Positions 1-64,000 of a stretch of 64,000 nt of DNA are shown here, piece by piece. Positions within the stretch are counted from its first letter, which is position 1; each line of letters starts with the position of its first letter. The stretch comes from Candidatus Freyarchaeum deiterrae (GTDB lineage Archaea > Asgardarchaeota > Jordiarchaeia > Jordiarchaeales > Jordiarchaeaceae). The position numbers were made by a program, and so were the translations under genes. The DNA lies in NCBI GenBank assembly GCA_037305845.1, contig CP147778.1, positions 1,920,001-1,984,000 of the forward strand, read 5' to 3'. The notes under the pieces are model-generated. The model saw nothing but the letters and a program-made list of their open reading frames with translations. It was not told the origin of the DNA and did no database searches.

Positions 1-26
1 ACACGCATAATAAGAGGAAAGATGCC

Positions 27-677
27 ATGAGTATTGACCTAAATGAAAGCAAGGAGAGGATGGTCCTAGAAATAATACAAGACCACATAAGAAAAATACT
101 ATCCGCAGTAAAAGAACTAGCCCCCTTCCTAGAAGCATGGCTAAACGAGAACGAAAACGAAATGGATGAACTACTATCAAAAATCTCACAATCAGAAAAA
201 GAAGCCGACGAAATAAAACTAACACTACTAGACGAACTCTCCGTAGCGGCAACACTAATCCAGAGAGAAGACATGATGCGACTAGTCCTAACAGCAGACG
301 AAATCGCCGACTACGCTGAAGGAACAGCCTTCAGACTAAAAGGACTAAAAAACTGGAAACCCGAAGGCTACCTAACCGAAGACCTAAGAAACCTCGTGAA
401 CACCATGATAAACGCCGTAGAAACTCTCCGAGAATCCATATTCACCATAGTAGAAGACGCGCAAAGAGCCCAGAAAGTCGCCGAAGAAGTCGACAAAATA
501 GAAAGATTTATGGATCAAATCCACAGAGCCACCGAACAATCCCTATTCGAACTAGATATAGATTATAAAACACTAATACGCCTACTAAACATAGTGACCA
601 GTCTGGAAGATGCAGTGGACACCGCAGGAAAGGCTGCGGATGCAGTACGCATAATCGCCGTAGCAAGACTAGGCTAG
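27..677 (+). CDS. DUF47 / PhoU-like (TIGR00153) helical-bundle protein
   Basis: Two repeats of the E..AD / D...D.AE motif (EKEADEIK, REDMMRLVLTADEIADYAE; ERFMD, LEDAVDTA). Confidence 0.85.
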   Translation: MSIDLNESKERMVLEIIQDHIRKILSAVKELAPFLEAWLNENENEMDELLSKISQSEKEADEIKLTLLDELSVAATLIQREDMMRLVLTADEIADYAEGTAFRLKGLKNWKPEGYLTEDLRNLVNTMINAVETLRESIFTIVEDAQRAQKVAEEVDKIERFMDQIHRATEQSLFELDIDYKTLIRLLNIVTSLEDAVDTAGKAADAVRIIAVARLG

Positions 678-678
678 A

Positions 679-1314
679 TTGGATAGATTAGACAAAAACA
701 CGCAAGCAAACAAAAAAAACGAGGATGAGTTAGTGGAAACCACAGAAGAAACTCCAACTCCGAGAAAAAAAAGAGCGGAACTAATACCCGGAAACAGAGT
801 AATCGTATGGAACCCAGAAGAAGGTTCCCAACTCTACGCCGAAAAATTCTACGGGCAGCCCCTAGGCATAAGAAAACCAAAATCTCCCCAATTCACACGC
901 CCACTTGAACTATCCCTACAGGAAGCTCTATACCTACTTGAAAAAGAAAAAATCGAACTCACAGATGCCGCAGATGGCCACGCAGTAACCAGAGACGAAC
1001 TGGAAAAAAGGGCAGAACAAAACTACATAGACTTCAAAACAAAATATACCGTATATAGAGACCTTCGAGAAAGAGGAAAAATAGTCAGACCAGGACTCAA
1101 ATTCGGAGCAGACTTCTCAATCTACGAACACGGACCGGGAATAGACCACGCCCCACTTATAGTGTCAGTAGTACCCCAAGGCACCCAACTCAGCGCAATA
1201 GAAACAGTAAGAGCAGGACGACTCGCAACAAGCGTCAGAAAAAAATTCGTAGTTGCAACAGTAGGACCGACAGGAGAACCAAGATACTACATGTTCGCAT
1301 GGCATAAACCCTAA
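679..1314 (+). CDS. endA: tRNA-intron (splicing) endonuclease, catalytic subunit
   Basis: LSLQEALYL, VYRDLRERG, GLKFGADFSIY..GPGIDHA, VRKK (Tyr/His/Lys catalytic triad). Confidence 0.95.
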   Translation: MDRLDKNTQANKKNEDELVETTEETPTPRKKRAELIPGNRVIVWNPEEGSQLYAEKFYGQPLGIRKPKSPQFTRPLELSLQEALYLLEKEKIELTDAADGHAVTRDELEKRAEQNYIDFKTKYTVYRDLRERGKIVRPGLKFGADFSIYEHGPGIDHAPLIVSVVPQGTQLSAIETVRAGRLATSVRKKFVVATVGPTGEPRYYMFAWHKP

Positions 1315-1543
1315 ACAAATACATAATTAACTGATAACGAAAATTTTAAAATGTTTTTAAATTAAGCCAGCCTGATACATACTCAAAACCAGAACTTTTT
1401 AAACACCAAAAGCCCACAAGAGGCATTCAAGCAAAGCAGTCCTGAACTATTTTTTTCCGAAATATTTCTCCACTCTTTTATCCCAAAAATATCAAATAAC
1501 CTAAATCACTTTTTATCATAATTGATATAATAACCGAATTCTC

Positions 1544-1558
1544 CGAAAAAATTTTATA
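1544..1558 (+). promoter_or_regulatory. BRE + TATA box for the tRNA-His gene
   Basis: CGAAAAAA-TTTTATA about 35 nt upstream of the mature tRNA 5' end. Confidence 0.6.
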
Positions 1559-1593
1559 CCCTACATACACGATGTTTTACTCAACAAAAACGT

Positions 1594-1790
1594 GGCCCAA
1601 GTGGGGTAGACACAGTGTGCAATCACACTCTGCCCATTGGTTATCCTAGGGGACTGTGGTTATCTTGAAGCTACTGCTCAACGATAATAGTCATCCCTTG
1701 ACCCGGGCTCGTTAGCCGCTTTGGCTTCGTTTGGGAATTCAATTTGAGGATGATGCTTCGGCAGTTCTCATGAAACTCCCGGCTTGGGCC
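1594..1790 (+). tRNA. trnH: tRNA-His(GUG) with four introns (1610-1637, 1660-1692, 1708-1737, 1744-1776); genomic G-1 at 1594; CCA not encoded
   Basis: Joining exons 1595-1609, 1638-1659, 1693-1707, 1738-1743 and 1777-1790 gives GCCCAAG TG GGGT AGTGGTTA TCCT A GGGGA CTGTGGA TCCCT TGAC CCGGG TTCAATT CCCGG CTTGGGC C, a 72-nt canonical archaeal tRNA-His cloverleaf; each junction lies in a BHB or relaxed-BHB motif. Confidence 0.92.
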
Positions 1791-1994
1791 CTCAATTTCT
1801 TTTTGGTTAGGCGTTCAGTTTGTTTTTATTGGTTAATTACGGGGGCATTTTAGCTGTAGTTTTTATTGTGAATTTGTTAGGAGAAGAGGTTTTGATGGGT
1901 AAATTTTTGACTGCAGAGATAAAAGGATATTTATAGCGAATTTGTTCATGTTTTATTCAATTTGATTAAACTCAAAGGCGTTTGAGAGGTTTGA

Positions 1995-2762
1995 ATGTTG
2001 CCGTTTTTACTTGTTAGAGATAAGGAGACTTATTATGAGTCGGTGGGTAGGGGTTCGCCGCTGGTTTTTATTCATGGTTCTATGAATAGTCACGTTTCTT
2101 GGGATTCTCAGAAGCCTCTTTCCAAAAAGAACCGTTTAATTTTGTTGGATTTGCCTGGACACGGGAAATCCGACCCACTTGATGAGGATATCTCCGTGGA
2201 GCTTTTAGCGGATTATGTAGCAGAGTTCTTCGGTGGCTTGAATCTTGAGAAAATTGTTGCTGTAGGTCATTCCTTGGGAGGCGCCATTTGTATTCAGCTG
2301 GCTTTAAATTATCCTGAACTTTTGAAAGCGTTGGTTTTGGTAGGTACGGGTGCCAAGTTAGGTGTACTTCCTGACATCCTTAAGGCTTTGAAAACTAATT
2401 TCAAGCAGAGTGTAGAGATGACTATTAGTGGAATGGCTTTTGCTGAGAAGACTGACCCAGAAATTGTTGAGAGGGCGAAGAAAGAGTGTTTGAAGTGTAG
2501 ACCAGAAGTTGCTTACTCGGATTTTGCCGCTTGTAACATCTTTGATGTTAGAGGAAAAATTTCGGAGATTAGTTTTCCAACATTGATTATCGTTGGTATT
2601 GAGGATAAATTAACTCCGGTAAAATGGTCTCTGTATTTGAATGAGAAGATTTCGCATTCCTCACTTAAAATAATTGAGAGCGCTGGTCATTTGGTTATGA
2701 TGGAACAACCGGAAGAACTTAACCAATCTATCCAAGATTTTCTGAGAGCTTTGCAGTACTAG
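1995..2762 (+). CDS. Alpha/beta hydrolase
   Basis: FIHG, DLPGHG, GHSLGG nucleophile elbow, Asp (EDK), His (AGH). Confidence 0.92.
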   Translation: MLPFLLVRDKETYYESVGRGSPLVFIHGSMNSHVSWDSQKPLSKKNRLILLDLPGHGKSDPLDEDISVELLADYVAEFFGGLNLEKIVAVGHSLGGAICIQLALNYPELLKALVLVGTGAKLGVLPDILKALKTNFKQSVEMTISGMAFAEKTDPEIVERAKKECLKCRPEVAYSDFAACNIFDVRGKISEISFPTLIIVGIEDKLTPVKWSLYLNEKISHSSLKIIESAGHLVMMEQPEELNQSIQDFLRALQY

Positions 2763-2890
2763 TTTATTTTACCATATTTTTTCTACTTTTTATAATTCTT
2801 ACATCCTCATCTATTGATATAACTTCCATAAATAAAAAAAGGGTCAGCGGCTTAGTTTAAATAGAAGAATTCGGAAAAGAAGGAGTAACA

Positions 2891-3454
2891 TTGGCTTCAG
2901 ATCTGCGAGATTTCTATAAAAAGGCGGTAAGTGATTTTTTTGGGATGATGACGTCTGAAGATTTTAGTTCAGAGTTTAACACCTTTTTTCAGGAAGCAGA
3001 AAAGAGTATGCACCTTCTTATAAATTCAGCTCCCGATGTAAGCATTCTTAACGAAATTTTGGAGGACGCGTACTCTCTAGCAGAAAGAGTTGCCGTAATG
3101 AATCCTTCGATTGAGAAGAAATTGAAACACATCAAAGATAAACATGAAGAACTGATAAACAATGCCGTAAATAAAACCTTAATTCAAAGCGAGGAAAAAA
3201 GACTTGACAAAAAGGCTACAACTGAAGATTTAGTATGCCCAGGGTGCAATAAGCCGGTGTCTAGAGATGCAGAGTTTTGCCCTTACTGCGGAACAGAGTT
3301 GGTTAGATGCATGGTTTGTAACTCAGTTATCGGCTTAAACCAAGAACTTATAATATGTCCAAAATGTGGGGGATCAGCGCACTTGAGCTGCATATCAAAA
3401 GATAATGAAAAATGTCCTAAATGCGGAAACCCACTTAATGAGTACAAAATATAA
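2891..3454 (+). CDS. Zinc-ribbon + C4HC3 RING/PHD-like protein
   Basis: CPGC..CPYC ribbon followed by CMVC-x11-CPKC-x4-H-x2-C-x7-CPKC. Confidence 0.75.
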   Translation: MASDLRDFYKKAVSDFFGMMTSEDFSSEFNTFFQEAEKSMHLLINSAPDVSILNEILEDAYSLAERVAVMNPSIEKKLKHIKDKHEELINNAVNKTLIQSEEKRLDKKATTEDLVCPGCNKPVSRDAEFCPYCGTELVRCMVCNSVIGLNQELIICPKCGGSAHLSCISKDNEKCPKCGNPLNEYKI

Positions 3455-3582
3455 TCACTCGACAATTCTCCAAAAATTTTCTTTCTCATCAATTAATCAT
3501 ATTACTAAATTAATACTTAGCAACTTTTTTAAATTAAGACCCCTATGAATTGCTAGACTATTTCCAAGGAAGTTTAAGCGCT

Positions 3583-3735
3583 ATGCAGAACGGCTATGTT
3601 AACCTTAACTGTTGTGATGAATGCTTCATGATTGAAACCTGCTATGACCACGAGGCATGTTGTTCCCTTTGTGAATTTTATGTGACAGGAGAATGTGCTT
3701 TAGCCGAAGAACTCCTATGGGTGGAACTTGAGTAA
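3583..3735 (+). CDS. Small Cys-rich acidic peptide (about 50 aa)
   Basis: ATG at 3583; CCxxC-x5-C and CCxxC-x7-C repeated motif; 8 Cys. Confidence 0.5.
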   Translation: MQNGYVNLNCCDECFMIETCYDHEACCSLCEFYVTGECALAEELLWVELE

Positions 3736-3999
3736 ATTCTCTCCAATCTCTAAAAAAAAGAGACATTTAAAATTTACATCTTTTGTATCAAACTGTAGCT
3801 TCTAGGTCTTCAGGCTAATTTCTATAAAATAGAAAAAATTGGTATCTAAATACAGATGTCAAACTCCCGCAATTTGCAACCTAGTCTGCTTCTTATTCAT
3901 TACCGACTACAGCTACGTGAAATAATTTATCTATTTTTCAACTAACGAGGATTAGTGTAGTGTTGTAAAACTACTTTTTAGTATGTTTCATCTAGTTCT

Positions 4000-4677
4000 C
4001 TATATCCTTTCTTCCTGAGTTTTTTTCCCCTCTTTGGTGCCTGGGACCTTAATCATATCTTCCAATCCCAGAGCTCTGAGTGCTTCAAAAATGGCTCCCT
4101 TCTCATCACCCGAAATTTCTTCTTGGGTTTCTTGCTGGGATGACGCTTGAATTTCAGAACCTCGAGGTCTAGCAGCAACTTCTGATGTTGCGGCAGGCCT
4201 TTGCGGTCGAACAGCGGTAGTTGCAGTAACCGGTTTCGGTTGCGGTGTTGGCATAGTTGTTGCTGCAGGTATTCTAGGTGCAGGTGGAACTTCGGGTGTA
4301 ACTCCTAATATCTCTGAAATCAATTTAGCATATCTTCGCAGAACACCTAGGTGAAGGCCTAGTTGTGTGGTATCCTTACTGGCGGCTACCAACATGTGAT
4401 TCGGACCAGCTCTAGTAAGTAAAATATGCCCAAAGTCTCCCCTAATGATTATGTCCGACAAATTTCCATAATTTAACTGCATGGAAGCCATCTCACCAGT
4501 ACTAATCATAGCCGCTGAGGCAGCGGACAGCATGTCCGCATCAACTGAAGCTGAAGCTGAACTGGCAATCCTTACTCCGTCACGAGTTATTACAGCGAGT
4601 CCTTCAAGTTTTGTGGTATCCTCTATTTTTTGTAGCATTATTCTGATTTTTTCAGATTTTTGTTCACTAATGGTCAT
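4000..4677 (-). CDS. Roadblock/LC7 domain protein with Pro/Thr-rich tail
   Basis: EGLAVITRDG.RIAS, SAASAAMIS.GE, IIIRG..GHILLT.AG, LGLHL; low-complexity C-terminal half. Confidence 0.88.
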   Translation of the reverse strand: MTISEQKSEKIRIMLQKIEDTTKLEGLAVITRDGVRIASSASASVDADMLSAASAAMISTGEMASMQLNYGNLSDIIIRGDFGHILLTRAGPNHMLVAASKDTTQLGLHLGVLRRYAKLISEILGVTPEVPPAPRIPAATTMPTPQPKPVTATTAVRPQRPAATSEVAARPRGSEIQASSQQETQEEISGDEKGAIFEALRALGLEDMIKVPGTKEGKKTQEERI

Positions 4678-5079
4678 TTTTCTGCACCATGAATTGTAAT
4701 TCGCTATTTAACTTATTTGAGTGTAAGGTATTAAATATTCTTTTTGCAATATGCAATTAGCTATTTATATTATTTATTTATAATCATATTGAATTCATTT
4801 TTATTAACTTCTTTTGAAAAAATAGGTCTTGAGAGGAGACTCACCCCTTTCTACACAAAATATACAAAGCAAAAGCCGAGCCAAGCAACCAAACCGCAAC
4901 TCCAATCTGAGGCTCTACGCTTGCAATCAGAGAAGTTTAAAGATCCTGTCAAACAATTTTTGTTGATTAGTTTCGGTTGGGTGTCCCCCCTTTTCATTTG
5001 TGTTTTTAAAAGTATATTTTTTGTGGGGTTTAAATACTCAAAATAGTAAAGAAAAATAAACGACTAGGAATGGTTTAAA

Positions 5080-6189
5080 ATGATAAACCCAAAAGCAGAT
5101 GCAATATTTGACCCTCTGTATATACCACCAAAACTTTACCACCGCGAAAAAGAACTCAATGAACTTCTAAAATTGATTACCGATAATGAAACAAGTAATC
5201 TTCTACTTTATGGGCCTTCTGGATTAGGAAAAACATTGCTCGCTAGATATGCTTTGGTGACATTTTCCCAAAGCATGGGGAATGAAGTCACCCCTATTTT
5301 TGTTAACTTTTCCTATAAGAGCTTAGGAGAAATAATGTATCAGGTTAATGCATCCATATGTGATAATAAAGTATTATACTCGATTCCGATAAACGCTTCC
5401 GTAACAGAATTGTGGAACACATTCCGTAGGTTGAGAAGGGGAATAGAAAACAAAGTAGTAATTATAATGGACGACGTTGATGAGAATAATCGTAATATTC
5501 ACAAAAAATTTCTCCAGGAATCTAAGGAACTCGGAATAACAACAATTGCTACAGCTAAAACAGGTTATGCTAGGCAAATTAGAAAAGAACAGGAATTCCG
5601 CTCACAACTAGATTCCAGTATTTTCTTGGATTTATACTCGGAAAATGAGCTGATGGATATAACCTATCAGCGGGTGACGATAGCCTTTCCCTCATTTATA
5701 CGTCCATCTATAATACGCTTTCTGACTGACATCGTTTTGGAATTCGATATTGGAAAACCGAGCACAATTATTGAGATATTAAAAAGAATATATCCAGTTT
5801 CTGTGGGGGGCGCAGATATACTGCCTATTCATATCCAAGAAGCGAGTTCAAATATTTTCACCGTACAGGATGAAGTTACCATTATTGACTCCCTCACTCA
5901 GACAAGCTTAATGACACATCTGCTTTTTCAAAAAATTGCGCGGGTCTTTCAAAAGTATCTTTATGAGCCTTACATATCCCTTAACGAAATAAAAAAAGAG
6001 TATAATTTGCTTTACGAGGAATTAAAAGTGGATATCAACCTGGATGAGTTAATAGAATCTATAGACGATTTGCTTAGAACTGGATTAATATACCAATCAC
6101 ATTTCGATGCAGATTTATTTTATATAATAGTTCCTCCCAAAAAAATAACCGAGATATTGGATTTAACCCTTGACGGAAAATACGATTAA
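5080..6189 (+). CDS. Divergent Cdc6/Orc1-like AAA+ protein
   Basis: FDP.YIPPKL.HRE.E N-terminus, Walker A GPSGLGKT, Walker B IIMDDVD, Y..NEL.DI...R, C-terminal winged-helix-like region. Confidence 0.8.
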   Translation: MINPKADAIFDPLYIPPKLYHREKELNELLKLITDNETSNLLLYGPSGLGKTLLARYALVTFSQSMGNEVTPIFVNFSYKSLGEIMYQVNASICDNKVLYSIPINASVTELWNTFRRLRRGIENKVVIIMDDVDENNRNIHKKFLQESKELGITTIATAKTGYARQIRKEQEFRSQLDSSIFLDLYSENELMDITYQRVTIAFPSFIRPSIIRFLTDIVLEFDIGKPSTIIEILKRIYPVSVGGADILPIHIQEASSNIFTVQDEVTIIDSLTQTSLMTHLLFQKIARVFQKYLYEPYISLNEIKKEYNLLYEELKVDINLDELIESIDDLLRTGLIYQSHFDADLFYIIVPPKKITEILDLTLDGKYD

Positions 6190-6260
6190 ACATCTTCCAT
6201 CTTTTTAAAAGATTACTGAATTCCTTATTATTTGGTTAAAGCTGAAAATTATGCCCGGCT

Positions 6261-7187
6261 TCAAGTAACCACTTGATACTTATTGTCCTTCTTTTCTAGT
6301 AAACCGTAATCCACCAGTAAATCTAGGCTTTTTTGGGTAACATCGTTCAGAGAATTTGTTGCGCCTCCACGGAGATATCTGACAATATCGAATAGAGTAA
6401 AACTTGTAACGCCTTTCTCCCTTGAGAGGTCAATTATTAGTTCATATAACTGCATAGACTGAATATCAAGAAGGGCTAATTTTAAAGGAAGTTTTTCAAT
6501 TTTATCCGAAACGTTTTGACCCTTTATTGAAAGGATAGGAATTATATTGTAGGTTCGAATTTCCTTTAATATCTCTTTGAATTCCTCAAGCTTACTAGAA
6601 TAATCGGGTAGATTCAGATCGATATAGTACTCCAGAATAATTGTGCTAACCTGATCCTTTGTAAAAAGTTCCATAATCTGATCAAAGTATCTTTTCCATT
6701 CCTTAATGATAATACCTAAGCGTTTGTCCGGTTTTAGATTTGAAATTTCTTTACCTAATATGGATTCCAGTCTTTCTACCTTTAGTGTCGATTCCTCTAA
6801 TTCATGAAAATTAGAAGCATTATTTAGAAGAATAGCCGCCGAGAGAGTTTTGAAGTCACTCAAAAACTCGCGTAGGGAAGTATAAGAGCGAAATTTGTTA
6901 AAACCTTGTTTCTGATTTTCCTGTGCTAAATTGTATATATGAGGCATAAGCGACCCAATGACCTCTGTAAAACCTCTGTAAAGCATTCGCTTATCAAAAA
7001 ATCTATCAAAATTATCCATCCGAATCCGCATTTTCTTGCCCATCAGGTGAACGTCCCACGAAAACTTGAATGGTATAATTCCACCATTTTTCTCCCCCCG
7101 GAGTTCTTCCACACACTTATCAATCTTAACTTCCGTTTCATTTTTAAGGGCTGTGCATGAACAGGGGAAAGCAACTCCATCGAACAA
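6261..7187 (-). CDS. Hypothetical protein, possible C-terminal winged helix
   Basis: 308-aa ORF with GGAGGG SD; C-terminal LDLLVDYGLLEK..NKY pattern. Confidence 0.65.
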   Translation of the reverse strand: MFDGVAFPCSCTALKNETEVKIDKCVEELRGEKNGGIIPFKFSWDVHLMGKKMRIRMDNFDRFFDKRMLYRGFTEVIGSLMPHIYNLAQENQKQGFNKFRSYTSLREFLSDFKTLSAAILLNNASNFHELEESTLKVERLESILGKEISNLKPDKRLGIIIKEWKRYFDQIMELFTKDQVSTIILEYYIDLNLPDYSSKLEEFKEILKEIRTYNIIPILSIKGQNVSDKIEKLPLKLALLDIQSMQLYELIIDLSREKGVTSFTLFDIVRYLRGGATNSLNDVTQKSLDLLVDYGLLEKKDNKYQVVT

Positions 7188-7457
7188 GTGAAACCCTCCA
7201 AAAAGGAAAGACTCCTAAATCAAAAAATTCCAAACAAGTATATAAAACTCACTACCAACTTTTAAAACAAAACATATTAACTTGTTATATAAATTTAAAA
7301 AAAAGAAAAGTTTCACTAAATTGAATCTACTTATAAATATAAATAAATTACACATAAAACGCTTTGCCTCCCAACTCCACAGGCTTAAAAAGTCTTAATA
7401 TTAAAAAAGATAAAATATTATTACACGGTACTCAATTGTAATCGAGGCGGAGTTTAA

Positions 7458-8096
7458 ATGTCACTATCCGAGAGCCAAAAAAAAGTTTTAGAACGACTCA
7501 ATAACCAAGTCCAAGAACTAAGCGACAAGCTAAGGAATAAGGAAGAAAAAATAGAAGAAAAAGAGCATAAAATAAATGAACTTCAAGAGAAGATAAACGA
7601 AGAAAACCAAGTAAAACAAGATTTAAAATCAAAAATAGAAGAAAAAACACGAACCCTAGAGGAAAAAGATAAAGAATTAGATGAACTGAAAATCAAAATT
7701 CAAGAACTAGAAGCCCAAAACAAGGAGTTAGCAGCAAAAATCGAGAGTCTAAGCGAACAGAACCAGAAGAGAATAGAAGAACTGAAAATTAAGGAAGGAA
7801 GATCAAGAAGTCTTGAAGAAGTAATATCCGAAAACGAAGTGAGAATAAAGGAATTGGAAACAGAACTAAATCACTTTGAGGAGAGAGAAAAAAGGACAAG
7901 AGAAATTTTTGAAAAAGACCCAAAATACAAAATCTTCTTCATTCTAAGAGACTCTGGCGGTAGAAGCTTCGAAGAACTAAGTAAAACACTCGGAATCACA
8001 ATGGTTCAGCTTAAAACATATGCATCAGAGCTAAAATCTAACGGCTTGGTTAATATAAAGGCGGAAAAGCTAGAAGTAGCCGAGGATTTTAGGTAA
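7458..8096 (+). CDS. Coiled-coil protein with C-terminal winged HTH
   Basis: About 145 aa of E/K-rich heptads, then SFEELSKTLGIT...ELKSNGLV. Confidence 0.75.
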   Translation: MSLSESQKKVLERLNNQVQELSDKLRNKEEKIEEKEHKINELQEKINEENQVKQDLKSKIEEKTRTLEEKDKELDELKIKIQELEAQNKELAAKIESLSEQNQKRIEELKIKEGRSRSLEEVISENEVRIKELETELNHFEEREKRTREIFEKDPKYKIFFILRDSGGRSFEELSKTLGITMVQLKTYASELKSNGLVNIKAEKLEVAEDFR

Positions 8097-8243
8097 AAAT
8101 ACACAAGAGGTATATCACCTAAATCCAAGTCCCTAAAATTTGAATTTATTCCTTAGTCACCCTGATTAAACAGTTTTTTGAGTAAATTTGAAATTTAAAA
8201 AAGATTTGGGTTTGTTGAGCTGGACTTGTCATATATTGAATAG

Positions 8244-9086
8244 CTAAGTGTAGTAAGAGTCTACTTGGTCCGATCCTAAGTGGGGCTCTGCGGCTCCCAT
8301 TTGTTCGGTGGGCAATCTTAATTTGAGTTTGTCTATCTCCTTTTCTAGTTTCTCGCTGTAAACATCTAGAGCGCCTGTGTCTACGTTTAGGTCATATTGT
8401 GCATTTAAGACTTCAATTAGAGCTTTTGAAGAACGCGGATTAAAACTTATTCGTGCTAAACCCTCTGCAAGAAGAGAAACTCCCAGAATATCATAATAAG
8501 GCGCCATTAGCGGCATTACTCCGTTTAACCCAGATATTCTTCCATCCTTAAGCGGAACCACGTTAGATATCTTCTCAAAACCGCTTAACGAATTCTTACT
8601 CGTGGTAGACACATACACTTTGGGTTCCTTAACATAGTTGTTGGTTCCGAAGCAACCTAAAGAAACTAACTCCTTCACATTCATGTCACTCAGATTCTTG
8701 AGAACTACATGTGAAATTATGTTACTACCCATAGGTGTTAACGGTTGAGTGTAAGAGCATGCGAAAAGGACATCCCTGCCAACATTAGATCTCTTCCACA
8801 AATATACCATAACCGAAAAAATGTTAGACCAATCCGTAAACATGCCATCCTGAACAAAGGCCACCGAAGGCATATCCAAATTCATAACTTCGAAAAGAGG
8901 ACGCGCCTTAGCCACAGTCAACATATGGCGAACCGCAATAAGGCCGACATTCCCTATGCCACTGAATCCTTGAATTAATATTGGATCCTTCAAATCCAGA
9001 CTTTTCAGGTCTAGGCCCTTTTTGTAAAGTTTTACCTTTATTATGTCTGCGATGTCCCAGCTTGTTTCATTATCTTTCAAAAACAT
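8244..9086 (-). CDS. PAC2-family proteasome assembly chaperone
   Basis: PILIQGFSGIGNVG, TQP, LGCF, ISGLNG, NPRSS. Confidence 0.85.
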   Translation of the reverse strand: MFLKDNETSWDIADIIKVKLYKKGLDLKSLDLKDPILIQGFSGIGNVGLIAVRHMLTVAKARPLFEVMNLDMPSVAFVQDGMFTDWSNIFSVMVYLWKRSNVGRDVLFACSYTQPLTPMGSNIISHVVLKNLSDMNVKELVSLGCFGTNNYVKEPKVYVSTTSKNSLSGFEKISNVVPLKDGRISGLNGVMPLMAPYYDILGVSLLAEGLARISFNPRSSKALIEVLNAQYDLNVDTGALDVYSEKLEKEIDKLKLRLPTEQMGAAEPHLGSDQVDSYYT

Positions 9087-9251
9087 ACACCATCTATAAT
9101 ATTATTTGGTTTTAGTTAACATTAGATAGGGAAGGAATTTCAATTTTTCCCCCAAAATCTTTGAATTGCGGCTTCATTTGAAGTTTCAATTGATTAATAA
9201 TTATTTGATTACGCTTAGTAAAAATTGATAATGAAATGAGTTGAAAATAAG

Positions 9252-10019
9252 TTATTTTTTGAAGAGAGTGCCAAAATACATGCACTCTTCACGTGGGATG
9301 ATCATCTGAGATCCATCCACATACTCCTCAGTAGTTTCCACAGGTGCACCCTTTATGATTACAACTGGAATTTGTTCACTTCCCTCGCCCATTAGTATCT
9401 CCGCAGCGCATGCAAGGTTATCCGCTACGGCTCTCCTTGTAATTCTTAAAGTGTTTCCGTAAAGATCTTTTTTTCCCCGCTCGTCTACCACAGGTTTGAA
9501 ACCTGCTACGCCAAGGGCGAATCCGGTGTTTCCAAGTCTTAACGGTTGTGTTCTGCTGTCAGCTATTATTACTCCTACCTTATGCCCCGTTTTTTCATAA
9601 ATCTGGTTTCTAATCTTGTGAGCGCTTCTTGTAGGGTTCTCTGGAAGAAGTACGGCGTAGCCACTGGGAACATTTGATTTGTCGATGCCCGCATTAGCCT
9701 GAAGGATGTTATCCTTTAGAGTAAGCAGTGCTCTGAACACCCCTCCATACACTATTTCCGATTCTCTAATTACGAGTTCAACAAAGCCTGGTTCTAATTC
9801 TATTTCTTTAGCAATTCTGTATGCTTCTTCTGAAGGTTTAACCTCGCTGAGTTTCACTATTCTGCCATCAGAGCTGGCAACAGCTTTGGAGGTGATGACA
9901 ATAATATCCTCGTCTTCGAGAGGTACATTTTGTTCTTCAATCTCTCTTATAATTATAGATATTAAATCGTCACCCGGAACTAGAATTTTTGTATGCAGCG
10001 GGTAAAGGGTCATAACCAT
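9252..10019 (-). CDS. cofE: CofE-family gamma-glutamyl ligase (F420-0 ligase or FolC2-like)
   Basis: GDDL, VITSK..S..GR, NAGIDKSN, IIADS..PLRLG, DLYG, AD.LA..A..LMGEG; start placed at ATG 10019 after the SD. Confidence 0.88.
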   Translation of the reverse strand: MVMTLYPLHTKILVPGDDLISIIIREIEEQNVPLEDEDIIVITSKAVASSDGRIVKLSEVKPSEEAYRIAKEIELEPGFVELVIRESEIVYGGVFRALLTLKDNILQANAGIDKSNVPSGYAVLLPENPTRSAHKIRNQIYEKTGHKVGVIIADSRTQPLRLGNTGFALGVAGFKPVVDERGKKDLYGNTLRITRRAVADNLACAAEILMGEGSEQIPVVIIKGAPVETTEEYVDGSQMIIPREECMYFGTLFKK

Positions 10020-10105
10020 GGGCACTTCATCTCCATCTGAGTATGGATAAAAATAAGAGGAAGTATTAAAGTTGTTTGTTTTCAAATAAATCTGGAGGAA
10101 AATTT

Positions 10106-11314
10106 ATGGGGGTAGCGAATTTCGGAAATGTGAAAATCGGCGACGGTTTCCCAGTTAGAATCTTTGCCGCACTAAACGTAAGTCCAGAATCTTTCTATAA
10201 AGACTCGGTTCGTACATCTCCAAAGGAAATAATGGAGTATGCCCTTAAACTAATAGAAGAAGGAGCGGATTATATTGACCTTGGAGCGGCTTCAACTGCG
10301 CCTCCCCAAATTTACAATACCCAATTTGTTTCAGAAGAGGCGGAGCTTAAAAGAATCGTTGAAGCTGTGAACGCCATACGAGAGGTAACGGATTTTCCGA
10401 TATCAGTAGATACGCAGAGAGCAAAAGTGGCAGAGGCGGCTCTGAATAAAGGCGCCAATGCTGTTAACGATGTGAGCGGTTTCAAAACAGATCCCAAGCT
10501 ACCTAAAGTCGTTGCGGAATACAATGCTCCCGCAATACTTATGGCGGCTATGGAAAAACCGGGAGACGCTCAGAAAATTAGCGAGGTTAGGGAGTCCCTC
10601 AAAAGTAGTCTTCAAATCTCAAGTGAGGCTGGAATAGACCAAATGAAAATTATCATAGATCCAGGAATAGGATTTGGGAAACCCTACGAGTCTGACCTAG
10701 CATTAGTAAGAGATCTAATTCGGCTAAAAACTCTTCAAAAACCTATAATGGTCGCGGTGTCTCGAAAATCCTTTATTGGGCGGGTGCTAAATCTTAAAAA
10801 TCCTGAGGAGAGATTGAATGGTTCTCTAGCAGCAACAGCCATAGCAGTCTTTAATGGAGCCAACGCAATTCGAACGCATGACGTTAAACAAACAAAGGAA
10901 ACCGTTAAAGTAGCTGAAGCAATAGCCAAAACCACTAAAATCGCAGAGAAGGGCGCCTACAACGGGATGGAAATAGACTTTATCCGAGATTCAGAAGATG
11001 GTTCGGAAATTATGAAAGGCATCGGGGTAAGTGTGCCCGGAATTCAGATGATGAAAGAAAAGACAGTTAATCACAATATAATTCTAAGCAATATTAGTAG
11101 CCCTGCAGCGCTATCACTCAAACAACACATGCTATCCGTTGGAGGAGATTTAGCTATTCCCGAGGGGGTGATCGACTTCCAAATAGAAAGGTGCACAGTG
11201 CTTTTAACAGGCACCACAAAACAAATTAAAGAAATTATTCCAAAGCTTAAAATGAACTTCTTCGACCTTCCACAAATAGCGGAAATTTTGCTCGACTTAA
11301 TAAAAAAACCCTAA
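10106..11314 (+). CDS. folP: Dihydropteroate synthase with C-terminal accessory domain
   Basis: LNVSPESF, ISVDT, NDVSG, DPGIGFGK, SRKSFIG, RTHDV. Confidence 0.92.
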   Translation: MGVANFGNVKIGDGFPVRIFAALNVSPESFYKDSVRTSPKEIMEYALKLIEEGADYIDLGAASTAPPQIYNTQFVSEEAELKRIVEAVNAIREVTDFPISVDTQRAKVAEAALNKGANAVNDVSGFKTDPKLPKVVAEYNAPAILMAAMEKPGDAQKISEVRESLKSSLQISSEAGIDQMKIIIDPGIGFGKPYESDLALVRDLIRLKTLQKPIMVAVSRKSFIGRVLNLKNPEERLNGSLAATAIAVFNGANAIRTHDVKQTKETVKVAEAIAKTTKIAEKGAYNGMEIDFIRDSEDGSEIMKGIGVSVPGIQMMKEKTVNHNIILSNISSPAALSLKQHMLSVGGDLAIPEGVIDFQIERCTVLLTGTTKQIKEIIPKLKMNFFDLPQIAEILLDLIKKP

Positions 11315-11374
11315 TTCTAACTAGTTTTTTTAGACTAGGCATTTCCCTTCTTTTTATAGTAAATTGGTATTTCC

Positions 11375-11899
11375 TTATGAGGTCTCACTAAAAGACTTTA
11401 CACGATCCCTTCGTGAGCCAATGAACTTTTTGGAATCCGAAAAATCTCGCTCCGCTGTTTGTGTGGAACTAGGTTTCTTTTTAAAAACATCAAATAACTT
11501 ACCAATCTCTGTAAAATTCAAACGGCCTGTTTCTCCGGACTTCCCAACTATCCCGTCTAATATGGTATCGAATCCGTCCACCCCGCATGAATCCTCATTC
11601 CAACTATTCGTTTCACCATAGTTTTTAATGAATTCTTCCTTTATCTTAGAAAGTACCTTCTTTACCTTATCACCACTATCACTGTAGGCAGCAAAAATTA
11701 AATTCTCAGAAGATATTGAAACAAACTGCTTGTCGCCAAGCACAATCGTGTTAAATTCTTCACCGCTGATACTCTTTCCCAAGGATGCGATTGCGCTCAA
11801 AAACCCCGTAACTAACACTTCATCATACTCCTGACCACTGTATTTACGGTGATGAACGCACAAACCATCCTTAGTCAAAATGTACACATTATATATCAA
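11375..11899 (-). CDS. Longin/roadblock-like domain protein
   Basis: IYNVYIL.KDG.C, D.VLVTGFLSAI motif typical of Asgard longin-like proteins; TTG start after GAGGAG. Confidence 0.7.
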   Translation of the reverse strand: MIYNVYILTKDGLCVHHRKYSGQEYDEVLVTGFLSAIASLGKSISGEEFNTIVLGDKQFVSISSENLIFAAYSDSGDKVKKVLSKIKEEFIKNYGETNSWNEDSCGVDGFDTILDGIVGKSGETGRLNFTEIGKLFDVFKKKPSSTQTAERDFSDSKKFIGSRRDRVKSFSETS

Positions 11900-12096
11900 C
11901 GCCAACTCCTCACAAAAATCAAACACATTACTCTAAAAGATACGTTTACATGGAAGAATAAAAGTTTTCCCTGCATGCAAAATTTAGTCTAATAACCCAT
12001 TTCTTTAAAACTAGACCCTTCACTGTAAAAATTAGATTCCTGCTTAATGTAAAAAAATAAAAAAATAATTTTTTAAATAAAGCTCAAAGGAGTTTC

Positions 12097-13395
12097 TCAC
12101 TTACTTGTCCATGAATCTACCATTACCTTCGGCCAATCAATACTCAAAAGCTTTTTGCCAGTTTCCTTCGAAACAAAACCATTTTCCATCTTCTCGTGGA
12201 CTACATCGATGGGAACCATGAAGTGCTTTCTGTCAACCCAATTCCATCCGATGAACATCTCATCTTCATCGTCAATATAAAGACTTGTTCCACGAAGTTT
12301 CTGTCTGTGCTTCTCTGTATAATCCTTAACCCAGCTCGGAATATTAAGAGCAGTGAGCTTTACTTCCTCTCCCTTACTCTTAGCTGCGCTCAGTTCATCA
12401 GATTCAATAACATCGATAAGATGGGTATGCCCATAAACTATTCTCAAATTCTTACTCTTCGTTTCTCTGTTTTTAGCGAATCTGTTCCACCAACTAAGGA
12501 TACCGCTGACAGAAGCCTTACGATTATACCTTGTGCCAACCAATTTGTTCCAAATCTTCCTTGCATAAAGATAGAAGAAACGCGGACCACCTAAAAGCAG
12601 CCAAAGAACAACCAGCCCCAAATTACCTACAACCCCTAAATAGGGATAAAGCAGACTCCAGAAACTCTGACTCAAACCGAGAAAACCAGGCATTGCAAAC
12701 TGCAAAAGTGGAAACATCAAATTCACGATACTTGTAATTGTGCTTGGAAGAGAGAGAGGAGACAACAGCAAAAGGGCGTAGTTAAAAATTGCAACTGCTA
12801 TACTGAGAATAAGTAATCCTACAAAAATGTCTCCATAGTCTCCAAACGCGGTAGCACCCGAACGAATGCCGCCCAATTTCTTCCAGGGTTGAAACGTGAA
12901 AAGCTTGTCAAATTGATAACCATGAACAAATATATAATCTCTATCGCCCATTTTAACTGTAAAAGTGCTTTTTTTGTCTGCCTGTATGGGATAATAGTCT
13001 TCCATAATGGTCAGTGTATTATTGCCTGATGGATAAGTGCCAATCAATGGCTTCAAGTCGTAATCATGATTACCCAAAAGATAAACTTTAGGACAATCCA
13101 ACTTTTGAAGCAGTTCGAAAATTGGTCTACTGCAATACTCAATTCCACGGTCAGGAGCGTCCCAAAGCTCCAGAATATCCCCGATCAAAAGCAACCTTTC
13201 CGGTGGCTTCAAAACTTTCTCTTTACGCCCATTTCCCCAAGGGCCCAACTTAATTTTAACAGTCTCGCCTTCCTTTAAACGAATAAGCCAATTGAGAAAC
13301 TGGCCCACATGCTCTGGTTCACTTACTATACCCTTACTCTTACCAATCAATCCTAAATGGCAGTCAGAAATCACAAATATACTGCCTTCGCCCAT
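12097..13395 (-). CDS. Calcineurin-like metallophosphoesterase (LpxH-like) with membrane insert
   Basis: SDCHLG, GDILELW, GNHD, VHG, GHTH motifs; hydrophobic helices between motifs IV and V. Confidence 0.82.
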   Translation of the reverse strand: MGEGSIFVISDCHLGLIGKSKGIVSEPEHVGQFLNWLIRLKEGETVKIKLGPWGNGRKEKVLKPPERLLLIGDILELWDAPDRGIEYCSRPIFELLQKLDCPKVYLLGNHDYDLKPLIGTYPSGNNTLTIMEDYYPIQADKKSTFTVKMGDRDYIFVHGYQFDKLFTFQPWKKLGGIRSGATAFGDYGDIFVGLLILSIAVAIFNYALLLLSPLSLPSTITSIVNLMFPLLQFAMPGFLGLSQSFWSLLYPYLGVVGNLGLVVLWLLLGGPRFFYLYARKIWNKLVGTRYNRKASVSGILSWWNRFAKNRETKSKNLRIVYGHTHLIDVIESDELSAAKSKGEEVKLTALNIPSWVKDYTEKHRQKLRGTSLYIDDEDEMFIGWNWVDRKHFMVPIDVVHEKMENGFVSKETGKKLLSIDWPKVMVDSWTSK

Positions 13396-13801
13396 TCAAA
13401 CACGCCTCCTACAAAAATACATAAACTGCGAAAATAGCGAAAATTTCGATTAATTCACTCTCAGAAAATCCTATTAAACTTTTCTAACTTAAAATAAAAA
13501 CTTCTAAACAATAAAAGCCAGACGTAGAATCAAACCAAATTCGAAAGACTTTTTGTCCCAACAATAATTTATCTTACTTCCATTTTAAGAACTCCTATTT
13601 TCAAATCTCCGAAATTTTGAATTCAAAAAGAAATTCAGCACCTGTACCAGATTTGATTTATGCCAATATCTCTCCCATTAGAACATTCAAATCTTTATCA
13701 AGTTTTATTATTAAATTTTCTAAATATACAATTCTTGATAGACAATAACTTTATAATTTAAAAGGTAACACCGTTACAAAGAATTTTCGGAGGATATTAA
13801 A

Positions 13802-14821
13802 ATGACAATCAAAACCCCATTAAACGACATGCTAGGAATAAAATACCCCATAATACAAGCCGCAATGGGACCATTCTACACCACAAAACTATGCTGCGCC
13901 GTAGTAAACGCCGGAGGATTCGGAATAGTCTCCCACACCAACCTAGTCGGCGTTGACCCAATAAAAGACATGGAAGAAAACATAAAATACGTCATGAAAA
14001 ACTGCAAAGGAAACTTCGGAGTAAACATAAGAGTCGCAAGAATACAAATCGACGCTCCCGGCATAATGGAACTGATAATGAAAATGAGAAAAGAAAACCC
14101 TGAAGTGAAAAAAAGACTAAAAATGGTAGTAACCTCGGCAGGCAACCCCAAACCCCCCGCTCAATTATTCAAAGAAAAAGACAAAGACCTTCTAGTTTTC
14201 CACGTAGCACCAACCCTATACCACGCAATGAAAGTAGACGGTCTATGCGATGGCATAGTATGCACCGGATACGAGGGAGGCGGACATCAAAGCTATGAGC
14301 GTGTAAACACCACAGTACTGGTTAGTGAGGCTGTTAAAAACTGCAAGAAGCCGATCATAGCCTGTGGCGGTTTCTCGGACGGCCGCGGCATCGCTGCTGC
14401 ACTCGCTATGGGTGCTGTCGGTGTTCAAATGGGTACCCGCTTCATCGCCACAAAAGAGAGTGAATTCCACCAGAACTACAAGGACTTCATTATTAGGTCT
14501 AAAGATTCTGACACGATGGTCTGCCAAGGTGCCTTCGGCCCAATTCGTTTACTCAAGAACAAATATGCTGAACACCACGGTGAGATCGTGTCCAGAGAAG
14601 AGAAATTGGCTGCGGAATCGGAGCTAGACGTTAAAGCGATACAGGAAGACAACGAAAAATACGCACTCGTCTACAAAGGAGACATCGAAAATGGACCGGT
14701 CCTTTGTGGTCAGTCATGTGGTAATACTAAGGATATTCCCACGGTTAAGGAGCTTATTGATCGGATGATGAAGGAAGCTGAAGAGGCTATTAAGAAGACC
14801 AGCAAATTCGTAGTGGCCTAG
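13802..14821 (+). CDS. Nitronate monooxygenase / FabK-like flavin oxidoreductase
   Basis: KYPIIQAAM, G.EGGGH, IACGG..DGRG..AALAMGA.GVQMGTRF. Confidence 0.92.
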   Translation: MTIKTPLNDMLGIKYPIIQAAMGPFYTTKLCCAVVNAGGFGIVSHTNLVGVDPIKDMEENIKYVMKNCKGNFGVNIRVARIQIDAPGIMELIMKMRKENPEVKKRLKMVVTSAGNPKPPAQLFKEKDKDLLVFHVAPTLYHAMKVDGLCDGIVCTGYEGGGHQSYERVNTTVLVSEAVKNCKKPIIACGGFSDGRGIAAALAMGAVGVQMGTRFIATKESEFHQNYKDFIIRSKDSDTMVCQGAFGPIRLLKNKYAEHHGEIVSREEKLAAESELDVKAIQEDNEKYALVYKGDIENGPVLCGQSCGNTKDIPTVKELIDRMMKEAEEAIKKTSKFVVA

Positions 14822-15001
14822 ACGCTTCTACTAAATTCTTTTTCTTTTTTAAGCGGGATTTTGATTCTTTTTGGTTGTTCTTTTGGTGGGGTTTTCCATT
14901 ATTTTTAAATAACTGTTAACTTTATTATTAGTAGGGAATATTTAACAATAGTTAAGTGTGCCTTTTTATTAAGGCTAAAACAAGTGTTTGTGGTGTTATG
15001 C

Positions 15002-15376
15002 TTGAAATCGCCTTGTGAACTTGTTATTTGGTATTTGCTTCCTACTGTTAGGTCTGAATTGGCTAAGGAACTAATTAAGCTTGGTTTATCTCAGAAGGAA
15101 GCTGCAAGCAGGCTTGGAATATCTGAGGCTGCTATCTCTCATTATACGAAGGGTAAACGCGGCAAAAAAATTGATTTAGATAAGGAAACAAAGAATGAAA
15201 TCAGAAAACTTGCAAATGAGATGGTTTCCTCCGGTGATGAAGCGAACTCGATTCTGAAAACGTGTGAAATATGTATTAAAGTGAGAAAGACTGAACTTCT
15301 TTGTAAATTACACAAAAGTTTAGGTTCAGTTCCTGATGATTGCAAAGCTTGCTCGGAGCTTTTTAAAGAAACATAA
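15002..15376 (+). CDS. HTH transcriptional regulator (COG2522-like, Cys-rich)
   Basis: MKSPCE..LP.VR..LA, SQ.EAA.RLGISEAAISHY..GKRG, CxxC / C..H / CxxC. Confidence 0.85.
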   Translation: MKSPCELVIWYLLPTVRSELAKELIKLGLSQKEAASRLGISEAAISHYTKGKRGKKIDLDKETKNEIRKLANEMVSSGDEANSILKTCEICIKVRKTELLCKLHKSLGSVPDDCKACSELFKET

Positions 15377-15628
15377 TTATAGTGTTCATTGGTATTATCG
15401 CTTGGATTATTGGTTAGGCGAGGGTAATTTATGGAGGACGCGTATCTTGACCGAATCCGTTTTGTTTAGGTTTAATTAATAATTTCCATAAATTTTTAAA
15501 ATTGCTAAATAATCAAGTGAGATAACAAAAAACAATTGAGCTCTCCATTTTAGTAAAAAAAATTAATGCAAGAAAATTGGCTAAAATAATCTAACTTATG
15601 AAACCAAAGAAATTGGGAGGTGCCGTGA

Positions 15629-16774
15629 ATGAAAAGAATATATATGGATCATGCCGCAACAACATATGTCGATCCTAGAGTGGTTCAAGCAATGCTTCCC
15701 TACTTTACGGAAATTTTCGGGAATGCTTCAAGTTTACACTTTTTCGGTAGGGAGGCCAAAGAAGCTCTTGAAAATTCTCGGGAAGTTGTTGCTAAGGCTC
15801 TGGGAGCCAGTCCGGATGAAGTATATTTTACTTCGGGAGGAACCGAGTCCGATAATACAGCTATCAAGGGTGTTATGTACGCAAACAGAAACAAAAACCA
15901 TGTGATCACAAGCATCATTGAACACCACGCTGTATTAGAAACATGTAACTATCTCCAAGAACAGGGCTTTGAGGCTACGTATTTACCGGTAGATAAGCAA
16001 GGTTTCGTCAGCCTAAATCATCTAGAGGATTCTATTACGGATAAAACTGGACTCGTTACAGTAATGCATGCTAATAATGAGATTGGAACAATAGAACCCA
16101 TAAAAGAGATAGGAAAGATAACAAAGGAAAACGATATCTACCTACATACCGATGCTGTTCAAAGTTTTGGTAAAATTCCAACAAATGTAGATGATTTGAA
16201 TGTAGATTTGCTTTCAATTTCTGGTCACAAGATATACGGTCCAAAAGGAGTAGGAGTTCTCTATATACGGGAAGGAGTGAAAATAGAGCCAGTACAGCAT
16301 GGGGGTGGACATGAGAGAGGAATGAGGTCTGGTACAGAGAATGTACCCGGCATTGTGGGTTTAGCGAAAGCGGTGGAAATTTTTCAGGCGGAAATGAAAA
16401 AAGAGTCTGAGCGCCTAAACGGTCTTAGAGATAAACTAATCAAGGGAGTTTCGGAAATTGATGATTCTTGGCTTAATGGGCATCCTACCAAGCGGTTGCC
16501 CAACAATGCTAACTTTAGTTTCGGCCGATTAGAGGGTGAGTCGTTGATACTTCGTTTAGATGCAAAGGGCATAGCTGCTTCAACTGGTTCAGCATGTTCC
16601 TCTGGTTCAGAATCCCCTTCTCATGTTCTAACCGCTATTGGTTTGACTCCGGAACAAGCTAATGGTTCACTTAGACTGACGCTTGGAAAACGTAATACGC
16701 AAGAAGATGTTGATTATGTTTTGGAAGTTCTGCCAGAAACAATTTCGGATTTGAGAAAACTATCTGCAGTATGA
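15629..16774 (+). CDS. iscS: Cysteine desulfurase (IscS/NifS)
   Basis: YMDHAATT, TSGGTES, NNEIG, SGHKIYGPKG, STGSACSS. Confidence 0.96.
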   Translation: MKRIYMDHAATTYVDPRVVQAMLPYFTEIFGNASSLHFFGREAKEALENSREVVAKALGASPDEVYFTSGGTESDNTAIKGVMYANRNKNHVITSIIEHHAVLETCNYLQEQGFEATYLPVDKQGFVSLNHLEDSITDKTGLVTVMHANNEIGTIEPIKEIGKITKENDIYLHTDAVQSFGKIPTNVDDLNVDLLSISGHKIYGPKGVGVLYIREGVKIEPVQHGGGHERGMRSGTENVPGIVGLAKAVEIFQAEMKKESERLNGLRDKLIKGVSEIDDSWLNGHPTKRLPNNANFSFGRLEGESLILRLDAKGIAASTGSACSSGSESPSHVLTAIGLTPEQANGSLRLTLGKRNTQEDVDYVLEVLPETISDLRKLSAV

Positions 16775-16784
16775 GGTTATATGT

Positions 16785-17153
16785 ATGTACAGTAAAAAGG
16801 TGATGGATCACTTCGCAAATCCTCGAAACGTTGGTGAAATTAAAAGTGCCGACGGGATAGGATCAGTTGGAAATCCCGCAGATGGCGATGTTGTTACTAT
16901 GTATGTCAAAATTGAAAACAATATCATTAAAGATGTCAAGTTTAAAGTTAAAGGATGCCCAGCTGCTATTGCTACGGGTAGTATGACAACGGAGCTTGCG
17001 AGAGGGAAGACTCTAGAAGAGGGCCTAAAAATCACCAAGGAGGATGTTGCTAGAGAATTGGGTGGACTACCTGCCAAAAAGAACGAGTGTTCCAATTTAG
17101 GAGCTGATGCCCTACACGCTGCAATTAAAGACTATCTCAACAAACAATCATAA
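16785..17153 (+). CDS. iscU: IscU/NifU-like Fe-S scaffold with atypical ligands
   Basis: YS.KVMDHF.NPRNVG, GCPAA, LPAKKNECS; adjacent to iscS. Confidence 0.9.
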   Translation: MYSKKVMDHFANPRNVGEIKSADGIGSVGNPADGDVVTMYVKIENNIIKDVKFKVKGCPAAIATGSMTTELARGKTLEEGLKITKEDVARELGGLPAKKNECSNLGADALHAAIKDYLNKQS

Positions 17154-17303
17154 AAAATGCATTACTCTTTCTTAGCTAATCATAATTTAAAGAGCGTGCG
17201 GCTGAGGTTGCTGGTTCCACAGGAATTCATAACAATTCTGTCTAATGGAGTTGAGGATTGTTCTCGTTCTATTTTTTCGCCCATGGTTCTTACTATTAGA
17301 TTT

Positions 17304-20300
17304 TTATCGCGGAAAGGCTGATAATTCCTTCACCAAGTCAGCCAGCGTTTTTTCCGGTGTGATAGTTGTTCCACTTCCAAATGCTCCTGAAATTGAAGCT
17401 TTTTTGTGAGCTTTGAAATTGTTTGAAATAAGTCGAGAGCGTTCTTCAGATTCTCCGCTACGCGCCCAATAAAATAGCACGAATTCTGTTCCTTCTGTTA
17501 TGGATCCTTCGATTTCAGGAAACTTCGCTTCTCTTATAAATCTCAACTTTTTATTCAGCCTTTTATTCTCAATTTCGGTAATTGAGCTAGGGTCTTCTGT
17601 CAATTTCTTTTGGGAAACTCCGAAAACTCTCGTGACTGCTCCAAGGGATTTTGAGGCTGCATTATGAACTCTAACATCTTCTAACAGTTTGATTAGAGGT
17701 CTAACCGCTTTTCCATCTACTACTCCCTCTTCGGCATACCGCGTGATGGCGATTGTTGAAAATAAAGCAACATCCTTATTCTCATTGCCAAGTAAATCAA
17801 TCAATTTATCCAAAGCATTCTCATCAATCTTGTCTTTTTCTGCATAGAAGGTTAGCGCAAGAGCGGTATTAATTAAAGTTATAGCAGTCTTGTCTTTGAG
17901 TAATTCAACCAAGTTTTTCAGAGCGGTTTCGCTAATTATATTATTTTCTGCGTAAAAAGCTAAGGCAAGCGCGGCGCTTGAGCGTACATAATCACTTTCG
18001 TCCTTAAGTAAACCTGCTAGTAGTTCCGCCGCCTTCTCCTCCACTATGCCGTTTTCCGCATATCTCGCCAGTGCCAGAGAAGCGTTGGATCTTATAAAAT
18101 TGTTCTCATCGCCTAACAGCATAATTAGTGGTTCAATACATTCAGGATTAACTATACTATTTTCAGCGTACCAAGCAAGTGCCAGCGAGGAGTTAATTCT
18201 AGTAACAAAACTAGCGTCACCAAGCAAACCAACTAAATGATCCAAAGCGTCCTCACTTACAATACCTTTCCCCGCGTAACTTGCAATAGTGTATGAGGCG
18301 TTCATTCTGACAATTATATTCTCATCACCAAGCATAGGTATTAAGGGCTCTAAAGCAATTTTATTAACCATACCCTTCTTTTCGGAAAAACTTGCTATAG
18401 AATATGCGGCATTTTCCCGTATTATCTCTCCCTCACTCTTAAGTAGTTCAATAAGCTTGTCCAAAGCTCTTGAGTCTACCAAACCGTTCATAGCATATCT
18501 TCCTACAGCGAAAGTAGTATTTTGAACAATTTCCGAATTCTCATCGCTGAGTAATCCTAGCAACGATTCTAAAGCCGCACCATTAACTAATCTATTTTCT
18601 GCGTATGCTCCAATAGCTGTTAATGCGTTTTTCTTAACATAAAAATCTTCATCGCTAATTAGGTTTATCAGTGGTAGGAGAGCATTCTCACTAACCAGAT
18701 TATTATCCGCGTAAAATCCTAAAGCTAGTGCGGTGTTGGACCTAATACGAGCATCTGTGTCACTGAGGAGATTCGTTAAGCCATCTAAAGCCTTTTTATC
18801 TACTTGCTTCTTTTCTCCGTAGGTTGCTATTGCTAGTGTGGCGTTCATTCTGGTTGTTGGGTTTTCGTCCGTTAGGAGTTTTACTAATGGCTTTAGAGCC
18901 TCTTTCTCAATCAGATCTTTTTCTCCGTAGGTTGCTATTGCTAGTGTGGCGTTCATTCTGGTTGTTGGGTTTTCGTCCGTTAGGAGTTTTACTAATGGGT
19001 TTAGAGCTTCTTCAGAAAAGATTTCTTTTCTTGTATATCTGGCTATTGCTAACGCAGCGTTTCCTCGAACATTATTGTTTTTATCCTCGAGCGCTTTCAC
19101 AATGGGTTCAACCGCATCTGGGTTCAACAACTCTTTTTCGGCGTAACTCGCCATAATTGCAGAAGCTAAAGTTCTAGAATCGACAAGTTCATCATTAAGC
19201 AGAGCAGTCAAAGCCCTTAAGGCCTCTTCCGATGTTAGATCTTTTCTAAGATACTCTTCGATTGCGTATAAAGTATTTAAACGGACTTGACTATCCCGAT
19301 CATCAAGAAGTATTGTAAGCCGTTTTGGCGCGTTTTCGGAAGTTAAACCTTTATTTGCATATTTTGCCAAAACTGCTGAAACTGCAGTACGAATACTAGT
19401 ATCACTATCTTCACATAATTCTAAGAGCGGTTCGAGAGCGGATTCGTCGACTAAATCATTTTCTGCATAAAATCCTAAAGCTATTGTCGCTTTCATACGA
19501 ATATCTTTATTATTATCCTTAAGAAGTATAATTAATGTTGTTAAGGCTTTACCATCAACGATGCTTCTTTGGGCATACAGACCAATAGCTGCGGTAGCCC
19601 TCAAACGAATTTCTTCATTATGATCATAAAGCAGCCCGATGAAAGGCTCCAACGCCTTCTGGTCTACCAAGCCATTCTCTGCGTAGTGCGCTAAAGCGAT
19701 TATACCCCCTTTACGAATATTTTCATCCTCATCTCCAAGCAATTTTACTAGAGGCTCTATTGCTTGCTCATCCACGAACCTATTTTGGGCGTAACTTGCA
19801 ATGGCGTATACTATATTTCCACGAATTTGATTATCCTCATCGCTTAATAATTTTATAAGAGGATTAACAGACTTCGAACCAACTAAACCCTTAGCCGCAT
19901 ACCATCTTATAGCAATGACAGCGTTTTTTCTAATAGCATCATTATCACTACCAAGCAATTTGACCAAAGCTTCTGTAGCTTCATTGGAAATAATCCCTTT
20001 TACAGCGTATCTTCCCACAGCGAAGGTCGCTGACCATAAAAGGTTAGAATCCTCCTCCTTAAACATCTCGACTAGAGGGCGCAAAGCTGCTTCGTTTAGA
20101 AACCCATTCTCAGCATAAAACCCTATTGCCGTCGCAGCTCTCATTCGAGTGTCCATTCGCCCTTCGTCGAGTAACTTAATCAAACCCTCCAAAACATTGC
20201 CGTCAACTAGACCTCTCTCTGAATAGCGAGCGGTAGCGTCCACCGCTCTCATTCTAACGTCATCATTCTCATCAGAAAGTAAGGTGGCTAGATACTCTAA

Positions 20301-23300
20301 GGCCTTCTTGTTCACAAGGGCGTTATCGGCGTACCTAGCAATAGCTGTAGCTGCGTTTCCACGGGTATACACATTCTCATCCTTAAGCAACTTCATTAGC
20401 AGTTCGACGGCCTTAACCTCAACTATTTCCTTCTCAGCGTAATTAGCGATAGCGGTTGCGGCGTTCCCCCGAACAAAGCTATCATCATCGCTGAGCAATG
20501 TTATTAAAGAATCCAAGGCCTTAATGTTAAAAACGCTTCCTTCAGCATACCTGGAAATAGCGGTTGCGGCGTTGCCCCGAATATCCGCTTCAGGGTCTGC
20601 AAGGAGCTTGGTTAATTTCACCAAAGCTCTCTCGCCAAATAAATTATTATCTGCATATCTTAGCAAAGTTATTACTGCATTTCCTCGGACACTTGTATCA
20701 CTGTCTCCTAGTAAAGCGATTAGGGGATCAAGGATATTAGAGTTAGTCGTACCGTTTTCCGCATATATTCCTAATGCGGTTATAGAATTGATGCGAATAT
20801 TCACATCTTTGTCATTCAGTAGAGATATTAAAGGCTCTATAGCTTCGTTGTAAAACATTTTGTTTTCGGCGTATTTTACCAATGCATAAACAGCATTTCT
20901 GCGAATATCGTCATTTTCATTTATTAACAATTTTGATAGTGGTTTCAAAGCCTTTTCTGAAAACAACTTTTTCTCTGAGTATACTACAATGGACTTGGTT
21001 GCGTTACCACAAGCAAGAGTATCCTTGTCTTCGAGGAGGATAATTATAGGCTCCAAAATATTTTCGTTTACAATATCATTTTTTGCATATTCACTTATAG
21101 CTTCAGCAGAATTGGAACGTATTTCTGCATTCTCATCACTGAGTAACCTAGATAGTGACTCTAGAGCTTTTTCGTCTAATAATCCCTTCTTCGAGTATTT
21201 GGTAATCGCTGCAGAGGATATTTTTCGGATTTCGGTTGCTTCGTCGTCGAGAAGTTTTGTTAGCGGTTTTAGAGCATCTGGGGAGACCATATTCTTATCC
21301 GCATAAATATTAATTGCAGTTGAAGCATTGAAACGGTTTTCAGGATTATTATCCGTTAATAAACCTACCAGTGATTTCAAGACGACTACATTAACTTTTC
21401 CCTTCTCAGCGTATCGGACAACTGCGCTGGAAGCTTTTGTTGAAACTCTTTCGTTCTCTTTATCTAGCAACTTTATTAAATGTTCTAAAGCTTCCTCATG
21501 AGTTAATCCCCTACTTGCATACTGAGCAATGGCCGAAGAGGCGTTAGCAAGAATATCTGGGTCTTCTTCTTCGAGCAGCTTGACTAACGGCGCTAACGCT
21601 TTCTTCTCTACAATATCCCTCTCAGCATAAAGAGATACAGCTAACGCAGACATGTTACGGATAGCATCATATTCATCGCTAAGTAACTTTATTAAAAAAC
21701 TGACCGCCTTTTCATTAACCACTTGTTTTTCAGCGTATTGTACTATCGAAATTGCAGAACTTAATCTTGTGTCACTACTTGCATCGGTTAAAAGTGTTGA
21801 TAATGGCTCTAAAGCTGCCTCATCTATAATCCCATTCATTGCATACAGACCTATTATTGCCGAAGCATTTGTACGTACGCTGGTTTCTCTTTCTCTTAGC
21901 AAACCAATGATCGGCTTCAGGGATTTTTCATAAATAAGATTATTCTCCGCATAGATTCTAAGTACATTCGATACGCTAGACAAAATAGTAGCATCTTTTA
22001 CTCCCAATAATTTTGTTAGAGGTTCAAGCAACCCCTCATCTAGTAATTTATTTTCAGCGTATAATTCAATCACTCTAACTACTCTTATGCGAAGGCCTAG
22101 GTTTTCATCGGCGAGCAGCTTAACCAAATATGGAAATATCTTCTCATCAAAGAGATTTTTCTCTGCGTAGACACCTATTGCATCAATAGACCTGATAATT
22201 ATATCCAAATCATTGTCTTCAAGCTGAGCTATGAGCGGTTCTAAGGCTTTCTCATCTATAAAGTCCTTTTGTCCGTATAATCCTATTGCAAGGGCGGCTT
22301 TTACACGTACGCTTGCGTTCTCATCTAGCAGTGCTTTCATCAGTGATTCCAACGCCGGCTCTTCAAAGAGATTATTCTCAGCATAGCTAACTATAGAATT
22401 AACGGCTCCTAGTCTAATTTCCGTATTTTTGTCTGAGAGAAGTTTTGTTAAATATTTCAATGCCTCTTTGTTAAATAGTTTCTTTTCTGAGTACCGCTCC
22501 AGTGCTTTTATGACGCTCATCTGTATGTCACTGTTCTCCTCGTTGAGGAGTCCTGTAAGTGGTTTCAATGCTTCCTCGTAGTAAAGTCCATTAACAGTGT
22601 ACAACATAATAGCGGTTAAGGCATTTCTTCTGGTATTCACATTTTCCTCAAGAAGCATTTCAGAAAGTGGTTTCAAAGCCTTGTCGGTAACCAACCCCTT
22701 CTCCGCATACCTTATAATTCCAATAACTGCTCTAGTCCTTAGCTCTATGTCCTCGTCGCTGAGAAGTTCTGTAAGAGGATTAATCGCCGCCTCATTTTGC
22801 AATCCTTTCTCCGCATAAATTCCGATTGCGAGTGCGCCGTTTCCTCGAATATTGCTGTCCTTGTCTCTTAAAAGTCCAATCAGGGGCTGCAGAGCAGAAT
22901 TATAAATTAATCCTTTCAACGCGTACAAAACTAATGTGATTGCTGCTGTGGTAAGAGTTGTTTTATTCTCGTCTGAGAGCAGTTTGGTTAGGGGTTTAAG
23001 AGCTTCGTTACTTAGTAGGTTTTTCTCGGCGTAGAGGCCTATCGCTGCTGCGGCTCTCATTCTTACATCGCTGACCTTATCTGAGAGCAGTTTGGTTAAG
23101 GGTTCAAGAGCTTCATTACTTAGTAGGTTTTTCTCGGCGTATTGGGCCAGCGCACCTGCGGCTCCTGCCCGTATTGCGTAATTTTTGTCATTAAGAAGTG
23201 AAATTAGGGCCTTTAAGGCTTTTATGTCAACGTAATCTTTCACCGCATATAATCCTACAGCGGCCACCGCGCTCATTCGTATTTCGTCATCACTATCGCT

Positions 23301-25889
23301 GAGCGAACTAATCAGAGGTTCTAACCCTTTTTTATCAACTAATCCTTTCTCCAAGTATCGGCCAATTGCATCAATAGCTTCTAGTCTTATATTTATATTC
23401 TTGTCTTCTAGGAGTGTTATAAAATGTTCTAAAATTGATTCATCAATGACATTATTTAGAGCATAGTATCCAATAGCATGTATTGCGTTTCTTTGAACGT
23501 TTGTGTCCTGATCATTTAAGAGCTTAATTAGTTGTGGGAGAGCGCTCTTTATCACTAAACCTCTTTCCGCATACAATCCCAAGGCTAGGGCAGCATTTCC
23601 ACGAACCTCTACGTTTTCATCAACCAAGAGTCTGTTTAGATGTTCTAATCCTCTTTCATTAACTTTGTCTTTTTCCGCGTATCGTGCGATTGCGAATGCA
23701 GCGTTTGTACGTGTGGCGCTGTCTTTATCATCTAACAGGCCTATCAAGGGGTTAATTAATTGTTCATCCACAATACCCTTACTCGCAAAGTCACCGATTG
23801 CAATGGCGGCGTTTCTTCGAACATTACCATTATTATCGCTTAAAAGTTTAGTTAATTCAAGTAGTACTTTCTCATCCATCAATCCCTTTTCGACATATCT
23901 CGCTATTGCGGCTGAGGCAGCTTCACGAATTTCATCATTTTTATCTTCTATTAGTTTGAGTAGAGGCTCAACTGCATTTTTATCAGTAATTTCATTTTCT
24001 GCATATCTAGCAATCGCGAGTGAAGCTCTGGCTTTAACGTTAAAATCTTCGTCTTTTAGAAGCTTTATAAGTTGGTTTAAGGCATTTTCGTTCACCAACT
24101 TATTTTCTGCATAATATATTAAAGCTGATAACACATTTGCAACAATCATTTTATCCTTATCAGAAAGTAATTTGATTAAAGGAACTACCGCTTCCAAATC
24201 AACTATTCCTTTCTCAGAGTATAATGCAATTACCGCAGTTGAGTTACCACGTGTTGTAGCATTATCCTCGTTGAGGAGCGTTATCACGTTCTTTAAAGCC
24301 TTACTCTCAATCATGCCTTTTTCAGCATAATGAGCTAGTGCGGCTGAGGTGGCTCCACGAATATCCACATTGCTATCTGTAAGCAAAGTAGTAATTAAGT
24401 CCAAAGCCCTTCTATTTAGCCAATCCTTTTTCGCATATAACCCGACAGCTATCGCAGCGTTCAAACGTATATTCGTTTCTTCTTTGCCCAGCAGGTCGAT
24501 CAGAGGTTCCAATGCTCTCTCATCAACCAGTTCTTTCTGAGCGTATAATGCAATCGCAATTACGGCATTAGTTTGAACTTCATAGTCCGGGTTACTGACA
24601 AGTGTTATTAAAGGATCCAGAGCGGAAAAATCAAAAATATCATTTCTTGCATAGTTTACTAAAATAGCTGAAGCGTTAAGATAAATCTCTGTGTCTTTTT
24701 CGTATAACAAATTGATCAAGAAGTTTAAGGCTTCTTTATTCACAACTCCCTTCTCTGTGTATTTAGCAACTGCTTCAAGAGCTCTCTTCCGTATTTCCTT
24801 ATTCTTATCTCTAAGAAGATTTGAAAGAGGCTCCAAAGCATCTTCTTCAACCAAATCTCTATCCGCGTATCGAACCAGTGCTAGAGTTGCATTTAATCGT
24901 ATGTTTTCATCCTTCTCGAGAAGAAGTGAGGTTAATGGTTTTAGGGCCCCTTCTTCTACCAAACCCTTTTCCGCGTAGCCAGCTATAATATGAGAAGAAG
25001 CTAGACGCGTTTCACTATCCTCATATTCTAATAATTCAATAAGGGGGTCTAGTACGTCGCTAGAGAAAATGCCTTTTTCTAAGTAGATATCTATTCCCCA
25101 TGCAGCAATACGCTGGATTTCGGTTTTACTATCGCTCAACAAGCTCATCATGAATTTTAGGGCGATAGCATTTACCATATTTTTCTCGGCGTATTTTGTA
25201 ACAGCATAGACCGCATTTTTACAAATTTCTTTATCCTCAGAACTCATCAGATTAATCATGGGGTTTAAAACTCTTTCATCTATTATTCCCCGTTCTAAAT
25301 ATTTCACAATAGCTTGAATTACGCGTAATCTTACATCCCGATCCTGATCCTCAAGAAGCGTAATTAATGAACCTATTCCGCTTTCGTCCACCAGATTTTT
25401 CTCAGCGTAGCGCAATACTGCTATCGCAGCGTTTTTCCTAACATTAGTTTCATCATCTGCCAGAAGTTTAATCAGGAGCTTCACTGCCCGTAAATCTGTC
25501 ATACCAACTTCTGCATAGTCCGCTATTGCTAAAGCTGCGTAAGATTTTGTTTTACTACTCACTTCTTCCAGAAGTGAGATAAGGGGTTCAACCGCCTGGC
25601 CTTCAAATTTTCCTTTTTCCGCGTAATTTGCTATCGTATACGCGGCGTTCATTTTAACCGTACTATCTGAATCGTAAAGAAGCTTAATTAACGGTTCCAA
25701 AACGTTTGGATCATATACCCCTTCTCCTGCCAGGTTTCCAAGAACTAGGGCAGCGTTCGCTCTAACATTAGGCTCTTTGTCAATAAGTAAACGCTCTAGT
25801 TTATCAACTGCCCTTTTGATCTTTCCTTCCTTGTATAATTTCAATGCCTCTTCTACTGGTTTGGGGTACTCATTGGAACTGTTTTCCAT
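17304..25889 (-). CDS. Giant HEAT/ARM-like repeat protein (2861 aa, about 75 x 36-aa repeats)
   Basis: Repeat consensus L.pLi.LL.D....vR.nA..Ai..YAe.g. Confidence 0.92.
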   Translation of the reverse strand: MENSSNEYPKPVEEALKLYKEGKIKRAVDKLERLLIDKEPNVRANAALVLGNLAGEGVYDPNVLEPLIKLLYDSDSTVKMNAAYTIANYAEKGKFEGQAVEPLISLLEEVSSKTKSYAALAIADYAEVGMTDLRAVKLLIKLLADDETNVRKNAAIAVLRYAEKNLVDESGIGSLITLLEDQDRDVRLRVIQAIVKYLERGIIDERVLNPMINLMSSEDKEICKNAVYAVTKYAEKNMVNAIALKFMMSLLSDSKTEIQRIAAWGIDIYLEKGIFSSDVLDPLIELLEYEDSETRLASSHIIAGYAEKGLVEEGALKPLTSLLLEKDENIRLNATLALVRYADRDLVEEDALEPLSNLLRDKNKEIRKRALEAVAKYTEKGVVNKEALNFLINLLYEKDTEIYLNASAILVNYARNDIFDFSALDPLITLVSNPDYEVQTNAVIAIALYAQKELVDERALEPLIDLLGKEETNIRLNAAIAVGLYAKKDWLNRRALDLITTLLTDSNVDIRGATSAALAHYAEKGMIESKALKNVITLLNEDNATTRGNSTAVIALYSEKGIVDLEAVVPLIKLLSDKDKMIVANVLSALIYYAENKLVNENALNQLIKLLKDEDFNVKARASLAIARYAENEITDKNAVEPLLKLIEDKNDEIREAASAAIARYVEKGLMDEKVLLELTKLLSDNNGNVRRNAAIAIGDFASKGIVDEQLINPLIGLLDDKDSATRTNAAFAIARYAEKDKVNERGLEHLNRLLVDENVEVRGNAALALGLYAERGLVIKSALPQLIKLLNDQDTNVQRNAIHAIGYYALNNVIDESILEHFITLLEDKNINIRLEAIDAIGRYLEKGLVDKKGLEPLISSLSDSDDEIRMSAVAAVGLYAVKDYVDIKALKALISLLNDKNYAIRAGAAGALAQYAEKNLLSNEALEPLTKLLSDKVSDVRMRAAAAIGLYAEKNLLSNEALKPLTKLLSDENKTTLTTAAITLVLYALKGLIYNSALQPLIGLLRDKDSNIRGNGALAIGIYAEKGLQNEAAINPLTELLSDEDIELRTRAVIGIIRYAEKGLVTDKALKPLSEMLLEENVNTRRNALTAIMLYTVNGLYYEEALKPLTGLLNEENSDIQMSVIKALERYSEKKLFNKEALKYLTKLLSDKNTEIRLGAVNSIVSYAENNLFEEPALESLMKALLDENASVRVKAALAIGLYGQKDFIDEKALEPLIAQLEDNDLDIIIRSIDAIGVYAEKNLFDEKIFPYLVKLLADENLGLRIRVVRVIELYAENKLLDEGLLEPLTKLLGVKDATILSSVSNVLRIYAENNLIYEKSLKPIIGLLRERETSVRTNASAIIGLYAMNGIIDEAALEPLSTLLTDASSDTRLSSAISIVQYAEKQVVNEKAVSFLIKLLSDEYDAIRNMSALAVSLYAERDIVEKKALAPLVKLLEEEDPDILANASSAIAQYASRGLTHEEALEHLIKLLDKENERVSTKASSAVVRYAEKGKVNVVVLKSLVGLLTDNNPENRFNASTAINIYADKNMVSPDALKPLTKLLDDEATEIRKISSAAITKYSKKGLLDEKALESLSRLLSDENAEIRSNSAEAISEYAKNDIVNENILEPIIILLEDKDTLACGNATKSIVVYSEKKLFSEKALKPLSKLLINENDDIRRNAVYALVKYAENKMFYNEAIEPLISLLNDKDVNIRINSITALGIYAENGTTNSNILDPLIALLGDSDTSVRGNAVITLLRYADNNLFGERALVKLTKLLADPEADIRGNAATAISRYAEGSVFNIKALDSLITLLSDDDSFVRGNAATAIANYAEKEIVEVKAVELLMKLLKDENVYTRGNAATAIARYADNALVNKKALEYLATLLSDENDDVRMRAVDATARYSERGLVDGNVLEGLIKLLDEGRMDTRMRAATAIGFYAENGFLNEAALRPLVEMFKEEDSNLLWSATFAVGRYAVKGIISNEATEALVKLLGSDNDAIRKNAVIAIRWYAAKGLVGSKSVNPLIKLLSDEDNQIRGNIVYAIASYAQNRFVDEQAIEPLVKLLGDEDENIRKGGIIALAHYAENGLVDQKALEPFIGLLYDHNEEIRLRATAAIGLYAQRSIVDGKALTTLIILLKDNNKDIRMKATIALGFYAENDLVDESALEPLLELCEDSDTSIRTAVSAVLAKYANKGLTSENAPKRLTILLDDRDSQVRLNTLYAIEEYLRKDLTSEEALRALTALLNDELVDSRTLASAIMASYAEKELLNPDAVEPIVKALEDKNNNVRGNAALAIARYTRKEIFSEEALNPLVKLLTDENPTTRMNATLAIATYGEKDLIEKEALKPLVKLLTDENPTTRMNATLAIATYGEKKQVDKKALDGLTNLLSDTDARIRSNTALALGFYADNNLVSENALLPLINLISDEDFYVKKNALTAIGAYAENRLVNGAALESLLGLLSDENSEIVQNTTFAVGRYAMNGLVDSRALDKLIELLKSEGEIIRENAAYSIASFSEKKGMVNKIALEPLIPMLGDENIIVRMNASYTIASYAGKGIVSEDALDHLVGLLGDASFVTRINSSLALAWYAENSIVNPECIEPLIMLLGDENNFIRSNASLALARYAENGIVEEKAAELLAGLLKDESDYVRSSAALALAFYAENNIISETALKNLVELLKDKTAITLINTALALTFYAEKDKIDENALDKLIDLLGNENKDVALFSTIAITRYAEEGVVDGKAVRPLIKLLEDVRVHNAASKSLGAVTRVFGVSQKKLTEDPSSITEIENKRLNKKLRFIREAKFPEIEGSITEGTEFVLFYWARSGESEERSRLISNNFKAHKKASISGAFGSGTTITPEKTLADLVKELSAFPR
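18811..18998. repeat. Tandem duplication within the HEAT gene: 80-bp identical copies, 108-bp period
   Basis: 18811-18890 equals 18919-18998. Confidence 0.9.
22973..23141. repeat. Near-identical repeat of about 60 bp with 108-bp period within the HEAT gene
   Basis: ctgagagcagtttggtta...ttctcggcgta at 22973 and 23081. Confidence 0.85.
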
Positions 25890-26016
25890 TCAACCCCCTT
25901 CATAGGATTGGATTTTTAAATGAAGTGGTCTCTCTCTTCTTCGCGAGAAATAATACTTGAAAATGGTTATAATTTTAACGGTTACTAATAATGTTCAATA
26001 ATGGTGTTATACGAAT

Positions 26017-27225
26017 TTAGCATACGGGAATACGACCGAACGCTAACTCTTTAATAAATTTTTGCAAGTTATCGAGTTCTGATAGAACAACCTCCTTAAT
26101 CTCCTTGGATACAGCTTGTAGACTCAACCCTGGATCAAGAATCGCCTGGACCGAGGTTATCATGGGTTCGTTAATCGGTTTTCCTATCTGACTGAGAAGC
26201 CAAACATAGACTTCCTTTAATCCAGAAACCTTTTCATGAATCTCGTTTGCAATTCTATAACTTAGCAAATTGTATATTTTACCTACATGGCTTACAGGAT
26301 TTTTTCCAGCAGCGGCTTCTGATGACGTCGGCCTATTTAATGGAATAATTCCATTAACTCTATTTCCTCTACCCACTTGACCGCAATCCGCGCCATCAGC
26401 CGAAGTTCCTAAAACCGTTAAATAAACTCCGTCAATTCCCCTACCTCTCATATCCAAAGCGTTTATAGTTAGATCAACCTTTTCAAGGTTCACTCTAGAA
26501 ATAACGAACTGCTTAACTTCTTCTAGAACCTCATCCTTCTTTCTAAAATAATCTTCCTCGGAGTCTATGAACTGATCTACAAAGGCTGTGGCTACAATAA
26601 TTTTGAGATTTTTCTCTTGTCTCAGCCCCATAATTTTAACATCTTCCCCCGTTTCGGGAAAGGACTTTTTGAACTCTTTGGAATTGATAAATCTCTCAGT
26701 GTCAAAAACTATTTGCTCTGTTTCACTCATGGGTGCGAATCCTACAGCGGCCGATGTATCATTAGCACCCAGATATTTACCCTTCCTTTCAAATATATCA
26801 ACAAGAGCCTGTGATCCTCTCTTAAGCTCAATTTGATATTTCAGATGTTTTTCAGGGTCCACGAACCTCATATTATCCCTAAACCATTTTTTGGTAGTAT
26901 CAACTGTAATCTCCTCAACAGGAATCTCCGTACCTCCTACCTCAAATGTAGCTCTGTCTCCAAACACCATCAACATTGGTTTTTTAACCTCGCCTCCACC
27001 GAACTTCGTTTCCGTTTCACCTGCAGCAAGTAAACTCTTGTCAACATTGTGATGCATAATCGCTCCAAATTTCTCCATATACACTTTTGAAAGAGCTATG
27101 GAGATCTCGTTCATCACAGAATCGCAGATAGTATCCGGATGACCCAAACCTTTACGCTCACAGATCTCCATTCTCTGCTCCATTAGAGGAACTTGCTTCA
27201 ATTCATCTATCATTATGTTTACCAA
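26017..27225 (-). CDS. mat: Archaeal-type S-adenosylmethionine synthetase
   Basis: ERKGLGHPDTICD, ANDTS, GEDVKIMG, GRGNRVNG, AGKNPVSHVGKIYN; TTG start after GGAGG. Confidence 0.95.
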   Translation of the reverse strand: MVNIMIDELKQVPLMEQRMEICERKGLGHPDTICDSVMNEISIALSKVYMEKFGAIMHHNVDKSLLAAGETETKFGGGEVKKPMLMVFGDRATFEVGGTEIPVEEITVDTTKKWFRDNMRFVDPEKHLKYQIELKRGSQALVDIFERKGKYLGANDTSAAVGFAPMSETEQIVFDTERFINSKEFKKSFPETGEDVKIMGLRQEKNLKIIVATAFVDQFIDSEEDYFRKKDEVLEEVKQFVISRVNLEKVDLTINALDMRGRGIDGVYLTVLGTSADGADCGQVGRGNRVNGIIPLNRPTSSEAAAGKNPVSHVGKIYNLLSYRIANEIHEKVSGLKEVYVWLLSQIGKPINEPMITSVQAILDPGLSLQAVSKEIKEVVLSELDNLQKFIKELAFGRIPVC

Positions 27226-27574
27226 ACTTCCATCCTCCAAAACCGACTGTGAAAAGATAACCCTTAACATTCCAAAATAACTATTATATTATATTTAATA
27301 TTCCTGCGTAAAAAAATATCTTACTTTTCCAGTTTTGAAAAAGTATTTACGATTTTTAATCCTTAAACAAAACACCTTCCACGAAAGAAAGCAAAGAACA
27401 TAGTTAAAACTCAAACAATCACCGATATAAAAAACTTTGACTTCATAAGTATATCAAGGATAATCACATATACCTCAACTCAAACATCCGAAATACATTA
27501 TATGCCTAAAAAATAAATACTTGCAAGTGTTTTAGATTATTAGAACATTTTTAAGGGGATTATTATTTTTCGAG

Positions 27575-29035
27575 GTGATTTCTTTGATAGGAAGGGGCGA
27601 ATTACTAAACTATGTGGAGTATACCATAGACGCAGATATTGCACCTGAAAACCTGAATCATCTACCAGACTTTTTAAAAAAGTATTATCTTTCTCAGTAC
27701 AAAGGGTACCGTAACTTCAAAGACATAAACTCGTACATTCAAGACGGAAAAAACTACCTGAGTTACAAGGTTTTAATACCAAAAACGGAACAGTACGTAG
27801 AGGTCACAGTTGAGGCCAGTATTCCCATAAAGTTAATCATGAGACCCAGCAGTACAGACTTTTCTAAACGTTTTCTAGATGAACTATATGAAGACACTGT
27901 AATAATGATGCAAGCATTTAAAGAACAAGTTGCGTCCATGACCCTGTACTTCGCATACGTACATGGCGAAAAAATGGTTCCCGAATCCACTAAAGGTAAC
28001 AGAACGGTTGATATTCTTTTCTCAAGAAGCATGTATGGACTCTTTTTCGTTTTTATGCTGCTCAGCTATTTCTTTGTCTTAGTTTTCCAAAACTATGGAC
28101 CAATATTTTTCGGTGTTGCTTTACTGCTATTCGCAATTTTTTCTGGCAGGCTGGCCGCAAGGGGCGACTGGGTAATTACGAAAGACAGACCGGAAGTGAT
28201 TCTCCTACAGTACACTCTCACGTTGAAAGAGTACAAACAGTTTTTGAAAACTAACGCGAAAAAGATTCCCGAAATTAGGAGAAAAATTTTTAATAGTATT
28301 GTTTTGCAGGGTAAGAAAGTTACTTGTGAACTTGCGGAGAAAATATTCGCAGATTATGGTATAAACTGCCAACCTGACAGACTCTCAGTGAAAACTGTAA
28401 ACGTTTGGAAACTTGTAAATAAAGCAGCAGAAAAGTACAGACTACGTACGCCCAGAGTAGTCATAGCAAACACCGAGATAGCCAATGCGGCGGCAATGGG
28501 GCCGTCTCCACGACTTGGCGCCATGATCATAACAACAGGTATCCTACAACAACTTGAGGACAAGGAACTGCTGAGTGTCGTAGGTCACGAGATGAGCCAC
28601 TTGAAAGCACACGATCCCATATCCCTGTACAGTTTAGTTATTGCGGAATACCTAGTACAATTCTACATTTTACCCTATTACTTGGGTTATTTTGGAAATA
28701 TTGGCTTTTTGGCATTTCTTCTTGTTTCTTTTGCGCTCATTATTGGCTTAGCTAAAATTTTCGAAGGTCGTTGTGACCTAGACTCAGTAAAGTACATTGG
28801 AAATCCTGAAGATTTTGCTCAAGGATTGAGAAAAATAGCCTTCAAAAAGTTGCTTCCTATTTACAAACGTGAACCATCATACAGAAGATATAGGCGGTTA
28901 GAATGGTTATCGTTCGACACTCATCCACCAGCTTACTTCAGAATAAACCGAATTGAAAACCACAGCCAACCAATATCAAAACACACTTTCTGGGCGTCAC
29001 TTCGAGACAATATTAAGGGCTTTTGGAAACCATAA
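27575..29035 (+). CDS. HtpX-like M48 zinc metalloprotease with long N-terminal extension
   Basis: ANAAA.G, HEMSH, E..CD, THP...RI; TM helices. Confidence 0.9.
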   Translation: MISLIGRGELLNYVEYTIDADIAPENLNHLPDFLKKYYLSQYKGYRNFKDINSYIQDGKNYLSYKVLIPKTEQYVEVTVEASIPIKLIMRPSSTDFSKRFLDELYEDTVIMMQAFKEQVASMTLYFAYVHGEKMVPESTKGNRTVDILFSRSMYGLFFVFMLLSYFFVLVFQNYGPIFFGVALLLFAIFSGRLAARGDWVITKDRPEVILLQYTLTLKEYKQFLKTNAKKIPEIRRKIFNSIVLQGKKVTCELAEKIFADYGINCQPDRLSVKTVNVWKLVNKAAEKYRLRTPRVVIANTEIANAAAMGPSPRLGAMIITTGILQQLEDKELLSVVGHEMSHLKAHDPISLYSLVIAEYLVQFYILPYYLGYFGNIGFLAFLLVSFALIIGLAKIFEGRCDLDSVKYIGNPEDFAQGLRKIAFKKLLPIYKREPSYRRYRRLEWLSFDTHPPAYFRINRIENHSQPISKHTFWASLRDNIKGFWKP

Positions 29036-29225
29036 ATATGCTATTCACTAAATTTGAGAAACCCGTCGGTAAAATGGTAAACTCAATAGTTATTCGAAAT
29101 AAAAAAATAGAATTGAAACTGGAAGGAGAATAATACCTTCCATACTTTTTGTCAAAGCAATGATTAAACGAGTGAAAGAGAAATTCTTCAATCCTTTCTA
29201 CTTATGCCATAAGAAAAATAGGATT

Positions 29226-29250
29226 GGTAGCAAATACTTTGCTACCTTTC
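29226..29250. terminator. Perfect 9-bp hairpin between convergent genes
   Basis: GGTAGCAAA-TAC-TTTGCTACC followed by TTTC. Confidence 0.5.
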
Positions 29251-29313
29251 ACGAATCTTTAACTCTAATTAATATACTCAAATGATCTATATCTAGACTA
29301 TTCTATTTTGTCG

Positions 29314-30369
29314 CTAGATGGGGAGCAAGTTTGCGAGATTAAAGGATAATGCAGTAAGGTAGCCGGGGAATATTAGTAAGACTAGAACAAAAATCACCGC
29401 TGTAGTAATCATTGGTACAAAAATGTTGTCTAACTCTCTTTGAGAGATTCCTTCGATTACTGTTGCCACTATTCCTGCAATTATTCCTATAACCAGTATC
29501 AGATTGATAGTTGGAATAAATGGGGGCATCGATATGAATGCCCAAAGGGCAGAATAAATGGCAAAAACAGGACTGGAACTGCTTAGCACCCAGAACATTA
29601 CGAAATCACTTGATGGAAAGCTTGGAATCAAGTTGATAATTGGAACCATTGAGGGTAGCGATGTGAACAAGTTTAGAGCTAGATAATTGGCTAAAATTGA
29701 AGTTGGACTGTAACTGTTTAGTAACCAGATCATTAAGAATTGCTTTAATGAAAGGCTGGGCCAGAATCCAAAGTACCTGAAGTAGTATATAACTATAAAG
29801 GTTGAGAGAACGGTCATTAGGAACACCGTTATCGAGCCCTCGACGCTACGTGTGCTTTTTCCTACGGTGTACTTGTGTTTTCCCCATCTCATTCCTATAA
29901 TGGTAGCAAGTCCGTCGCCATAGTACATTGCGAATAGACCTATACCTGCTAGAGTGAATAATGGCCAGTAGGCAGTTACTGCTGGAAAAGCAAATATGGC
30001 TACAAGGACACCAATCGAAATAATGTAGTATAACGGTCCGTAAATGTGACCCGCTTTGTAGTCGTCTGTTCTAGCCATAACTTCAAACATTGATCTCATA
30101 CTTGTGATTGGTGATTTGGGGGATGAGAGAAAGATTACTATTCCCATTACCAGAGGTACTATCACTATTATTTGTGGATTTTTAAATAAGGGGCAGAATA
30201 GTATTGCGTCTCCTGCAAAGAAGTGAATCATTTTCCTTGTGAAGCTAGGGTCGAGTCCTTTCCGCTTTCTTAGAACCTCTCCTACTCCTATAACTGAGAA
30301 AACGAAGACGAAAACGATGACTAGGACTATGATGTCGTAGATTAGATCCCACGAGGATGTATACGCCAT
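29314..30369 (-). CDS. Polyprenol/phytol/dolichol kinase family (CTP-dependent) membrane protein
   Basis: TRKMIH, GPLYY, GDGLA.IIG..WG, RSVEGS, DNIFVP. Confidence 0.88.
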   Translation of the reverse strand: MAYTSSWDLIYDIIVLVIVFVFVFSVIGVGEVLRKRKGLDPSFTRKMIHFFAGDAILFCPLFKNPQIIVIVPLVMGIVIFLSSPKSPITSMRSMFEVMARTDDYKAGHIYGPLYYIISIGVLVAIFAFPAVTAYWPLFTLAGIGLFAMYYGDGLATIIGMRWGKHKYTVGKSTRSVEGSITVFLMTVLSTFIVIYYFRYFGFWPSLSLKQFLMIWLLNSYSPTSILANYLALNLFTSLPSMVPIINLIPSFPSSDFVMFWVLSSSSPVFAIYSALWAFISMPPFIPTINLILVIGIIAGIVATVIEGISQRELDNIFVPMITTAVIFVLVLLIFPGYLTALSFNLANLLPI

Positions 30370-30542
30370 AGTTTTTCCTCCATTTTCTTGCGGATGTATT
30401 GTGTGAACTTAAAACGATTCTTTGTTTCTGGCGCCTTAAAATAATTTCTGTTACTAATTCTTGCGTTTTTTGATTTTATTTATCTAATTATTTCTTTCGC
30501 TTTTATAAAAAAAGAATTTTTTAACACTTCTTATATATATTT

Positions 30543-31502
30543 TTAAAATCTTTGAGGTTCTACGCCGCGGTAGGCTTCTTCGTATTTCGGGTCTTTTTCC
30601 GCTTCTTCTTCTTTCTGGGAGCGTAGACTCAGTTTTTGCTTTAGCTGTTGGTTTTCCTTTTTTAGGTTTTCAAGTTGGTTTCGTAGGTCGTAAATTATTT
30701 CCTCTATGTTGTGCACCGTCTTCTCCAAGGCTTTAGTTCGCCATTCATCACGTTCCTGAAGCAGCTGTTTAAACCGGCTTTCATTCCGCGTTCTAGTAAT
30801 CTTGAGCGCTTCGGTTAATCGAGCGGTTCTTTCTCTAAATTCATTGTTTTCTTTTAATAGGCTCTGATATGCTTGGGATTTTTCTCCCTCTCTAAATTCG
30901 TTTAATTGTTGCTCCAGTAACGCTTTTTCAGTCCTAAGTTTTTCTACTTCTTGAAGACTATCAGAATGCATTATACGCGATGTTTGAAATATAGGCGTTT
31001 CCAAAATTGGCTCTTCTCCCCCTTTTATCCTGCGAAGTTCGACTAGTAATTGATATCTTTCAGCTTCTAAATCCTCCACTCTCTGCCTTAGTTCTAAAAC
31101 CTTTAAAATCAAAGGATTTTCGTCAACGGATTTAACAAGCCGAACAAACTCGGATACACTACTCAACATTTGGGTTAATTTATCCTGGCTTAAGTGAAAA
31201 GCTCTGGCAGCGTTTAATTCGTTATCGCTAATTATTTTACTAAAAGCTTCGAGAGATTTAACGGCAGAGCTATAATTCTCTTCTGTTTCCAAAACATTTT
31301 CAGGAAATCTATCCGTTGAGTTATCTTTTATAAACGAAATTAATTGAGCCATTTGATTAATATAACTCACAGCACGCTTTCTCTGCTCAATTGGGCCTCC
31401 ATCACTGCTGAGCGCCTTATCAATATTCGCCTCTGTTTCAAACCATTTCAGCAATCTCTGAATCTTGAAGGCCGCTTCTTCAAGATTACCGATTTCAATC
31501 AT
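30543..31502 (-). CDS. Hypothetical coiled-coil protein
   Basis: 319-aa ORF with GGGG SD; heptad-rich C-terminal half. Confidence 0.7.
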   Translation of the reverse strand: MIEIGNLEEAAFKIQRLLKWFETEANIDKALSSDGGPIEQRKRAVSYINQMAQLISFIKDNSTDRFPENVLETEENYSSAVKSLEAFSKIISDNELNAARAFHLSQDKLTQMLSSVSEFVRLVKSVDENPLILKVLELRQRVEDLEAERYQLLVELRRIKGGEEPILETPIFQTSRIMHSDSLQEVEKLRTEKALLEQQLNEFREGEKSQAYQSLLKENNEFRERTARLTEALKITRTRNESRFKQLLQERDEWRTKALEKTVHNIEEIIYDLRNQLENLKKENQQLKQKLSLRSQKEEEAEKDPKYEEAYRGVEPQRF

Positions 31503-31641
31503 TGCTTCTACCCCACATATTATAATTTTGACTAAGCAAGCACCCCTAATAAAAGTTATTTAATTCCTGCCACTATTCACCTTAAATATTAATATGTTTG
31601 TTGCTGTTTTTATCTTTACGTAATACCTAATGAGTTCTAAA

Positions 31642-32436
31642 TCAATTTTCTTCAAATTCCCCCGTTGAAGTTCTATGCATTTTTCCAAATTCTTCCCGAA
31701 CCTCTCTTAAATTCTGACTGGTGAGCACCGGGCCGTCCTTACAGACAAGAAAAGAGCCTATGCAACAGCTTCCGCAGAGGCCAAATCCACACTTCATGTA
31801 TCTTTCAAGTGCCGCCTGTAAAGGAATACCATTCCTCTCTGTTGCTTCAAATATTTTGTACATCATTTTTTCTGGACCGCATGTATAAACTTGGTCAAAG
31901 TCGTTTTTTTCAATCATTTCAGAAGCCTGATCGCCGGCCATCTTTTTTAGGCCAGTGCTGCCATCATCCGTGCATGTGATGAGATGATTTCTACCAACTT
32001 GTTTCATTATTTCTGTTTGGAATAGCAACTCTTCTTTGGTTTTGGCGCCAATAATAACAGTTGCCTCTTTTCTCTCCTCCGCTAGTAGCCTAATTAAGGG
32101 CAGAAGGGTGGCCACCGCAACACCGCCTCCAACCACTAGTGTCTTTTGTCCAGTGATCGTAAAACCGTTTCCAAATGGTCCTTTGATTCCTATTTCATCA
32201 CCTTTCTTTAGATGGACTAGGGCCTCCGTTGCTCCTCCTACCCGTTTAACCGTTATTCCCGGAGGTTCTGTGCTGGATACACTCATAGGAATTTCATCGA
32301 TTCCCGGAATCCAAATCATTAAAAATTGCCCGGGTCTCGCTTTCGAGGATTCATCATCAAGAAAAGACAGGCTCCTAATAGTTGGTGTTTCCCGTTTTGC
32401 ATCAATAATTCTCACAATGCGAGACTTGTTAATCAA
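31642..32436 (-). CDS. pyrK: Dihydroorotate dehydrogenase electron transfer subunit
   Basis: PGQF, GPFG, CGPE.M, MKCG.G.CG.C...VC.DGPV. Confidence 0.95.
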   Translation of the reverse strand: MINKSRIVRIIDAKRETPTIRSLSFLDDESSKARPGQFLMIWIPGIDEIPMSVSSTEPPGITVKRVGGATEALVHLKKGDEIGIKGPFGNGFTITGQKTLVVGGGVAVATLLPLIRLLAEERKEATVIIGAKTKEELLFQTEIMKQVGRNHLITCTDDGSTGLKKMAGDQASEMIEKNDFDQVYTCGPEKMMYKIFEATERNGIPLQAALERYMKCGFGLCGSCCIGSFLVCKDGPVLTSQNLREVREEFGKMHRTSTGEFEEN

Positions 32437-33365
32437 TTTCCACCCTCCTCATGCGCAATACCTACTATCTCCTTTATATTTTGATACCCTTTTTCTTCAA
32501 GGTATTTCTCTATTCCCGCGGATATTTCTTGAAAAATTTGAAGCCCATTAACCACCCCGGTTCCTATTTGAACTGCCGTCGCGCCTGCTAATATGTATTC
32601 TACAGCATGACTCCAGTGAAAAATTCCCCCCGCCGCAACAATCGGTATCTTTACATTCTGGTAAATCTCGTAAACACAGCGTACCGCGATGGGTCTTAAA
32701 GCTTCACCTGATAATCCGCCTATCTTGTTTGACAGTACTGGTTTACATGTATTGATGTCTATCGCCATTGCCCGTACAGTGTTTATTGCCGTAATTCCAT
32801 CCGCTCCCACCTTCTCCGCTTCTTCGGCTATTTCCACAATATCAGTGACATTAGGATTTAGCTTTATAAAAACTGGAATCTTCACCGCCTTCTTAACCTC
32901 TTTAACTGTTTCACTTACAAGTTCACAACTTTGACCAATGGTGGCAATCTCAGCATGCGGACAAGAAACATTAAGTTCAACAGCATCCGCTCCAGCCTTC
33001 TCCATTTCCGATGCTACATACCCAAACTCTGAGGAAGTGCCTCCGAATACACTCGCAATAACTGGTACACCTCCCCCTTTGGCTATTTTTAATTCTTTTA
33101 CAAAGGACTTCACACCCGGGTTGGGCAATCCCATTGCATTTAAGTACGAGTTTTTAAACACCTCCACTAAACAGGGATTCTCAAAGCCACCTTTAGGTTC
33201 TGGCCCAACAGACTTAGTGACTACTGCTCCAGCTCCCTCTTTTGCGACTCTTAGGAGAAGTTTTCCAGAGATTCCCATTATTCCTGACGCGAGCATGGTT
33301 GGATTGCGTAGTTTTAGCTTTGACAAACTTACGGAAATATCTACCAATGTTACGCCTCCCTTCAT
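32433..33365 (-). CDS. pyrD: Dihydroorotate dehydrogenase 1B catalytic subunit
   Basis: ASG, NAMGL.NPG, ELNVSCPH, INT, GGLSG. Confidence 0.95.
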   Translation of the reverse strand: MKGGVTLVDISVSLSKLKLRNPTMLASGIMGISGKLLLRVAKEGAGAVVTKSVGPEPKGGFENPCLVEVFKNSYLNAMGLPNPGVKSFVKELKIAKGGGVPVIASVFGGTSSEFGYVASEMEKAGADAVELNVSCPHAEIATIGQSCELVSETVKEVKKAVKIPVFIKLNPNVTDIVEIAEEAEKVGADGITAINTVRAMAIDINTCKPVLSNKIGGLSGEALRPIAVRCVYEIYQNVKIPIVAAGGIFHWSHAVEYILAGATAVQIGTGVVNGLQIFQEISAGIEKYLEEKGYQNIKEIVGIAHEEGGN

Positions 33366-33487
33366 AAATTCAACAACGTTCTTAAGGAAGCAATCTTAAT
33401 TTCTTTTGATACTTGAATTTCCTATACTCAATAAAAAATGGTTGTTATGGGTTAAAAGTTTTTCAATAGGCGTGGAAGGGAATAATA

Positions 33488-34732
33488 ATGAAGGTCTACA
33501 TTACGGAAAGTGCTTTTGGCACATTTGCACTGGATCAGGATGGAAACATACTAACCTTCTCTCTCTTTGCCAAAAATGCTTCAGAAGCAGCAAAAAAAAT
33601 TATACAGTTGCAAGAAGGCGCGGTAATAGAAGAGTTGGAAACTCTCATTATTGCGTTCAAGGGTCAAGACGTAACCTACATTTTAGAGGATGAACTACTT
33701 GCAAGGAATCTAAGAGACAAACTTGACGTGAAAATTGAATTTGAGAAGCCCTCAGGCGTCGCGAAGATGTTTAGAAAAAATCTTTTGGACTATATTAATA
33801 GGACGGGAAGTGAAATATCTGAAAGCGAGTTTAACGAGTTTATCTGGAATGTAAATACCAATCTAACCCGAATGAAGATTAAGGAAGCGGGGGAAAAGCG
33901 TGATAAGATGATAGTGCAAGCGGTATTCTCTCTGGATGATATTGATAATAGTCTTAACCTGTTCTCAACACGGGTTCGGGAATGGTATAGTTTGCATTTT
34001 CCTGAATTCGATAAAATTGTGCCAAGTCATCCCACTTTTGTGCAAATCGTAAGTGAGTTAGGTTTGAGATCAAATTTTACAACTGAAAAATTGGAGAATT
34101 TACCAAAAATTTCAAATGAAATGGCTGAGAAACTGGTAAGGGAAGCGGGTAAATCAATGGGCGCAGAAATTCCAGAGTATGATATTGGAATCGTGAGAGA
34201 ATTCGCTGGAGAAACGTTTAGATTGTTTGAGTTAAGGCGAGAGATTGAAAGATATGTTTCCGAAGTAATGAAAGAAGTCGCACCCAACGTCGACGGTATA
34301 ATCGGGCCTCTTTTGGGGGCTCGTTTAATAAGTTTAGCAGGCGGAATTAACGAATTGGCTCGTCTTCCGTCGAGCATAACACAAATTCTAGGAGCAGAAA
34401 AAGCGCTTTTCCGCAGTAAAAAAACCGGAGCCCCCCCACCAAAACATGGAATAATATTCCGGCACACCGAAATTAATACGGCTCCTTGGTGGCAAAGAGG
34501 CAAAATTTCGAGAGTCTACGCGGGCAAGCTTGCGATTGCTGCGCGGATTGATGCTTTTTCTGGGGAATACGTCGCCGAGCAATTGAAAGGAGACATTAAC
34601 CGAAGAATCGCACAAATAAAATCGAAGTATCCTAATCCTCCAGCCCATAAACCCCAACAATTCGTACCCAGAGGAAGGAGAAAGGGTAGAGTTGGTGGTA
34701 GTAAAATAAAAGGCAAAAAACAAGGTAGGTAA
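33488..34732 (+). CDS. nop5: C/D box snoRNP protein Nop5/Nop56
   Basis: REWYSLHFPE, QILGAEKALF, PKHGII, RGKI.R. Confidence 0.96.
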   Translation: MKVYITESAFGTFALDQDGNILTFSLFAKNASEAAKKIIQLQEGAVIEELETLIIAFKGQDVTYILEDELLARNLRDKLDVKIEFEKPSGVAKMFRKNLLDYINRTGSEISESEFNEFIWNVNTNLTRMKIKEAGEKRDKMIVQAVFSLDDIDNSLNLFSTRVREWYSLHFPEFDKIVPSHPTFVQIVSELGLRSNFTTEKLENLPKISNEMAEKLVREAGKSMGAEIPEYDIGIVREFAGETFRLFELRREIERYVSEVMKEVAPNVDGIIGPLLGARLISLAGGINELARLPSSITQILGAEKALFRSKKTGAPPPKHGIIFRHTEINTAPWWQRGKISRVYAGKLAIAARIDAFSGEYVAEQLKGDINRRIAQIKSKYPNPPAHKPQQFVPRGRRKGRVGGSKIKGKKQGR

Positions 34733-34736
34733 AAGG

Positions 34737-35432
34737 GTGAAAGAATTGATTGTAGAACCTCACGATAAATTCAAAGGCGTATTTCTAGCCACAGGTGATG
34801 ATGGCGTCAAGCGACTTGCCACACGAAATATTTCACCAGGATTTCAGGTTTACGGAGAGAAACTAGTCACCTATGAGGGAAAGGAGTATCGTTTGTGGGA
34901 ACCTTACAGAAGTAAATTAGCCGCTTCGATACTTAAAAAGATTGAAGAAATGCCCATAGAAGAAGGAGAAAAGATACTATATTTAGGTTCAGCTTCTGGA
35001 ACAACCGCCAGCCATGTGGCAGATATTGTTGGAAAAGACGGAATTGTTTTCTGTGTAGAGTTTTCACCTCGTGTAATGAGAGAACTGGTCAGAGTATGTG
35101 AAATAAAGAAAAATATGATTCCCATACTTGCAGACGCTAGATTTCCGGAGAAGTATAGGATGCTTGTTGAGCAGGTTGATACCGTTTATAGTGATGTAGC
35201 TCAACCTGAGCAAGCCAAACTTCTTGCGGATAATTCTGAAATGTTTTTGAAGAGTGGCGGTTATACTATGCTAGCGATAAAGGCGCAGAGTATAGACGTG
35301 ACGAAGGAACCCAGCGAGGTTTTTAAAGAGGAAACCCAAGTTCTCAGCAAGAGAGGGTTCGAAATAGTACAGGTTATTAACCTAGAACCCTTTGACAAGG
35401 CTCACGCTATGGTTTTAGCAAAGTTCAAATAG
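34737..35432 (+). CDS. flpA: Fibrillarin-like 2'-O-methyltransferase
   Basis: VYGE, W.PYRSKLAA, LYLG.ASGTT.SHV, DVAQP.Q. Confidence 0.97.
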   Translation: MKELIVEPHDKFKGVFLATGDDGVKRLATRNISPGFQVYGEKLVTYEGKEYRLWEPYRSKLAASILKKIEEMPIEEGEKILYLGSASGTTASHVADIVGKDGIVFCVEFSPRVMRELVRVCEIKKNMIPILADARFPEKYRMLVEQVDTVYSDVAQPEQAKLLADNSEMFLKSGGYTMLAIKAQSIDVTKEPSEVFKEETQVLSKRGFEIVQVINLEPFDKAHAMVLAKFK

Positions 35433-35473
35433 ACTTCTCCAATTGTAAGTAAAAAGGACACACTGTCTTCATC

Positions 35474-35989
35474 ATGGAATTTGAGATAGGTTTTAGACTC
35501 GTGGGTTGCGGTCTTATGCGTAGTGACAATTTTACAAAGATATGGGTGAGAGAAATAGAAAAGCTAAATGATCATTTACCGAGGAATTATAAAACTCTGG
35601 AATTCCTTTTAGAGTCTAAGGACCCCTATGTTTTAACAATGGATGGAGACAGAATTGTTTTTAAAAGAGAAGAATTGCAATCTCTGGCCAAGATAGTGCC
35701 TAAGAAGTATCACGGTAAGCTTCAATTACCAATAGTTTTTATCAGAAGAATCGATATGGGTGAAGGTGTTTTCAGTATTAGTGGGGGAAAAATAGAGAAG
35801 GGGATTGTAATGAAATTGCTGGGTTTAATCGACAACCCCTTTTCGGAAGACGAAAGCGCTTTTTTACCATACATCTATCGTTATCAGGTGTTAGAAATAA
35901 GGAGAAAAATCAGGTCGCTGACAACTATAGGATTTGCAACTACTAAACTCAATTTTAAGAATGCGGATTTTGGGGACAAATTGGATTGA
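35474..35989 (+). CDS. DUF61 family protein
   Basis: LNDHLP...KTL..LL....P....DG, LPI; position after fibrillarin; true start may be 35516. Confidence 0.75.
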   Translation: MEFEIGFRLVGCGLMRSDNFTKIWVREIEKLNDHLPRNYKTLEFLLESKDPYVLTMDGDRIVFKREELQSLAKIVPKKYHGKLQLPIVFIRRIDMGEGVFSISGGKIEKGIVMKLLGLIDNPFSEDESAFLPYIYRYQVLEIRRKIRSLTTIGFATTKLNFKNADFGDKLD

Positions 35990-36092
35990 GTTATCTAGCA
36001 TTCTTTTAATTTTATACTATTTCTTACATCAAGATTGGCTTTTCATTTTTATACCATCCAGTTTTTCACTTTTCGGAACTTTTTTATATACC

Positions 36093-36114
36093 TTGGCTTT
36101 TTTGTTAAAGCCAA
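36093..36114. terminator. Hairpin in T-rich intergenic region
   Basis: TTGGCTTT-N6-AAAGCCAA. Confidence 0.4.
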
Positions 36115-36185
36115 TAAAAAGTCCTTAAAAACAATTAAATGTATATAGTGATTAGAATAATTATAACACTCTTATATCTGAGGCA

Positions 36186-37166
36186 TTGAATTTGGTTCCT
36201 GATCGCCGCGATGCAGTTAGAAGAATTACAGATATTTTATTGAAAGCGGATTTTAGCGTGGTCGAAAATAGTGATTTTCGCTCTAGTTGCTTTGACATAG
36301 TGGCGCGGAAGGGATTAAATCTACTTCTTTTAAAAGTACATGAAAACGTTGATGCGGTCAACGAGGAAACCAGTAAAGAGCTCAAAATTCTCTCAAGTAT
36401 GCTTCTCGCATCCCCCATAATTATTGGTAACAGAACAAGAAAAGAAACTGTACAAAACGGTTTAGTATATGAGCGGCAGGGTCTTCCAGCGGTTAGTTCT
36501 GAAACCTTTGAAAGATTTATTAATCAAAGTGTTCTCCCTCTGGTATTTGCCAGAAGAGGAGGACTGTATGTTAAAATAAACGGAGAAATGTTGAGAAAAG
36601 AGAGAGAGAAGAAAGAAATGTCCTTCGGAGATTTAGCAAACAGTGTAGGAGTGTCACGACGAACCATTTATGAGTACGAGAGAGGAAATATGGACTCCAC
36701 ATTGGGAACCGCAATAAAGCTTGAAGAGGTGCTAGACCTTCCAATAGCAGTACCAATAAACATTATTTCATGGATGGTAAAAGAGGAAGAGATTCCAGAG
36801 CAGGAAGCTGAAGACGAATTGCAGGAGGAAATTCGCCAAACTCTTTGTGAGCTAGGGCTAAAGGTGGTTTTTGCAAGAAAAGCCCCATTTGACGCTTTAA
36901 CTGCAGATCAAAATGATCAACAAAAGGTTGTAATTACAGGACTAGGCTATGCTCGAGAGAAGGGAATCGAACAGAGAATAACCTCTGTGGAGAAAGTTTC
37001 TCAGGTAGCCAAAAAATTCGCTATGTTTGTTATTGATAAGGACAAAATTAAAAAAATTTCATCTGAAGTTCCAGTTATAATCAAAGAAGAACTTCAAGCA
37101 ATCGAGGAACCTGAAGAACTGTTTAAACTGATATATGAAAAGTACGGTCTCAGAGATAAAAACTAA
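36186..37166 (+). CDS. Archaeal XRE-HTH transcriptional regulator (COG1395)
   Basis: CFDIVAR, ARRGGLYVKING..LR, S.GDLA..VGVSRRTIYEYE, APFD. Confidence 0.9.
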   Translation: MNLVPDRRDAVRRITDILLKADFSVVENSDFRSSCFDIVARKGLNLLLLKVHENVDAVNEETSKELKILSSMLLASPIIIGNRTRKETVQNGLVYERQGLPAVSSETFERFINQSVLPLVFARRGGLYVKINGEMLRKEREKKEMSFGDLANSVGVSRRTIYEYERGNMDSTLGTAIKLEEVLDLPIAVPINIISWMVKEEEIPEQEAEDELQEEIRQTLCELGLKVVFARKAPFDALTADQNDQQKVVITGLGYAREKGIEQRITSVEKVSQVAKKFAMFVIDKDKIKKISSEVPVIIKEELQAIEEPEELFKLIYEKYGLRDKN

Positions 37167-37167
37167 A

Positions 37168-37848
37168 CTATTTCTTGTTCTTACCGAAGTCGTCTAAAAG
37201 AGCTTGCCTCATCTCATTCAAAATGTTTCTTGCTGTTATCCATGAATGTCTGGCAAAGTTTGGAAGTTCACCATGCTCTCTAACCCACTCCTTCAAGAAA
37301 GAAATGGTTTTAGGATCATGGCAATAGCCTGAACCCACATTTCCAAATCTTTTCAACTCATTTACAAGTCTGTCACGTTCAACCTTTGCTAGAATAGAAG
37401 CTGCACCCACTACAAGGAAGTCGCGGTCAGCTTTGTGCTGAGAAATCAATTCTGTATCTACTACAAGATTATTCTTAATCTTTAGAGAGAATCTTTCTGG
37501 GTTAACATCTGCAGCATCAACATACGTTATGTCGGGGTTAAGCTGGTTTATTATTTCAGCAAAACAACGTACCTCCAGCTGGTTTAAATTTACACCAGAC
37601 GCTTTGGCATCATCGATTTCCCTTGCACTCACCGTCTTTACAGAAACCTTCACCGCCCTTTCCAATATAGCAATCGCAAGTCTTTCTCTGTTAGAGGGTT
37701 GAAGAAGCTTTGAGTCCTTTACTCCTAACTCAGCTAACCCTGGTATATCTTCCTCCTTGATGAGCACACCGGCAGAAACCATAGGGCCTAAAACAGGTCC
37801 CCTGCCTGCTTCGTCTACACCCGCAATAAGCATAGAGAGTTCTCTCAC
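37168..37848 (-). CDS. rnhB: Ribonuclease HII
   Basis: GVDEAGRGPVLGP, DSK.L, AASILAKV.RD, GSGY; C-terminal PIP-like QALLDDF. Confidence 0.96.
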   Translation of the reverse strand: MRELSMLIAGVDEAGRGPVLGPMVSAGVLIKEEDIPGLAELGVKDSKLLQPSNRERLAIAILERAVKVSVKTVSAREIDDAKASGVNLNQLEVRCFAEIINQLNPDITYVDAADVNPERFSLKIKNNLVVDTELISQHKADRDFLVVGAASILAKVERDRLVNELKRFGNVGSGYCHDPKTISFLKEWVREHGELPNFARHSWITARNILNEMRQALLDDFGKNKK

Positions 37849-37908
37849 TTTTTTTAATTAAACAATCTTTATGAGAAAGTTCATTACCTCCCATTTAAAC
37901 TATGTGGT

Positions 37909-39129
37909 TTGATTAGGTGGTGTTCATTCAACTTGAGTAATTACAAGATACGTATCTATAATGAGGGCGGGGTCGAATTCTACGGGTACGGACCAGATCC
38001 CGAGGTGTACGCTGAAATTCCTAAGGCGTATAATCCCTCTAAGGCAGAGCCGGTTTTTTACAATCCTGTAATGAAATTAAATAGGGACATAGCGATATAT
38101 GCGGTACAGACTTACCAGCAGAAGACAAAAAGAAGCTTGAGAATCTGTGAACCTTTGGCTGGAAGTGGGGTACGCGGAATTCGTCTCGTAAAAGAAGTTG
38201 ACGGGATAGATAGTGTGATAATTAATGATGTTAACCCTAAGGCTTACGAGATTGAAAAAATGAACGTGGAACTACACAATTTACAGGAGAAGATTCAGGT
38301 TTTTAATGAGGACGCAAATCTTTTGCTTACTAAAAATGCTTCTTCTGGGAAAAGATTCGATGTTGTGGACGTAGACCCTTTCGGTTCTCCAACCTCTTTT
38401 CTCGACTCTGCCGTGAGAGCAGTACGCAGGGACAATGGTTTACTCTGCTTGACCGCTACGGATATGGCTCCACTTTGTGGGGTGCATGTAAAAGCTTGTA
38501 TTAGAAAGTATGGCGGAGTTCCCTTAAGAACCATGTACTGCCACGAGATCGCAGTAAGATTACTTATATCCAGCTCAGTTTTAACTGCGGCAAAGAGAGC
38601 GATAGCATTGACACCACTTCTCTCTTATTCCACCGATCATTATACCCGCGTCTATCTTAGAACCAGTCTCGGTGCAAAGAACACCGATGAATCTGTTAAA
38701 CAAGTGGGTTACATTATTCACTGTCCAAATTGTGAGAGCCGCCAACTAAAACCGGGAATAGCCACTCCCTTAACTGATATCTGTGGCACCTGTGGGGGTG
38801 ATATCAAGATTGCGGGTCCCTTGTGGTGTGGTAAAATTCAGTCTGGGGAGTTTGTTGCGCAAACACTGGAAAATGCTAAAGGAAAGGGCGATAACCGAAC
38901 CATAAAACTTCTTAGCACAATACTTGAGGAAGCGGATGCGCCAGCTACATACTATGATATACATCGCCTATGCGACCAGCATAACTTACCATGCCCCTCA
39001 ATGGACAGAGTTATCCGAATGCTGAGAGAGAAAGGTTATTTAGTAACACGTACACACTTCAACAATAATTCGATAAAAACAAATGCATCCATTTCAGAAA
39101 TATCCGGTATAATAAAACAAGCCCAGTAA
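37909..39129 (+). CDS. trm1: tRNA (guanine26-N2)-dimethyltransferase
   Basis: VFYNP.M..NRD, LAGSG.RGIR, DVDPFGSP, TATD, GPLW.G, RTHF. Confidence 0.95.
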   Translation: MIRWCSFNLSNYKIRIYNEGGVEFYGYGPDPEVYAEIPKAYNPSKAEPVFYNPVMKLNRDIAIYAVQTYQQKTKRSLRICEPLAGSGVRGIRLVKEVDGIDSVIINDVNPKAYEIEKMNVELHNLQEKIQVFNEDANLLLTKNASSGKRFDVVDVDPFGSPTSFLDSAVRAVRRDNGLLCLTATDMAPLCGVHVKACIRKYGGVPLRTMYCHEIAVRLLISSSVLTAAKRAIALTPLLSYSTDHYTRVYLRTSLGAKNTDESVKQVGYIIHCPNCESRQLKPGIATPLTDICGTCGGDIKIAGPLWCGKIQSGEFVAQTLENAKGKGDNRTIKLLSTILEEADAPATYYDIHRLCDQHNLPCPSMDRVIRMLREKGYLVTRTHFNNNSIKTNASISEISGIIKQAQ

Positions 39130-39268
39130 TCCTGCATTATATCGGCAGCTCATTAGTAAAGATATGCTCATCAAAATATTAGGATAATAATTGAATACGC
39201 TTTTAAAAATTAAACACTCAAAGCAATAAGTAAAAATTCCAATAAATCAAATTTTGTGAGGAATCAAA

Positions 39269-39544
39269 TTGAAACACGAAAACAGTCGTCATAAAAAAAT
39301 AGAGAATCATAATCATGAACATGAGCACGAAAATAATAGCGGTCTATTTGGAACTGAACGACTGAAGGCTCTAATTTCCCACTGGATAGAACATAATACT
39401 GGCCATTTAGAGAAGATACGAGAGAATGCCGAACTCGCTGAAGAGGAGGGCGCAAGCGAAGTCGCCAAGCATCTAAATGATGCCGTAACTCATATGCAGA
39501 AAGCTATAGACTCTCTAGAATTAGCCCTGAAAACTATAACCTAA
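39269..39544 (+). CDS. Small His-rich helical protein (HWIEHN..H family), putative metal/nickel binder
   Basis: N-terminal HNHEHEHE, HWIEHNTGH. Confidence 0.75.
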   Translation: MKHENSRHKKIENHNHEHEHENNSGLFGTERLKALISHWIEHNTGHLEKIRENAELAEEEGASEVAKHLNDAVTHMQKAIDSLELALKTIT

Positions 39545-39629
39545 AAAAAGCCTTGTATAATTGCTGTATTTTAGAATAAAAATTGAGTTAGGCCCAATGA
39601 TATTTTTTATGGTCGCCTTTTAGGCGCTT

Positions 39630-40589
39630 TCAGATTTGCATGTCTATTTCTAGCCCTAATTTTTCTATAAGTTCTTTGTACCGGTTTCTGATGGTTACCT
39701 CAGTTACCCTTGCGGTTTCTGATATTTCTCTTTGAGTTCGCCTTTCATTCATCAAGATACTAGAAATGTATACTACAGCTGCCGCTATGCTGATGGGTCC
39801 TCTTCCCGATGTGAGTCCTTTCTCGTATGCTTTTTGCATTAATTCCATCGCTTTTTTCTGCGTGGATCCTGTTAGGTTTAGAGCGTTTGATAACTTTGGT
39901 ATATACTCCATTGGATTAACTGGCGGTATTTCGATTTTGAGTTCTCTGGCTATGAACCTATAGCTTCTTCCTATCTCCTTTTTTCCAACTCTGGAAATTT
40001 CGGCTATGTCATCCAGAGTTATAGGTATTTTGCATTTTCTACAAGCAGCATAAAGTGTCGCTGCTGTCACTCCCTCTATGGATCTCCCTCGTATTAATCT
40101 GCGTTCCATAGCCTTTCTGTACATTATTGCGGTTTCTTCCCGCGCATTTTGAGATAGTCCCAAGTGAGATGACATACGGTTTATTTCAGATAGAGCAAGG
40201 GCGAGGTTTCTTTCGTTGGATTCGGATACTCTTATTCTTCTCTGCCACTTTCTCAAGCGATAAATCTGCGCCCTTTTGGGTGGGGCGAGTTCCCTTCCGT
40301 AAATATCTTTGTTACGCCAATCAATCAATGTCGATAATCCCTTATCATGAATTGTAGAGGTAATCGGTCCTCCCACCCTCACTCTCTTCTTCCTTTCGTC
40401 TTGGTTAAAACTCCTCCACTCGGGTCCCGCGTCTATCAGGTGATCCTTAATGACAAGGCCACAATTTTTACAAATTAGTTCAGCCCTTTCATAGTCTCTT
40501 ATCAAAATACCGTTATTACATTCAGAACAATAAACTTTATTTTCTTCTCTCTCCTCGTGTTTTTCCAATTCCGCCATCACAACCACCAA
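39630..40589 (-). CDS. tfb: Transcription initiation factor IIB
   Basis: Zn ribbon, GPEWR.F, HDKGLST, RLRKWQ, two cyclin repeats, [12 protein letters not shown]. Confidence 0.97.
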
Positions 40590-40603
40590 GTTCTGATGAA
40601 GGT

Positions 40604-40870
40604 TTATTTCCTTCTTTTGGAAAATTTCCGTTTTTTATCGTCTACTAGTTCATATAGAACCTCGCCTACCAGTTTTTCGGCAATACCGCGCTCTACCTGA
40701 GGCTTGACAGATACATAAGGGGCTTTCACGGGTCCCAAAATGTCAAAAATCTCACCCACCTCTTTCATATCTTTGGTTACCACTATTGAGCCAATTTTCG
40801 GGGCGAAGTCTGCATGAATTATCAGGTCGCCATGTGCAGCCAGATGTAAGGGTTTGCCAAGCCTCCTCAA
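40604..40870 (-). CDS. gar1: H/ACA RNP protein Gar1
   Basis: MRRLG..LH, VGEI.DI.GPV.APY; typical position upstream of tfb. Confidence 0.9.
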
Positions 40871-41066
40871 CTATTCTCCTCCAAGTCAAGAATTCGATAT
40901 TTTGGTCTTGGATTAGTGTGTTATAAACTTTATGCTTTGGTCATGTTCTAAATTATATATGCCTAATATATTTTAGGCCAAGCGAATAGAAAAGGTAAGT
41001 GTCAGTATGCCCGTGTCTATGCAAATAGAAACTGGGAAATCTTTAGCCAAAAAACAGAAAATAATT

Positions 41067-41381
41067 TTATTTTTTAAGTTCTCTTTCTTTTTTCCTTTCC
41101 CTCGCCTTGCTCAGTATTTTGGCTATATTCTTAACCACTTCATTTTTATTCAAATCTTCCTTAGTTAGGAGCAATCGGCCTTGTTTATTCCACCAGTTGC
41201 TCGGGTAAGCTGATTCAGGATCCATTTCGAAATTATACCCCAATCTTTTAGAAACCAAAGCAAGTTCCTCTACGGTAGGTGATGGAACAGAAAGTTTGAG
41301 AGGAACTCTACGCCCCTTTTCTCGAGTTAGTTTCGAGTCAAAGTATTCTGGATATAGTATTATCTTGTTTTTTTGCTTCAT
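41067..41381 (-). CDS. srp19: Signal recognition particle 19-kDa protein
   Basis: YPEYFD...R..GRRVP, YP..W...GR. Confidence 0.95.
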   Translation of the reverse strand: MKQKNKIILYPEYFDSKLTREKGRRVPLKLSVPSPTVEELALVSKRLGYNFEMDPESAYPSNWWNKQGRLLLTKEDLNKNEVVKNIAKILSKARERKKERELKK

Positions 41382-41506
41382 TTAGATCACCAGCGAAATC
41401 AGCCGGCAAGAATAACTTCTTAATCATGAACCATGAAGTTTATAGCGTATACTTCTCTGAGAATGTTTTTAAGTTTGCTGATTTTCAAGTTTTGTGGTGT
41501 TTATTA

Positions 41507-41908
41507 TTGCACGAATTATCCACTGCTGTTTCTATTGTTGAGACTGTAACAAAGGTTGCAGAAGCAAATAAAGTAAAAAAAGTCTTGGAGATTAACGTTG
41601 AGATTGGTCAGTTTACTTTCATAAATCCAGAAACGCTGAAATTTCTATTCAAAATTGCTTCAGATAACACCCCTCTAAAGAAGTCTAAACTAAACATTCA
41701 ACTTGTTCCAGGAAAACTCCACTGCAATGATTGCGGATATTCCGGCGACGCGGTTTCTGAGGAGGACCAAAAGAAAGCACATCTCCTCCCCCTTGTAGGA
41801 TTCACCGCCAAATGTCAAAAATGCAATAGCAGTAATACAGAAATAATTGGCGGCAGAGAACTAAACATAAAAAATATCAAAGCCGAGGTCGAGGAAGAAA
41901 GTCAGTAA
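41507..41908 (+). CDS. hypA: Hydrogenase maturation nickel chaperone HypA
   Basis: TTG start gives the MHE motif; CxxC...CxxC, GRE. Confidence 0.92.
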   Translation: MHELSTAVSIVETVTKVAEANKVKKVLEINVEIGQFTFINPETLKFLFKIASDNTPLKKSKLNIQLVPGKLHCNDCGYSGDAVSEEDQKKAHLLPLVGFTAKCQKCNSSNTEIIGGRELNIKNIKAEVEEESQ

Positions 41909-41969
41909 ATAACCATCTTAATCGAAAATGAATGTAATTTTAAAATTTTTACGTTACACTATTAAAATA

Positions 41970-42359
41970 CTATTCTTTGGATTCAATTAGAACTGCATTG
42001 ACCATTCCTGCCTGGCCTGGTCTACTTGTAACTCTCGCTTTTCCTGCTTCGGTGTCGATTATAGCTCCACGGGTTATTATTCCTCTTCTCGAGTAATCTA
42101 TGTTGGCTGGGTTTTTCTCTACATCAAGTATTTTCGTTTTTTGGGTTTTTCCAGATTTTGGATCAGTTACATTCGCGGATTCACAGACCATCATTCTTAT
42201 TTTTTGCGTATGCCCTCTGGTTCTAATAATCTTCTTATTCTCAGTGCCAAGTTGGGGTTTCGATTCTTCTCTTCCGAGTTCTCTTTTACGTTTTCTAGCA
42301 AATTGTTTCAGTCTCGCTCCAGTGGGTTTACGTTTGGATCTTGCTCGCCAATTAACCAT
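41970..42359 (-). CDS. rps8e: 30S ribosomal protein S8e
   Basis: RK.TG.R...RKRKRELGR, RTRG, VTSRPGQ.G. Confidence 0.97.
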   Translation of the reverse strand: MVNWRARSKRKPTGARLKQFARKRKRELGREESKPQLGTENKKIIRTRGHTQKIRMMVCESANVTDPKSGKTQKTKILDVEKNPANIDYSRRGIITRGAIIDTEAGKARVTSRPGQAGMVNAVLIESKE

Positions 42360-42487
42360 ATCTAAATCACCAGAACTTTAAGCTAAACCATTGAACTACG
42401 CTTTTCTTATTAACTTTTTCTATCCAAGAGTTTTATGAGAAATAATATAAGCTTTTCCGAGTTAATGGGCATCTGGAGGAGTTTTTT

Positions 42488-43507
42488 GTGAGTCGCATAG
42501 AACTGGCTATGGGCGCTGGCGGCATAGCTATGAATCGCCTAATAAAAGATACCATACTGTCATCGCTGAAGAAACATAATGTCCAAGGCGGTGTTGGTTT
42601 GGATGAACTGGACGACGGGGCAAGTATCCCTCTCGGAGAAACTGATATCGTAATTTCTACTGATGGTCACACTGTGGATCCGATTTTCTTTCCCGGAGGT
42701 GATATAGGTAGACTCGCGATATCCGGAACAGTCAATGATATTGCTGTTATGGGCGCTAAACCATTGGCTATTGCTAGCGCGCTGATAATTGAAGAGGGAT
42801 TTCTCATAGATGATTTGAACCGTATCCTAAAATCAATGAACGATACCTGCGAAGAAGCAGGAACGCCGATAATTACTGGTGACACTAAAGTTATGCCCCA
42901 CGGTCACCTTGACAAGATTGTTGCAGCCAGCACAGGAGTTGGAATAGTCGAACACGGCAAGATAATTCTTGACGCCGGGGTTAAACCTGGAAACAAAATT
43001 ATAATAACAGGAACAATCGGCGACCACGGTGTCTCACTTCTAGCCGCTAGGGAGGGAATAAGCTTTGAGACGGAACTCAAATCTGATGTGGCGCCTATCT
43101 GGAATATTGTTGAGAAGGTTCTTAAAGTGGGAGGAGTAACAGCGATGAAGGACCCCACTAGGGGAGGTTTAGCCTCTGCTTTAAACGATTTCGCCAGCAA
43201 ATCCAAAACTACAATTTACGTCAATGAGGAGAATATACCCATACGTAATGAAGTTGTTGCAGCCTCAGAGATGTTGGGAATCGATCCGTTGGAAGTGACT
43301 TGTGAGGGTAAGGCTATTATAGCCATAGATAGCAGTCTGGCTGAGGAAGCCCTTGAGGCGATAAGAAAAGCAAAATATGGTGAGAACGCGAGTATAATAG
43401 GAGAAGTCAGGGATGATAAACCTGGGCTTGTGATAATGAATACTTCAGTGGGAGGTAAACGTATAATAGAAACTCCCTACGGCGAACCGATACCTCGTGT
43501 CTGCTGA
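42488..43507 (+). CDS. hypE: Hydrogenase maturation carbamoyl dehydratase HypE
   Basis: FFPGGDIG.LA, GDTKV, DPTRGG, C-terminal PRVC. Confidence 0.96.
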   Translation: MSRIELAMGAGGIAMNRLIKDTILSSLKKHNVQGGVGLDELDDGASIPLGETDIVISTDGHTVDPIFFPGGDIGRLAISGTVNDIAVMGAKPLAIASALIIEEGFLIDDLNRILKSMNDTCEEAGTPIITGDTKVMPHGHLDKIVAASTGVGIVEHGKIILDAGVKPGNKIIITGTIGDHGVSLLAAREGISFETELKSDVAPIWNIVEKVLKVGGVTAMKDPTRGGLASALNDFASKSKTTIYVNEENIPIRNEVVAASEMLGIDPLEVTCEGKAIIAIDSSLAEEALEAIRKAKYGENASIIGEVRDDKPGLVIMNTSVGGKRIIETPYGEPIPRVC

Positions 43508-43525
43508 TAATCTGCTAAATATAAT

Positions 43526-44104
43526 TCACAAACCGTCAGACTCTTCCCCATCAAAAGGTTCGGGTGACGGAGCGTCTAATCGGGTTTGAACGCCCTCCTT
43601 TCTGATCCTCCATCTCAGTTGCTGTTTCAGTCTCCTTGTTTCATGTTCGAATCCAAAGTAGTCTGCGAACATCTCTGTGGTTTGTAAAGTTTTGGTTCTG
43701 CTTGTTCGTTCAAATTTTAAAAATCCTAGTTCTTCTAGTCTTTTTATGTGTTTATAACTATGCGAGCCTCTCATTCTTGCTACTTTTGCCTGCTCTACCG
43801 GTTGCTTGAGTGCAATATATGCCAGAGTTTTTAATTCACCCAAAGACAAGAGTCCATGTGAAGCTACATTCGCGATTTTGCCAGAGTAGTTGGCTTTTAA
43901 TTGCAATGCGTACTTGCTCCCGGGTAGAGCTACAATCTCTAGTGAGCTTCCTCTTTCCCCATATTCGCGAATAAGTTGCTTCACCAATTCATCAACATGG
44001 TCTAAATTGTCAATTTTCACAAGCTCAGCAATTTGCTCAATAGAAAGCGGCCTACCCGCAGCATACAATGCGGCTTCAATAATCTTCATCGCATCCTCTC
44101 CCAT
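43526..44104 (-). CDS. scpB: Segregation/condensation protein ScpB
   Basis: IEAALYA..PLS, TLAYIA..QP, TTE.F.DYFG. Confidence 0.92.
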   Translation of the reverse strand: MGEDAMKIIEAALYAAGRPLSIEQIAELVKIDNLDHVDELVKQLIREYGERGSSLEIVALPGSKYALQLKANYSGKIANVASHGLLSLGELKTLAYIALKQPVEQAKVARMRGSHSYKHIKRLEELGFLKFERTSRTKTLQTTEMFADYFGFEHETRRLKQQLRWRIRKEGVQTRLDAPSPEPFDGEESDGL

Positions 44105-44766
44105 CTTTCCGCCTCCATTAGGTATATCTCTCCAAAATGTTTTTCCTGCCAGACATGTATCTTATTTCTTAGAACAAGAATCAGAATGCCTAAAAGATTT
44201 CTAACAATGTTGAGAGGATTTTTTTTATCCACCAAATCTGAGAATCGGGTTATCCCCCCTTCCTGGGAAAGGATTTTCTGGTAAATGTACTCGATAATTT
44301 GTTCAATATTTATTTTAGAAGTTTCCAAAACAAATGGTTCGGGTTTAACCTCTTCTTTCAATGGTTTCTTAATAATTTTCCTTGTTTCTTCGCCGAGCAA
44401 AACCTTCTCCAGAGCAAGCAAGAGTTCTTCAAGGGTGGCTTTTCTGTTTATTAGCCTGTAGGGCATTGGGATTGGAGGTAGATTTAGGTCAATATCCTCC
44501 TTTTCCTTTTTCTCCTCCTGCTTTTGTCCGAGTTTCAGTAGAAGTTCGGATTTTATTCTGTGGATTATTGAGGCTGATAAAAGGGCTTTGCCTGATACCT
44601 TGTAGTCGACCGATTCTCTTTCTCTCATTTTTTCTAAAAATCCCACTAGAATTCTGCTGATATCAATTTCCCAAGGATTTTCAGCCTTCTGGGTCATGTC
44701 TACTAGAAGTGACCAAGGGGGGTGAATCCAAAAGGGGTCTTCCTTAGATTCAGTCGTTGTCCTCAT
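44086..44766 (-). CDS. scpA: Kleisin ScpA
   Basis: NPWEIDI, K.E.LL, TLEELL.AL, QE..FGEI. Confidence 0.9.
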   Translation of the reverse strand: MRTTTESKEDPFWIHPPWSLLVDMTQKAENPWEIDISRILVGFLEKMRERESVDYKVSGKALLSASIIHRIKSELLLKLGQKQEEKKEKEDIDLNLPPIPMPYRLINRKATLEELLLALEKVLLGEETRKIIKKPLKEEVKPEPFVLETSKINIEQIIEYIYQKILSQEGGITRFSDLVDKKNPLNIVRNLLGILILVLRNKIHVWQEKHFGEIYLMEAERWERMR

Positions 44767-47700
44767 CTCCTTCTTCCATTCTTAGAGAAATGACATCTGA
44801 AACCCCGTCACTGCTGATCACACCAAACACTCTATCTGCTCTGGTGATTGTGATATCACGAAGCGATATAACCATGAACTGTGACTCTTTTGAAAAGTCC
44901 TTAATCAAATCCGCAACTCTATTCGCGTTATCATCATCAAGAAAGGCGTCTATTTCATCCATTAAATAAAAGGGCGCTGGTTGATACTGTTGTATAGCTA
45001 GTATAAGTGCTATAGCTGTTAGAGATTTTTCTCCCCCGGACATAGATTCTATTCTTTTTACATCCTTTCCCGCTGGGCGGGCTTCGATGTCCACTCCACC
45101 CAGAAATGGGTCTGTCTGGTTTTCAAGGACGAATTTTCCTTCCCCTCCTGGGGAAAGCTTTGCAAATATTCTCTTAAAATTACGTTCAATACTGTAAAAG
45201 GTTGCTAAGAAGCTTCTCCTTTTATCCCTCTCCACTTCTCGTATAAACTCCATGATACTTTCTCTTTCTTTTATTAGCTCCTCTCTCTTTTTCAATATAT
45301 CTTCGTATCTAGCTCTTTCATCTTCGTAGAGTTGGATGGATAACATGTTAACTGGTTCCATACCCTTTTTCTCTACTTCCTTCTTTCGTATTAGCTCTCT
45401 TAGTTCCTGAACGTTTACTTTTAAAACATCTTTAGGCTTGAATTCTGGAAACTCTTTTGCTTCCTCTCTAAGTTCTTGAACGTTTTTTTCCAAATGTTCC
45501 TTCTCCACCATCTGTCTGCTTAATTCAAGTTCGATGGAGTTAATCCTTCGAGTGGTAACCTCCAGTTCGTTCCTTAGAACCGCTACCTCTTGTTTGAGTT
45601 TCATGTCTTCTTCTCTTAGCCCCGAAACCTGTTCTTCCAGACTCCCCTTTTCCTCTTCCCGCTCTGTTATCTGCTCTAGTAAGGGTTTGGTTACTTTTTG
45701 GAGTTCGTCTCTCTCTTTGGATACGCTTTCAATCTCTTTTTCCAATTCTTTTGCTAACTTCTTTCTCTCCTCCATTCTTGGAATTAGGTGTTCGGCTGTC
45801 TTTGTTTTTGACTGAGCAATCTGCACTCTGATGCCACTTAACTTTTCTTTAAGTTTGGTAGTTTCCGTTTCCATAGTTCGAGTTTGTGTGTAAAGACCAG
45901 AGGCTCCCGATTCTTCTATGATCCGGTTGAGTGATTGTTCTTCTTCAGATAAGACTCTTATTCTTTCCTCTACTTTTTCTATTTCTTGGGACACTTTCTT
46001 GTACTGTTTCTCCCCTTCTTCCCTCTGTTTTTGCAGGTTCTTTATCTCGGATTCTATTTTTGTTATTTCCGAGTTGTCTTTCTCTATCCTCTCTAGAAGG
46101 TTCTCTAGATTAGCAGAGTGTTTTCCACGGGAATGTTCTTTCTCTTCTTTTCCACCCCTAATTTCAAGATAAGACTTTCTTATTCCCTCAAGTTTTCCCG
46201 TAAGTTCTAGCCTGATTGCATTAAGCCCGCTAAGCTGCTCTTCTAGTTGGGGTAGTTTTTCGGTTTCCAAGAAGGCTAGGGTAGGTCTCCCAACGTAGTG
46301 TCCGCCAACCATTAGGCCTCTTGGCTCGATTATGTCTCCTTCAACAGTAACTTTTCTAATCTGTGGAAGATCCAACTCTTTGGCTATATCTAAATTCTTT
46401 ACTATAGCCACATTACCGAAAACGTACTCGAATGCGGGTCTGAACTTTTCATCAAAAACCATGAGATCAATTGCAGAACCTATAACCCCATGGTCTTTAG
46501 ATATTTCTAAATTGTTTTGTTTAATTTTGTTAAGCGGTAAGAAGGATGCTCTACCTATTCTACCGTTTTTTAGAAAGTTAATACATTTAGTAGCTACTTC
46601 ATCATCATCAACAACAATGTAATTAGCTCGATTTCCTGCGGAGACCTCAAGCGCCAGGGCGTATTTCATATCTGTTTTTCCTAGTTCAGAAATTGTTCCA
46701 TAAACTCCTTTAATTTTTTTATCATCACGAAGCTTCAGAATTTCACGTACCGCTGATTGCCCCCTTAGGAGCCTTTTCCTCTCCTCATTTATAGCCTTTA
46801 TTGTTACCACTTCATCCCTAACGTTTAAAATTAGCTTTTCAGTTTCTTCAATCTCTCGGCGAGTAATATCTTGCTGCTTCTGAATCTCCTCAGACTGACT
46901 GGTAAATTCCTCAATTTCTTTTCTAGACTGTTCTTCCAGTTCTTCCAAACGATTCCTTTCCGCTTCCTCCTCTTGCAAAGTTTTTTTAATTTCTTCTATT
47001 ACAGCAATTTTCGAGTTAATTGATGATGAAACATATTCAACGTCCTTTCTAAAAGCCTCTTGAGTGGTTTTAAGAGAAACCCTCTTCGGAGTATGCGCAC
47101 CTATTTCTTCATGTATTTCCCTTATTCTAGCTCTCAATTTTGAGAACTTTGCATCACTGGTTGTTATCTGGTTGCTGATTTCATCAAGAATATCCTGCTT
47201 TGTCTTAATCTCCCCCTTTACCTCTACCTCTCGCCTCTCCAACTCAACAATACTTCTTTCCTCTTCCTTAACACTACTTTCTAGATTTATTATTTCCTGT
47301 TTTAAGTTCTTCAGCCTTTCAGAATTTTTTTTCAATTCATCCTCTTTATACCTCAAAACTACCTCTTTCTCTGAGTAAACTCCTTTCTTTTCCGTTAACT
47401 CATATTGCAAGTCCCCAATCCTAGTTCCCAAGTCTTCAATGATACTTTTTCCAATTTCCTCTATTCTACCAGTTGAATTTCCCAAATTTTCCCTAAACTC
47501 TTTTTCCTTTTCTTTCAAACTGTTTAGCTGCGCATTGTTATTATCTATTTTCTTCAGGATTTCTGATAACTCCGCTTCTGAGGTTTTCAATTGATGAAAA
47601 ACCAGCTTTGCACGGGCGCTCTTAATATCCTCATTTAGTTGGTCGTATTTACGCGCTACTTCTCTTTCTCTTCCCAATCTTTCAACTACATTCCTTACCT

Positions 47701-48301
47701 CACTCACCTGCGCGAAGTTCTCTCGAAGATTCTGTTCCGCTAATTCTAATTCTTTCTCCGCCTTCTCTTTCTTCTCATCATAAGACGCTATTCCCGCTAT
47801 GTTCTCTAAGAGTTTTCTTCGCTCAAGAGCACCCATCAGAATGAGCTCAAATATTTCTCCTTGAGGGACTACATTATATCCCATCGGACTTATTCCAGCA
47901 ATTTCCAACATGTCAATTATGTCTGTTCTCGAAACCGTCTTACCATTAAGCTTGTAAACACCCTTCCCTGTACGGTCGACTTGTCTGTCAGTTATCACGA
48001 TATCCGCATCTGCCGGGAGTCTTCTATCCGTATTGTCAAAATATAAACTAACACTAGCATAATTTGCGGGAGTCATTTTGGCTCCTTTGCTAGGAGTAAA
48101 AACGAGGTCTGAAAAAGTGCTAACCCTCAACGATTTAGAACTCATAACTCCCAATCCAAAACGAACGGCGTCCAATAAATTACTCTTACCACTTCCGTTC
48201 GGTCCAACTATAGCAGAGAACCCTTTAGATAGGCGGAGTGTCACCTTCTTCTTTCCAAAGGATTTGAAGCCTCTGACAATAACCTTTTTAATGTACACCA
48301 A
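44750..48301 (-). CDS. smc: Chromosome segregation ATPase SMC
   Basis: GFKSF, GPNGSGKSN, hinge GRASFLPL, MSGGEK, MDEIDA.LD; probable TTG start at 48301. Confidence 0.97.
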   Translation of the reverse strand: MVYIKKVIVRGFKSFGKKKVTLRLSKGFSAIVGPNGSGKSNLLDAVRFGLGVMSSKSLRVSTFSDLVFTPSKGAKMTPANYASVSLYFDNTDRRLPADADIVITDRQVDRTGKGVYKLNGKTVSRTDIIDMLEIAGISPMGYNVVPQGEIFELILMGALERRKLLENIAGIASYDEKKEKAEKELELAEQNLRENFAQVSEVRNVVERLGREREVARKYDQLNEDIKSARAKLVFHQLKTSEAELSEILKKIDNNNAQLNSLKEKEKEFRENLGNSTGRIEEIGKSIIEDLGTRIGDLQYELTEKKGVYSEKEVVLRYKEDELKKNSERLKNLKQEIINLESSVKEEERSIVELERREVEVKGEIKTKQDILDEISNQITTSDAKFSKLRARIREIHEEIGAHTPKRVSLKTTQEAFRKDVEYVSSSINSKIAVIEEIKKTLQEEEAERNRLEELEEQSRKEIEEFTSQSEEIQKQQDITRREIEETEKLILNVRDEVVTIKAINEERKRLLRGQSAVREILKLRDDKKIKGVYGTISELGKTDMKYALALEVSAGNRANYIVVDDDEVATKCINFLKNGRIGRASFLPLNKIKQNNLEISKDHGVIGSAIDLMVFDEKFRPAFEYVFGNVAIVKNLDIAKELDLPQIRKVTVEGDIIEPRGLMVGGHYVGRPTLAFLETEKLPQLEEQLSGLNAIRLELTGKLEGIRKSYLEIRGGKEEKEHSRGKHSANLENLLERIEKDNSEITKIESEIKNLQKQREEGEKQYKKVSQEIEKVEERIRVLSEEEQSLNRIIEESGASGLYTQTRTMETETTKLKEKLSGIRVQIAQSKTKTAEHLIPRMEERKKLAKELEKEIESVSKERDELQKVTKPLLEQITEREEEKGSLEEQVSGLREEDMKLKQEVAVLRNELEVTTRRINSIELELSRQMVEKEHLEKNVQELREEAKEFPEFKPKDVLKVNVQELRELIRKKEVEKKGMEPVNMLSIQLYEDERARYEDILKKREELIKERESIMEFIREVERDKRRSFLATFYSIERNFKRIFAKLSPGGEGKFVLENQTDPFLGGVDIEARPAGKDVKRIESMSGGEKSLTAIALILAIQQYQPAPFYLMDEIDAFLDDDNANRVADLIKDFSKESQFMVISLRDITITRADRVFGVISSDGVSDVISLRMEEGDEDND

Positions 48302-48679
48302 GTGATCACTCTCGCCATCAAAGAGTATCCTCATCTAAAAATTAATGTAAACATACCTCGTAATCATAGAAAACCACATTTTCGAGATAATACGCTTGCT
48401 AATCAAGTTCAATTCTCATTTTTTCTTTCCCAAGTGTTTTGTTAATTGCCAATTACAAGTTTTCCCAAGGAAACTAATATTATTTATGTTTATTATTGCC
48501 AATATATTTTTGCCGCCGAAAAATAAGGATTCGTCCAGCGACCGCACACACCTGCTTTTGTAAGGATTCCCTCTGTAAAATTTTGGCCTATGAAAAAACA
48601 GTCATCAGCAAACCATTTACTACCTCGGTAATCAGAAAAGTAGAAAAGGAAACTTTAAAAAATTATTAACCCTTTTCAC

Positions 48680-49036
48680 TTAAAATTGTGACAGAGTCAT
48701 CTTAAGATCCCTTATTATTAGTCCCAGTGATGCAGAAGCGTCCTTACTTATTATCGCCAGTAGTATAGACTTATCAGAGTTCGCCATAACAGCATAGCCA
48801 TTATCTCCCTCAATATATGTCGCATTTACGTTTCCCTTGTCTATTGATTTACTAAGCTCCCTTGCAGAAGCGATCATTACCGCGGCGCTCTTAGCGATTG
48901 CCGAACGATTCATCTGCGTTATTGTTTGCCCAGCAGACATGTTTCCATTCTTGTCCAAAAGTATTATTCCCTCAATTTCAGGAACTTTGTCCATCAGATC
49001 AGCTAAAATTTTCTCAGTTTTCGATTGACTCATCAA
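48680..49036 (-). CDS. Roadblock/LC7 domain protein
   Basis: PEIEG, IDKG.V...YIEG.NGY, LGLI.RD. Confidence 0.82.
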   Translation of the reverse strand: MMSQSKTEKILADLMDKVPEIEGIILLDKNGNMSAGQTITQMNRSAIAKSAAVMIASARELSKSIDKGNVNATYIEGDNGYAVMANSDKSILLAIISKDASASLGLIIRDLKMTLSQF

Positions 49037-49382
49037 ACCACCACGCTTTGATAATAAATATTAGCGCAATTAATGCCTATAATTGTTAGCCTACAATTCC
49101 ATCGATAATTAAATAGATTTAAGTTTTCTATTTTCTTTCCCTAAATTTAAGCTTTTTTAAAGGGCATTTTAGTAAACGATAACCCTAATTGATTTACCTC
49201 CAAATTAACAAAAATTGATACATTCATGTTGAAAAAAATACTAGTCTACATATCTCTGTCTCAAGATATAATTACATTCGAAAAACTATGATACCTTGCA
49301 GAAAAACGCTTCTTTTCTTTTCACTGAAAGGTTTTTAAAAGCCAGATGCATATTCTATTATATCTGATGAGGTGTACACACG

Positions 49383-49700
49383 ATGATAACCTCCAAATAC
49401 TTCCAGAAAACATTACAACAGCTACAAAAACACCCAGGCGTTAAGGGCGTAATAGTCACGAACACAGAGGGCCTTCCCATTAGTTCGACTCTTTCGACTG
49501 AGAAGACTGAAACAATTTCCGCCCTGGTAACGTCACTGGTCGGGAAAGCTTCTAAAGTAATAACAGAACTTGGTGTAGGTACACTGAACTTTCTTACACT
49601 AGATGCGGGAGAAAGCGAACTGCACATAGCTCCAGAAGAGGAATATGTTCTAATAGTGCTAAGATCCAAAAACGCTGAACCTCTTCCTCAAAACAAGTAA
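49383..49700 (+). CDS. Roadblock/LC7 (dynein light chain-like) protein
   Basis: HPGVKGVIV.N.EGLPISST, E..IAP..EYVLIVL. Confidence 0.88.
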   Translation: MITSKYFQKTLQQLQKHPGVKGVIVTNTEGLPISSTLSTEKTETISALVTSLVGKASKVITELGVGTLNFLTLDAGESELHIAPEEEYVLIVLRSKNAEPLPQNK

Positions 49701-49865
49701 CTGGAATCAAAAAATGTTAATACACAGCCAAAGATTGCTCTCAAAAGAGTTTTTAGCAAACGTTTTGCGCTATCGGATAGCTTGCAAAGACCGAAAACCA
49801 AATATAATACCGTAAAAAGAGTTAATATTAATAAAACAGAAGAAATTAACGGGGACTGTTGAAAA

Positions 49866-50333
49866 TTGATGGATGTAAAAGCCTTTGATAAAATCTTAAG
49901 TGATGTCATAAAAGCGGAAAGCGGGATAAAAAAAGTCATCCTCGTTGACAGAACGGGATTAACTATAGCTCACGTCTCAAAATTCTCTTACTATCCTGTC
50001 GATATTGACGGTATAGGTGCGATTGCCAGCGCGGTCTACAGCGCCAGTGAAGAACAAGGTAAAAATCTGGATATAGGCGAACTGAATATCGTAACTTCCG
50101 AGTTTGATAATGGAAAAATTTTTGCCGCTAGCTGCGGTAAAGGCGTTCTTTGTGTTATTACCGATGCTGATGTCAACATTGGTATGATTCGTTTGGTTAT
50201 GAAGAAGGCTTCGAATCAGCTCAAAGGTGTTCTTGACGAATTCCTTGCCGAGAAACCAGTTATGCCTGTATCCTCCGGACAAGCTAGTGACGAGGATCTT
50301 AAGGCTGCCCTTAGCGAGCTTGAAAAAGTGTAG
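49866..50333 (+). CDS. MglB-like roadblock protein with C-terminal helix
   Basis: LVDRTGL.IA, GAIASAV..ASEEQG, NIGMIRL; immediately upstream of the MglA-like gene. Confidence 0.85.
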   Translation: MMDVKAFDKILSDVIKAESGIKKVILVDRTGLTIAHVSKFSYYPVDIDGIGAIASAVYSASEEQGKNLDIGELNIVTSEFDNGKIFAASCGKGVLCVITDADVNIGMIRLVMKKASNQLKGVLDEFLAEKPVMPVSSGQASDEDLKAALSELEKV

Positions 50334-50409
50334 CTTGAACCTGCCTTACCCTACCATACTTTACCGCAATCCAACTATACTCCTCCTTAAATAAAACTAA
50401 ATAGGATGT

Positions 50410-51003
50410 GTGCAGCCTTTGAATAAAGATGCTCAAGGTAGAATACATTTTAAAATAGTTTTTTGGGGACCATCCCTATCCGGGAAAACGACATGCCTTA
50501 GATGGATTTACGATGAGGTAACCGGCCTTGACAAAGGCGGTTTCACATCTGTAGAGGATCCAACCGGCAGAACATTATTCTTCGACTATACACCGATATC
50601 TGCGACTGGCAAGGTTATTTTTGATGTTTTCACCGTTGCTGGTCAGAAGCGTCACAGACACCAGAGGCGGATTGTGCTGCAAGGAGTGGACGGGCTCATT
50701 TTTGTAGCGGACTCCGCGAGAGATCAATTGCAGACGAATCTAGAAAGTCTGGCGGAACTAAAGGGCCACTTAGGAACGAAACTCGGTGAAGAGATTCCCA
50801 TATTGATTCTTCTTAATAAGCGTGATTTGCCTGACGCATTGGAGAAAAACGCCATAGTTCGAGCCCTTCAAGCTGACTCGTTGCCCGTCTATGAATCAAT
50901 TGCAATAAAGGGGCTTGGAGTGAAGCGGGCTTTTCAATCTCTTTCCCGTGAAGTCCTCCTGAAAAGACTTTATAAGCAAGAGATGATTCCTAAATCCTCT
51001 TAA
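50410..51003 (+). CDS. MglA-family small GTPase
   Basis: KIVFWGPSLSGKTT, GRTLFFD, TVAGQ, GVDG.IFVADS, NKRDL. Confidence 0.9.
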   Translation: MQPLNKDAQGRIHFKIVFWGPSLSGKTTCLRWIYDEVTGLDKGGFTSVEDPTGRTLFFDYTPISATGKVIFDVFTVAGQKRHRHQRRIVLQGVDGLIFVADSARDQLQTNLESLAELKGHLGTKLGEEIPILILLNKRDLPDALEKNAIVRALQADSLPVYESIAIKGLGVKRAFQSLSREVLLKRLYKQEMIPKSS

Positions 51004-51117
51004 AAGCAATCCCCTAATCCTTTTTATCCCTACGAAAATTTCAGAGGAAAGAATATAAGGATAATCCTTCTCTTAAAAAGTTATAAATTTGAAATAATGC
51101 ATTGGTGGCGCGCGTAA

Positions 51118-51483
51118 ATGTCTAAAAGTGAAAACCTAGAAGAAATCCTGAAAGACTTGGAATCTTCGGTTCCTGAAATTCAGGCAGCAGCAATCGTATC
51201 CGTGGAGGGTTTGCCAATTGCCGCACAACTGCCTTCCGATGTTGACGAAACGCGTGTGGCAGCTATGACTGCTGCTATGTTGAGTCTGGGTGAACGCGCG
51301 GCTCAGGAGCTTGGGAAGGGAGAGCTAGAGCAAGTTTTCATAAGTGGCAAAGATGGGTATATTTTAGTTACCTCTGCGGGTCCTAATGCAGTTTTAACTG
51401 TTTCGACTACGAAGAATGTTAAATTAGGTTTGATTTTTTTGGATATGCGTAGATCTGCCCAGAAAATAGCTGAGCTCATATAA
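51118..51483 (+). CDS. Roadblock/LC7 domain protein (COG2018)
   Basis: AIVSVEGLPIA, VAAMTAAMLSLGER, G.LEQV.I.GK.G, LGLIFLD. Confidence 0.93.
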   Translation: MSKSENLEEILKDLESSVPEIQAAAIVSVEGLPIAAQLPSDVDETRVAAMTAAMLSLGERAAQELGKGELEQVFISGKDGYILVTSAGPNAVLTVSTTKNVKLGLIFLDMRRSAQKIAELI

Positions 51484-51577
51484 TGCTCCCTAATGATTTT
51501 AATTACGGACATAGTGTGAAATCTTTTTAGACTTTAAATTTTTTCAAACTGAAATTGTTACCTAATTTTTAGAATAA

Positions 51578-52138
51578 TTATGGTCCATTTGAATATAGTT
51601 GACTGTTTATTCTGGGTAGCATAGCCATAAGGACTGAGAACTCTGTGAGTTTAGTTCTATCCATCAACCCGTGGGAGAGAAAGCCTATTGCTCCCATTTT
51701 TTCACCTAAATTTTTTAGGCCCGTTATTTGTTCCATAACATCTCCCACCTCAAGATTTTCTTTTATGACCCTTTGTGTCACGATTGGTGGGTATTCGAAT
51801 CCCGGCCCTGCCCCGAAAGTTTTTCTTCCTTCCTTGTCAACTATTACACAGTATTGAAAGTCAAGGTAACGCTTCTCGCCACTTAAGGCTACGTCTATAA
51901 TTCCCGCTTCTATGCCTACACCAAGATCTGCATTGTTTACTCTCAGTAACGCTTCTTCGGCTCTATTTAGAGCTCCTTCCAGAGTTTGGCTTAGTCCTAT
52001 AGGCTGTGGTGGCGCGCCGCTTGGAACCTTTACTCCGTAAATTTTTACATCTCCGAATAGTTTCTGCATAACGTTTTTCACTGCGGAAATTTTAACTGGA
52101 TTTTCTGAACCCACTGTAATAATCTTCATTAAATTCAA
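51578..52138 (-). CDS. yjjX: Inosine/xanthosine triphosphatase (YjjX/DUF84)
   Basis: GSENPVK, QP.G..T..GA.NRA, VGIEAG, GAIG.L. Confidence 0.92.
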   Translation of the reverse strand: MNLMKIITVGSENPVKISAVKNVMQKLFGDVKIYGVKVPSGAPPQPIGLSQTLEGALNRAEEALLRVNNADLGVGIEAGIIDVALSGEKRYLDFQYCVIVDKEGRKTFGAGPGFEYPPIVTQRVIKENLEVGDVMEQITGLKNLGEKMGAIGFLSHGLMDRTKLTEFSVLMAMLPRINSQLYSNGP

Positions 52139-52229
52139 CCTCTAATTTAGAAATAGAGATAATAGTAATAAGTGCTGATACAATTTTTATACTATCTGTT
52201 TGGTTTAGATATGAGTTGGAGGATTACTC

Positions 52230-53288
52230 ATGAAGCTAAAGGAATTACAGGATATGCTTGGAGATGTTGAAGCTTTGATTTTATTTAAGCCAGAAAACAT
52301 CTTCTATATCTCAAGCTTCTTTTCAACTTCGTTCATGTATTTATTTATACCTCGAGAGGATTCGCCCACTGCTGTTGTCTCACAGTTAGAATTTGAGGCG
52401 GCGAAAAATGCAATAAAAGATTTTTCTATCCTCGAAGCGAAAAAGCAAGAAGATTTTGAAAAGACTCTATTGAATCTTCAAAAAGATTTGAAATTAAAAA
52501 AGTTGGGCTTTGAAGAGGATTTTCTGACAGTGAATGTTAAAGAGAAACTAGAGAAAAGCAGCAAAGGCGTCGATTTCATGCCCGCATCAGACATCATAAA
52601 AAAACTTAGATCCATTAAATCTAGGAGCGAGATAGAAGTGATTCGAAAAGCGGCGGAAATAGCCGATGAGGGCATCAAAAGAGCTATAGACGCGATAACT
52701 CCGGGCATTAAGGAGTATGAGGTTGCTGCAGAGGCAGAGTACGCAATGAGGAAGATGGGTTCTAGCGGGACATCGTTTGACACCATTATAGCATCTGGTT
52801 ACAGATCTGCTTTTCCACATGGTTCTTGCAGTGATCGAAAATTGGAAAACGGAGATTTAGTAGTTATCGATTTAGGTGCTCGTTACAAAAATTATTGTTC
52901 AGATTTAACCCGAACACGCATGGTCGGTTCTCCGAGTTCGAAGCAGGAAAAGCTTTTTCAAACAGTTTTAAACGCCCAGCAGAAGGCTATGGAAATCATT
53001 TGCCCTGGTGTTAAGGCTAGTGTAATCGATGAGACGGCTCGAGAGCTGATAAAAAAGGAGGGGTACGGAGATTTTTTTGTTCATAGTTTCGGGCATGGAG
53101 TAGGGATTGAGGTGCATGAATATCCGTCGATTAGCCTGAATAGCAAAGATATTATAGAAACGGGTATGGTGTTCACAGCTGAACCAGGAGTTTACGTTCC
53201 CGATTTTGGGGGATGTAGAATCGAAGACATGGTACTAGTTCGTAAGAATGGATATGAACTACTTTCCAAAAGTCCTCAGCTTTTATAA
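52230..53288 (+). CDS. pepQ: Xaa-Pro dipeptidase/aminopeptidase (M24B)
   Basis: PHG, DLG, SD.TRT, GHGVG.EVHE, EPG.Y, RIED. Confidence 0.93.
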   Translation: MKLKELQDMLGDVEALILFKPENIFYISSFFSTSFMYLFIPREDSPTAVVSQLEFEAAKNAIKDFSILEAKKQEDFEKTLLNLQKDLKLKKLGFEEDFLTVNVKEKLEKSSKGVDFMPASDIIKKLRSIKSRSEIEVIRKAAEIADEGIKRAIDAITPGIKEYEVAAEAEYAMRKMGSSGTSFDTIIASGYRSAFPHGSCSDRKLENGDLVVIDLGARYKNYCSDLTRTRMVGSPSSKQEKLFQTVLNAQQKAMEIICPGVKASVIDETARELIKKEGYGDFFVHSFGHGVGIEVHEYPSISLNSKDIIETGMVFTAEPGVYVPDFGGCRIEDMVLVRKNGYELLSKSPQLL

Positions 53289-53595
53289 TAATTCCTTTTT
53301 TGGAAAATCTAATTTCTTGAAATGTTAAGTAATCTAGTCGTGTTCTAACTTGTTTCAAACGCCATAAGGACTTTATATGCATTCAATACTGAAGGGCTAA
53401 GTTAAGCTTCTATCATTATGTTTATACCAAGATTCACGGGCAACTCAATAACAGGGGAAAATGTGAGTAGGGTGATACTGCTTGTTAACTTCTTTACCTA
53501 ATCAAAAAGATTTATTATCCTCTCCAAAATATATTCTCACGTTCTGAAGTGGTTCGCCGTGGATTCGGAAGAATTAGTTCTTAGGATGATTTTGG

Positions 53596-54423
53596 GTGGT
53601 TCTTATGCAGCGTCTCATTAAACACATTCCAGCGTCTCTCTTGCCTTTATCAATTATTAACCGGCTTCAGAACATACTTACCGGTGTGTACGAATGGGTT
53701 TTGTGGCGCCAAATCAAGGACGGAAGTATGCCGGAGCATTTAGCAGTTATTCTTGATGGTAACAGGCGGTTTGCAAGACAAATTGGTCTAGATTTGTGGA
53801 TTGGGCACAAATATGGCGCAGAAAAAGTGAAGGCTTTTTTAGATTGGGCGTGGGAGGCTGGTGTTAAGATTGTTACTCTGTATGTTTTTTCCACGGAGAA
53901 TTTTGGGCGTTCCCGTAAGGAAGTAGAGGAAATTATGAGGCTTGCTGAGGAAAAGTTCGAAGAAATTCTAAATGAATCGAAAATACACAAGTACAAAGTA
54001 AAGGTTAAAGCAATAGGTAGAATAAATATTCTACCAGAACGGGTGCAAGCAGCGATTAGAAGAGCCGAAGAAAAAACAAAGGATTACGATAGGCATCTGC
54101 TGAACATTGCCATAGGATATGGTGGAAGAGCGGAAATAGTTGACGCATTCAAAGAAATCGCTGAGGAAGTGAAATCTGGAAAAATCGATGTCAATGATAT
54201 TGATGAGCAATTAATCGAAAATCACCTTTACACTTCCGGAGTTCCCGATCCTGCTTTAATTATTCGTACTAGCGGCGAGGAAAGACTTTCCGGATTTCTT
54301 TTATGGCAATCTGCTTACTCCGAATTGTATTTCTGTGATGTTTACTGGCCAGCGATGAGAAAAATAGACTTTTGGAGAGCTCTTAGAACCTACCAGATGA
54401 GAGGAAGAAGATTCGGAAAATAA
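53596..54423 (+). CDS. uppS: cis-prenyltransferase (polyprenyl diphosphate synthase)
   Basis: ILDGNRR, FSTENF.R, YGGR.EI, IRTSGE.RLS.FLLWQ. Confidence 0.96.
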   Translation: MVLMQRLIKHIPASLLPLSIINRLQNILTGVYEWVLWRQIKDGSMPEHLAVILDGNRRFARQIGLDLWIGHKYGAEKVKAFLDWAWEAGVKIVTLYVFSTENFGRSRKEVEEIMRLAEEKFEEILNESKIHKYKVKVKAIGRINILPERVQAAIRRAEEKTKDYDRHLLNIAIGYGGRAEIVDAFKEIAEEVKSGKIDVNDIDEQLIENHLYTSGVPDPALIIRTSGEERLSGFLLWQSAYSELYFCDVYWPAMRKIDFWRALRTYQMRGRRFGK

Positions 54424-54676
54424 ACTTTGTTACCCAAACAAAAAGCTTCTTTTGCAAATCATATTCGGTTAATTACACAGATACATTAATCAAATAAAAC
54501 TTAAAGTGTAATTATGTAATCGTAAACAATAATTCCAAACTCGAAATAAAAATAAAAAGGGCAAATTCTTAGCGTTTACTGAGAGAGTATTAACCACTTT
54601 ATTTTAGTCTAAGTTGAGCTTTCAAGATAAGCAACTAAAAAACATTCGAATAGAATATAAAAAAGGGTTGAAGCGC

Positions 54677-56104
54677 TTGTTAAAGGTATATAACACTCTG
54701 ACTGGAGAAAAGGAAGATTTTGTTCCCATTAGCGGAAATAGGGTAGGGATGTACGTCTGCGGCCCAACCGTTTATGATTACAGTCACATAGGGCACGCCC
54801 GATCATATGTGGCTTTTGATGTTATACGAAGATACCTAGAATATAAGGGATACACTGTTATTTATATTCAAAACATTACAGACGTTGATGACAAAATTAT
54901 AAAAAGGGCAGAAGAATTGTCGGAAGCTCCCTTGTCCCTTTCAAGGAGATTCGCCGAAGCTTACTTTGAAGACATGGACAGACTTGGTGTGAGAAGAGCT
55001 AACATACACCCCAAAGTAAGTGACCATATACCGGAAATAATCGAGTTCATTGAAGGATTAATAAGTGGGGGTTATGCTTACGAGGTCGATGGAAGCATTT
55101 ATTTTCGTGTATCAAAGGACAAGGACTACGGCAAACTGTCGCATCAATCAATGGAGAACATCTTAGCGGGGGCAAGGGTGGAAGTGGATGAAAATAAGGA
55201 CGACCCTCGGGATTTTGCTCTTTGGAAAAAGGCCAAGGAGGGGGAAATTTTTTGGAGTAGCCCGTGGGGAAATGGGAGACCGGGATGGCACATGGAATGC
55301 TCCACTATGTCGATAAAATATCTAGGCCCTAGAATAGATATTCATGGAGGAGGTATGGATTTAATTTTCCCTCACCACGAATGTGAAATAGCTCAATCAG
55401 AATCATACACGGGTAAACCTTTTGTGAAGTACTGGGTACATAATGGATTCGTTACCATAAACCAGGAAAAAATGTCGAAATCTTTGGGAAACTTTTTCAC
55501 AATTAGAGAAGTCTTGGAAAAATACGATGGCGAAACTATAAGATTTTTCCTATTAGGTACACATTACCGGAGTCAAATTGATTACAGCGAGCAACACCTA
55601 CAAGAAGCCAAACAAAACCTTCAAAAAATTTACAACGCTATTAACAAACTAAAAACTCTTATCAAGGGGCAGGACCAGACAGAAATAAACGAGCCCGGCG
55701 CAGAAGAGAAAGAGTTGCTAAAACAGGTTGAAAAATCCAAACAAGAATTTATAGACGCTTTGGACGATGATTTCAACACAAGGGAAGCGATGCCCACTAT
55801 CTTCGAACTGACCAAAGCAATAAATTCACTGCATAGCAATAGCAAGATAAGTAAAAATGCTCTTGAAACAGCCTTACAAACGTATGAGGAATTCGGACAA
55901 ATTTTAGGATTATTCCAAGAAAAACAATTAGAGACCGATTTGGAGACAGTAGGTAAACTGGTAGAACTTTTAATCGAACTAAGAAACCGGTCTCGAGAAA
56001 AGAAAGACTGGAAAACCGCCGATTACATACGAGACAAATTGAAAGAAGCGGGAATCCTCATTGAAGATTCCAAAGAGGGAACAACCTGGAAAACCACCGA
56101 ATAA
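54677..56104 (+). CDS. cysS: Cysteine--tRNA ligase
   Basis: CGPTVY..HIGH, GRPGWH.EC, KMSKS; TTG start at 54677. Confidence 0.97.
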   Translation: MLKVYNTLTGEKEDFVPISGNRVGMYVCGPTVYDYSHIGHARSYVAFDVIRRYLEYKGYTVIYIQNITDVDDKIIKRAEELSEAPLSLSRRFAEAYFEDMDRLGVRRANIHPKVSDHIPEIIEFIEGLISGGYAYEVDGSIYFRVSKDKDYGKLSHQSMENILAGARVEVDENKDDPRDFALWKKAKEGEIFWSSPWGNGRPGWHMECSTMSIKYLGPRIDIHGGGMDLIFPHHECEIAQSESYTGKPFVKYWVHNGFVTINQEKMSKSLGNFFTIREVLEKYDGETIRFFLLGTHYRSQIDYSEQHLQEAKQNLQKIYNAINKLKTLIKGQDQTEINEPGAEEKELLKQVEKSKQEFIDALDDDFNTREAMPTIFELTKAINSLHSNSKISKNALETALQTYEEFGQILGLFQEKQLETDLETVGKLVELLIELRNRSREKKDWKTADYIRDKLKEAGILIEDSKEGTTWKTTE

Positions 56105-56118
56105 TAAATGAAAAAAGG

Positions 56119-57729
56119 TTACTTCACTCGGTCTCTTTTCTCCAATCCTATCTTACTTATGTACATTCCATCAATTTTTAGAATAGACGAAACGAATTCT
56201 GTGGCGCTTTTCAGAGACTTAATCTTCATATAACTAGGCTCCAAAACGCCAATTTTAGTCATGTCTTCCAACTTTTTATTTTCAATATCAACGCCTATCC
56301 AGTTCTGATTATTAATGTGTTTTGAACGTAATTCTAGGATGGCGTCAATCTCGTTCAATCCCGCATTTGATGCTAAAATACGCGGGATCGATTCAAGAGC
56401 TGAAGCGAATTCAACCATTGCTAACTGTTTTTTTCCCTCCACTAAATATGCCGTCTTCCTGATATGCTTTGCCAGTTCGAGTTCAATAGCTCCCCCGCCA
56501 CCTACAACTTTTTTATGCACCATAGCCACAGAGACAGCCATCATGGAGTTCCTCAAAAGTCTTTCTACCTCCTCACAGACATACCAAGACCCACCTCTAA
56601 CCAACACGGCAACCGCTTTAGCATCCTTACAACCCGAAAACTCTACGTATTTGTCCTGCCCCAATCTTCTCTCTTCGACAAGCTCTGCATAACCGAGATC
56701 ATCTCCCCCGAGATCCTCAATCTTGGAACAAATATTTGCCCCACACGCTTTACTAAGCAGCTTGAACTCCTCTGGCTTAGCCCGCCTTATTCCAAGAATT
56801 TTGTTCTTGGATAAACTCTGTTCAATCACCCTATCTATTCCCTTCTCCGTCACAACTACATTCGCACCGCTCTTCTTAATAAAGGAAAATTTCCTCTCGC
56901 CAAATTTTCTCTTTTCCTCAATGTAACCATCCAAATCCTCAGGAGTATTTATCCGCAACTCAACCTTCCTATCTGTTGGCTTCTCTAAGTAGAGTTTTTC
57001 ATCCAAGAGAGCAATTCTAGCGTCCACAACTCTCCTCGGCATTTTCGGACTCAAAATATCCTTAGATATAATAATACCGTGAATCAACTCGGTATCCCTT
57101 ATTCCTCCACCTTCCTTCTTAACAAACTGTACTCTATCCTTGACATCTATTAAACTCTCTTCTTTTGCTGCAATGGTGGAAACCGCCTCGACAGCAATAT
57201 CCGAAAGATAGTTCTCCACTCTTTTGGAAAATTTTCCAGATAGAGCAGTATTCGCCACGGATTTAAGTAAAGCCTTTTCCCCATTCGTATGAATACTCAA
57301 CTCTTCTATGCAGTTTATTGCCTTTTCGCAAGCGGCATAATACCCCGAAATGATGACTGAGGGATGTAGTCCCTCGTTGACAAGCTTCAAACCCCGCTTA
57401 GCTAATTCGGCAGCCAGAAAAACAATAATTTTGCCCCCATCGCCCTGCGTCCGAACATGGGTTTTACACAAATTAACAAGCATTTCGCCAATCGGATGCT
57501 GAATGTCCAGGTCCCGCAAAATTGTTACTGCATCATTAGAAATCACAAAATTATCGTATCTGTCTATAACGAGTTTGCTCATCCCCTTAGGTCCTAAAGA
57601 GGTTTTCAAAATATCTGCAATCGCAACAACGGCATAAACACAATTTTTGACCGCGTCAACACCCTTCAGATGCTCGGCCATTTTTGCTAGCTTTTCCTGT
57701 ACTTTATCCCTACTGCCAGAATTACCCAA
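56119..57729 (-). CDS. Divergent group II chaperonin (thermosome-like) subunit
   Basis: TSLGPKG, HP, GLHP.VI, GGGA.E, LA.NAG, V.EP..K; ATP motif altered to GDGGK. Confidence 0.88.
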   Translation of the reverse strand: MGNSGSRDKVQEKLAKMAEHLKGVDAVKNCVYAVVAIADILKTSLGPKGMSKLVIDRYDNFVISNDAVTILRDLDIQHPIGEMLVNLCKTHVRTQGDGGKIIVFLAAELAKRGLKLVNEGLHPSVIISGYYAACEKAINCIEELSIHTNGEKALLKSVANTALSGKFSKRVENYLSDIAVEAVSTIAAKEESLIDVKDRVQFVKKEGGGIRDTELIHGIIISKDILSPKMPRRVVDARIALLDEKLYLEKPTDRKVELRINTPEDLDGYIEEKRKFGERKFSFIKKSGANVVVTEKGIDRVIEQSLSKNKILGIRRAKPEEFKLLSKACGANICSKIEDLGGDDLGYAELVEERRLGQDKYVEFSGCKDAKAVAVLVRGGSWYVCEEVERLLRNSMMAVSVAMVHKKVVGGGGAIELELAKHIRKTAYLVEGKKQLAMVEFASALESIPRILASNAGLNEIDAILELRSKHINNQNWIGVDIENKKLEDMTKIGVLEPSYMKIKSLKSATEFVSSILKIDGMYISKIGLEKRDRVK

Positions 57730-57956
57730 TATAAATCACTTCTCTCGAAAAAGGAACGTTTCCACAAATAATTTGCATATAAACCAAATTTAATTTTTTA
57801 TAATATATTACTTGGAACTGAACCGTTCTAAAATTGGACAGAATATCCGACTCGTAATTAATATTTCAGTTTAAAAAAGCGGCAACTCCAAAAAATAGTA
57901 ACCTACCCGATGAATTAAAAGACAATTAGGAACTTGACTATTTCCGTTTAGACTTA

Positions 57957-58187
57957 TTAAGAGGGGTCCGTGGGTTTACGGATGAGTACAATGTCTCCTA
58001 TCGCTTTTATCCATGAAAAAGGAATAGAAATGATGCTCCTATTTTCCACCGGTTTTTTGAGTTTAACATGCAACCCTGAGGCTACACTGGTTAAAGTGTC
58101 GAACTCTAGATCCTCCACGGTTCCCACAAATTTTCCTATTGCCGTGTACACCTGTTTACCGCGGATCTCAGTGGCTTTAATACTTAT
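57957..58187 (-). CDS. PRC-barrel domain protein (probable non-canonical ATA start)
   Basis: KATEIRGKQVYT..GKFVG.VEDL...IPFSWIKAIGDIVLI. Confidence 0.8.
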   Translation of the reverse strand: MSIKATEIRGKQVYTAIGKFVGTVEDLEFDTLTSVASGLHVKLKKPVENRSIISIPFSWIKAIGDIVLIRKPTDPS

Positions 58188-58198
58188 TTTAATCCCCC

Positions 58199-58903
58199 CT
58201 ATTCCTTGGAGAGAATTATGCGAGCGTCAACAGTTTTAGCACCATCAGGATACGTAATTACCGGATTGAGGTCCATCTCATTTATTTCAGGATGATCCAT
58301 AACAAGCTTAGAAACGTTCAGAAGTATGTTAATAATCGCCTCAAAGTCCACTGGTTTCTGGCCTCTAACGCCCTTCAATATAGGATAACCCTTAATCTCT
58401 TGTATCATTTCCTCAGCATCATACTTGGTAATCGGAGCCACCCTAAAGGAAACATCCTTTAAAACCTCAACAAAGATGCCTCCCAGACCAAAGGCCAAGG
58501 CTGGTCCGAATTGTGGGTCCTTTGTCATTCCAACGATTACTTCTCTCCCTTCGGGTGCAAATTCTTCGATGATTATACCTTCAAATTTGTAATTAGGCAC
58601 TGCCTTTCTGACGTTTTGTTGTATTTCTTGGTAGGCTTTCTTCGCTTCTTCTGCGTTTTTGATATTGATTTTTACCCCGCCCGAGTCACTCTTGTGAACT
58701 ACATCCCTTGAAACGATCTTCATAACCACGGGGTATCCTATCTCTTGTGCGAATTTTGCTGCTTCTTCTGGTGTTTTTGATACTTTATGCTTGGTTACTG
58801 GTATTCCGTATGCTTTAATTACATCTTTTGCTTCGGGTTCTAGAAGAAGAGTGCGGTTTTCGCTTAACGCTTTCTTGAATATTTGATTTATATTATTGGA
58901 CAT
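58199..58903 (-). CDS. ADP-forming acyl-CoA synthetase beta subunit (ATP-grasp)
   Basis: E.EAK...YGIP, GYPVV.K, HKSD.GGV, DPQFGP, DLNP, VDAR. Confidence 0.93.
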   Translation of the reverse strand: MSNNINQIFKKALSENRTLLLEPEAKDVIKAYGIPVTKHKVSKTPEEAAKFAQEIGYPVVMKIVSRDVVHKSDSGGVKINIKNAEEAKKAYQEIQQNVRKAVPNYKFEGIIIEEFAPEGREVIVGMTKDPQFGPALAFGLGGIFVEVLKDVSFRVAPITKYDAEEMIQEIKGYPILKGVRGQKPVDFEAIINILLNVSKLVMDHPEINEMDLNPVITYPDGAKTVDARIILSKE

Positions 58904-59141
58904 TTACTTCACCTCTAATTATTATTAAACCCCTATTTTCATACTAACCCCTATTATTATACTAAATGTGGAACTCTTTCTGAGGTTACCTTTATTGTTT
59001 TGGTAAATTAGAATTTTAAATCCTTTATATAAATTTCTTTCGTGTACTCGTCTTATTTCTTTGGTAACTGTTTTTCAACTTTTGAAATCATTTTAAGTAT
59101 ATTAAAACTTTCCCAAGTATTACCGGAAAAAGGGTAAAGCT

Positions 59142-59900
59142 TCAAATTAGTCCTTCTCTGTCAGTAAAAATTCTTTCCAATACGGCGTATAGGTTGTCCA
59201 TTCCATCAAAAGTTAGTGAAGAAACTGGTAATATTTCATTGAATAAACCCATACTGGTTAAAACTTCTCCTAGGTTTATGCTTATCTCTCTGCGAAGACC
59301 AGCCTCCTCTTGATTTATAGCGTTTATCAACTTTTGTGGGTCGCTTATCCATTCTGTGATTTTGTCTATTTCTTCTTCATTAAGAGTGTCTGCTTTGGAT
59401 AGAACATTGATTTGAGGTAAATTAAAGCGGTACTGTACTGAGGCGCTTAGAAGTAAAACACTCACAAAACTGGATGGAGTGCGGCTTAGTAAGGGATCCA
59501 TGAGGTAAACTAAACAACTTTCTTCGCTACCTATCGCTGTTGTAACCAGAGGGCCAGTGCTTCGGAAAGCAAAAAGTTCTAGTTGGCCGGGGGTATCCAC
59601 CAATACATATGTGGGTTTCAATTCCTCGATTTCCTCTTTGAAATCATCGATAAAATTAGCCATCATATCGATACTGGCGATTAGTCCACCGTTGGGTCCT
59701 AGATCATATTTGTCCATAACCTCCTCTAAGTTTACGTAATCTCTAATATCTACGTCAGGTGTGTACGGTAAACGGCGAACACCAGGATCTAGGTTAACGA
59801 GAACTGCGTTAAACTCATTACGAACAAGCCACTCGGAGTAAGCTTTTGTAAGAGTGGACTTTCCGCTTCCCGCTGTTCCAATAAAGAAACTTGTGAACAC
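59142..59900 (-). CDS. GPN-loop GTPase
   Basis: GTAGSGKST, NLDP, LGPNG, DTPGQ.E.F, SKAD. Confidence 0.95.
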   Translation of the reverse strand: MFTSFFIGTAGSGKSTLTKAYSEWLVRNEFNAVLVNLDPGVRRLPYTPDVDIRDYVNLEEVMDKYDLGPNGGLIASIDMMANFIDDFKEEIEELKPTYVLVDTPGQLELFAFRSTGPLVTTAIGSEESCLVYLMDPLLSRTPSSFVSVLLLSASVQYRFNLPQINVLSKADTLNEEEIDKITEWISDPQKLINAINQEEAGLRREISINLGEVLTSMGLFNEILPVSSLTFDGMDNLYAVLERIFTDREGLI

Positions 59901-60279
59901 CTTTTAAACCTCCAAAATTCACAGATAAAACATAATGCTGTTTGAAGAAATTAGAATATTCATTACGCCTTTTTTTAGACTTTTTTTATTATATACACTT
60001 ATTTTTAAAACAATTTATTACTCATTAATTTTTTCGAAGCCTGATTAGACTTGAACTAATTACTTTTAAAATATTTCCAAATCACACTTGGGAACATGCT
60101 TGTAAAACGATAAAAAATTTTAAAATAAAAACAAAAATCTTGGGATGGTTAATTAGAGGCTAAATATAAAAGAGAAATCGTCTAATCTTTCTCCATCAAC
60201 TAAGGAGCATTATAATAAATCTGGATGATTATCGTGTAGGAGAATTAACTTTCTAAATCATAAAGAGGAGGCCTTTTTT

Positions 60280-61608
60280 TTGAATCCCGAAGAATCTTTT
60301 AAAGCAGTAAGAAAGGCTATGAAGGCTCATCATGAATTGTTCAAAAGAAGTTTACCCCTAATTGCGAGTGAGAATGTGGTTAGCCCCGCTGTTAGAGAGG
60401 CAATAATTAGTGATTTCGGCCATCGATATGCAGAAGGATGGCCAGGTGAACGGGTATATGCAGGTTGCAAGTATATAGACGAAGTCGAATTAATATGCAT
60501 AGACTTGGCAAAAGATCTTTTTAAAGCGGATTTCGCAGACGTAAGGGCAACTTCTGGTGTTGTCGCTAACCTCATAGTTTACACAGCATTAACCCGACCC
60601 GGAGATACCATGATGGCTATGCCCATACCGTCGGGGGGACACATCAGTCATGGTCCACTATGCACAAAATCTGGCAATTTCATAGGCGGCACAGCAGGAG
60701 CAGTTCACGGTTTGAATGTTGAATATTTGGCCTTTGATCGAAAAGAACTAAATCTAGATGTAGATAAGTCAGCTAAGAGAATACGCGAATTAGAACCAAA
60801 ACTTTTACTCTTCGGTGCATCGGTTTTCCTATTTCCCCACCCTGTTAAAGAGCTGAGCGAGGTTGCAAGGGAGGTAGGGGCAAAGGTGGCTTACGATGCA
60901 GCTCACGTTGCAGGATTAATAGCAGCCGGATATTTCCAAGATCCCCTAAGAGAAGGCGCTGATACGATACAGATGAGTACACACAAAACTCTACCAGGTC
61001 CACAACACGGTATGGTTCTAGCTAAAGAAGAGTTAGGCGAATTGATAAAACAAGCAACGTTCCCCGGGTTGACTAGCAACCATCATTTACACAATGTTGC
61101 AGGATTAGCTATAGCCCTAGCGGAATTTAAAAAGTTTGGTAAAGAATACGCTGGACAAATAATCAAAAATTCCAAATCTCTTGGACAAGCTCTGTATGAA
61201 AGCGGATTTAATGTACTTGGCGAACAAAAGGGGTTTACGGAATCTCACACATTACTCGTGGACATTACCAACTTTCAGGACAAAATTGGACTTGGACGCG
61301 ACATAGAGGGAAGACTGGAAAAAGCAGGTATCATACTAAATAGAAACCTATTACCATGGGATGTTAGTGAAGGAAGAAACTACCTTAATCCAGGTGGTAT
61401 TCGTCTAGGCACAAGTGAGCTCACAAGGCTGGGCATGAAAGAAAGTGAAATGCAAGCAGTAGCGGATTATATCAAGCGAGTTATAGTAGATGAAGAGGGT
61501 ACTAAAAAAATCAGCTCCGAAGTCGAGGAGTTTAGAAAAGATTTCCAGAAAGTACACTACTGTTTTGAATCAGAGCTAGGGGCATACGAATACGTAGAAC
61601 TGCACTAA
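60280..61608 (+). CDS. glyA: Serine hydroxymethyltransferase
   Basis: LIASEN, RYAEG, GGHISHG, STHKTL.GP, GIRLG. Confidence 0.96.
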   Translation: MNPEESFKAVRKAMKAHHELFKRSLPLIASENVVSPAVREAIISDFGHRYAEGWPGERVYAGCKYIDEVELICIDLAKDLFKADFADVRATSGVVANLIVYTALTRPGDTMMAMPIPSGGHISHGPLCTKSGNFIGGTAGAVHGLNVEYLAFDRKELNLDVDKSAKRIRELEPKLLLFGASVFLFPHPVKELSEVAREVGAKVAYDAAHVAGLIAAGYFQDPLREGADTIQMSTHKTLPGPQHGMVLAKEELGELIKQATFPGLTSNHHLHNVAGLAIALAEFKKFGKEYAGQIIKNSKSLGQALYESGFNVLGEQKGFTESHTLLVDITNFQDKIGLGRDIEGRLEKAGIILNRNLLPWDVSEGRNYLNPGGIRLGTSELTRLGMKESEMQAVADYIKRVIVDEEGTKKISSEVEEFRKDFQKVHYCFESELGAYEYVELH

Positions 61609-61613
61609 TGTCT

Positions 61614-62780
61614 TCATCTTTCTTTCTCGTACAGGTCTACACATGAGGATTCGTAAAAGGCAGCAGACGCCATTATTAAAGCATTTAGGATGGGAAGGGA
61701 TGACTCGCTAGGCTGATTCCAGCACAAGGGGTCTTCTGATAAAATGTCGCCGGTTAGTCCGTAAGCATCAGCCCGGCACCCTCCTCCGCATATTTTAATG
61801 TAGGGGCAATTGCCGCATTTTCCCGTTATCTTTCTTTCACGAATCATATTACATAACTTTGAATTTTTTATCCTGTCCCATACTTCGTTTACGCTATTTT
61901 CTCGTATGTTTCCCATAACATGGGGTAGACTGGGGCACAGAACAATGTTTCCGTCGGATTCAATGCTCATTCTACTGCCTATGTAACACCATCCGCCCAC
62001 CAGTTCCAAGTAATTTATCATTTCTCTTATCAAATCTTCACCATAGTAGGATCCGATAATTGAGGTGGCAGCTTTCAACTCTTCCGGGAGAGGCATTAGG
62101 TGTATGTTTCTGAGCCCTCTGCCTACCGGATGGAATCTTCTGAAATAAGCTGGAACACAGTTTTTCTCCGCTAGTTGAATAATCTCTCTAATCTCCGAAA
62201 AGTTGTTTTTCATAATTACACTTACAATAATCACCATTAATTCCGTTTCGCGGCAAAGCCTAACTGCATTTACTGCTCTGGAAAATGATCCATCAGCAAC
62301 TCGAATTTTATCATGAGTGTTTGGAACTCCACCATCGATACTAATTCTTACTCCACTTACACTAAACTTGCTTAGTCTCTCTACAAAGCGTCGATCAAGA
62401 AAAGAACCGTTGGTAAACAAGCTTACTTGAATATCTGCGTCATACAAGTGCTGTAAAATGTCCCAGAAGTCCTTTCTAATTGTCGGCTCTCCTCCTGATA
62501 GAGTTACTCTTTTGACGCCGGCTCGCTTCAAGTCGTCGATTAAATTTTGGATTTCTTTTAGGGTCAACTCGTTTCGGAGTGGAAGTCCGGAATCTGAGCT
62601 GCAATGTAAGCATCTAAGATTGCACTCATTGGTAATTTTTAAACTGACGACAGGTGGTGTGTGGTTGTTGCTAGACGACTTAAGTTTGTTTATCTTGTTA
62701 CGGAGCCCCGTAATCAAAATATCTTCTAGTGCTTTATCCACTCCGATCACCAAGTATGCAAACTTTGACAACAACAACAA
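61614..62780 (-). CDS. Radical SAM/SPASM domain protein
   Basis: CNLRCLHC, SGGEP, SIDG, SPASM CxxC-x5-C-x3-C; start uncertain. Confidence 0.9.
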   Translation of the reverse strand: MLLLSKFAYLVIGVDKALEDILITGLRNKINKLKSSSNNHTPPVVSLKITNECNLRCLHCSSDSGLPLRNELTLKEIQNLIDDLKRAGVKRVTLSGGEPTIRKDFWDILQHLYDADIQVSLFTNGSFLDRRFVERLSKFSVSGVRISIDGGVPNTHDKIRVADGSFSRAVNAVRLCRETELMVIIVSVIMKNNFSEIREIIQLAEKNCVPAYFRRFHPVGRGLRNIHLMPLPEELKAATSIIGSYYGEDLIREMINYLELVGGWCYIGSRMSIESDGNIVLCPSLPHVMGNIRENSVNEVWDRIKNSKLCNMIRERKITGKCGNCPYIKICGGGCRADAYGLTGDILSEDPLCWNQPSESSLPILNALIMASAAFYESSCVDLYEKER

Positions 62781-62892
62781 AAAAGGTTTTCTAAAAAGAA
62801 CGAGTAAAAATTATATCTTAATCTCACATATTCTCTACTTTTAAAAGGTTTAATATACAGTTTTGGTAATTAGATTTTGTTTTCAGTCAGCA

Positions 62893-64000
62893 CTATTTTT
62901 TTGATTTTTGATATTTTAATGCCTCTTTTATGAAAGCGAGATACACGGGGCTTGGAAGGTTCGGTCTACTTTTGAATTCGGGGTGGAATTGAACTCCCAC
63001 CATAAAGCTGGTTTTATTTAGCTCAATTGCATTAATTATTTTTCCAGTCTTATCTCTAGCCGATACTTTCAGCCCGGCGTCCTCAGCCATCTCCGCGTAT
63101 TGCGGCATTATATGGTATCGGTGCCTGAATCTTTCAACAATCTCACTCTTGCCATAGGCTTCTTTCAGTATAGTATTCTCCACCAATATGACTTTATGGC
63201 CACCCAATCTCATAGTGCCGCCCTTAGATTTGATTTCTTTTTGTTCCGGGAGTAAATCCACAACTGGGTAAGGCGTGTTCGGATCCATTTCGGTGCTATT
63301 AGCTCCCGTTAGTCCTAACACGCTTCTACAAAAGGCTATGAAAAAGATTTGGCAACCAAAACAAATTCCCAAATATGGTATTCCTTCTTTAATAGCATAT
63401 TCGGCTGTTTGAATCATGCCTTCGGTTCCTCGAGCGCCAAAACCAGGCGTGAGAAGAATTCCATCAAATTTTTTTAGAACCTCGATTGCCTTCGGTTCAT
63501 TTTCCAATGGTTCTGTGTCAATCCATTGGAGTTCTAGTTTAGCTCCACTGCAAGCAGAAGCGTGCCTGAGGGCTTCCTGAATACTGATATAACTGTCAAC
63601 TATCTGGGTGTATTTTCCAGGAACCGCGATATGAACAACTTCTTTGGCGTCTTTGTAAAGGTTTACGATGTTACGCCATTCCTCTAATTTGGGTTCCTTA
63701 ATTGGTAAATTAGAAATCTTACACAGGTAATCGCCAAGCTTTTGTTTTTCAAAAAGCAGTGGTAGTTCGTAAACAACTTCTATGTCTGGATTTGAAATCA
63801 CTGCTTCAGGAGGCAGGTTCGAAAATAAGCTAAGCTTCTGTAAAACGTCCTTTGCGAGCGGTTTTTTCGCTCTTCCGACTACTATATCAGGCTGCAATCC
63901 CATTCCTTGAAGTGCTCTAACACTATGTTGCGAGGGTTTTGATTTTTGTTGCTGAACAGTGTCCAAAAACGGAACATAAGTAACATGAATAAGAATAGTA
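62893..64000 (-). CDS. pyrG: CTP synthase (5' part outside the window)
   Basis: KSKPSQHSV, GKY, PGFG.RG.EG, GICFG.Q, GGTMRLG, RHRY, QFHPE. Confidence 0.96.
   Translation of the reverse strand, partial: TILIHVTYVPFLDTVQQQKSKPSQHSVRALQGMGLQPDIVVGRAKKPLAKDVLQKLSLFSNLPPEAVISNPDIEVVYELPLLFEKQKLGDYLCKISNLPIKEPKLEEWRNIVNLYKDAKEVVHIAVPGKYTQIVDSYISIQEALRHASACSGAKLELQWIDTEPLENEPKAIEVLKKFDGILLTPGFGARGTEGMIQTAEYAIKEGIPYLGICFGCQIFFIAFCRSVLGLTGANSTEMDPNTPYPVVDLLPEQKEIKSKGGTMRLGGHKVILVENTILKEAYGKSEIVERFRHRYHIMPQYAEMAEDAGLKVSARDKTGKIINAIELNKTSFMVGVQFHPEFKSRPNLPSPVYLAFIKEALKYQKSKK

Follow-up and report, generated by a model that had tools for sequence, protein, structure and literature searches.

The splicing endonuclease EndA cleaves BHB motifs in precursor tRNAs, and RtcB ligates the exons. 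The introns of a multi-intron pre-tRNA of Thermofilum pendens are reported to be removed in order (Tocchini-Valentini 2009, PNAS). For the three-intron pre-tRNAs of Cyanidioschyzon merolae, the order of removal was shown by RT-PCR and relates to the stability or the position of the motifs (PMC3728597). Multi-intron tRNAs of the Thermoproteales hold at most three introns, and transposition has spread these introns among different tRNA types (Sugahara 2008, reviewed in PMC4033280); the limit of three agrees with the original prediction for the locus described here.

The host genome is the published SRVP Freyarchaeia genome (3,576,204 bp, one complete contig; G000 here, with C1 in coordinates below), in which Arg-TCT, Ile2-CAT and Leu-GAG each carry four introns (Valentin-Alvarado et al. 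2024; PMC11291895, Supplementary Data 4). Introns were reported in 92-95% of the tRNA genes of Freyarchaeia and Atabeyarchaeia genomes (PMC11291895). Positions listed for tRNAs in that study yield tRNAs when read on G000. A census of the same Asgard families counted 2.2 insertions per tRNA gene on average, with a maximum of five, and described them as BHB-enriched, independently gained, not generally copied between tRNAs and accompanied by an (alpha-beta)2 EndA; none of the intervening sequences newly found there had been shown to undergo splicing inside an Asgard cell (Goswami, Ghosh and Sinha 2026; bioRxiv 10.64898/2026.10.13.758758). The original prediction had held four introns in one tRNA gene to be exceptional, which these two studies contradict. 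The published list of 38 tRNAs for the Freyarchaeum genome contains no His (PMC11291895, Supplementary Data 4), thus the gene described here was missed there, and its BHB geometry and order of intron removal are not described in that study. Since the census is confined to genes that tRNAscan-SE calls (bioRxiv 10.64898/2026.10.13.758758), this tRNA-His is probably absent from it as well.

The gene lies at positions 1594-1790 (+ strand) of the window, the whole stretch of 64,000 nucleotides that was analysed, and consists of five exons and four introns, with coordinates and motifs that are exact in the window sequence. We are highly confident that Freyarchaeum, an Asgard archaeon from soil, has here its single tRNA-His(GUG) gene and that this gene is functional; its transcript would be spliced and charged. 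With several introns at non-canonical sites in a genome of the focal lineage, it belongs with the heavily interrupted Asgard tRNA genes, and three of its sites (15/16, 37/38 and 59/60) are in common with Ile2-CAT of the same genome. It also resembles the multi-intron tRNAs of the Thermoproteales in combining several non-canonical BHB introns per gene with an (alpha-beta)2 EndA that has a specificity loop (PMC4033280). It is therefore a fresh example of a known oddity, and neither a record nor a new mechanism. The features of the locus are as follows.

1543-1559, + strand: putative promoter of tRNA-His, BRE-like and TATA-like, CCGAAAAAA then TTTTATA, identical in six of six Freyarchaeum genomes
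1594-1609, + strand: exon 1 (G-1 to G15), with the encoded G-1, the 5' acceptor strand and the 5' D-stem
1610-1637, + strand: intron 1, position 15/16, 28 nt, central helix GGGT/GCCC, without an adjacent outer helix (relaxed motif)
1638-1659, + strand: exon 2 (16-37), anticodon GTG at 1656-1658
1660-1692, + strand: intron 2, canonical position 37/38, 33 nt, full hBHBh'
1693-1707, + strand: exon 3 (38-53)
1708-1737, + strand: intron 3, position 53/54, 30 nt, helix CCCG/TGGG plus exon helix 1698-1701/1739-1742
1738-1743, + strand: exon 4 (54-59), 6 nt, TTCAAT in five Freyarchaeum genomes and TTCAAC in G002
1744-1776, + strand: intron 4, position 59/60, 33 nt, helix TTCA/TGAA and a 7-bp intron helix
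1777-1790, + strand: exon 5 (60-73), discriminator C73, no encoded CCA
1791-1804, + strand: 3' trailer, CTCAAT plus a T-tract; congeners also have a T-tract

The promoter function of 1543-1559 is suggested by the archaeal promoter consensus, and the T-tract is likely the terminator. The four cuts are those of the original prediction and are confirmed by the motifs and by ARAGORN, which identifies the spliced product as tRNA-His(gtg) with G-1:C73. The predicted product length of 72 nt needs correction, because the exons of 16, 22, 15, 6 and 14 nt sum to 73 nt (72 plus G-1); the introns total 124 nt. The spliced product scores as a complete His cloverleaf with stems of 7/3/5/5 pairs, the conserved tRNA bases and the GUG anticodon. 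Its G-1:C73 pair, also predicted, is encoded by G1594 and C1790 and is kept in six Freyarchaeum genomes. Thg1 was not found in the genome, which fits an encoded G-1.

At the 3' end, every Freyarchaeum His gene checked has CTCAAT directly after C73, as do the two Atabeyarchaeia His genes, and CCA is encoded in none of these; the His genes of three other Asgard genomes (G011, G025 and G036) carry CCA where Freyarchaeum has CTCAAT. The trailer CTCAAT is possibly a 3' processing signal.

The predicted architecture of a 4-bp helix between 3-nt bulges is found at all four introns, with 4/4 pairing and the cut after the second bulge base, and a 4/4 helix arises by chance at 3.0% of arbitrary boundary pairs in the gene (101/3360). 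Intron 2 has the full hBHBh' motif that had been ascribed to it. Intron 3 has in addition a 4-bp exon helix (TTGA/TCAA) that was absent from the original description, and at intron 4 the T-stem becomes the exon helix of a full hBHBh' only once intron 3 is removed. An outer helix is present at introns 2, 3 and 4 and not at intron 1, which, in keeping with the relaxed flanks predicted for it, shows the central helix alone, its hairpin being separated by an internal loop. The boundaries of intron 1 were examined against a reading in which tRNA-His is real and spliced but intron 1 ends at 16/17 (26 nt) or is cut off register. Some observations suit that reading: the 15/16 and 16/17 parses are near-tied in G000 alone (53.9 vs 53.4), 11 of 121 boundary pairs near intron 1 give a 4/4 helix, and G15 in congener G002 is restored by a one-base shift of the intron. 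Yet the 15/16 parse alone gives 4/4 in all six genomes, the 26-nt version by eye reaches only 3/4 in those congeners that were checked, and homologues lacking the intron run GGGTAG-TGGT without additional bases, which makes a different boundary very unlikely. The 15/16 cut is retained here. In the G002 His gene this cut yields a non-standard A15 opposite C48, not the usual G15-C48, and the one-base shift that restores G15 breaks the motif.

The same whole four-intron His gene is present in five of five congeners, and across the six genomes 4/4 pairing holds in 24 of 24 central helices, even though substitutions have changed helix bases in introns 1-3. Compared with G000, three congeners show identities of 0.96-0.97 in the exons and 0.45-0.79 in the introns, and the divergent congener G002 shows 0.82 in the exons and 0.64-0.85 in the introns.

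The spliced product is homologous over its full length to six His genes of other Asgard families, sharing 58-62 of 73 nt with them. Each of the four junctions is uninterrupted in several of the Asgard His genes: 15/16 in G036, G023 and G011; 37/38 in G031, G025, G036 and G023; 53/54 in G031, G025, G036 and G021; and 59/60 in G031, G025, G023 and G011. These uninterrupted homologous junctions fix the cut points by homology, independently of the motif. By eye, the same sites are used in other members of the set (15/16 in G025; 37/38 in G011 and G021; 53/54 in G011 and G023; 59/60 in G036 and G021), and the introns at these shared sites have helices altered to match their own exons. An apparently contiguous 37/38 junction in G011 was discarded as a chance match to the start of that genome's intron. 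DNA and pattern searches did not find the His gene of the sister family (G006-G010), and a match in G006 was rejected because it has no tRNA context and resembles coding sequence. In Atabeyarchaeia-1 (G021), the gene published as "His, possible pseudo" (366154-366350) resembles a Val tRNA when inspected by eye, and near 464240-464420 there is a well-formed His gene with three introns.

As the original prediction had expected of standard finders, ARAGORN and Rfam RF00005 are silent on the raw DNA, and the published tRNAscan-SE list lacks the gene. A BHB-aware spliced-profile scanner was written for this analysis, built from 28 tRNAs, none of them His, and run genome-wide. It returned exactly the same four introns, and the locus was the sole GUG match with intact stems, at a low score of 19.0 bits near the best null peaks. 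With a profile made from five His genes of other Asgard genomes, the locus scores 82.7 bits, whereas the reversed-genome null peaks at 19.1; the independent loci ranked next belong to other isotypes (46.8 and 43.7 bits). Whether the genome holds another tRNA-His, a question that came with the original prediction, was addressed by both profile scans and by a search with exon 2: neither profile found a second His gene in the complete one-contig genome, and exon 2 has no second copy there even at two mismatches. A split or permuted tRNA-His was likewise not found, all five exons being collinear at one locus with no second copies detected.

These results bear on whether the locus is a decayed pseudogene or a chance parse, the true tRNA-His lying elsewhere (e.g., split in halves, too disrupted to detect). 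Such a reading would account for the failure of the standard tools and for a generic score that falls among the best null peaks (six peaks of 18 or more), but it is opposed by the distance of the His-profile score from its null and from other isotypes, by the uniqueness of exon 2, by the conservation of the gene, the promoter and all helices in six genomes, and by the completeness of the single contig. It is thus largely refuted, and we consider it exceedingly improbable. HisRS is present in the genome and His makes up 1.5% of the residues in long ORFs, so a tRNA-His is needed, and the four-intron gene is the only candidate found.

The genome also encodes the enzymes that such a gene would require, one of them directly upstream.

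679-1314, + strand: endA, catalytic (alpha) subunit of the tRNA splicing endonuclease, Pfam PF01974 and PF02778, upstream of tRNA-His

The best PDB match of this EndA is 3P1Z chain B (E 8e-43), the Aeropyrum pernix enzyme. The alpha subunit has the triad Y149/H157/K188 and a loop lysine, K66, aligned to K44 of 3P1Z. Together with a paralogue that lacks the catalytic His (C1:1733153-1733716), it provides the components of a broad-specificity EndA, and RtcB is also encoded. Asgard EndAs have been described as (alpha-beta)2 enzymes with an L1 loop, and (alpha-beta)2 EndAs having this loop and its lysine cleave relaxed, non-canonical motifs (PMC5829648).

A likely route of maturation can be proposed from these parts. 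Transcription from the gene's own TATA promoter would yield a precursor of little over 197 nt, in which an (alpha-beta)2 EndA with specificity loop would cut each BHB after the second bulge base and RtcB would rejoin the exons, in a cut-and-join cycle repeated four times. End trimming would retain the encoded G-1, and CCA would be added post-transcriptionally. In four RNA-labelled sequencing runs of the same studies no contig covered the locus, a result that speaks neither for nor against splicing. Intron 1, the weakest motif, probably needs relaxed EndA specificity; folding models put the cost of presenting it in the precursor at about 4-7 kcal/mol and mostly rank it hardest.

Introns 3 and 4 are predicted to leave in series, with refolding between the two events. 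The 6-nt exon 4 can serve intron 3, supplying its 3' bulge and outer helix, or intron 4, supplying its central helix and 5' bulge, but not both at once. T54 has to stay unpaired as a bulge base for intron 3, yet the central helix of intron 4 requires it to be paired; nucleotides 55-58 make up the outer helix of intron 3. Because exon 4 is needed by both motifs, the motifs are mutually exclusive, which argues for serial removal. Constrained folding was performed for all splicing intermediates in six genomes. In G000, removing intron 3 and then intron 4 costs 3.0 then 0.6 kcal/mol, and the reverse order costs 2.2 then 4.6; at 37 C the folding model has intron 3 removal easing intron 4 in five of the six genomes, the exception being G002. 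No single best order across the six genomes emerged from constrained folding, and we therefore claim serial removal and not a fixed order; intron 3 before intron 4 is mildly favoured, at slightly better than even chances. The order in C. merolae was obtained by RT-PCR, whereas that of tRNA-His is a prediction from a 6-nt exon common to two motifs. Being apparently single-copy and essential, with four unequal motifs and this shared exon, tRNA-His is a handy substrate for studying Asgard EndA specificity and splicing order.

The proximity of endA invites the idea that tRNA-His is functionally coupled to it, through feedback or co-transcription, and that the decoding of His thereby acts as a readout of splicing capacity. 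The end of endA is 280 nt from tRNA-His on the same strand, and the two are adjacent in four of five congeners, the pair being on separate contigs in G004. Coupling is nonetheless hard to credit, given that tRNA-His has its own conserved promoter-like stretch, that the EndA paralogue and rtcB are far off in the genome, that at least seven other tRNAs of the genome have as many introns, and that in 24 endA loci of other families no His gene was found closer than about 1.5 kb. As the adjacency is seen only within the genus among the loci checked and the gene has its own promoter, we treat the endA neighbourhood as incidental. Hardly any more probable is a more elaborate scheme in which an obligatory conformational switch (3 before 4) in the only tRNA-His, together with the position of endA, would act as a regulatory sensor of splicing capacity.

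On its other side, endA is separated by one base from a DUF47/PhoU-like gene (window 27-677, + strand). In Atabeyarchaeia-1, an uncharacterised gene (K07220) is numbered beside endA (supplement of PMC11291895), which is possibly the same pairing.

The four commonest positions among 91 scanned introns of the genome are 59/60 (19), 37/38 (11), 15/16 (7) and 53/54 (6), which are the four sites occupied in tRNA-His. BLAST found no match beyond chance in the genome that would indicate related intron copies in other tRNA types. Unlike the transposed introns of the Thermoproteales, the four His introns are mutually 33-55% alike and have no clear donor in the genome, a pattern that appears in line with separate gains at favoured sites. 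An origin by copying was considered and rejected as unsupported. Intron 4 (1744-1776) resembles the 59/60 intron of Leu-TAG (C1:1887682-1887712, - strand), a weak hint of copying with a single-pair P = 0.0036 that loses significance on correction (about 0.07 when the 19 introns of that site are counted, above 1 over all comparisons).

At least eight genes in the Freyarchaeum genome have four or more introns, tRNA-His included; newly added by our scan are Phe-GAA, Cys-GCA and Ala-GGC, with four introns each, and Pro-GGG, probably with five. The tRNA-His gene fills a real gap, that of a published complete genome without any tRNA-His, and genes for Phe, Cys, Glu, Ala-GGC, Pro-TGG and Ser-GCT, previously missing or mislabelled, were retrieved by that scan as well. 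Whole essential tRNA genes, and not single introns alone, escape current annotation in intron-rich Asgard archaea. The following are absent from the published list.

C1:1547648-1547839, + strand: Phe-GAA, four introns
C1:1690133-1690305, - strand: Ser-GCT
C1:1501693-1501840, - strand: Pro-TGG
C1:1790049-1790195, - strand: Glu-TTC
C1:1631535-1631717, + strand: Leu-CAG
C1:about 1729295-1729446, + strand: probable initiator Met
C1:about 1888852-1889089, + strand: second Leu-GAG-like copy
C1:about 1598110, - strand: second Ser-TGA-like copy

Two published genes splice better to other isotypes: Ser-AGA (C1:1326639-1326818, + strand) to Cys-GCA with four introns, and Met-CAT (C1:1545584-1545739, - strand) to Glu-CTC with three introns. 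The unlisted tRNA-Ala(GGC) (C1:1547141-1547323, + strand) has four introns, a 4-nt anticodon exon and, like tRNA-His, a 6-nt exon between 53/54 and 59/60. Pairing of its 37/38 motif rises from 2/4 in the precursor to 4/4 once the 33/34 intron has left, so that a forced order is implied.

For tRNA-Pro(GGG) (C1:1798836-1799050, + strand), published as having three introns, manual parsing gives five (15/16, 24/25, 25/26, 38/39 and 59/60) and a 1-nt exon. We regard this structure as probable. ARAGORN accepts the 74-nt product, and three of the five helices pair only 3/4. Only with the second intron gone does the third motif rise from 2/4 to 3/4.

Follow-up and report, generated by a model that had tools for sequence, protein, structure and literature searches.

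Introns at exactly positions 53/54 and 59/60 have been described in the pre-tRNA-Pro(GGG) of ARMAN-2 (2011, PMC3239211, Fig. 1C), and the passages of that report dealing with this pre-tRNA contain no test of splicing order. In Thermoproteales, nested introns are known in which the final motif is not complete until the others have been processed (Sugahara 2007; Tocchini-Valentini 2009; via PMC3728597 and PMC3978253). Sequential removal of tRNA introns was found by RT-PCR in the eukaryote Cyanidioschyzon merolae, where the preferred order is linked to how stable each motif is (PMC3728597). In Freyarchaeia and Atabeyarchaeia, 92-95% of tRNA genes carry introns, with four-intron genes listed and at most five introns per gene, and tRNAscan-SE often misses insertions in the T-arm (PMC11291895; bioRxiv 10.64898/2026.10.13.758758); the main text of the latter source discusses neither splicing order nor nesting. 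The pairing of sites 53/54 and 59/60 and stepwise or nested tRNA splicing are therefore already published, and the locus described below leaves knowledge of the mechanism unchanged. The tRNA table of the complete wetland-soil Freyarchaeia genome studied here appeared in 2024 (PMC11291895, Supplementary Data 4).

The window analysed is a stretch of 64,000 nucleotides of Candidatus Freyarchaeum deiterrae (contig CP147778.1, positions 1,920,001 to 1,984,000). The coordinates that Supplementary Data 4 gives for five tRNAs lead to those tRNAs in this single contig of 3,576,204 bases, which identifies it as the published genome. Splicing and ARAGORN identified positions 1594-1790 as a tRNA-His(GUG) gene with four small introns, inserted at 15/16, 37/38, 53/54 and 59/60. 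In the list and below, h, H and h' stand for the outer, central and inner helix of an intron motif.

[quoted passage not shown]
1543..1558, + strand: putative BRE/TATA-like promoter element, with the same motif at a similar distance upstream in 5/5 same-genus orthologues
1594..1609, + strand: exon 1, G-1 and tRNA positions 1-15
1610..1637, + strand: intron 1, site 15/16, central helix only, the least certain boundary of the four
1638..1659, + strand: exon 2, D-loop to G37, anticodon GTG at 1656-1658
1660..1692, + strand: intron 2, canonical site 37/38, strict hBHBh'
1693..1707, + strand: exon 3, positions 38-53, containing TTGA (intron 3 outer helix) and CCCG (intron 3 central helix)
1708..1737, + strand: intron 3, site 53/54, relaxed hBH/BHL, h of 4 bp, H CCCG:TGGG, no adjacent h'
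1738..1743, + strand: exon 4, TTCAAT, T-loop positions 54-59, common to both T-arm intron motifs
1744..1776, + strand: intron 4, site 59/60, HBh' in the precursor and strict hBHBh' once intron 3 is out, apical UUCG hairpin at 1754-1763
1777..1790, + strand: exon 5, positions 60-73, discriminator C73, CCA not encoded
1796..1804, + strand: T-rich tract, probable terminator judging from the sequence and from comparable tracts after the orthologues

A sigma-70 promoter scan was set aside as unsuited to archaea.

Removal of all four introns yields a canonical 73-nt tRNA-His(GUG) with G-1:C73, which ARAGORN accepts; no tRNA was found by ARAGORN or Rfam in the raw unspliced window. A custom intron-aware tRNA parser, which returned 44 loci genome-wide and none above threshold in the reversed genome, found the four introns at identical boundaries unprompted, its recovery of motifs being partly circular since it scores central helices. 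The gene is the sole His gene among these 44 loci; low-threshold ARAGORN gave 17 further 'His' candidates, most of which had a very long intron or an ATG anticodon. The published table for this genome (PMC11291895) lacks His, Phe and Ala(GGC). The tRNA-His(GUG) gene is judged to be real.

Compared with ARMAN-2 tRNA-Pro, the His gene has introns at the same positions and hence, by the numbering, the same exon 54-59 and overlapping motifs, and both organisms have an EndA of broad specificity, predicted in the present case. They differ in the tRNA (Pro as against His), the lineage (ARMAN as against Asgard) and the enzyme (epsilon2 as against alpha2beta2); moreover, the ARMAN-2 introns are described as strict hBHBh', while intron 3 here is relaxed. 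Nested pre-tRNAs of Thermoproteales likewise carry several BHB introns each and are processed by an alpha2beta2 EndA, but in tRNA-His only the outer helix of intron 4 depends on prior splicing, its central and inner helices forming beforehand. In C. merolae the motifs fold independently without overlap, whereas those of tRNA-His overlap.

The endonuclease gene lies 280 bases upstream of tRNA-His. In the numbering of its 211-aa ORF, the alpha subunit has the triad Tyr149/His157/Lys188 and a CSL (L1) loop with Lys66, equivalent to A. pernix Lys44; its best PDB match is the alpha subunit of A. pernix (Aeropyrum; E 8e-43), with the crenarchaeal-specific loop aligned. A second EndA paralogue at contig position 1,733,162 (minus strand), which has neither the catalytic His nor the loop, corresponds to the beta subunit, and RtcB is also encoded in the genome. 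EndA of the CSL type cuts HBh' and hBH motifs (PMC5829648, PMC3241643). The enzyme of this archaeon is predicted to be of broad specificity and able to cut relaxed motifs; at the level of sequence, an alpha subunit with the CSL lysine, a beta subunit and RtcB together make up an endonuclease for non-canonical motifs and a ligase. Further along the window, positions 5080-6189 hold a divergent Orc1/Cdc6-like gene that falls below NCBIfam cut-offs.

An initial annotation of this DNA proposed that the motifs of introns 3 and 4 exclude each other around a six-nucleotide exon. The pairings on which it relied were all found: the outer helix of intron 3 joins TTGA (1698-1701) to TCAA (1739-1742), the central helix of intron 4 joins TTCA (1738-1741) to TGAA (1771-1774), and exon 4, TTCAAT (1738-1743), is used by both motifs. 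The T-stem, CCGGG (1703-1707) with CCCGG (1778-1782), flanks intron 4 as a 5-bp outer helix only with intron 3 removed, there being 0 bp before. Shuffling left a canonical motif at the same junction in 1.3% of cases for intron 3 and in 2.3% for intron 4. Intron 2 is strict, and intron 3 departs from the strict BHB form, since its 5' bulge has no adjacent inner helix and a 4x2 internal loop results, which makes it hBH/BHL with h and H of four pairs each.

Mutual exclusion of the two motifs in their full form was likewise upheld, both drawing on exon 4 including U54. This base (1738) is the third and last one in the 3' bulge of intron 3 and also forms the first pair of intron 4's central helix, whose exon side lies wholly inside exon 4. 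Since U54 must be unpaired for one intron and paired for the other, introns 3 and 4 cannot both show a complete cleavage motif, and the conflict persists whatever the outer helix does. Bases 55-57 are likewise contested between the two introns in this gene. The overlap supports the proposed passage of one pre-tRNA through several cleavage-ligation cycles, and removal of introns 3 and 4 one at a time is well supported by these pairings.

The same annotation also noted a capped hairpin in intron 4. The element TGC-UUCG-GCA is present at 1754-1763; its UUCG loop is specific to this genome, being absent from 7/7 orthologues, and the tetraloop was rejected as a functional element.

The claim of an obligatory order, with intron 3 leaving first, exons 3 and 4 being ligated and intron 4 following after refolding, is not supported as such, while the interpretation as a whole stood in part. 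The strict motif of intron 4 does depend on prior splicing: on removal of intron 3 the modelled probability of its central helix, inner helix and T-stem together rises from 4e-4 to 0.36. The reverse route is, for its part, not structurally forbidden, since the motif of intron 3 is identical with or without prior removal of intron 4, and intron 4 already forms a BHB-type motif in the unspliced precursor (HBh', with a 4/4 central helix and a 7-bp inner helix), so that the nesting is not strict. Isolated motif energies are -10.7 kcal/mol for intron 3, and -10.3 and -18.6 kcal/mol for intron 4 before and after removal of intron 3. The modelled cleavage-competent fraction in the precursor is 0.007 for intron 3 and 0.03 for intron 4, values that shift about tenfold with the ends of the construct (intron 3: 0.0072 versus 0.0008) and come from a folding model that ignores tertiary structure and protein. 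Once intron 3 is out the fraction for intron 4 is 0.38, and once intron 4 is out that for intron 3 is 0.0005 (full precursor model). In most His orthologues the model makes intron 4 the better-populated first substrate, which does not favour removal of intron 3 first. A co-transcriptional case for intron 3 first was dropped, as folding of the nascent transcript gave no clear window favouring that intron. Taken together, the models do not decide the first step and predict a much better second step when intron 3 precedes intron 4; this appears to be the favoured route and the only one that would yield a strict second motif (-18.6 kcal/mol).

Orthologues of tRNA-His were read in five same-genus genomes and two further contigs, giving eight genes with the present one. 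Both T-arm introns are kept in 8/8, with central helices of 4/4 pairs throughout, and exon 4 is TTCAAT in seven and TTCAAC in one. Intron 1 has the central helix GGGT:GCCC here and AGGT:GCCT in orthologue L012; in orthologue G002 the parser places this intron at 8/9, and 15/16 fits too. Pairs were counted from the intron junctions, since the MAFFT alignment slips in C/G runs. The outer helix of intron 3 reaches 4 bp in half of the eight genes; one more gene has 3 bp, two have 2 bp and the last has 1 bp. Genes whose intron 3 lacks an adjacent inner helix (this genome, G001, G003, G004 and G005) have 3-4 bp, and those that keep one to five inner pairs (L012, L051 and G002) have 1-2 bp. On a tree of phoU and endA this pattern looks like two separate events, with 49% support for the internal branch; it is a hint of a working role for the outer helix in the present genome, two events being too few for a test. 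TTGA and TCAA also occur in the tRNA-His of Atabeyarchaeia-2, a gene with no T-arm intron, and the tRNA-Glu(UUC) of the present genome offers the same 4 bp with no 53/54 intron; ordinary tRNA body sequence is therefore enough to supply the outer helix.

Within the window, a phoU-like gene, the endA alpha gene and tRNA-His follow one another at 27-1790, an order kept in same-genus genomes. The tRNA lies just downstream of endA in those orthologous loci that reach far enough, and several contigs with the endA neighbourhood end before the tRNA or lack it. The tRNA and endA are not neighbours in more distant relatives (L054, L057), and on contigs L011 (913-1500) and L050 (1176-1800) a transposon-like ORF follows endA at the place that tRNA-His occupies in other genomes. 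A pattern search of five genomes of the same order and another family retrieved no His gene among its loci, which does not show absence. The 'His GTG, possible pseudo' annotated in Atabeyarchaeia-1 (L013 minus strand 101-294; G021 366,350-366,154) has, by the parser, a Val/Asp-like body and not that of His.

The best overall explanation, and a probable one, is a functional four-intron tRNA-His(GUG) that is spliced stepwise with a preference for intron 3 before intron 4. A broad-specificity (alpha-beta)2 EndA would cut all four introns and RtcB would rejoin the exons. Introns 3 and 4 would leave in two cut-and-ligate rounds, which would keep the hexamer exon covalently attached; simultaneous cutting would free it, a plausible cost. 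Ligation of exon 3 to exon 4 would close the T-stem and convert intron 4 from HBh' to strict hBHBh', and since it completes this motif the order 3-then-4 is favoured as the productive route. The order would be a preference with no lock, intron 4 already being a relaxed substrate in the precursor and the motif of intron 3 outliving the removal of intron 4. Other 53/54 introns with HBh' motifs face a different junction than intron 4 does in the precursor and are no proof of its cleavage there. Within this explanation the motif overlap is probably the geometric result of two common insertion sites lying six bases apart and not a purpose-built switch. That exon 4 is instead a selected interlock seems improbable: intron 3, having lost its inner helix in this lineage, would rely on pairing with exon 4 and so block intron 4 until one cycle of EndA and RtcB is done, the six-base exon never being released. 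Such an interlock, if true, would mean tight coupling of cleavage and ligation in an Asgard archaeon.

A strictly obligatory order, with the weak AU-rich central helix of intron 4 unrecognised until the T-stem stacks on it, is rather unlikely, although it draws on several observations. The strict motif of intron 4 arises only once intron 3 is out, every solo 59/60 intron in this genome has the T-stem as its outer helix, and modelling of Ala(GGC) clearly favours removal of its own intron 3 (53/54) first. The longer outer helix in genes whose intron 3 has no adjacent inner helix, apparently after two separate losses, is a hint in the same direction, but it comprises two events on a weakly supported branch, and three orthologues have an outer helix of just 1-2 bp, while Phe and Ala(GGC) have none. 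Moreover, an HBh' motif with a 7-bp inner helix exists in the precursor and CSL enzymes cut such motifs (PMC5829648), and the isolated energies of introns 3 and 4 tie. Removal of intron 4 first, or in random order with intron 3 as a slow last step, is decidedly unlikely. It would accord with the larger competent fraction of intron 4 in the precursor, with a lowest-energy fold that closes intron 3's 5' bulge GGC by pairing with GUU, and with C. merolae, in which motifs of lower energy are processed first and the introns of the D- and T-arm leave in either order (PMC3728597). The modelled differences, however, lie within the error of the energy model, the competent fraction of intron 3 drops once intron 4 is gone, and no strict motif arises along that route.

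Cutting of both introns before any ligation, with the hexamer held by base pairs or protein, and a gene that is a non-functional relic are hardly credible. The two central helices and the inner helix of intron 4 can coexist in the folding model (P 0.04), but U54 cannot be bulged and paired at once, and a hexamer held by 4 bp would presumably be lost. A relic is at odds with the status of this gene as the sole His gene found and with the conservation of exons and motifs in eight genes. The preferred reading remains stepwise splicing of a functional tRNA-His in which intron 3 tends to precede intron 4.

Among genes scoring 55 or more in the parser, 59/60 is the commonest intron site of the genome (16 introns) and 53/54 the joint third (6). 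Phe(GAA) and Ala(GGC) again have introns at both sites around a six-base exon; in these two genes, and in Arg(GCG) and Lys(UUU), the 53/54 intron has no outer helix (h = 0). The variable-arm parses of Leu/Ser and those of Pro(GGG) and Arg(TCG) were judged unreliable and left unused. Further genes parsed here and absent from the published table are as follows, in contig coordinates.

1,547,141-1,547,323: tRNA-Ala(GGC), introns at 33/34, 37/38, 53/54 and 59/60
1,547,648-1,547,839: tRNA-Phe(GAA), introns at 9/10, 30/31, 53/54 and 59/60
1,790,195-1,790,049, - strand: tRNA-Glu(UUC)
1,690,305-1,690,133, - strand: tRNA-Ser(GCU)
1,501,840-1,501,693, - strand: tRNA-Pro(UGG)
1,631,535-1,631,717: tRNA-Leu(CAG)
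1,888,852-1,889,089: second Leu(GAG)-like copy, the parsed form of which ARAGORN did not accept

Two published entries reparse differently, 'Ser AGA' at 1,326,639 as Cys(GCA) and 'Met CAT' at 1,545,739 as Glu(CUC).

In four relatives tRNA-Phe has the 53/54 intron only, with no intron at 59/60, and Ala(GGC) has neither T-arm intron; one relative carries the pair in both Ala(GGC) and Ala(UGC). By this distribution, gain or loss of the pair has happened repeatedly, and the pair is tolerated. In Ala(GGC) a 4-nt exon, GGCA, bears the anticodon, and the central helix of the 37/38 intron has two pairs at first and four only once the 33/34 intron has been removed. The 33/34 and 37/38 introns, kept in five relatives, are more strictly nested than the T-arm introns of His. 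In Phe, the introns at 30/31 and 53/54 are near-identical within several genomes, which suggests copying inside the gene. In relative G002 (L064:1501-1684, L070, L071), three alanine isoacceptors have very similar 53/54 introns and two of them also very similar 59/60 introns, which looks like copying between tRNA genes, a process described as uncommon in Asgard archaea (bioRxiv 10.64898/2026.10.13.758758).

With the tRNA-His gene, a reference Asgard genome gains the His isoacceptor that its published table lacked. The absence of all three carriers of the 53/54 and 59/60 pair (His, Phe and Ala-GGC) from the published table suggests that this pair defeats standard annotation. These genes and their orthologues also offer a small natural set of substrates, namely tRNA-His with or without the outer helix and tRNA-Phe with one or two T-arm introns, for asking how archaeal EndA and RtcB avoid the loss of a micro-exon.
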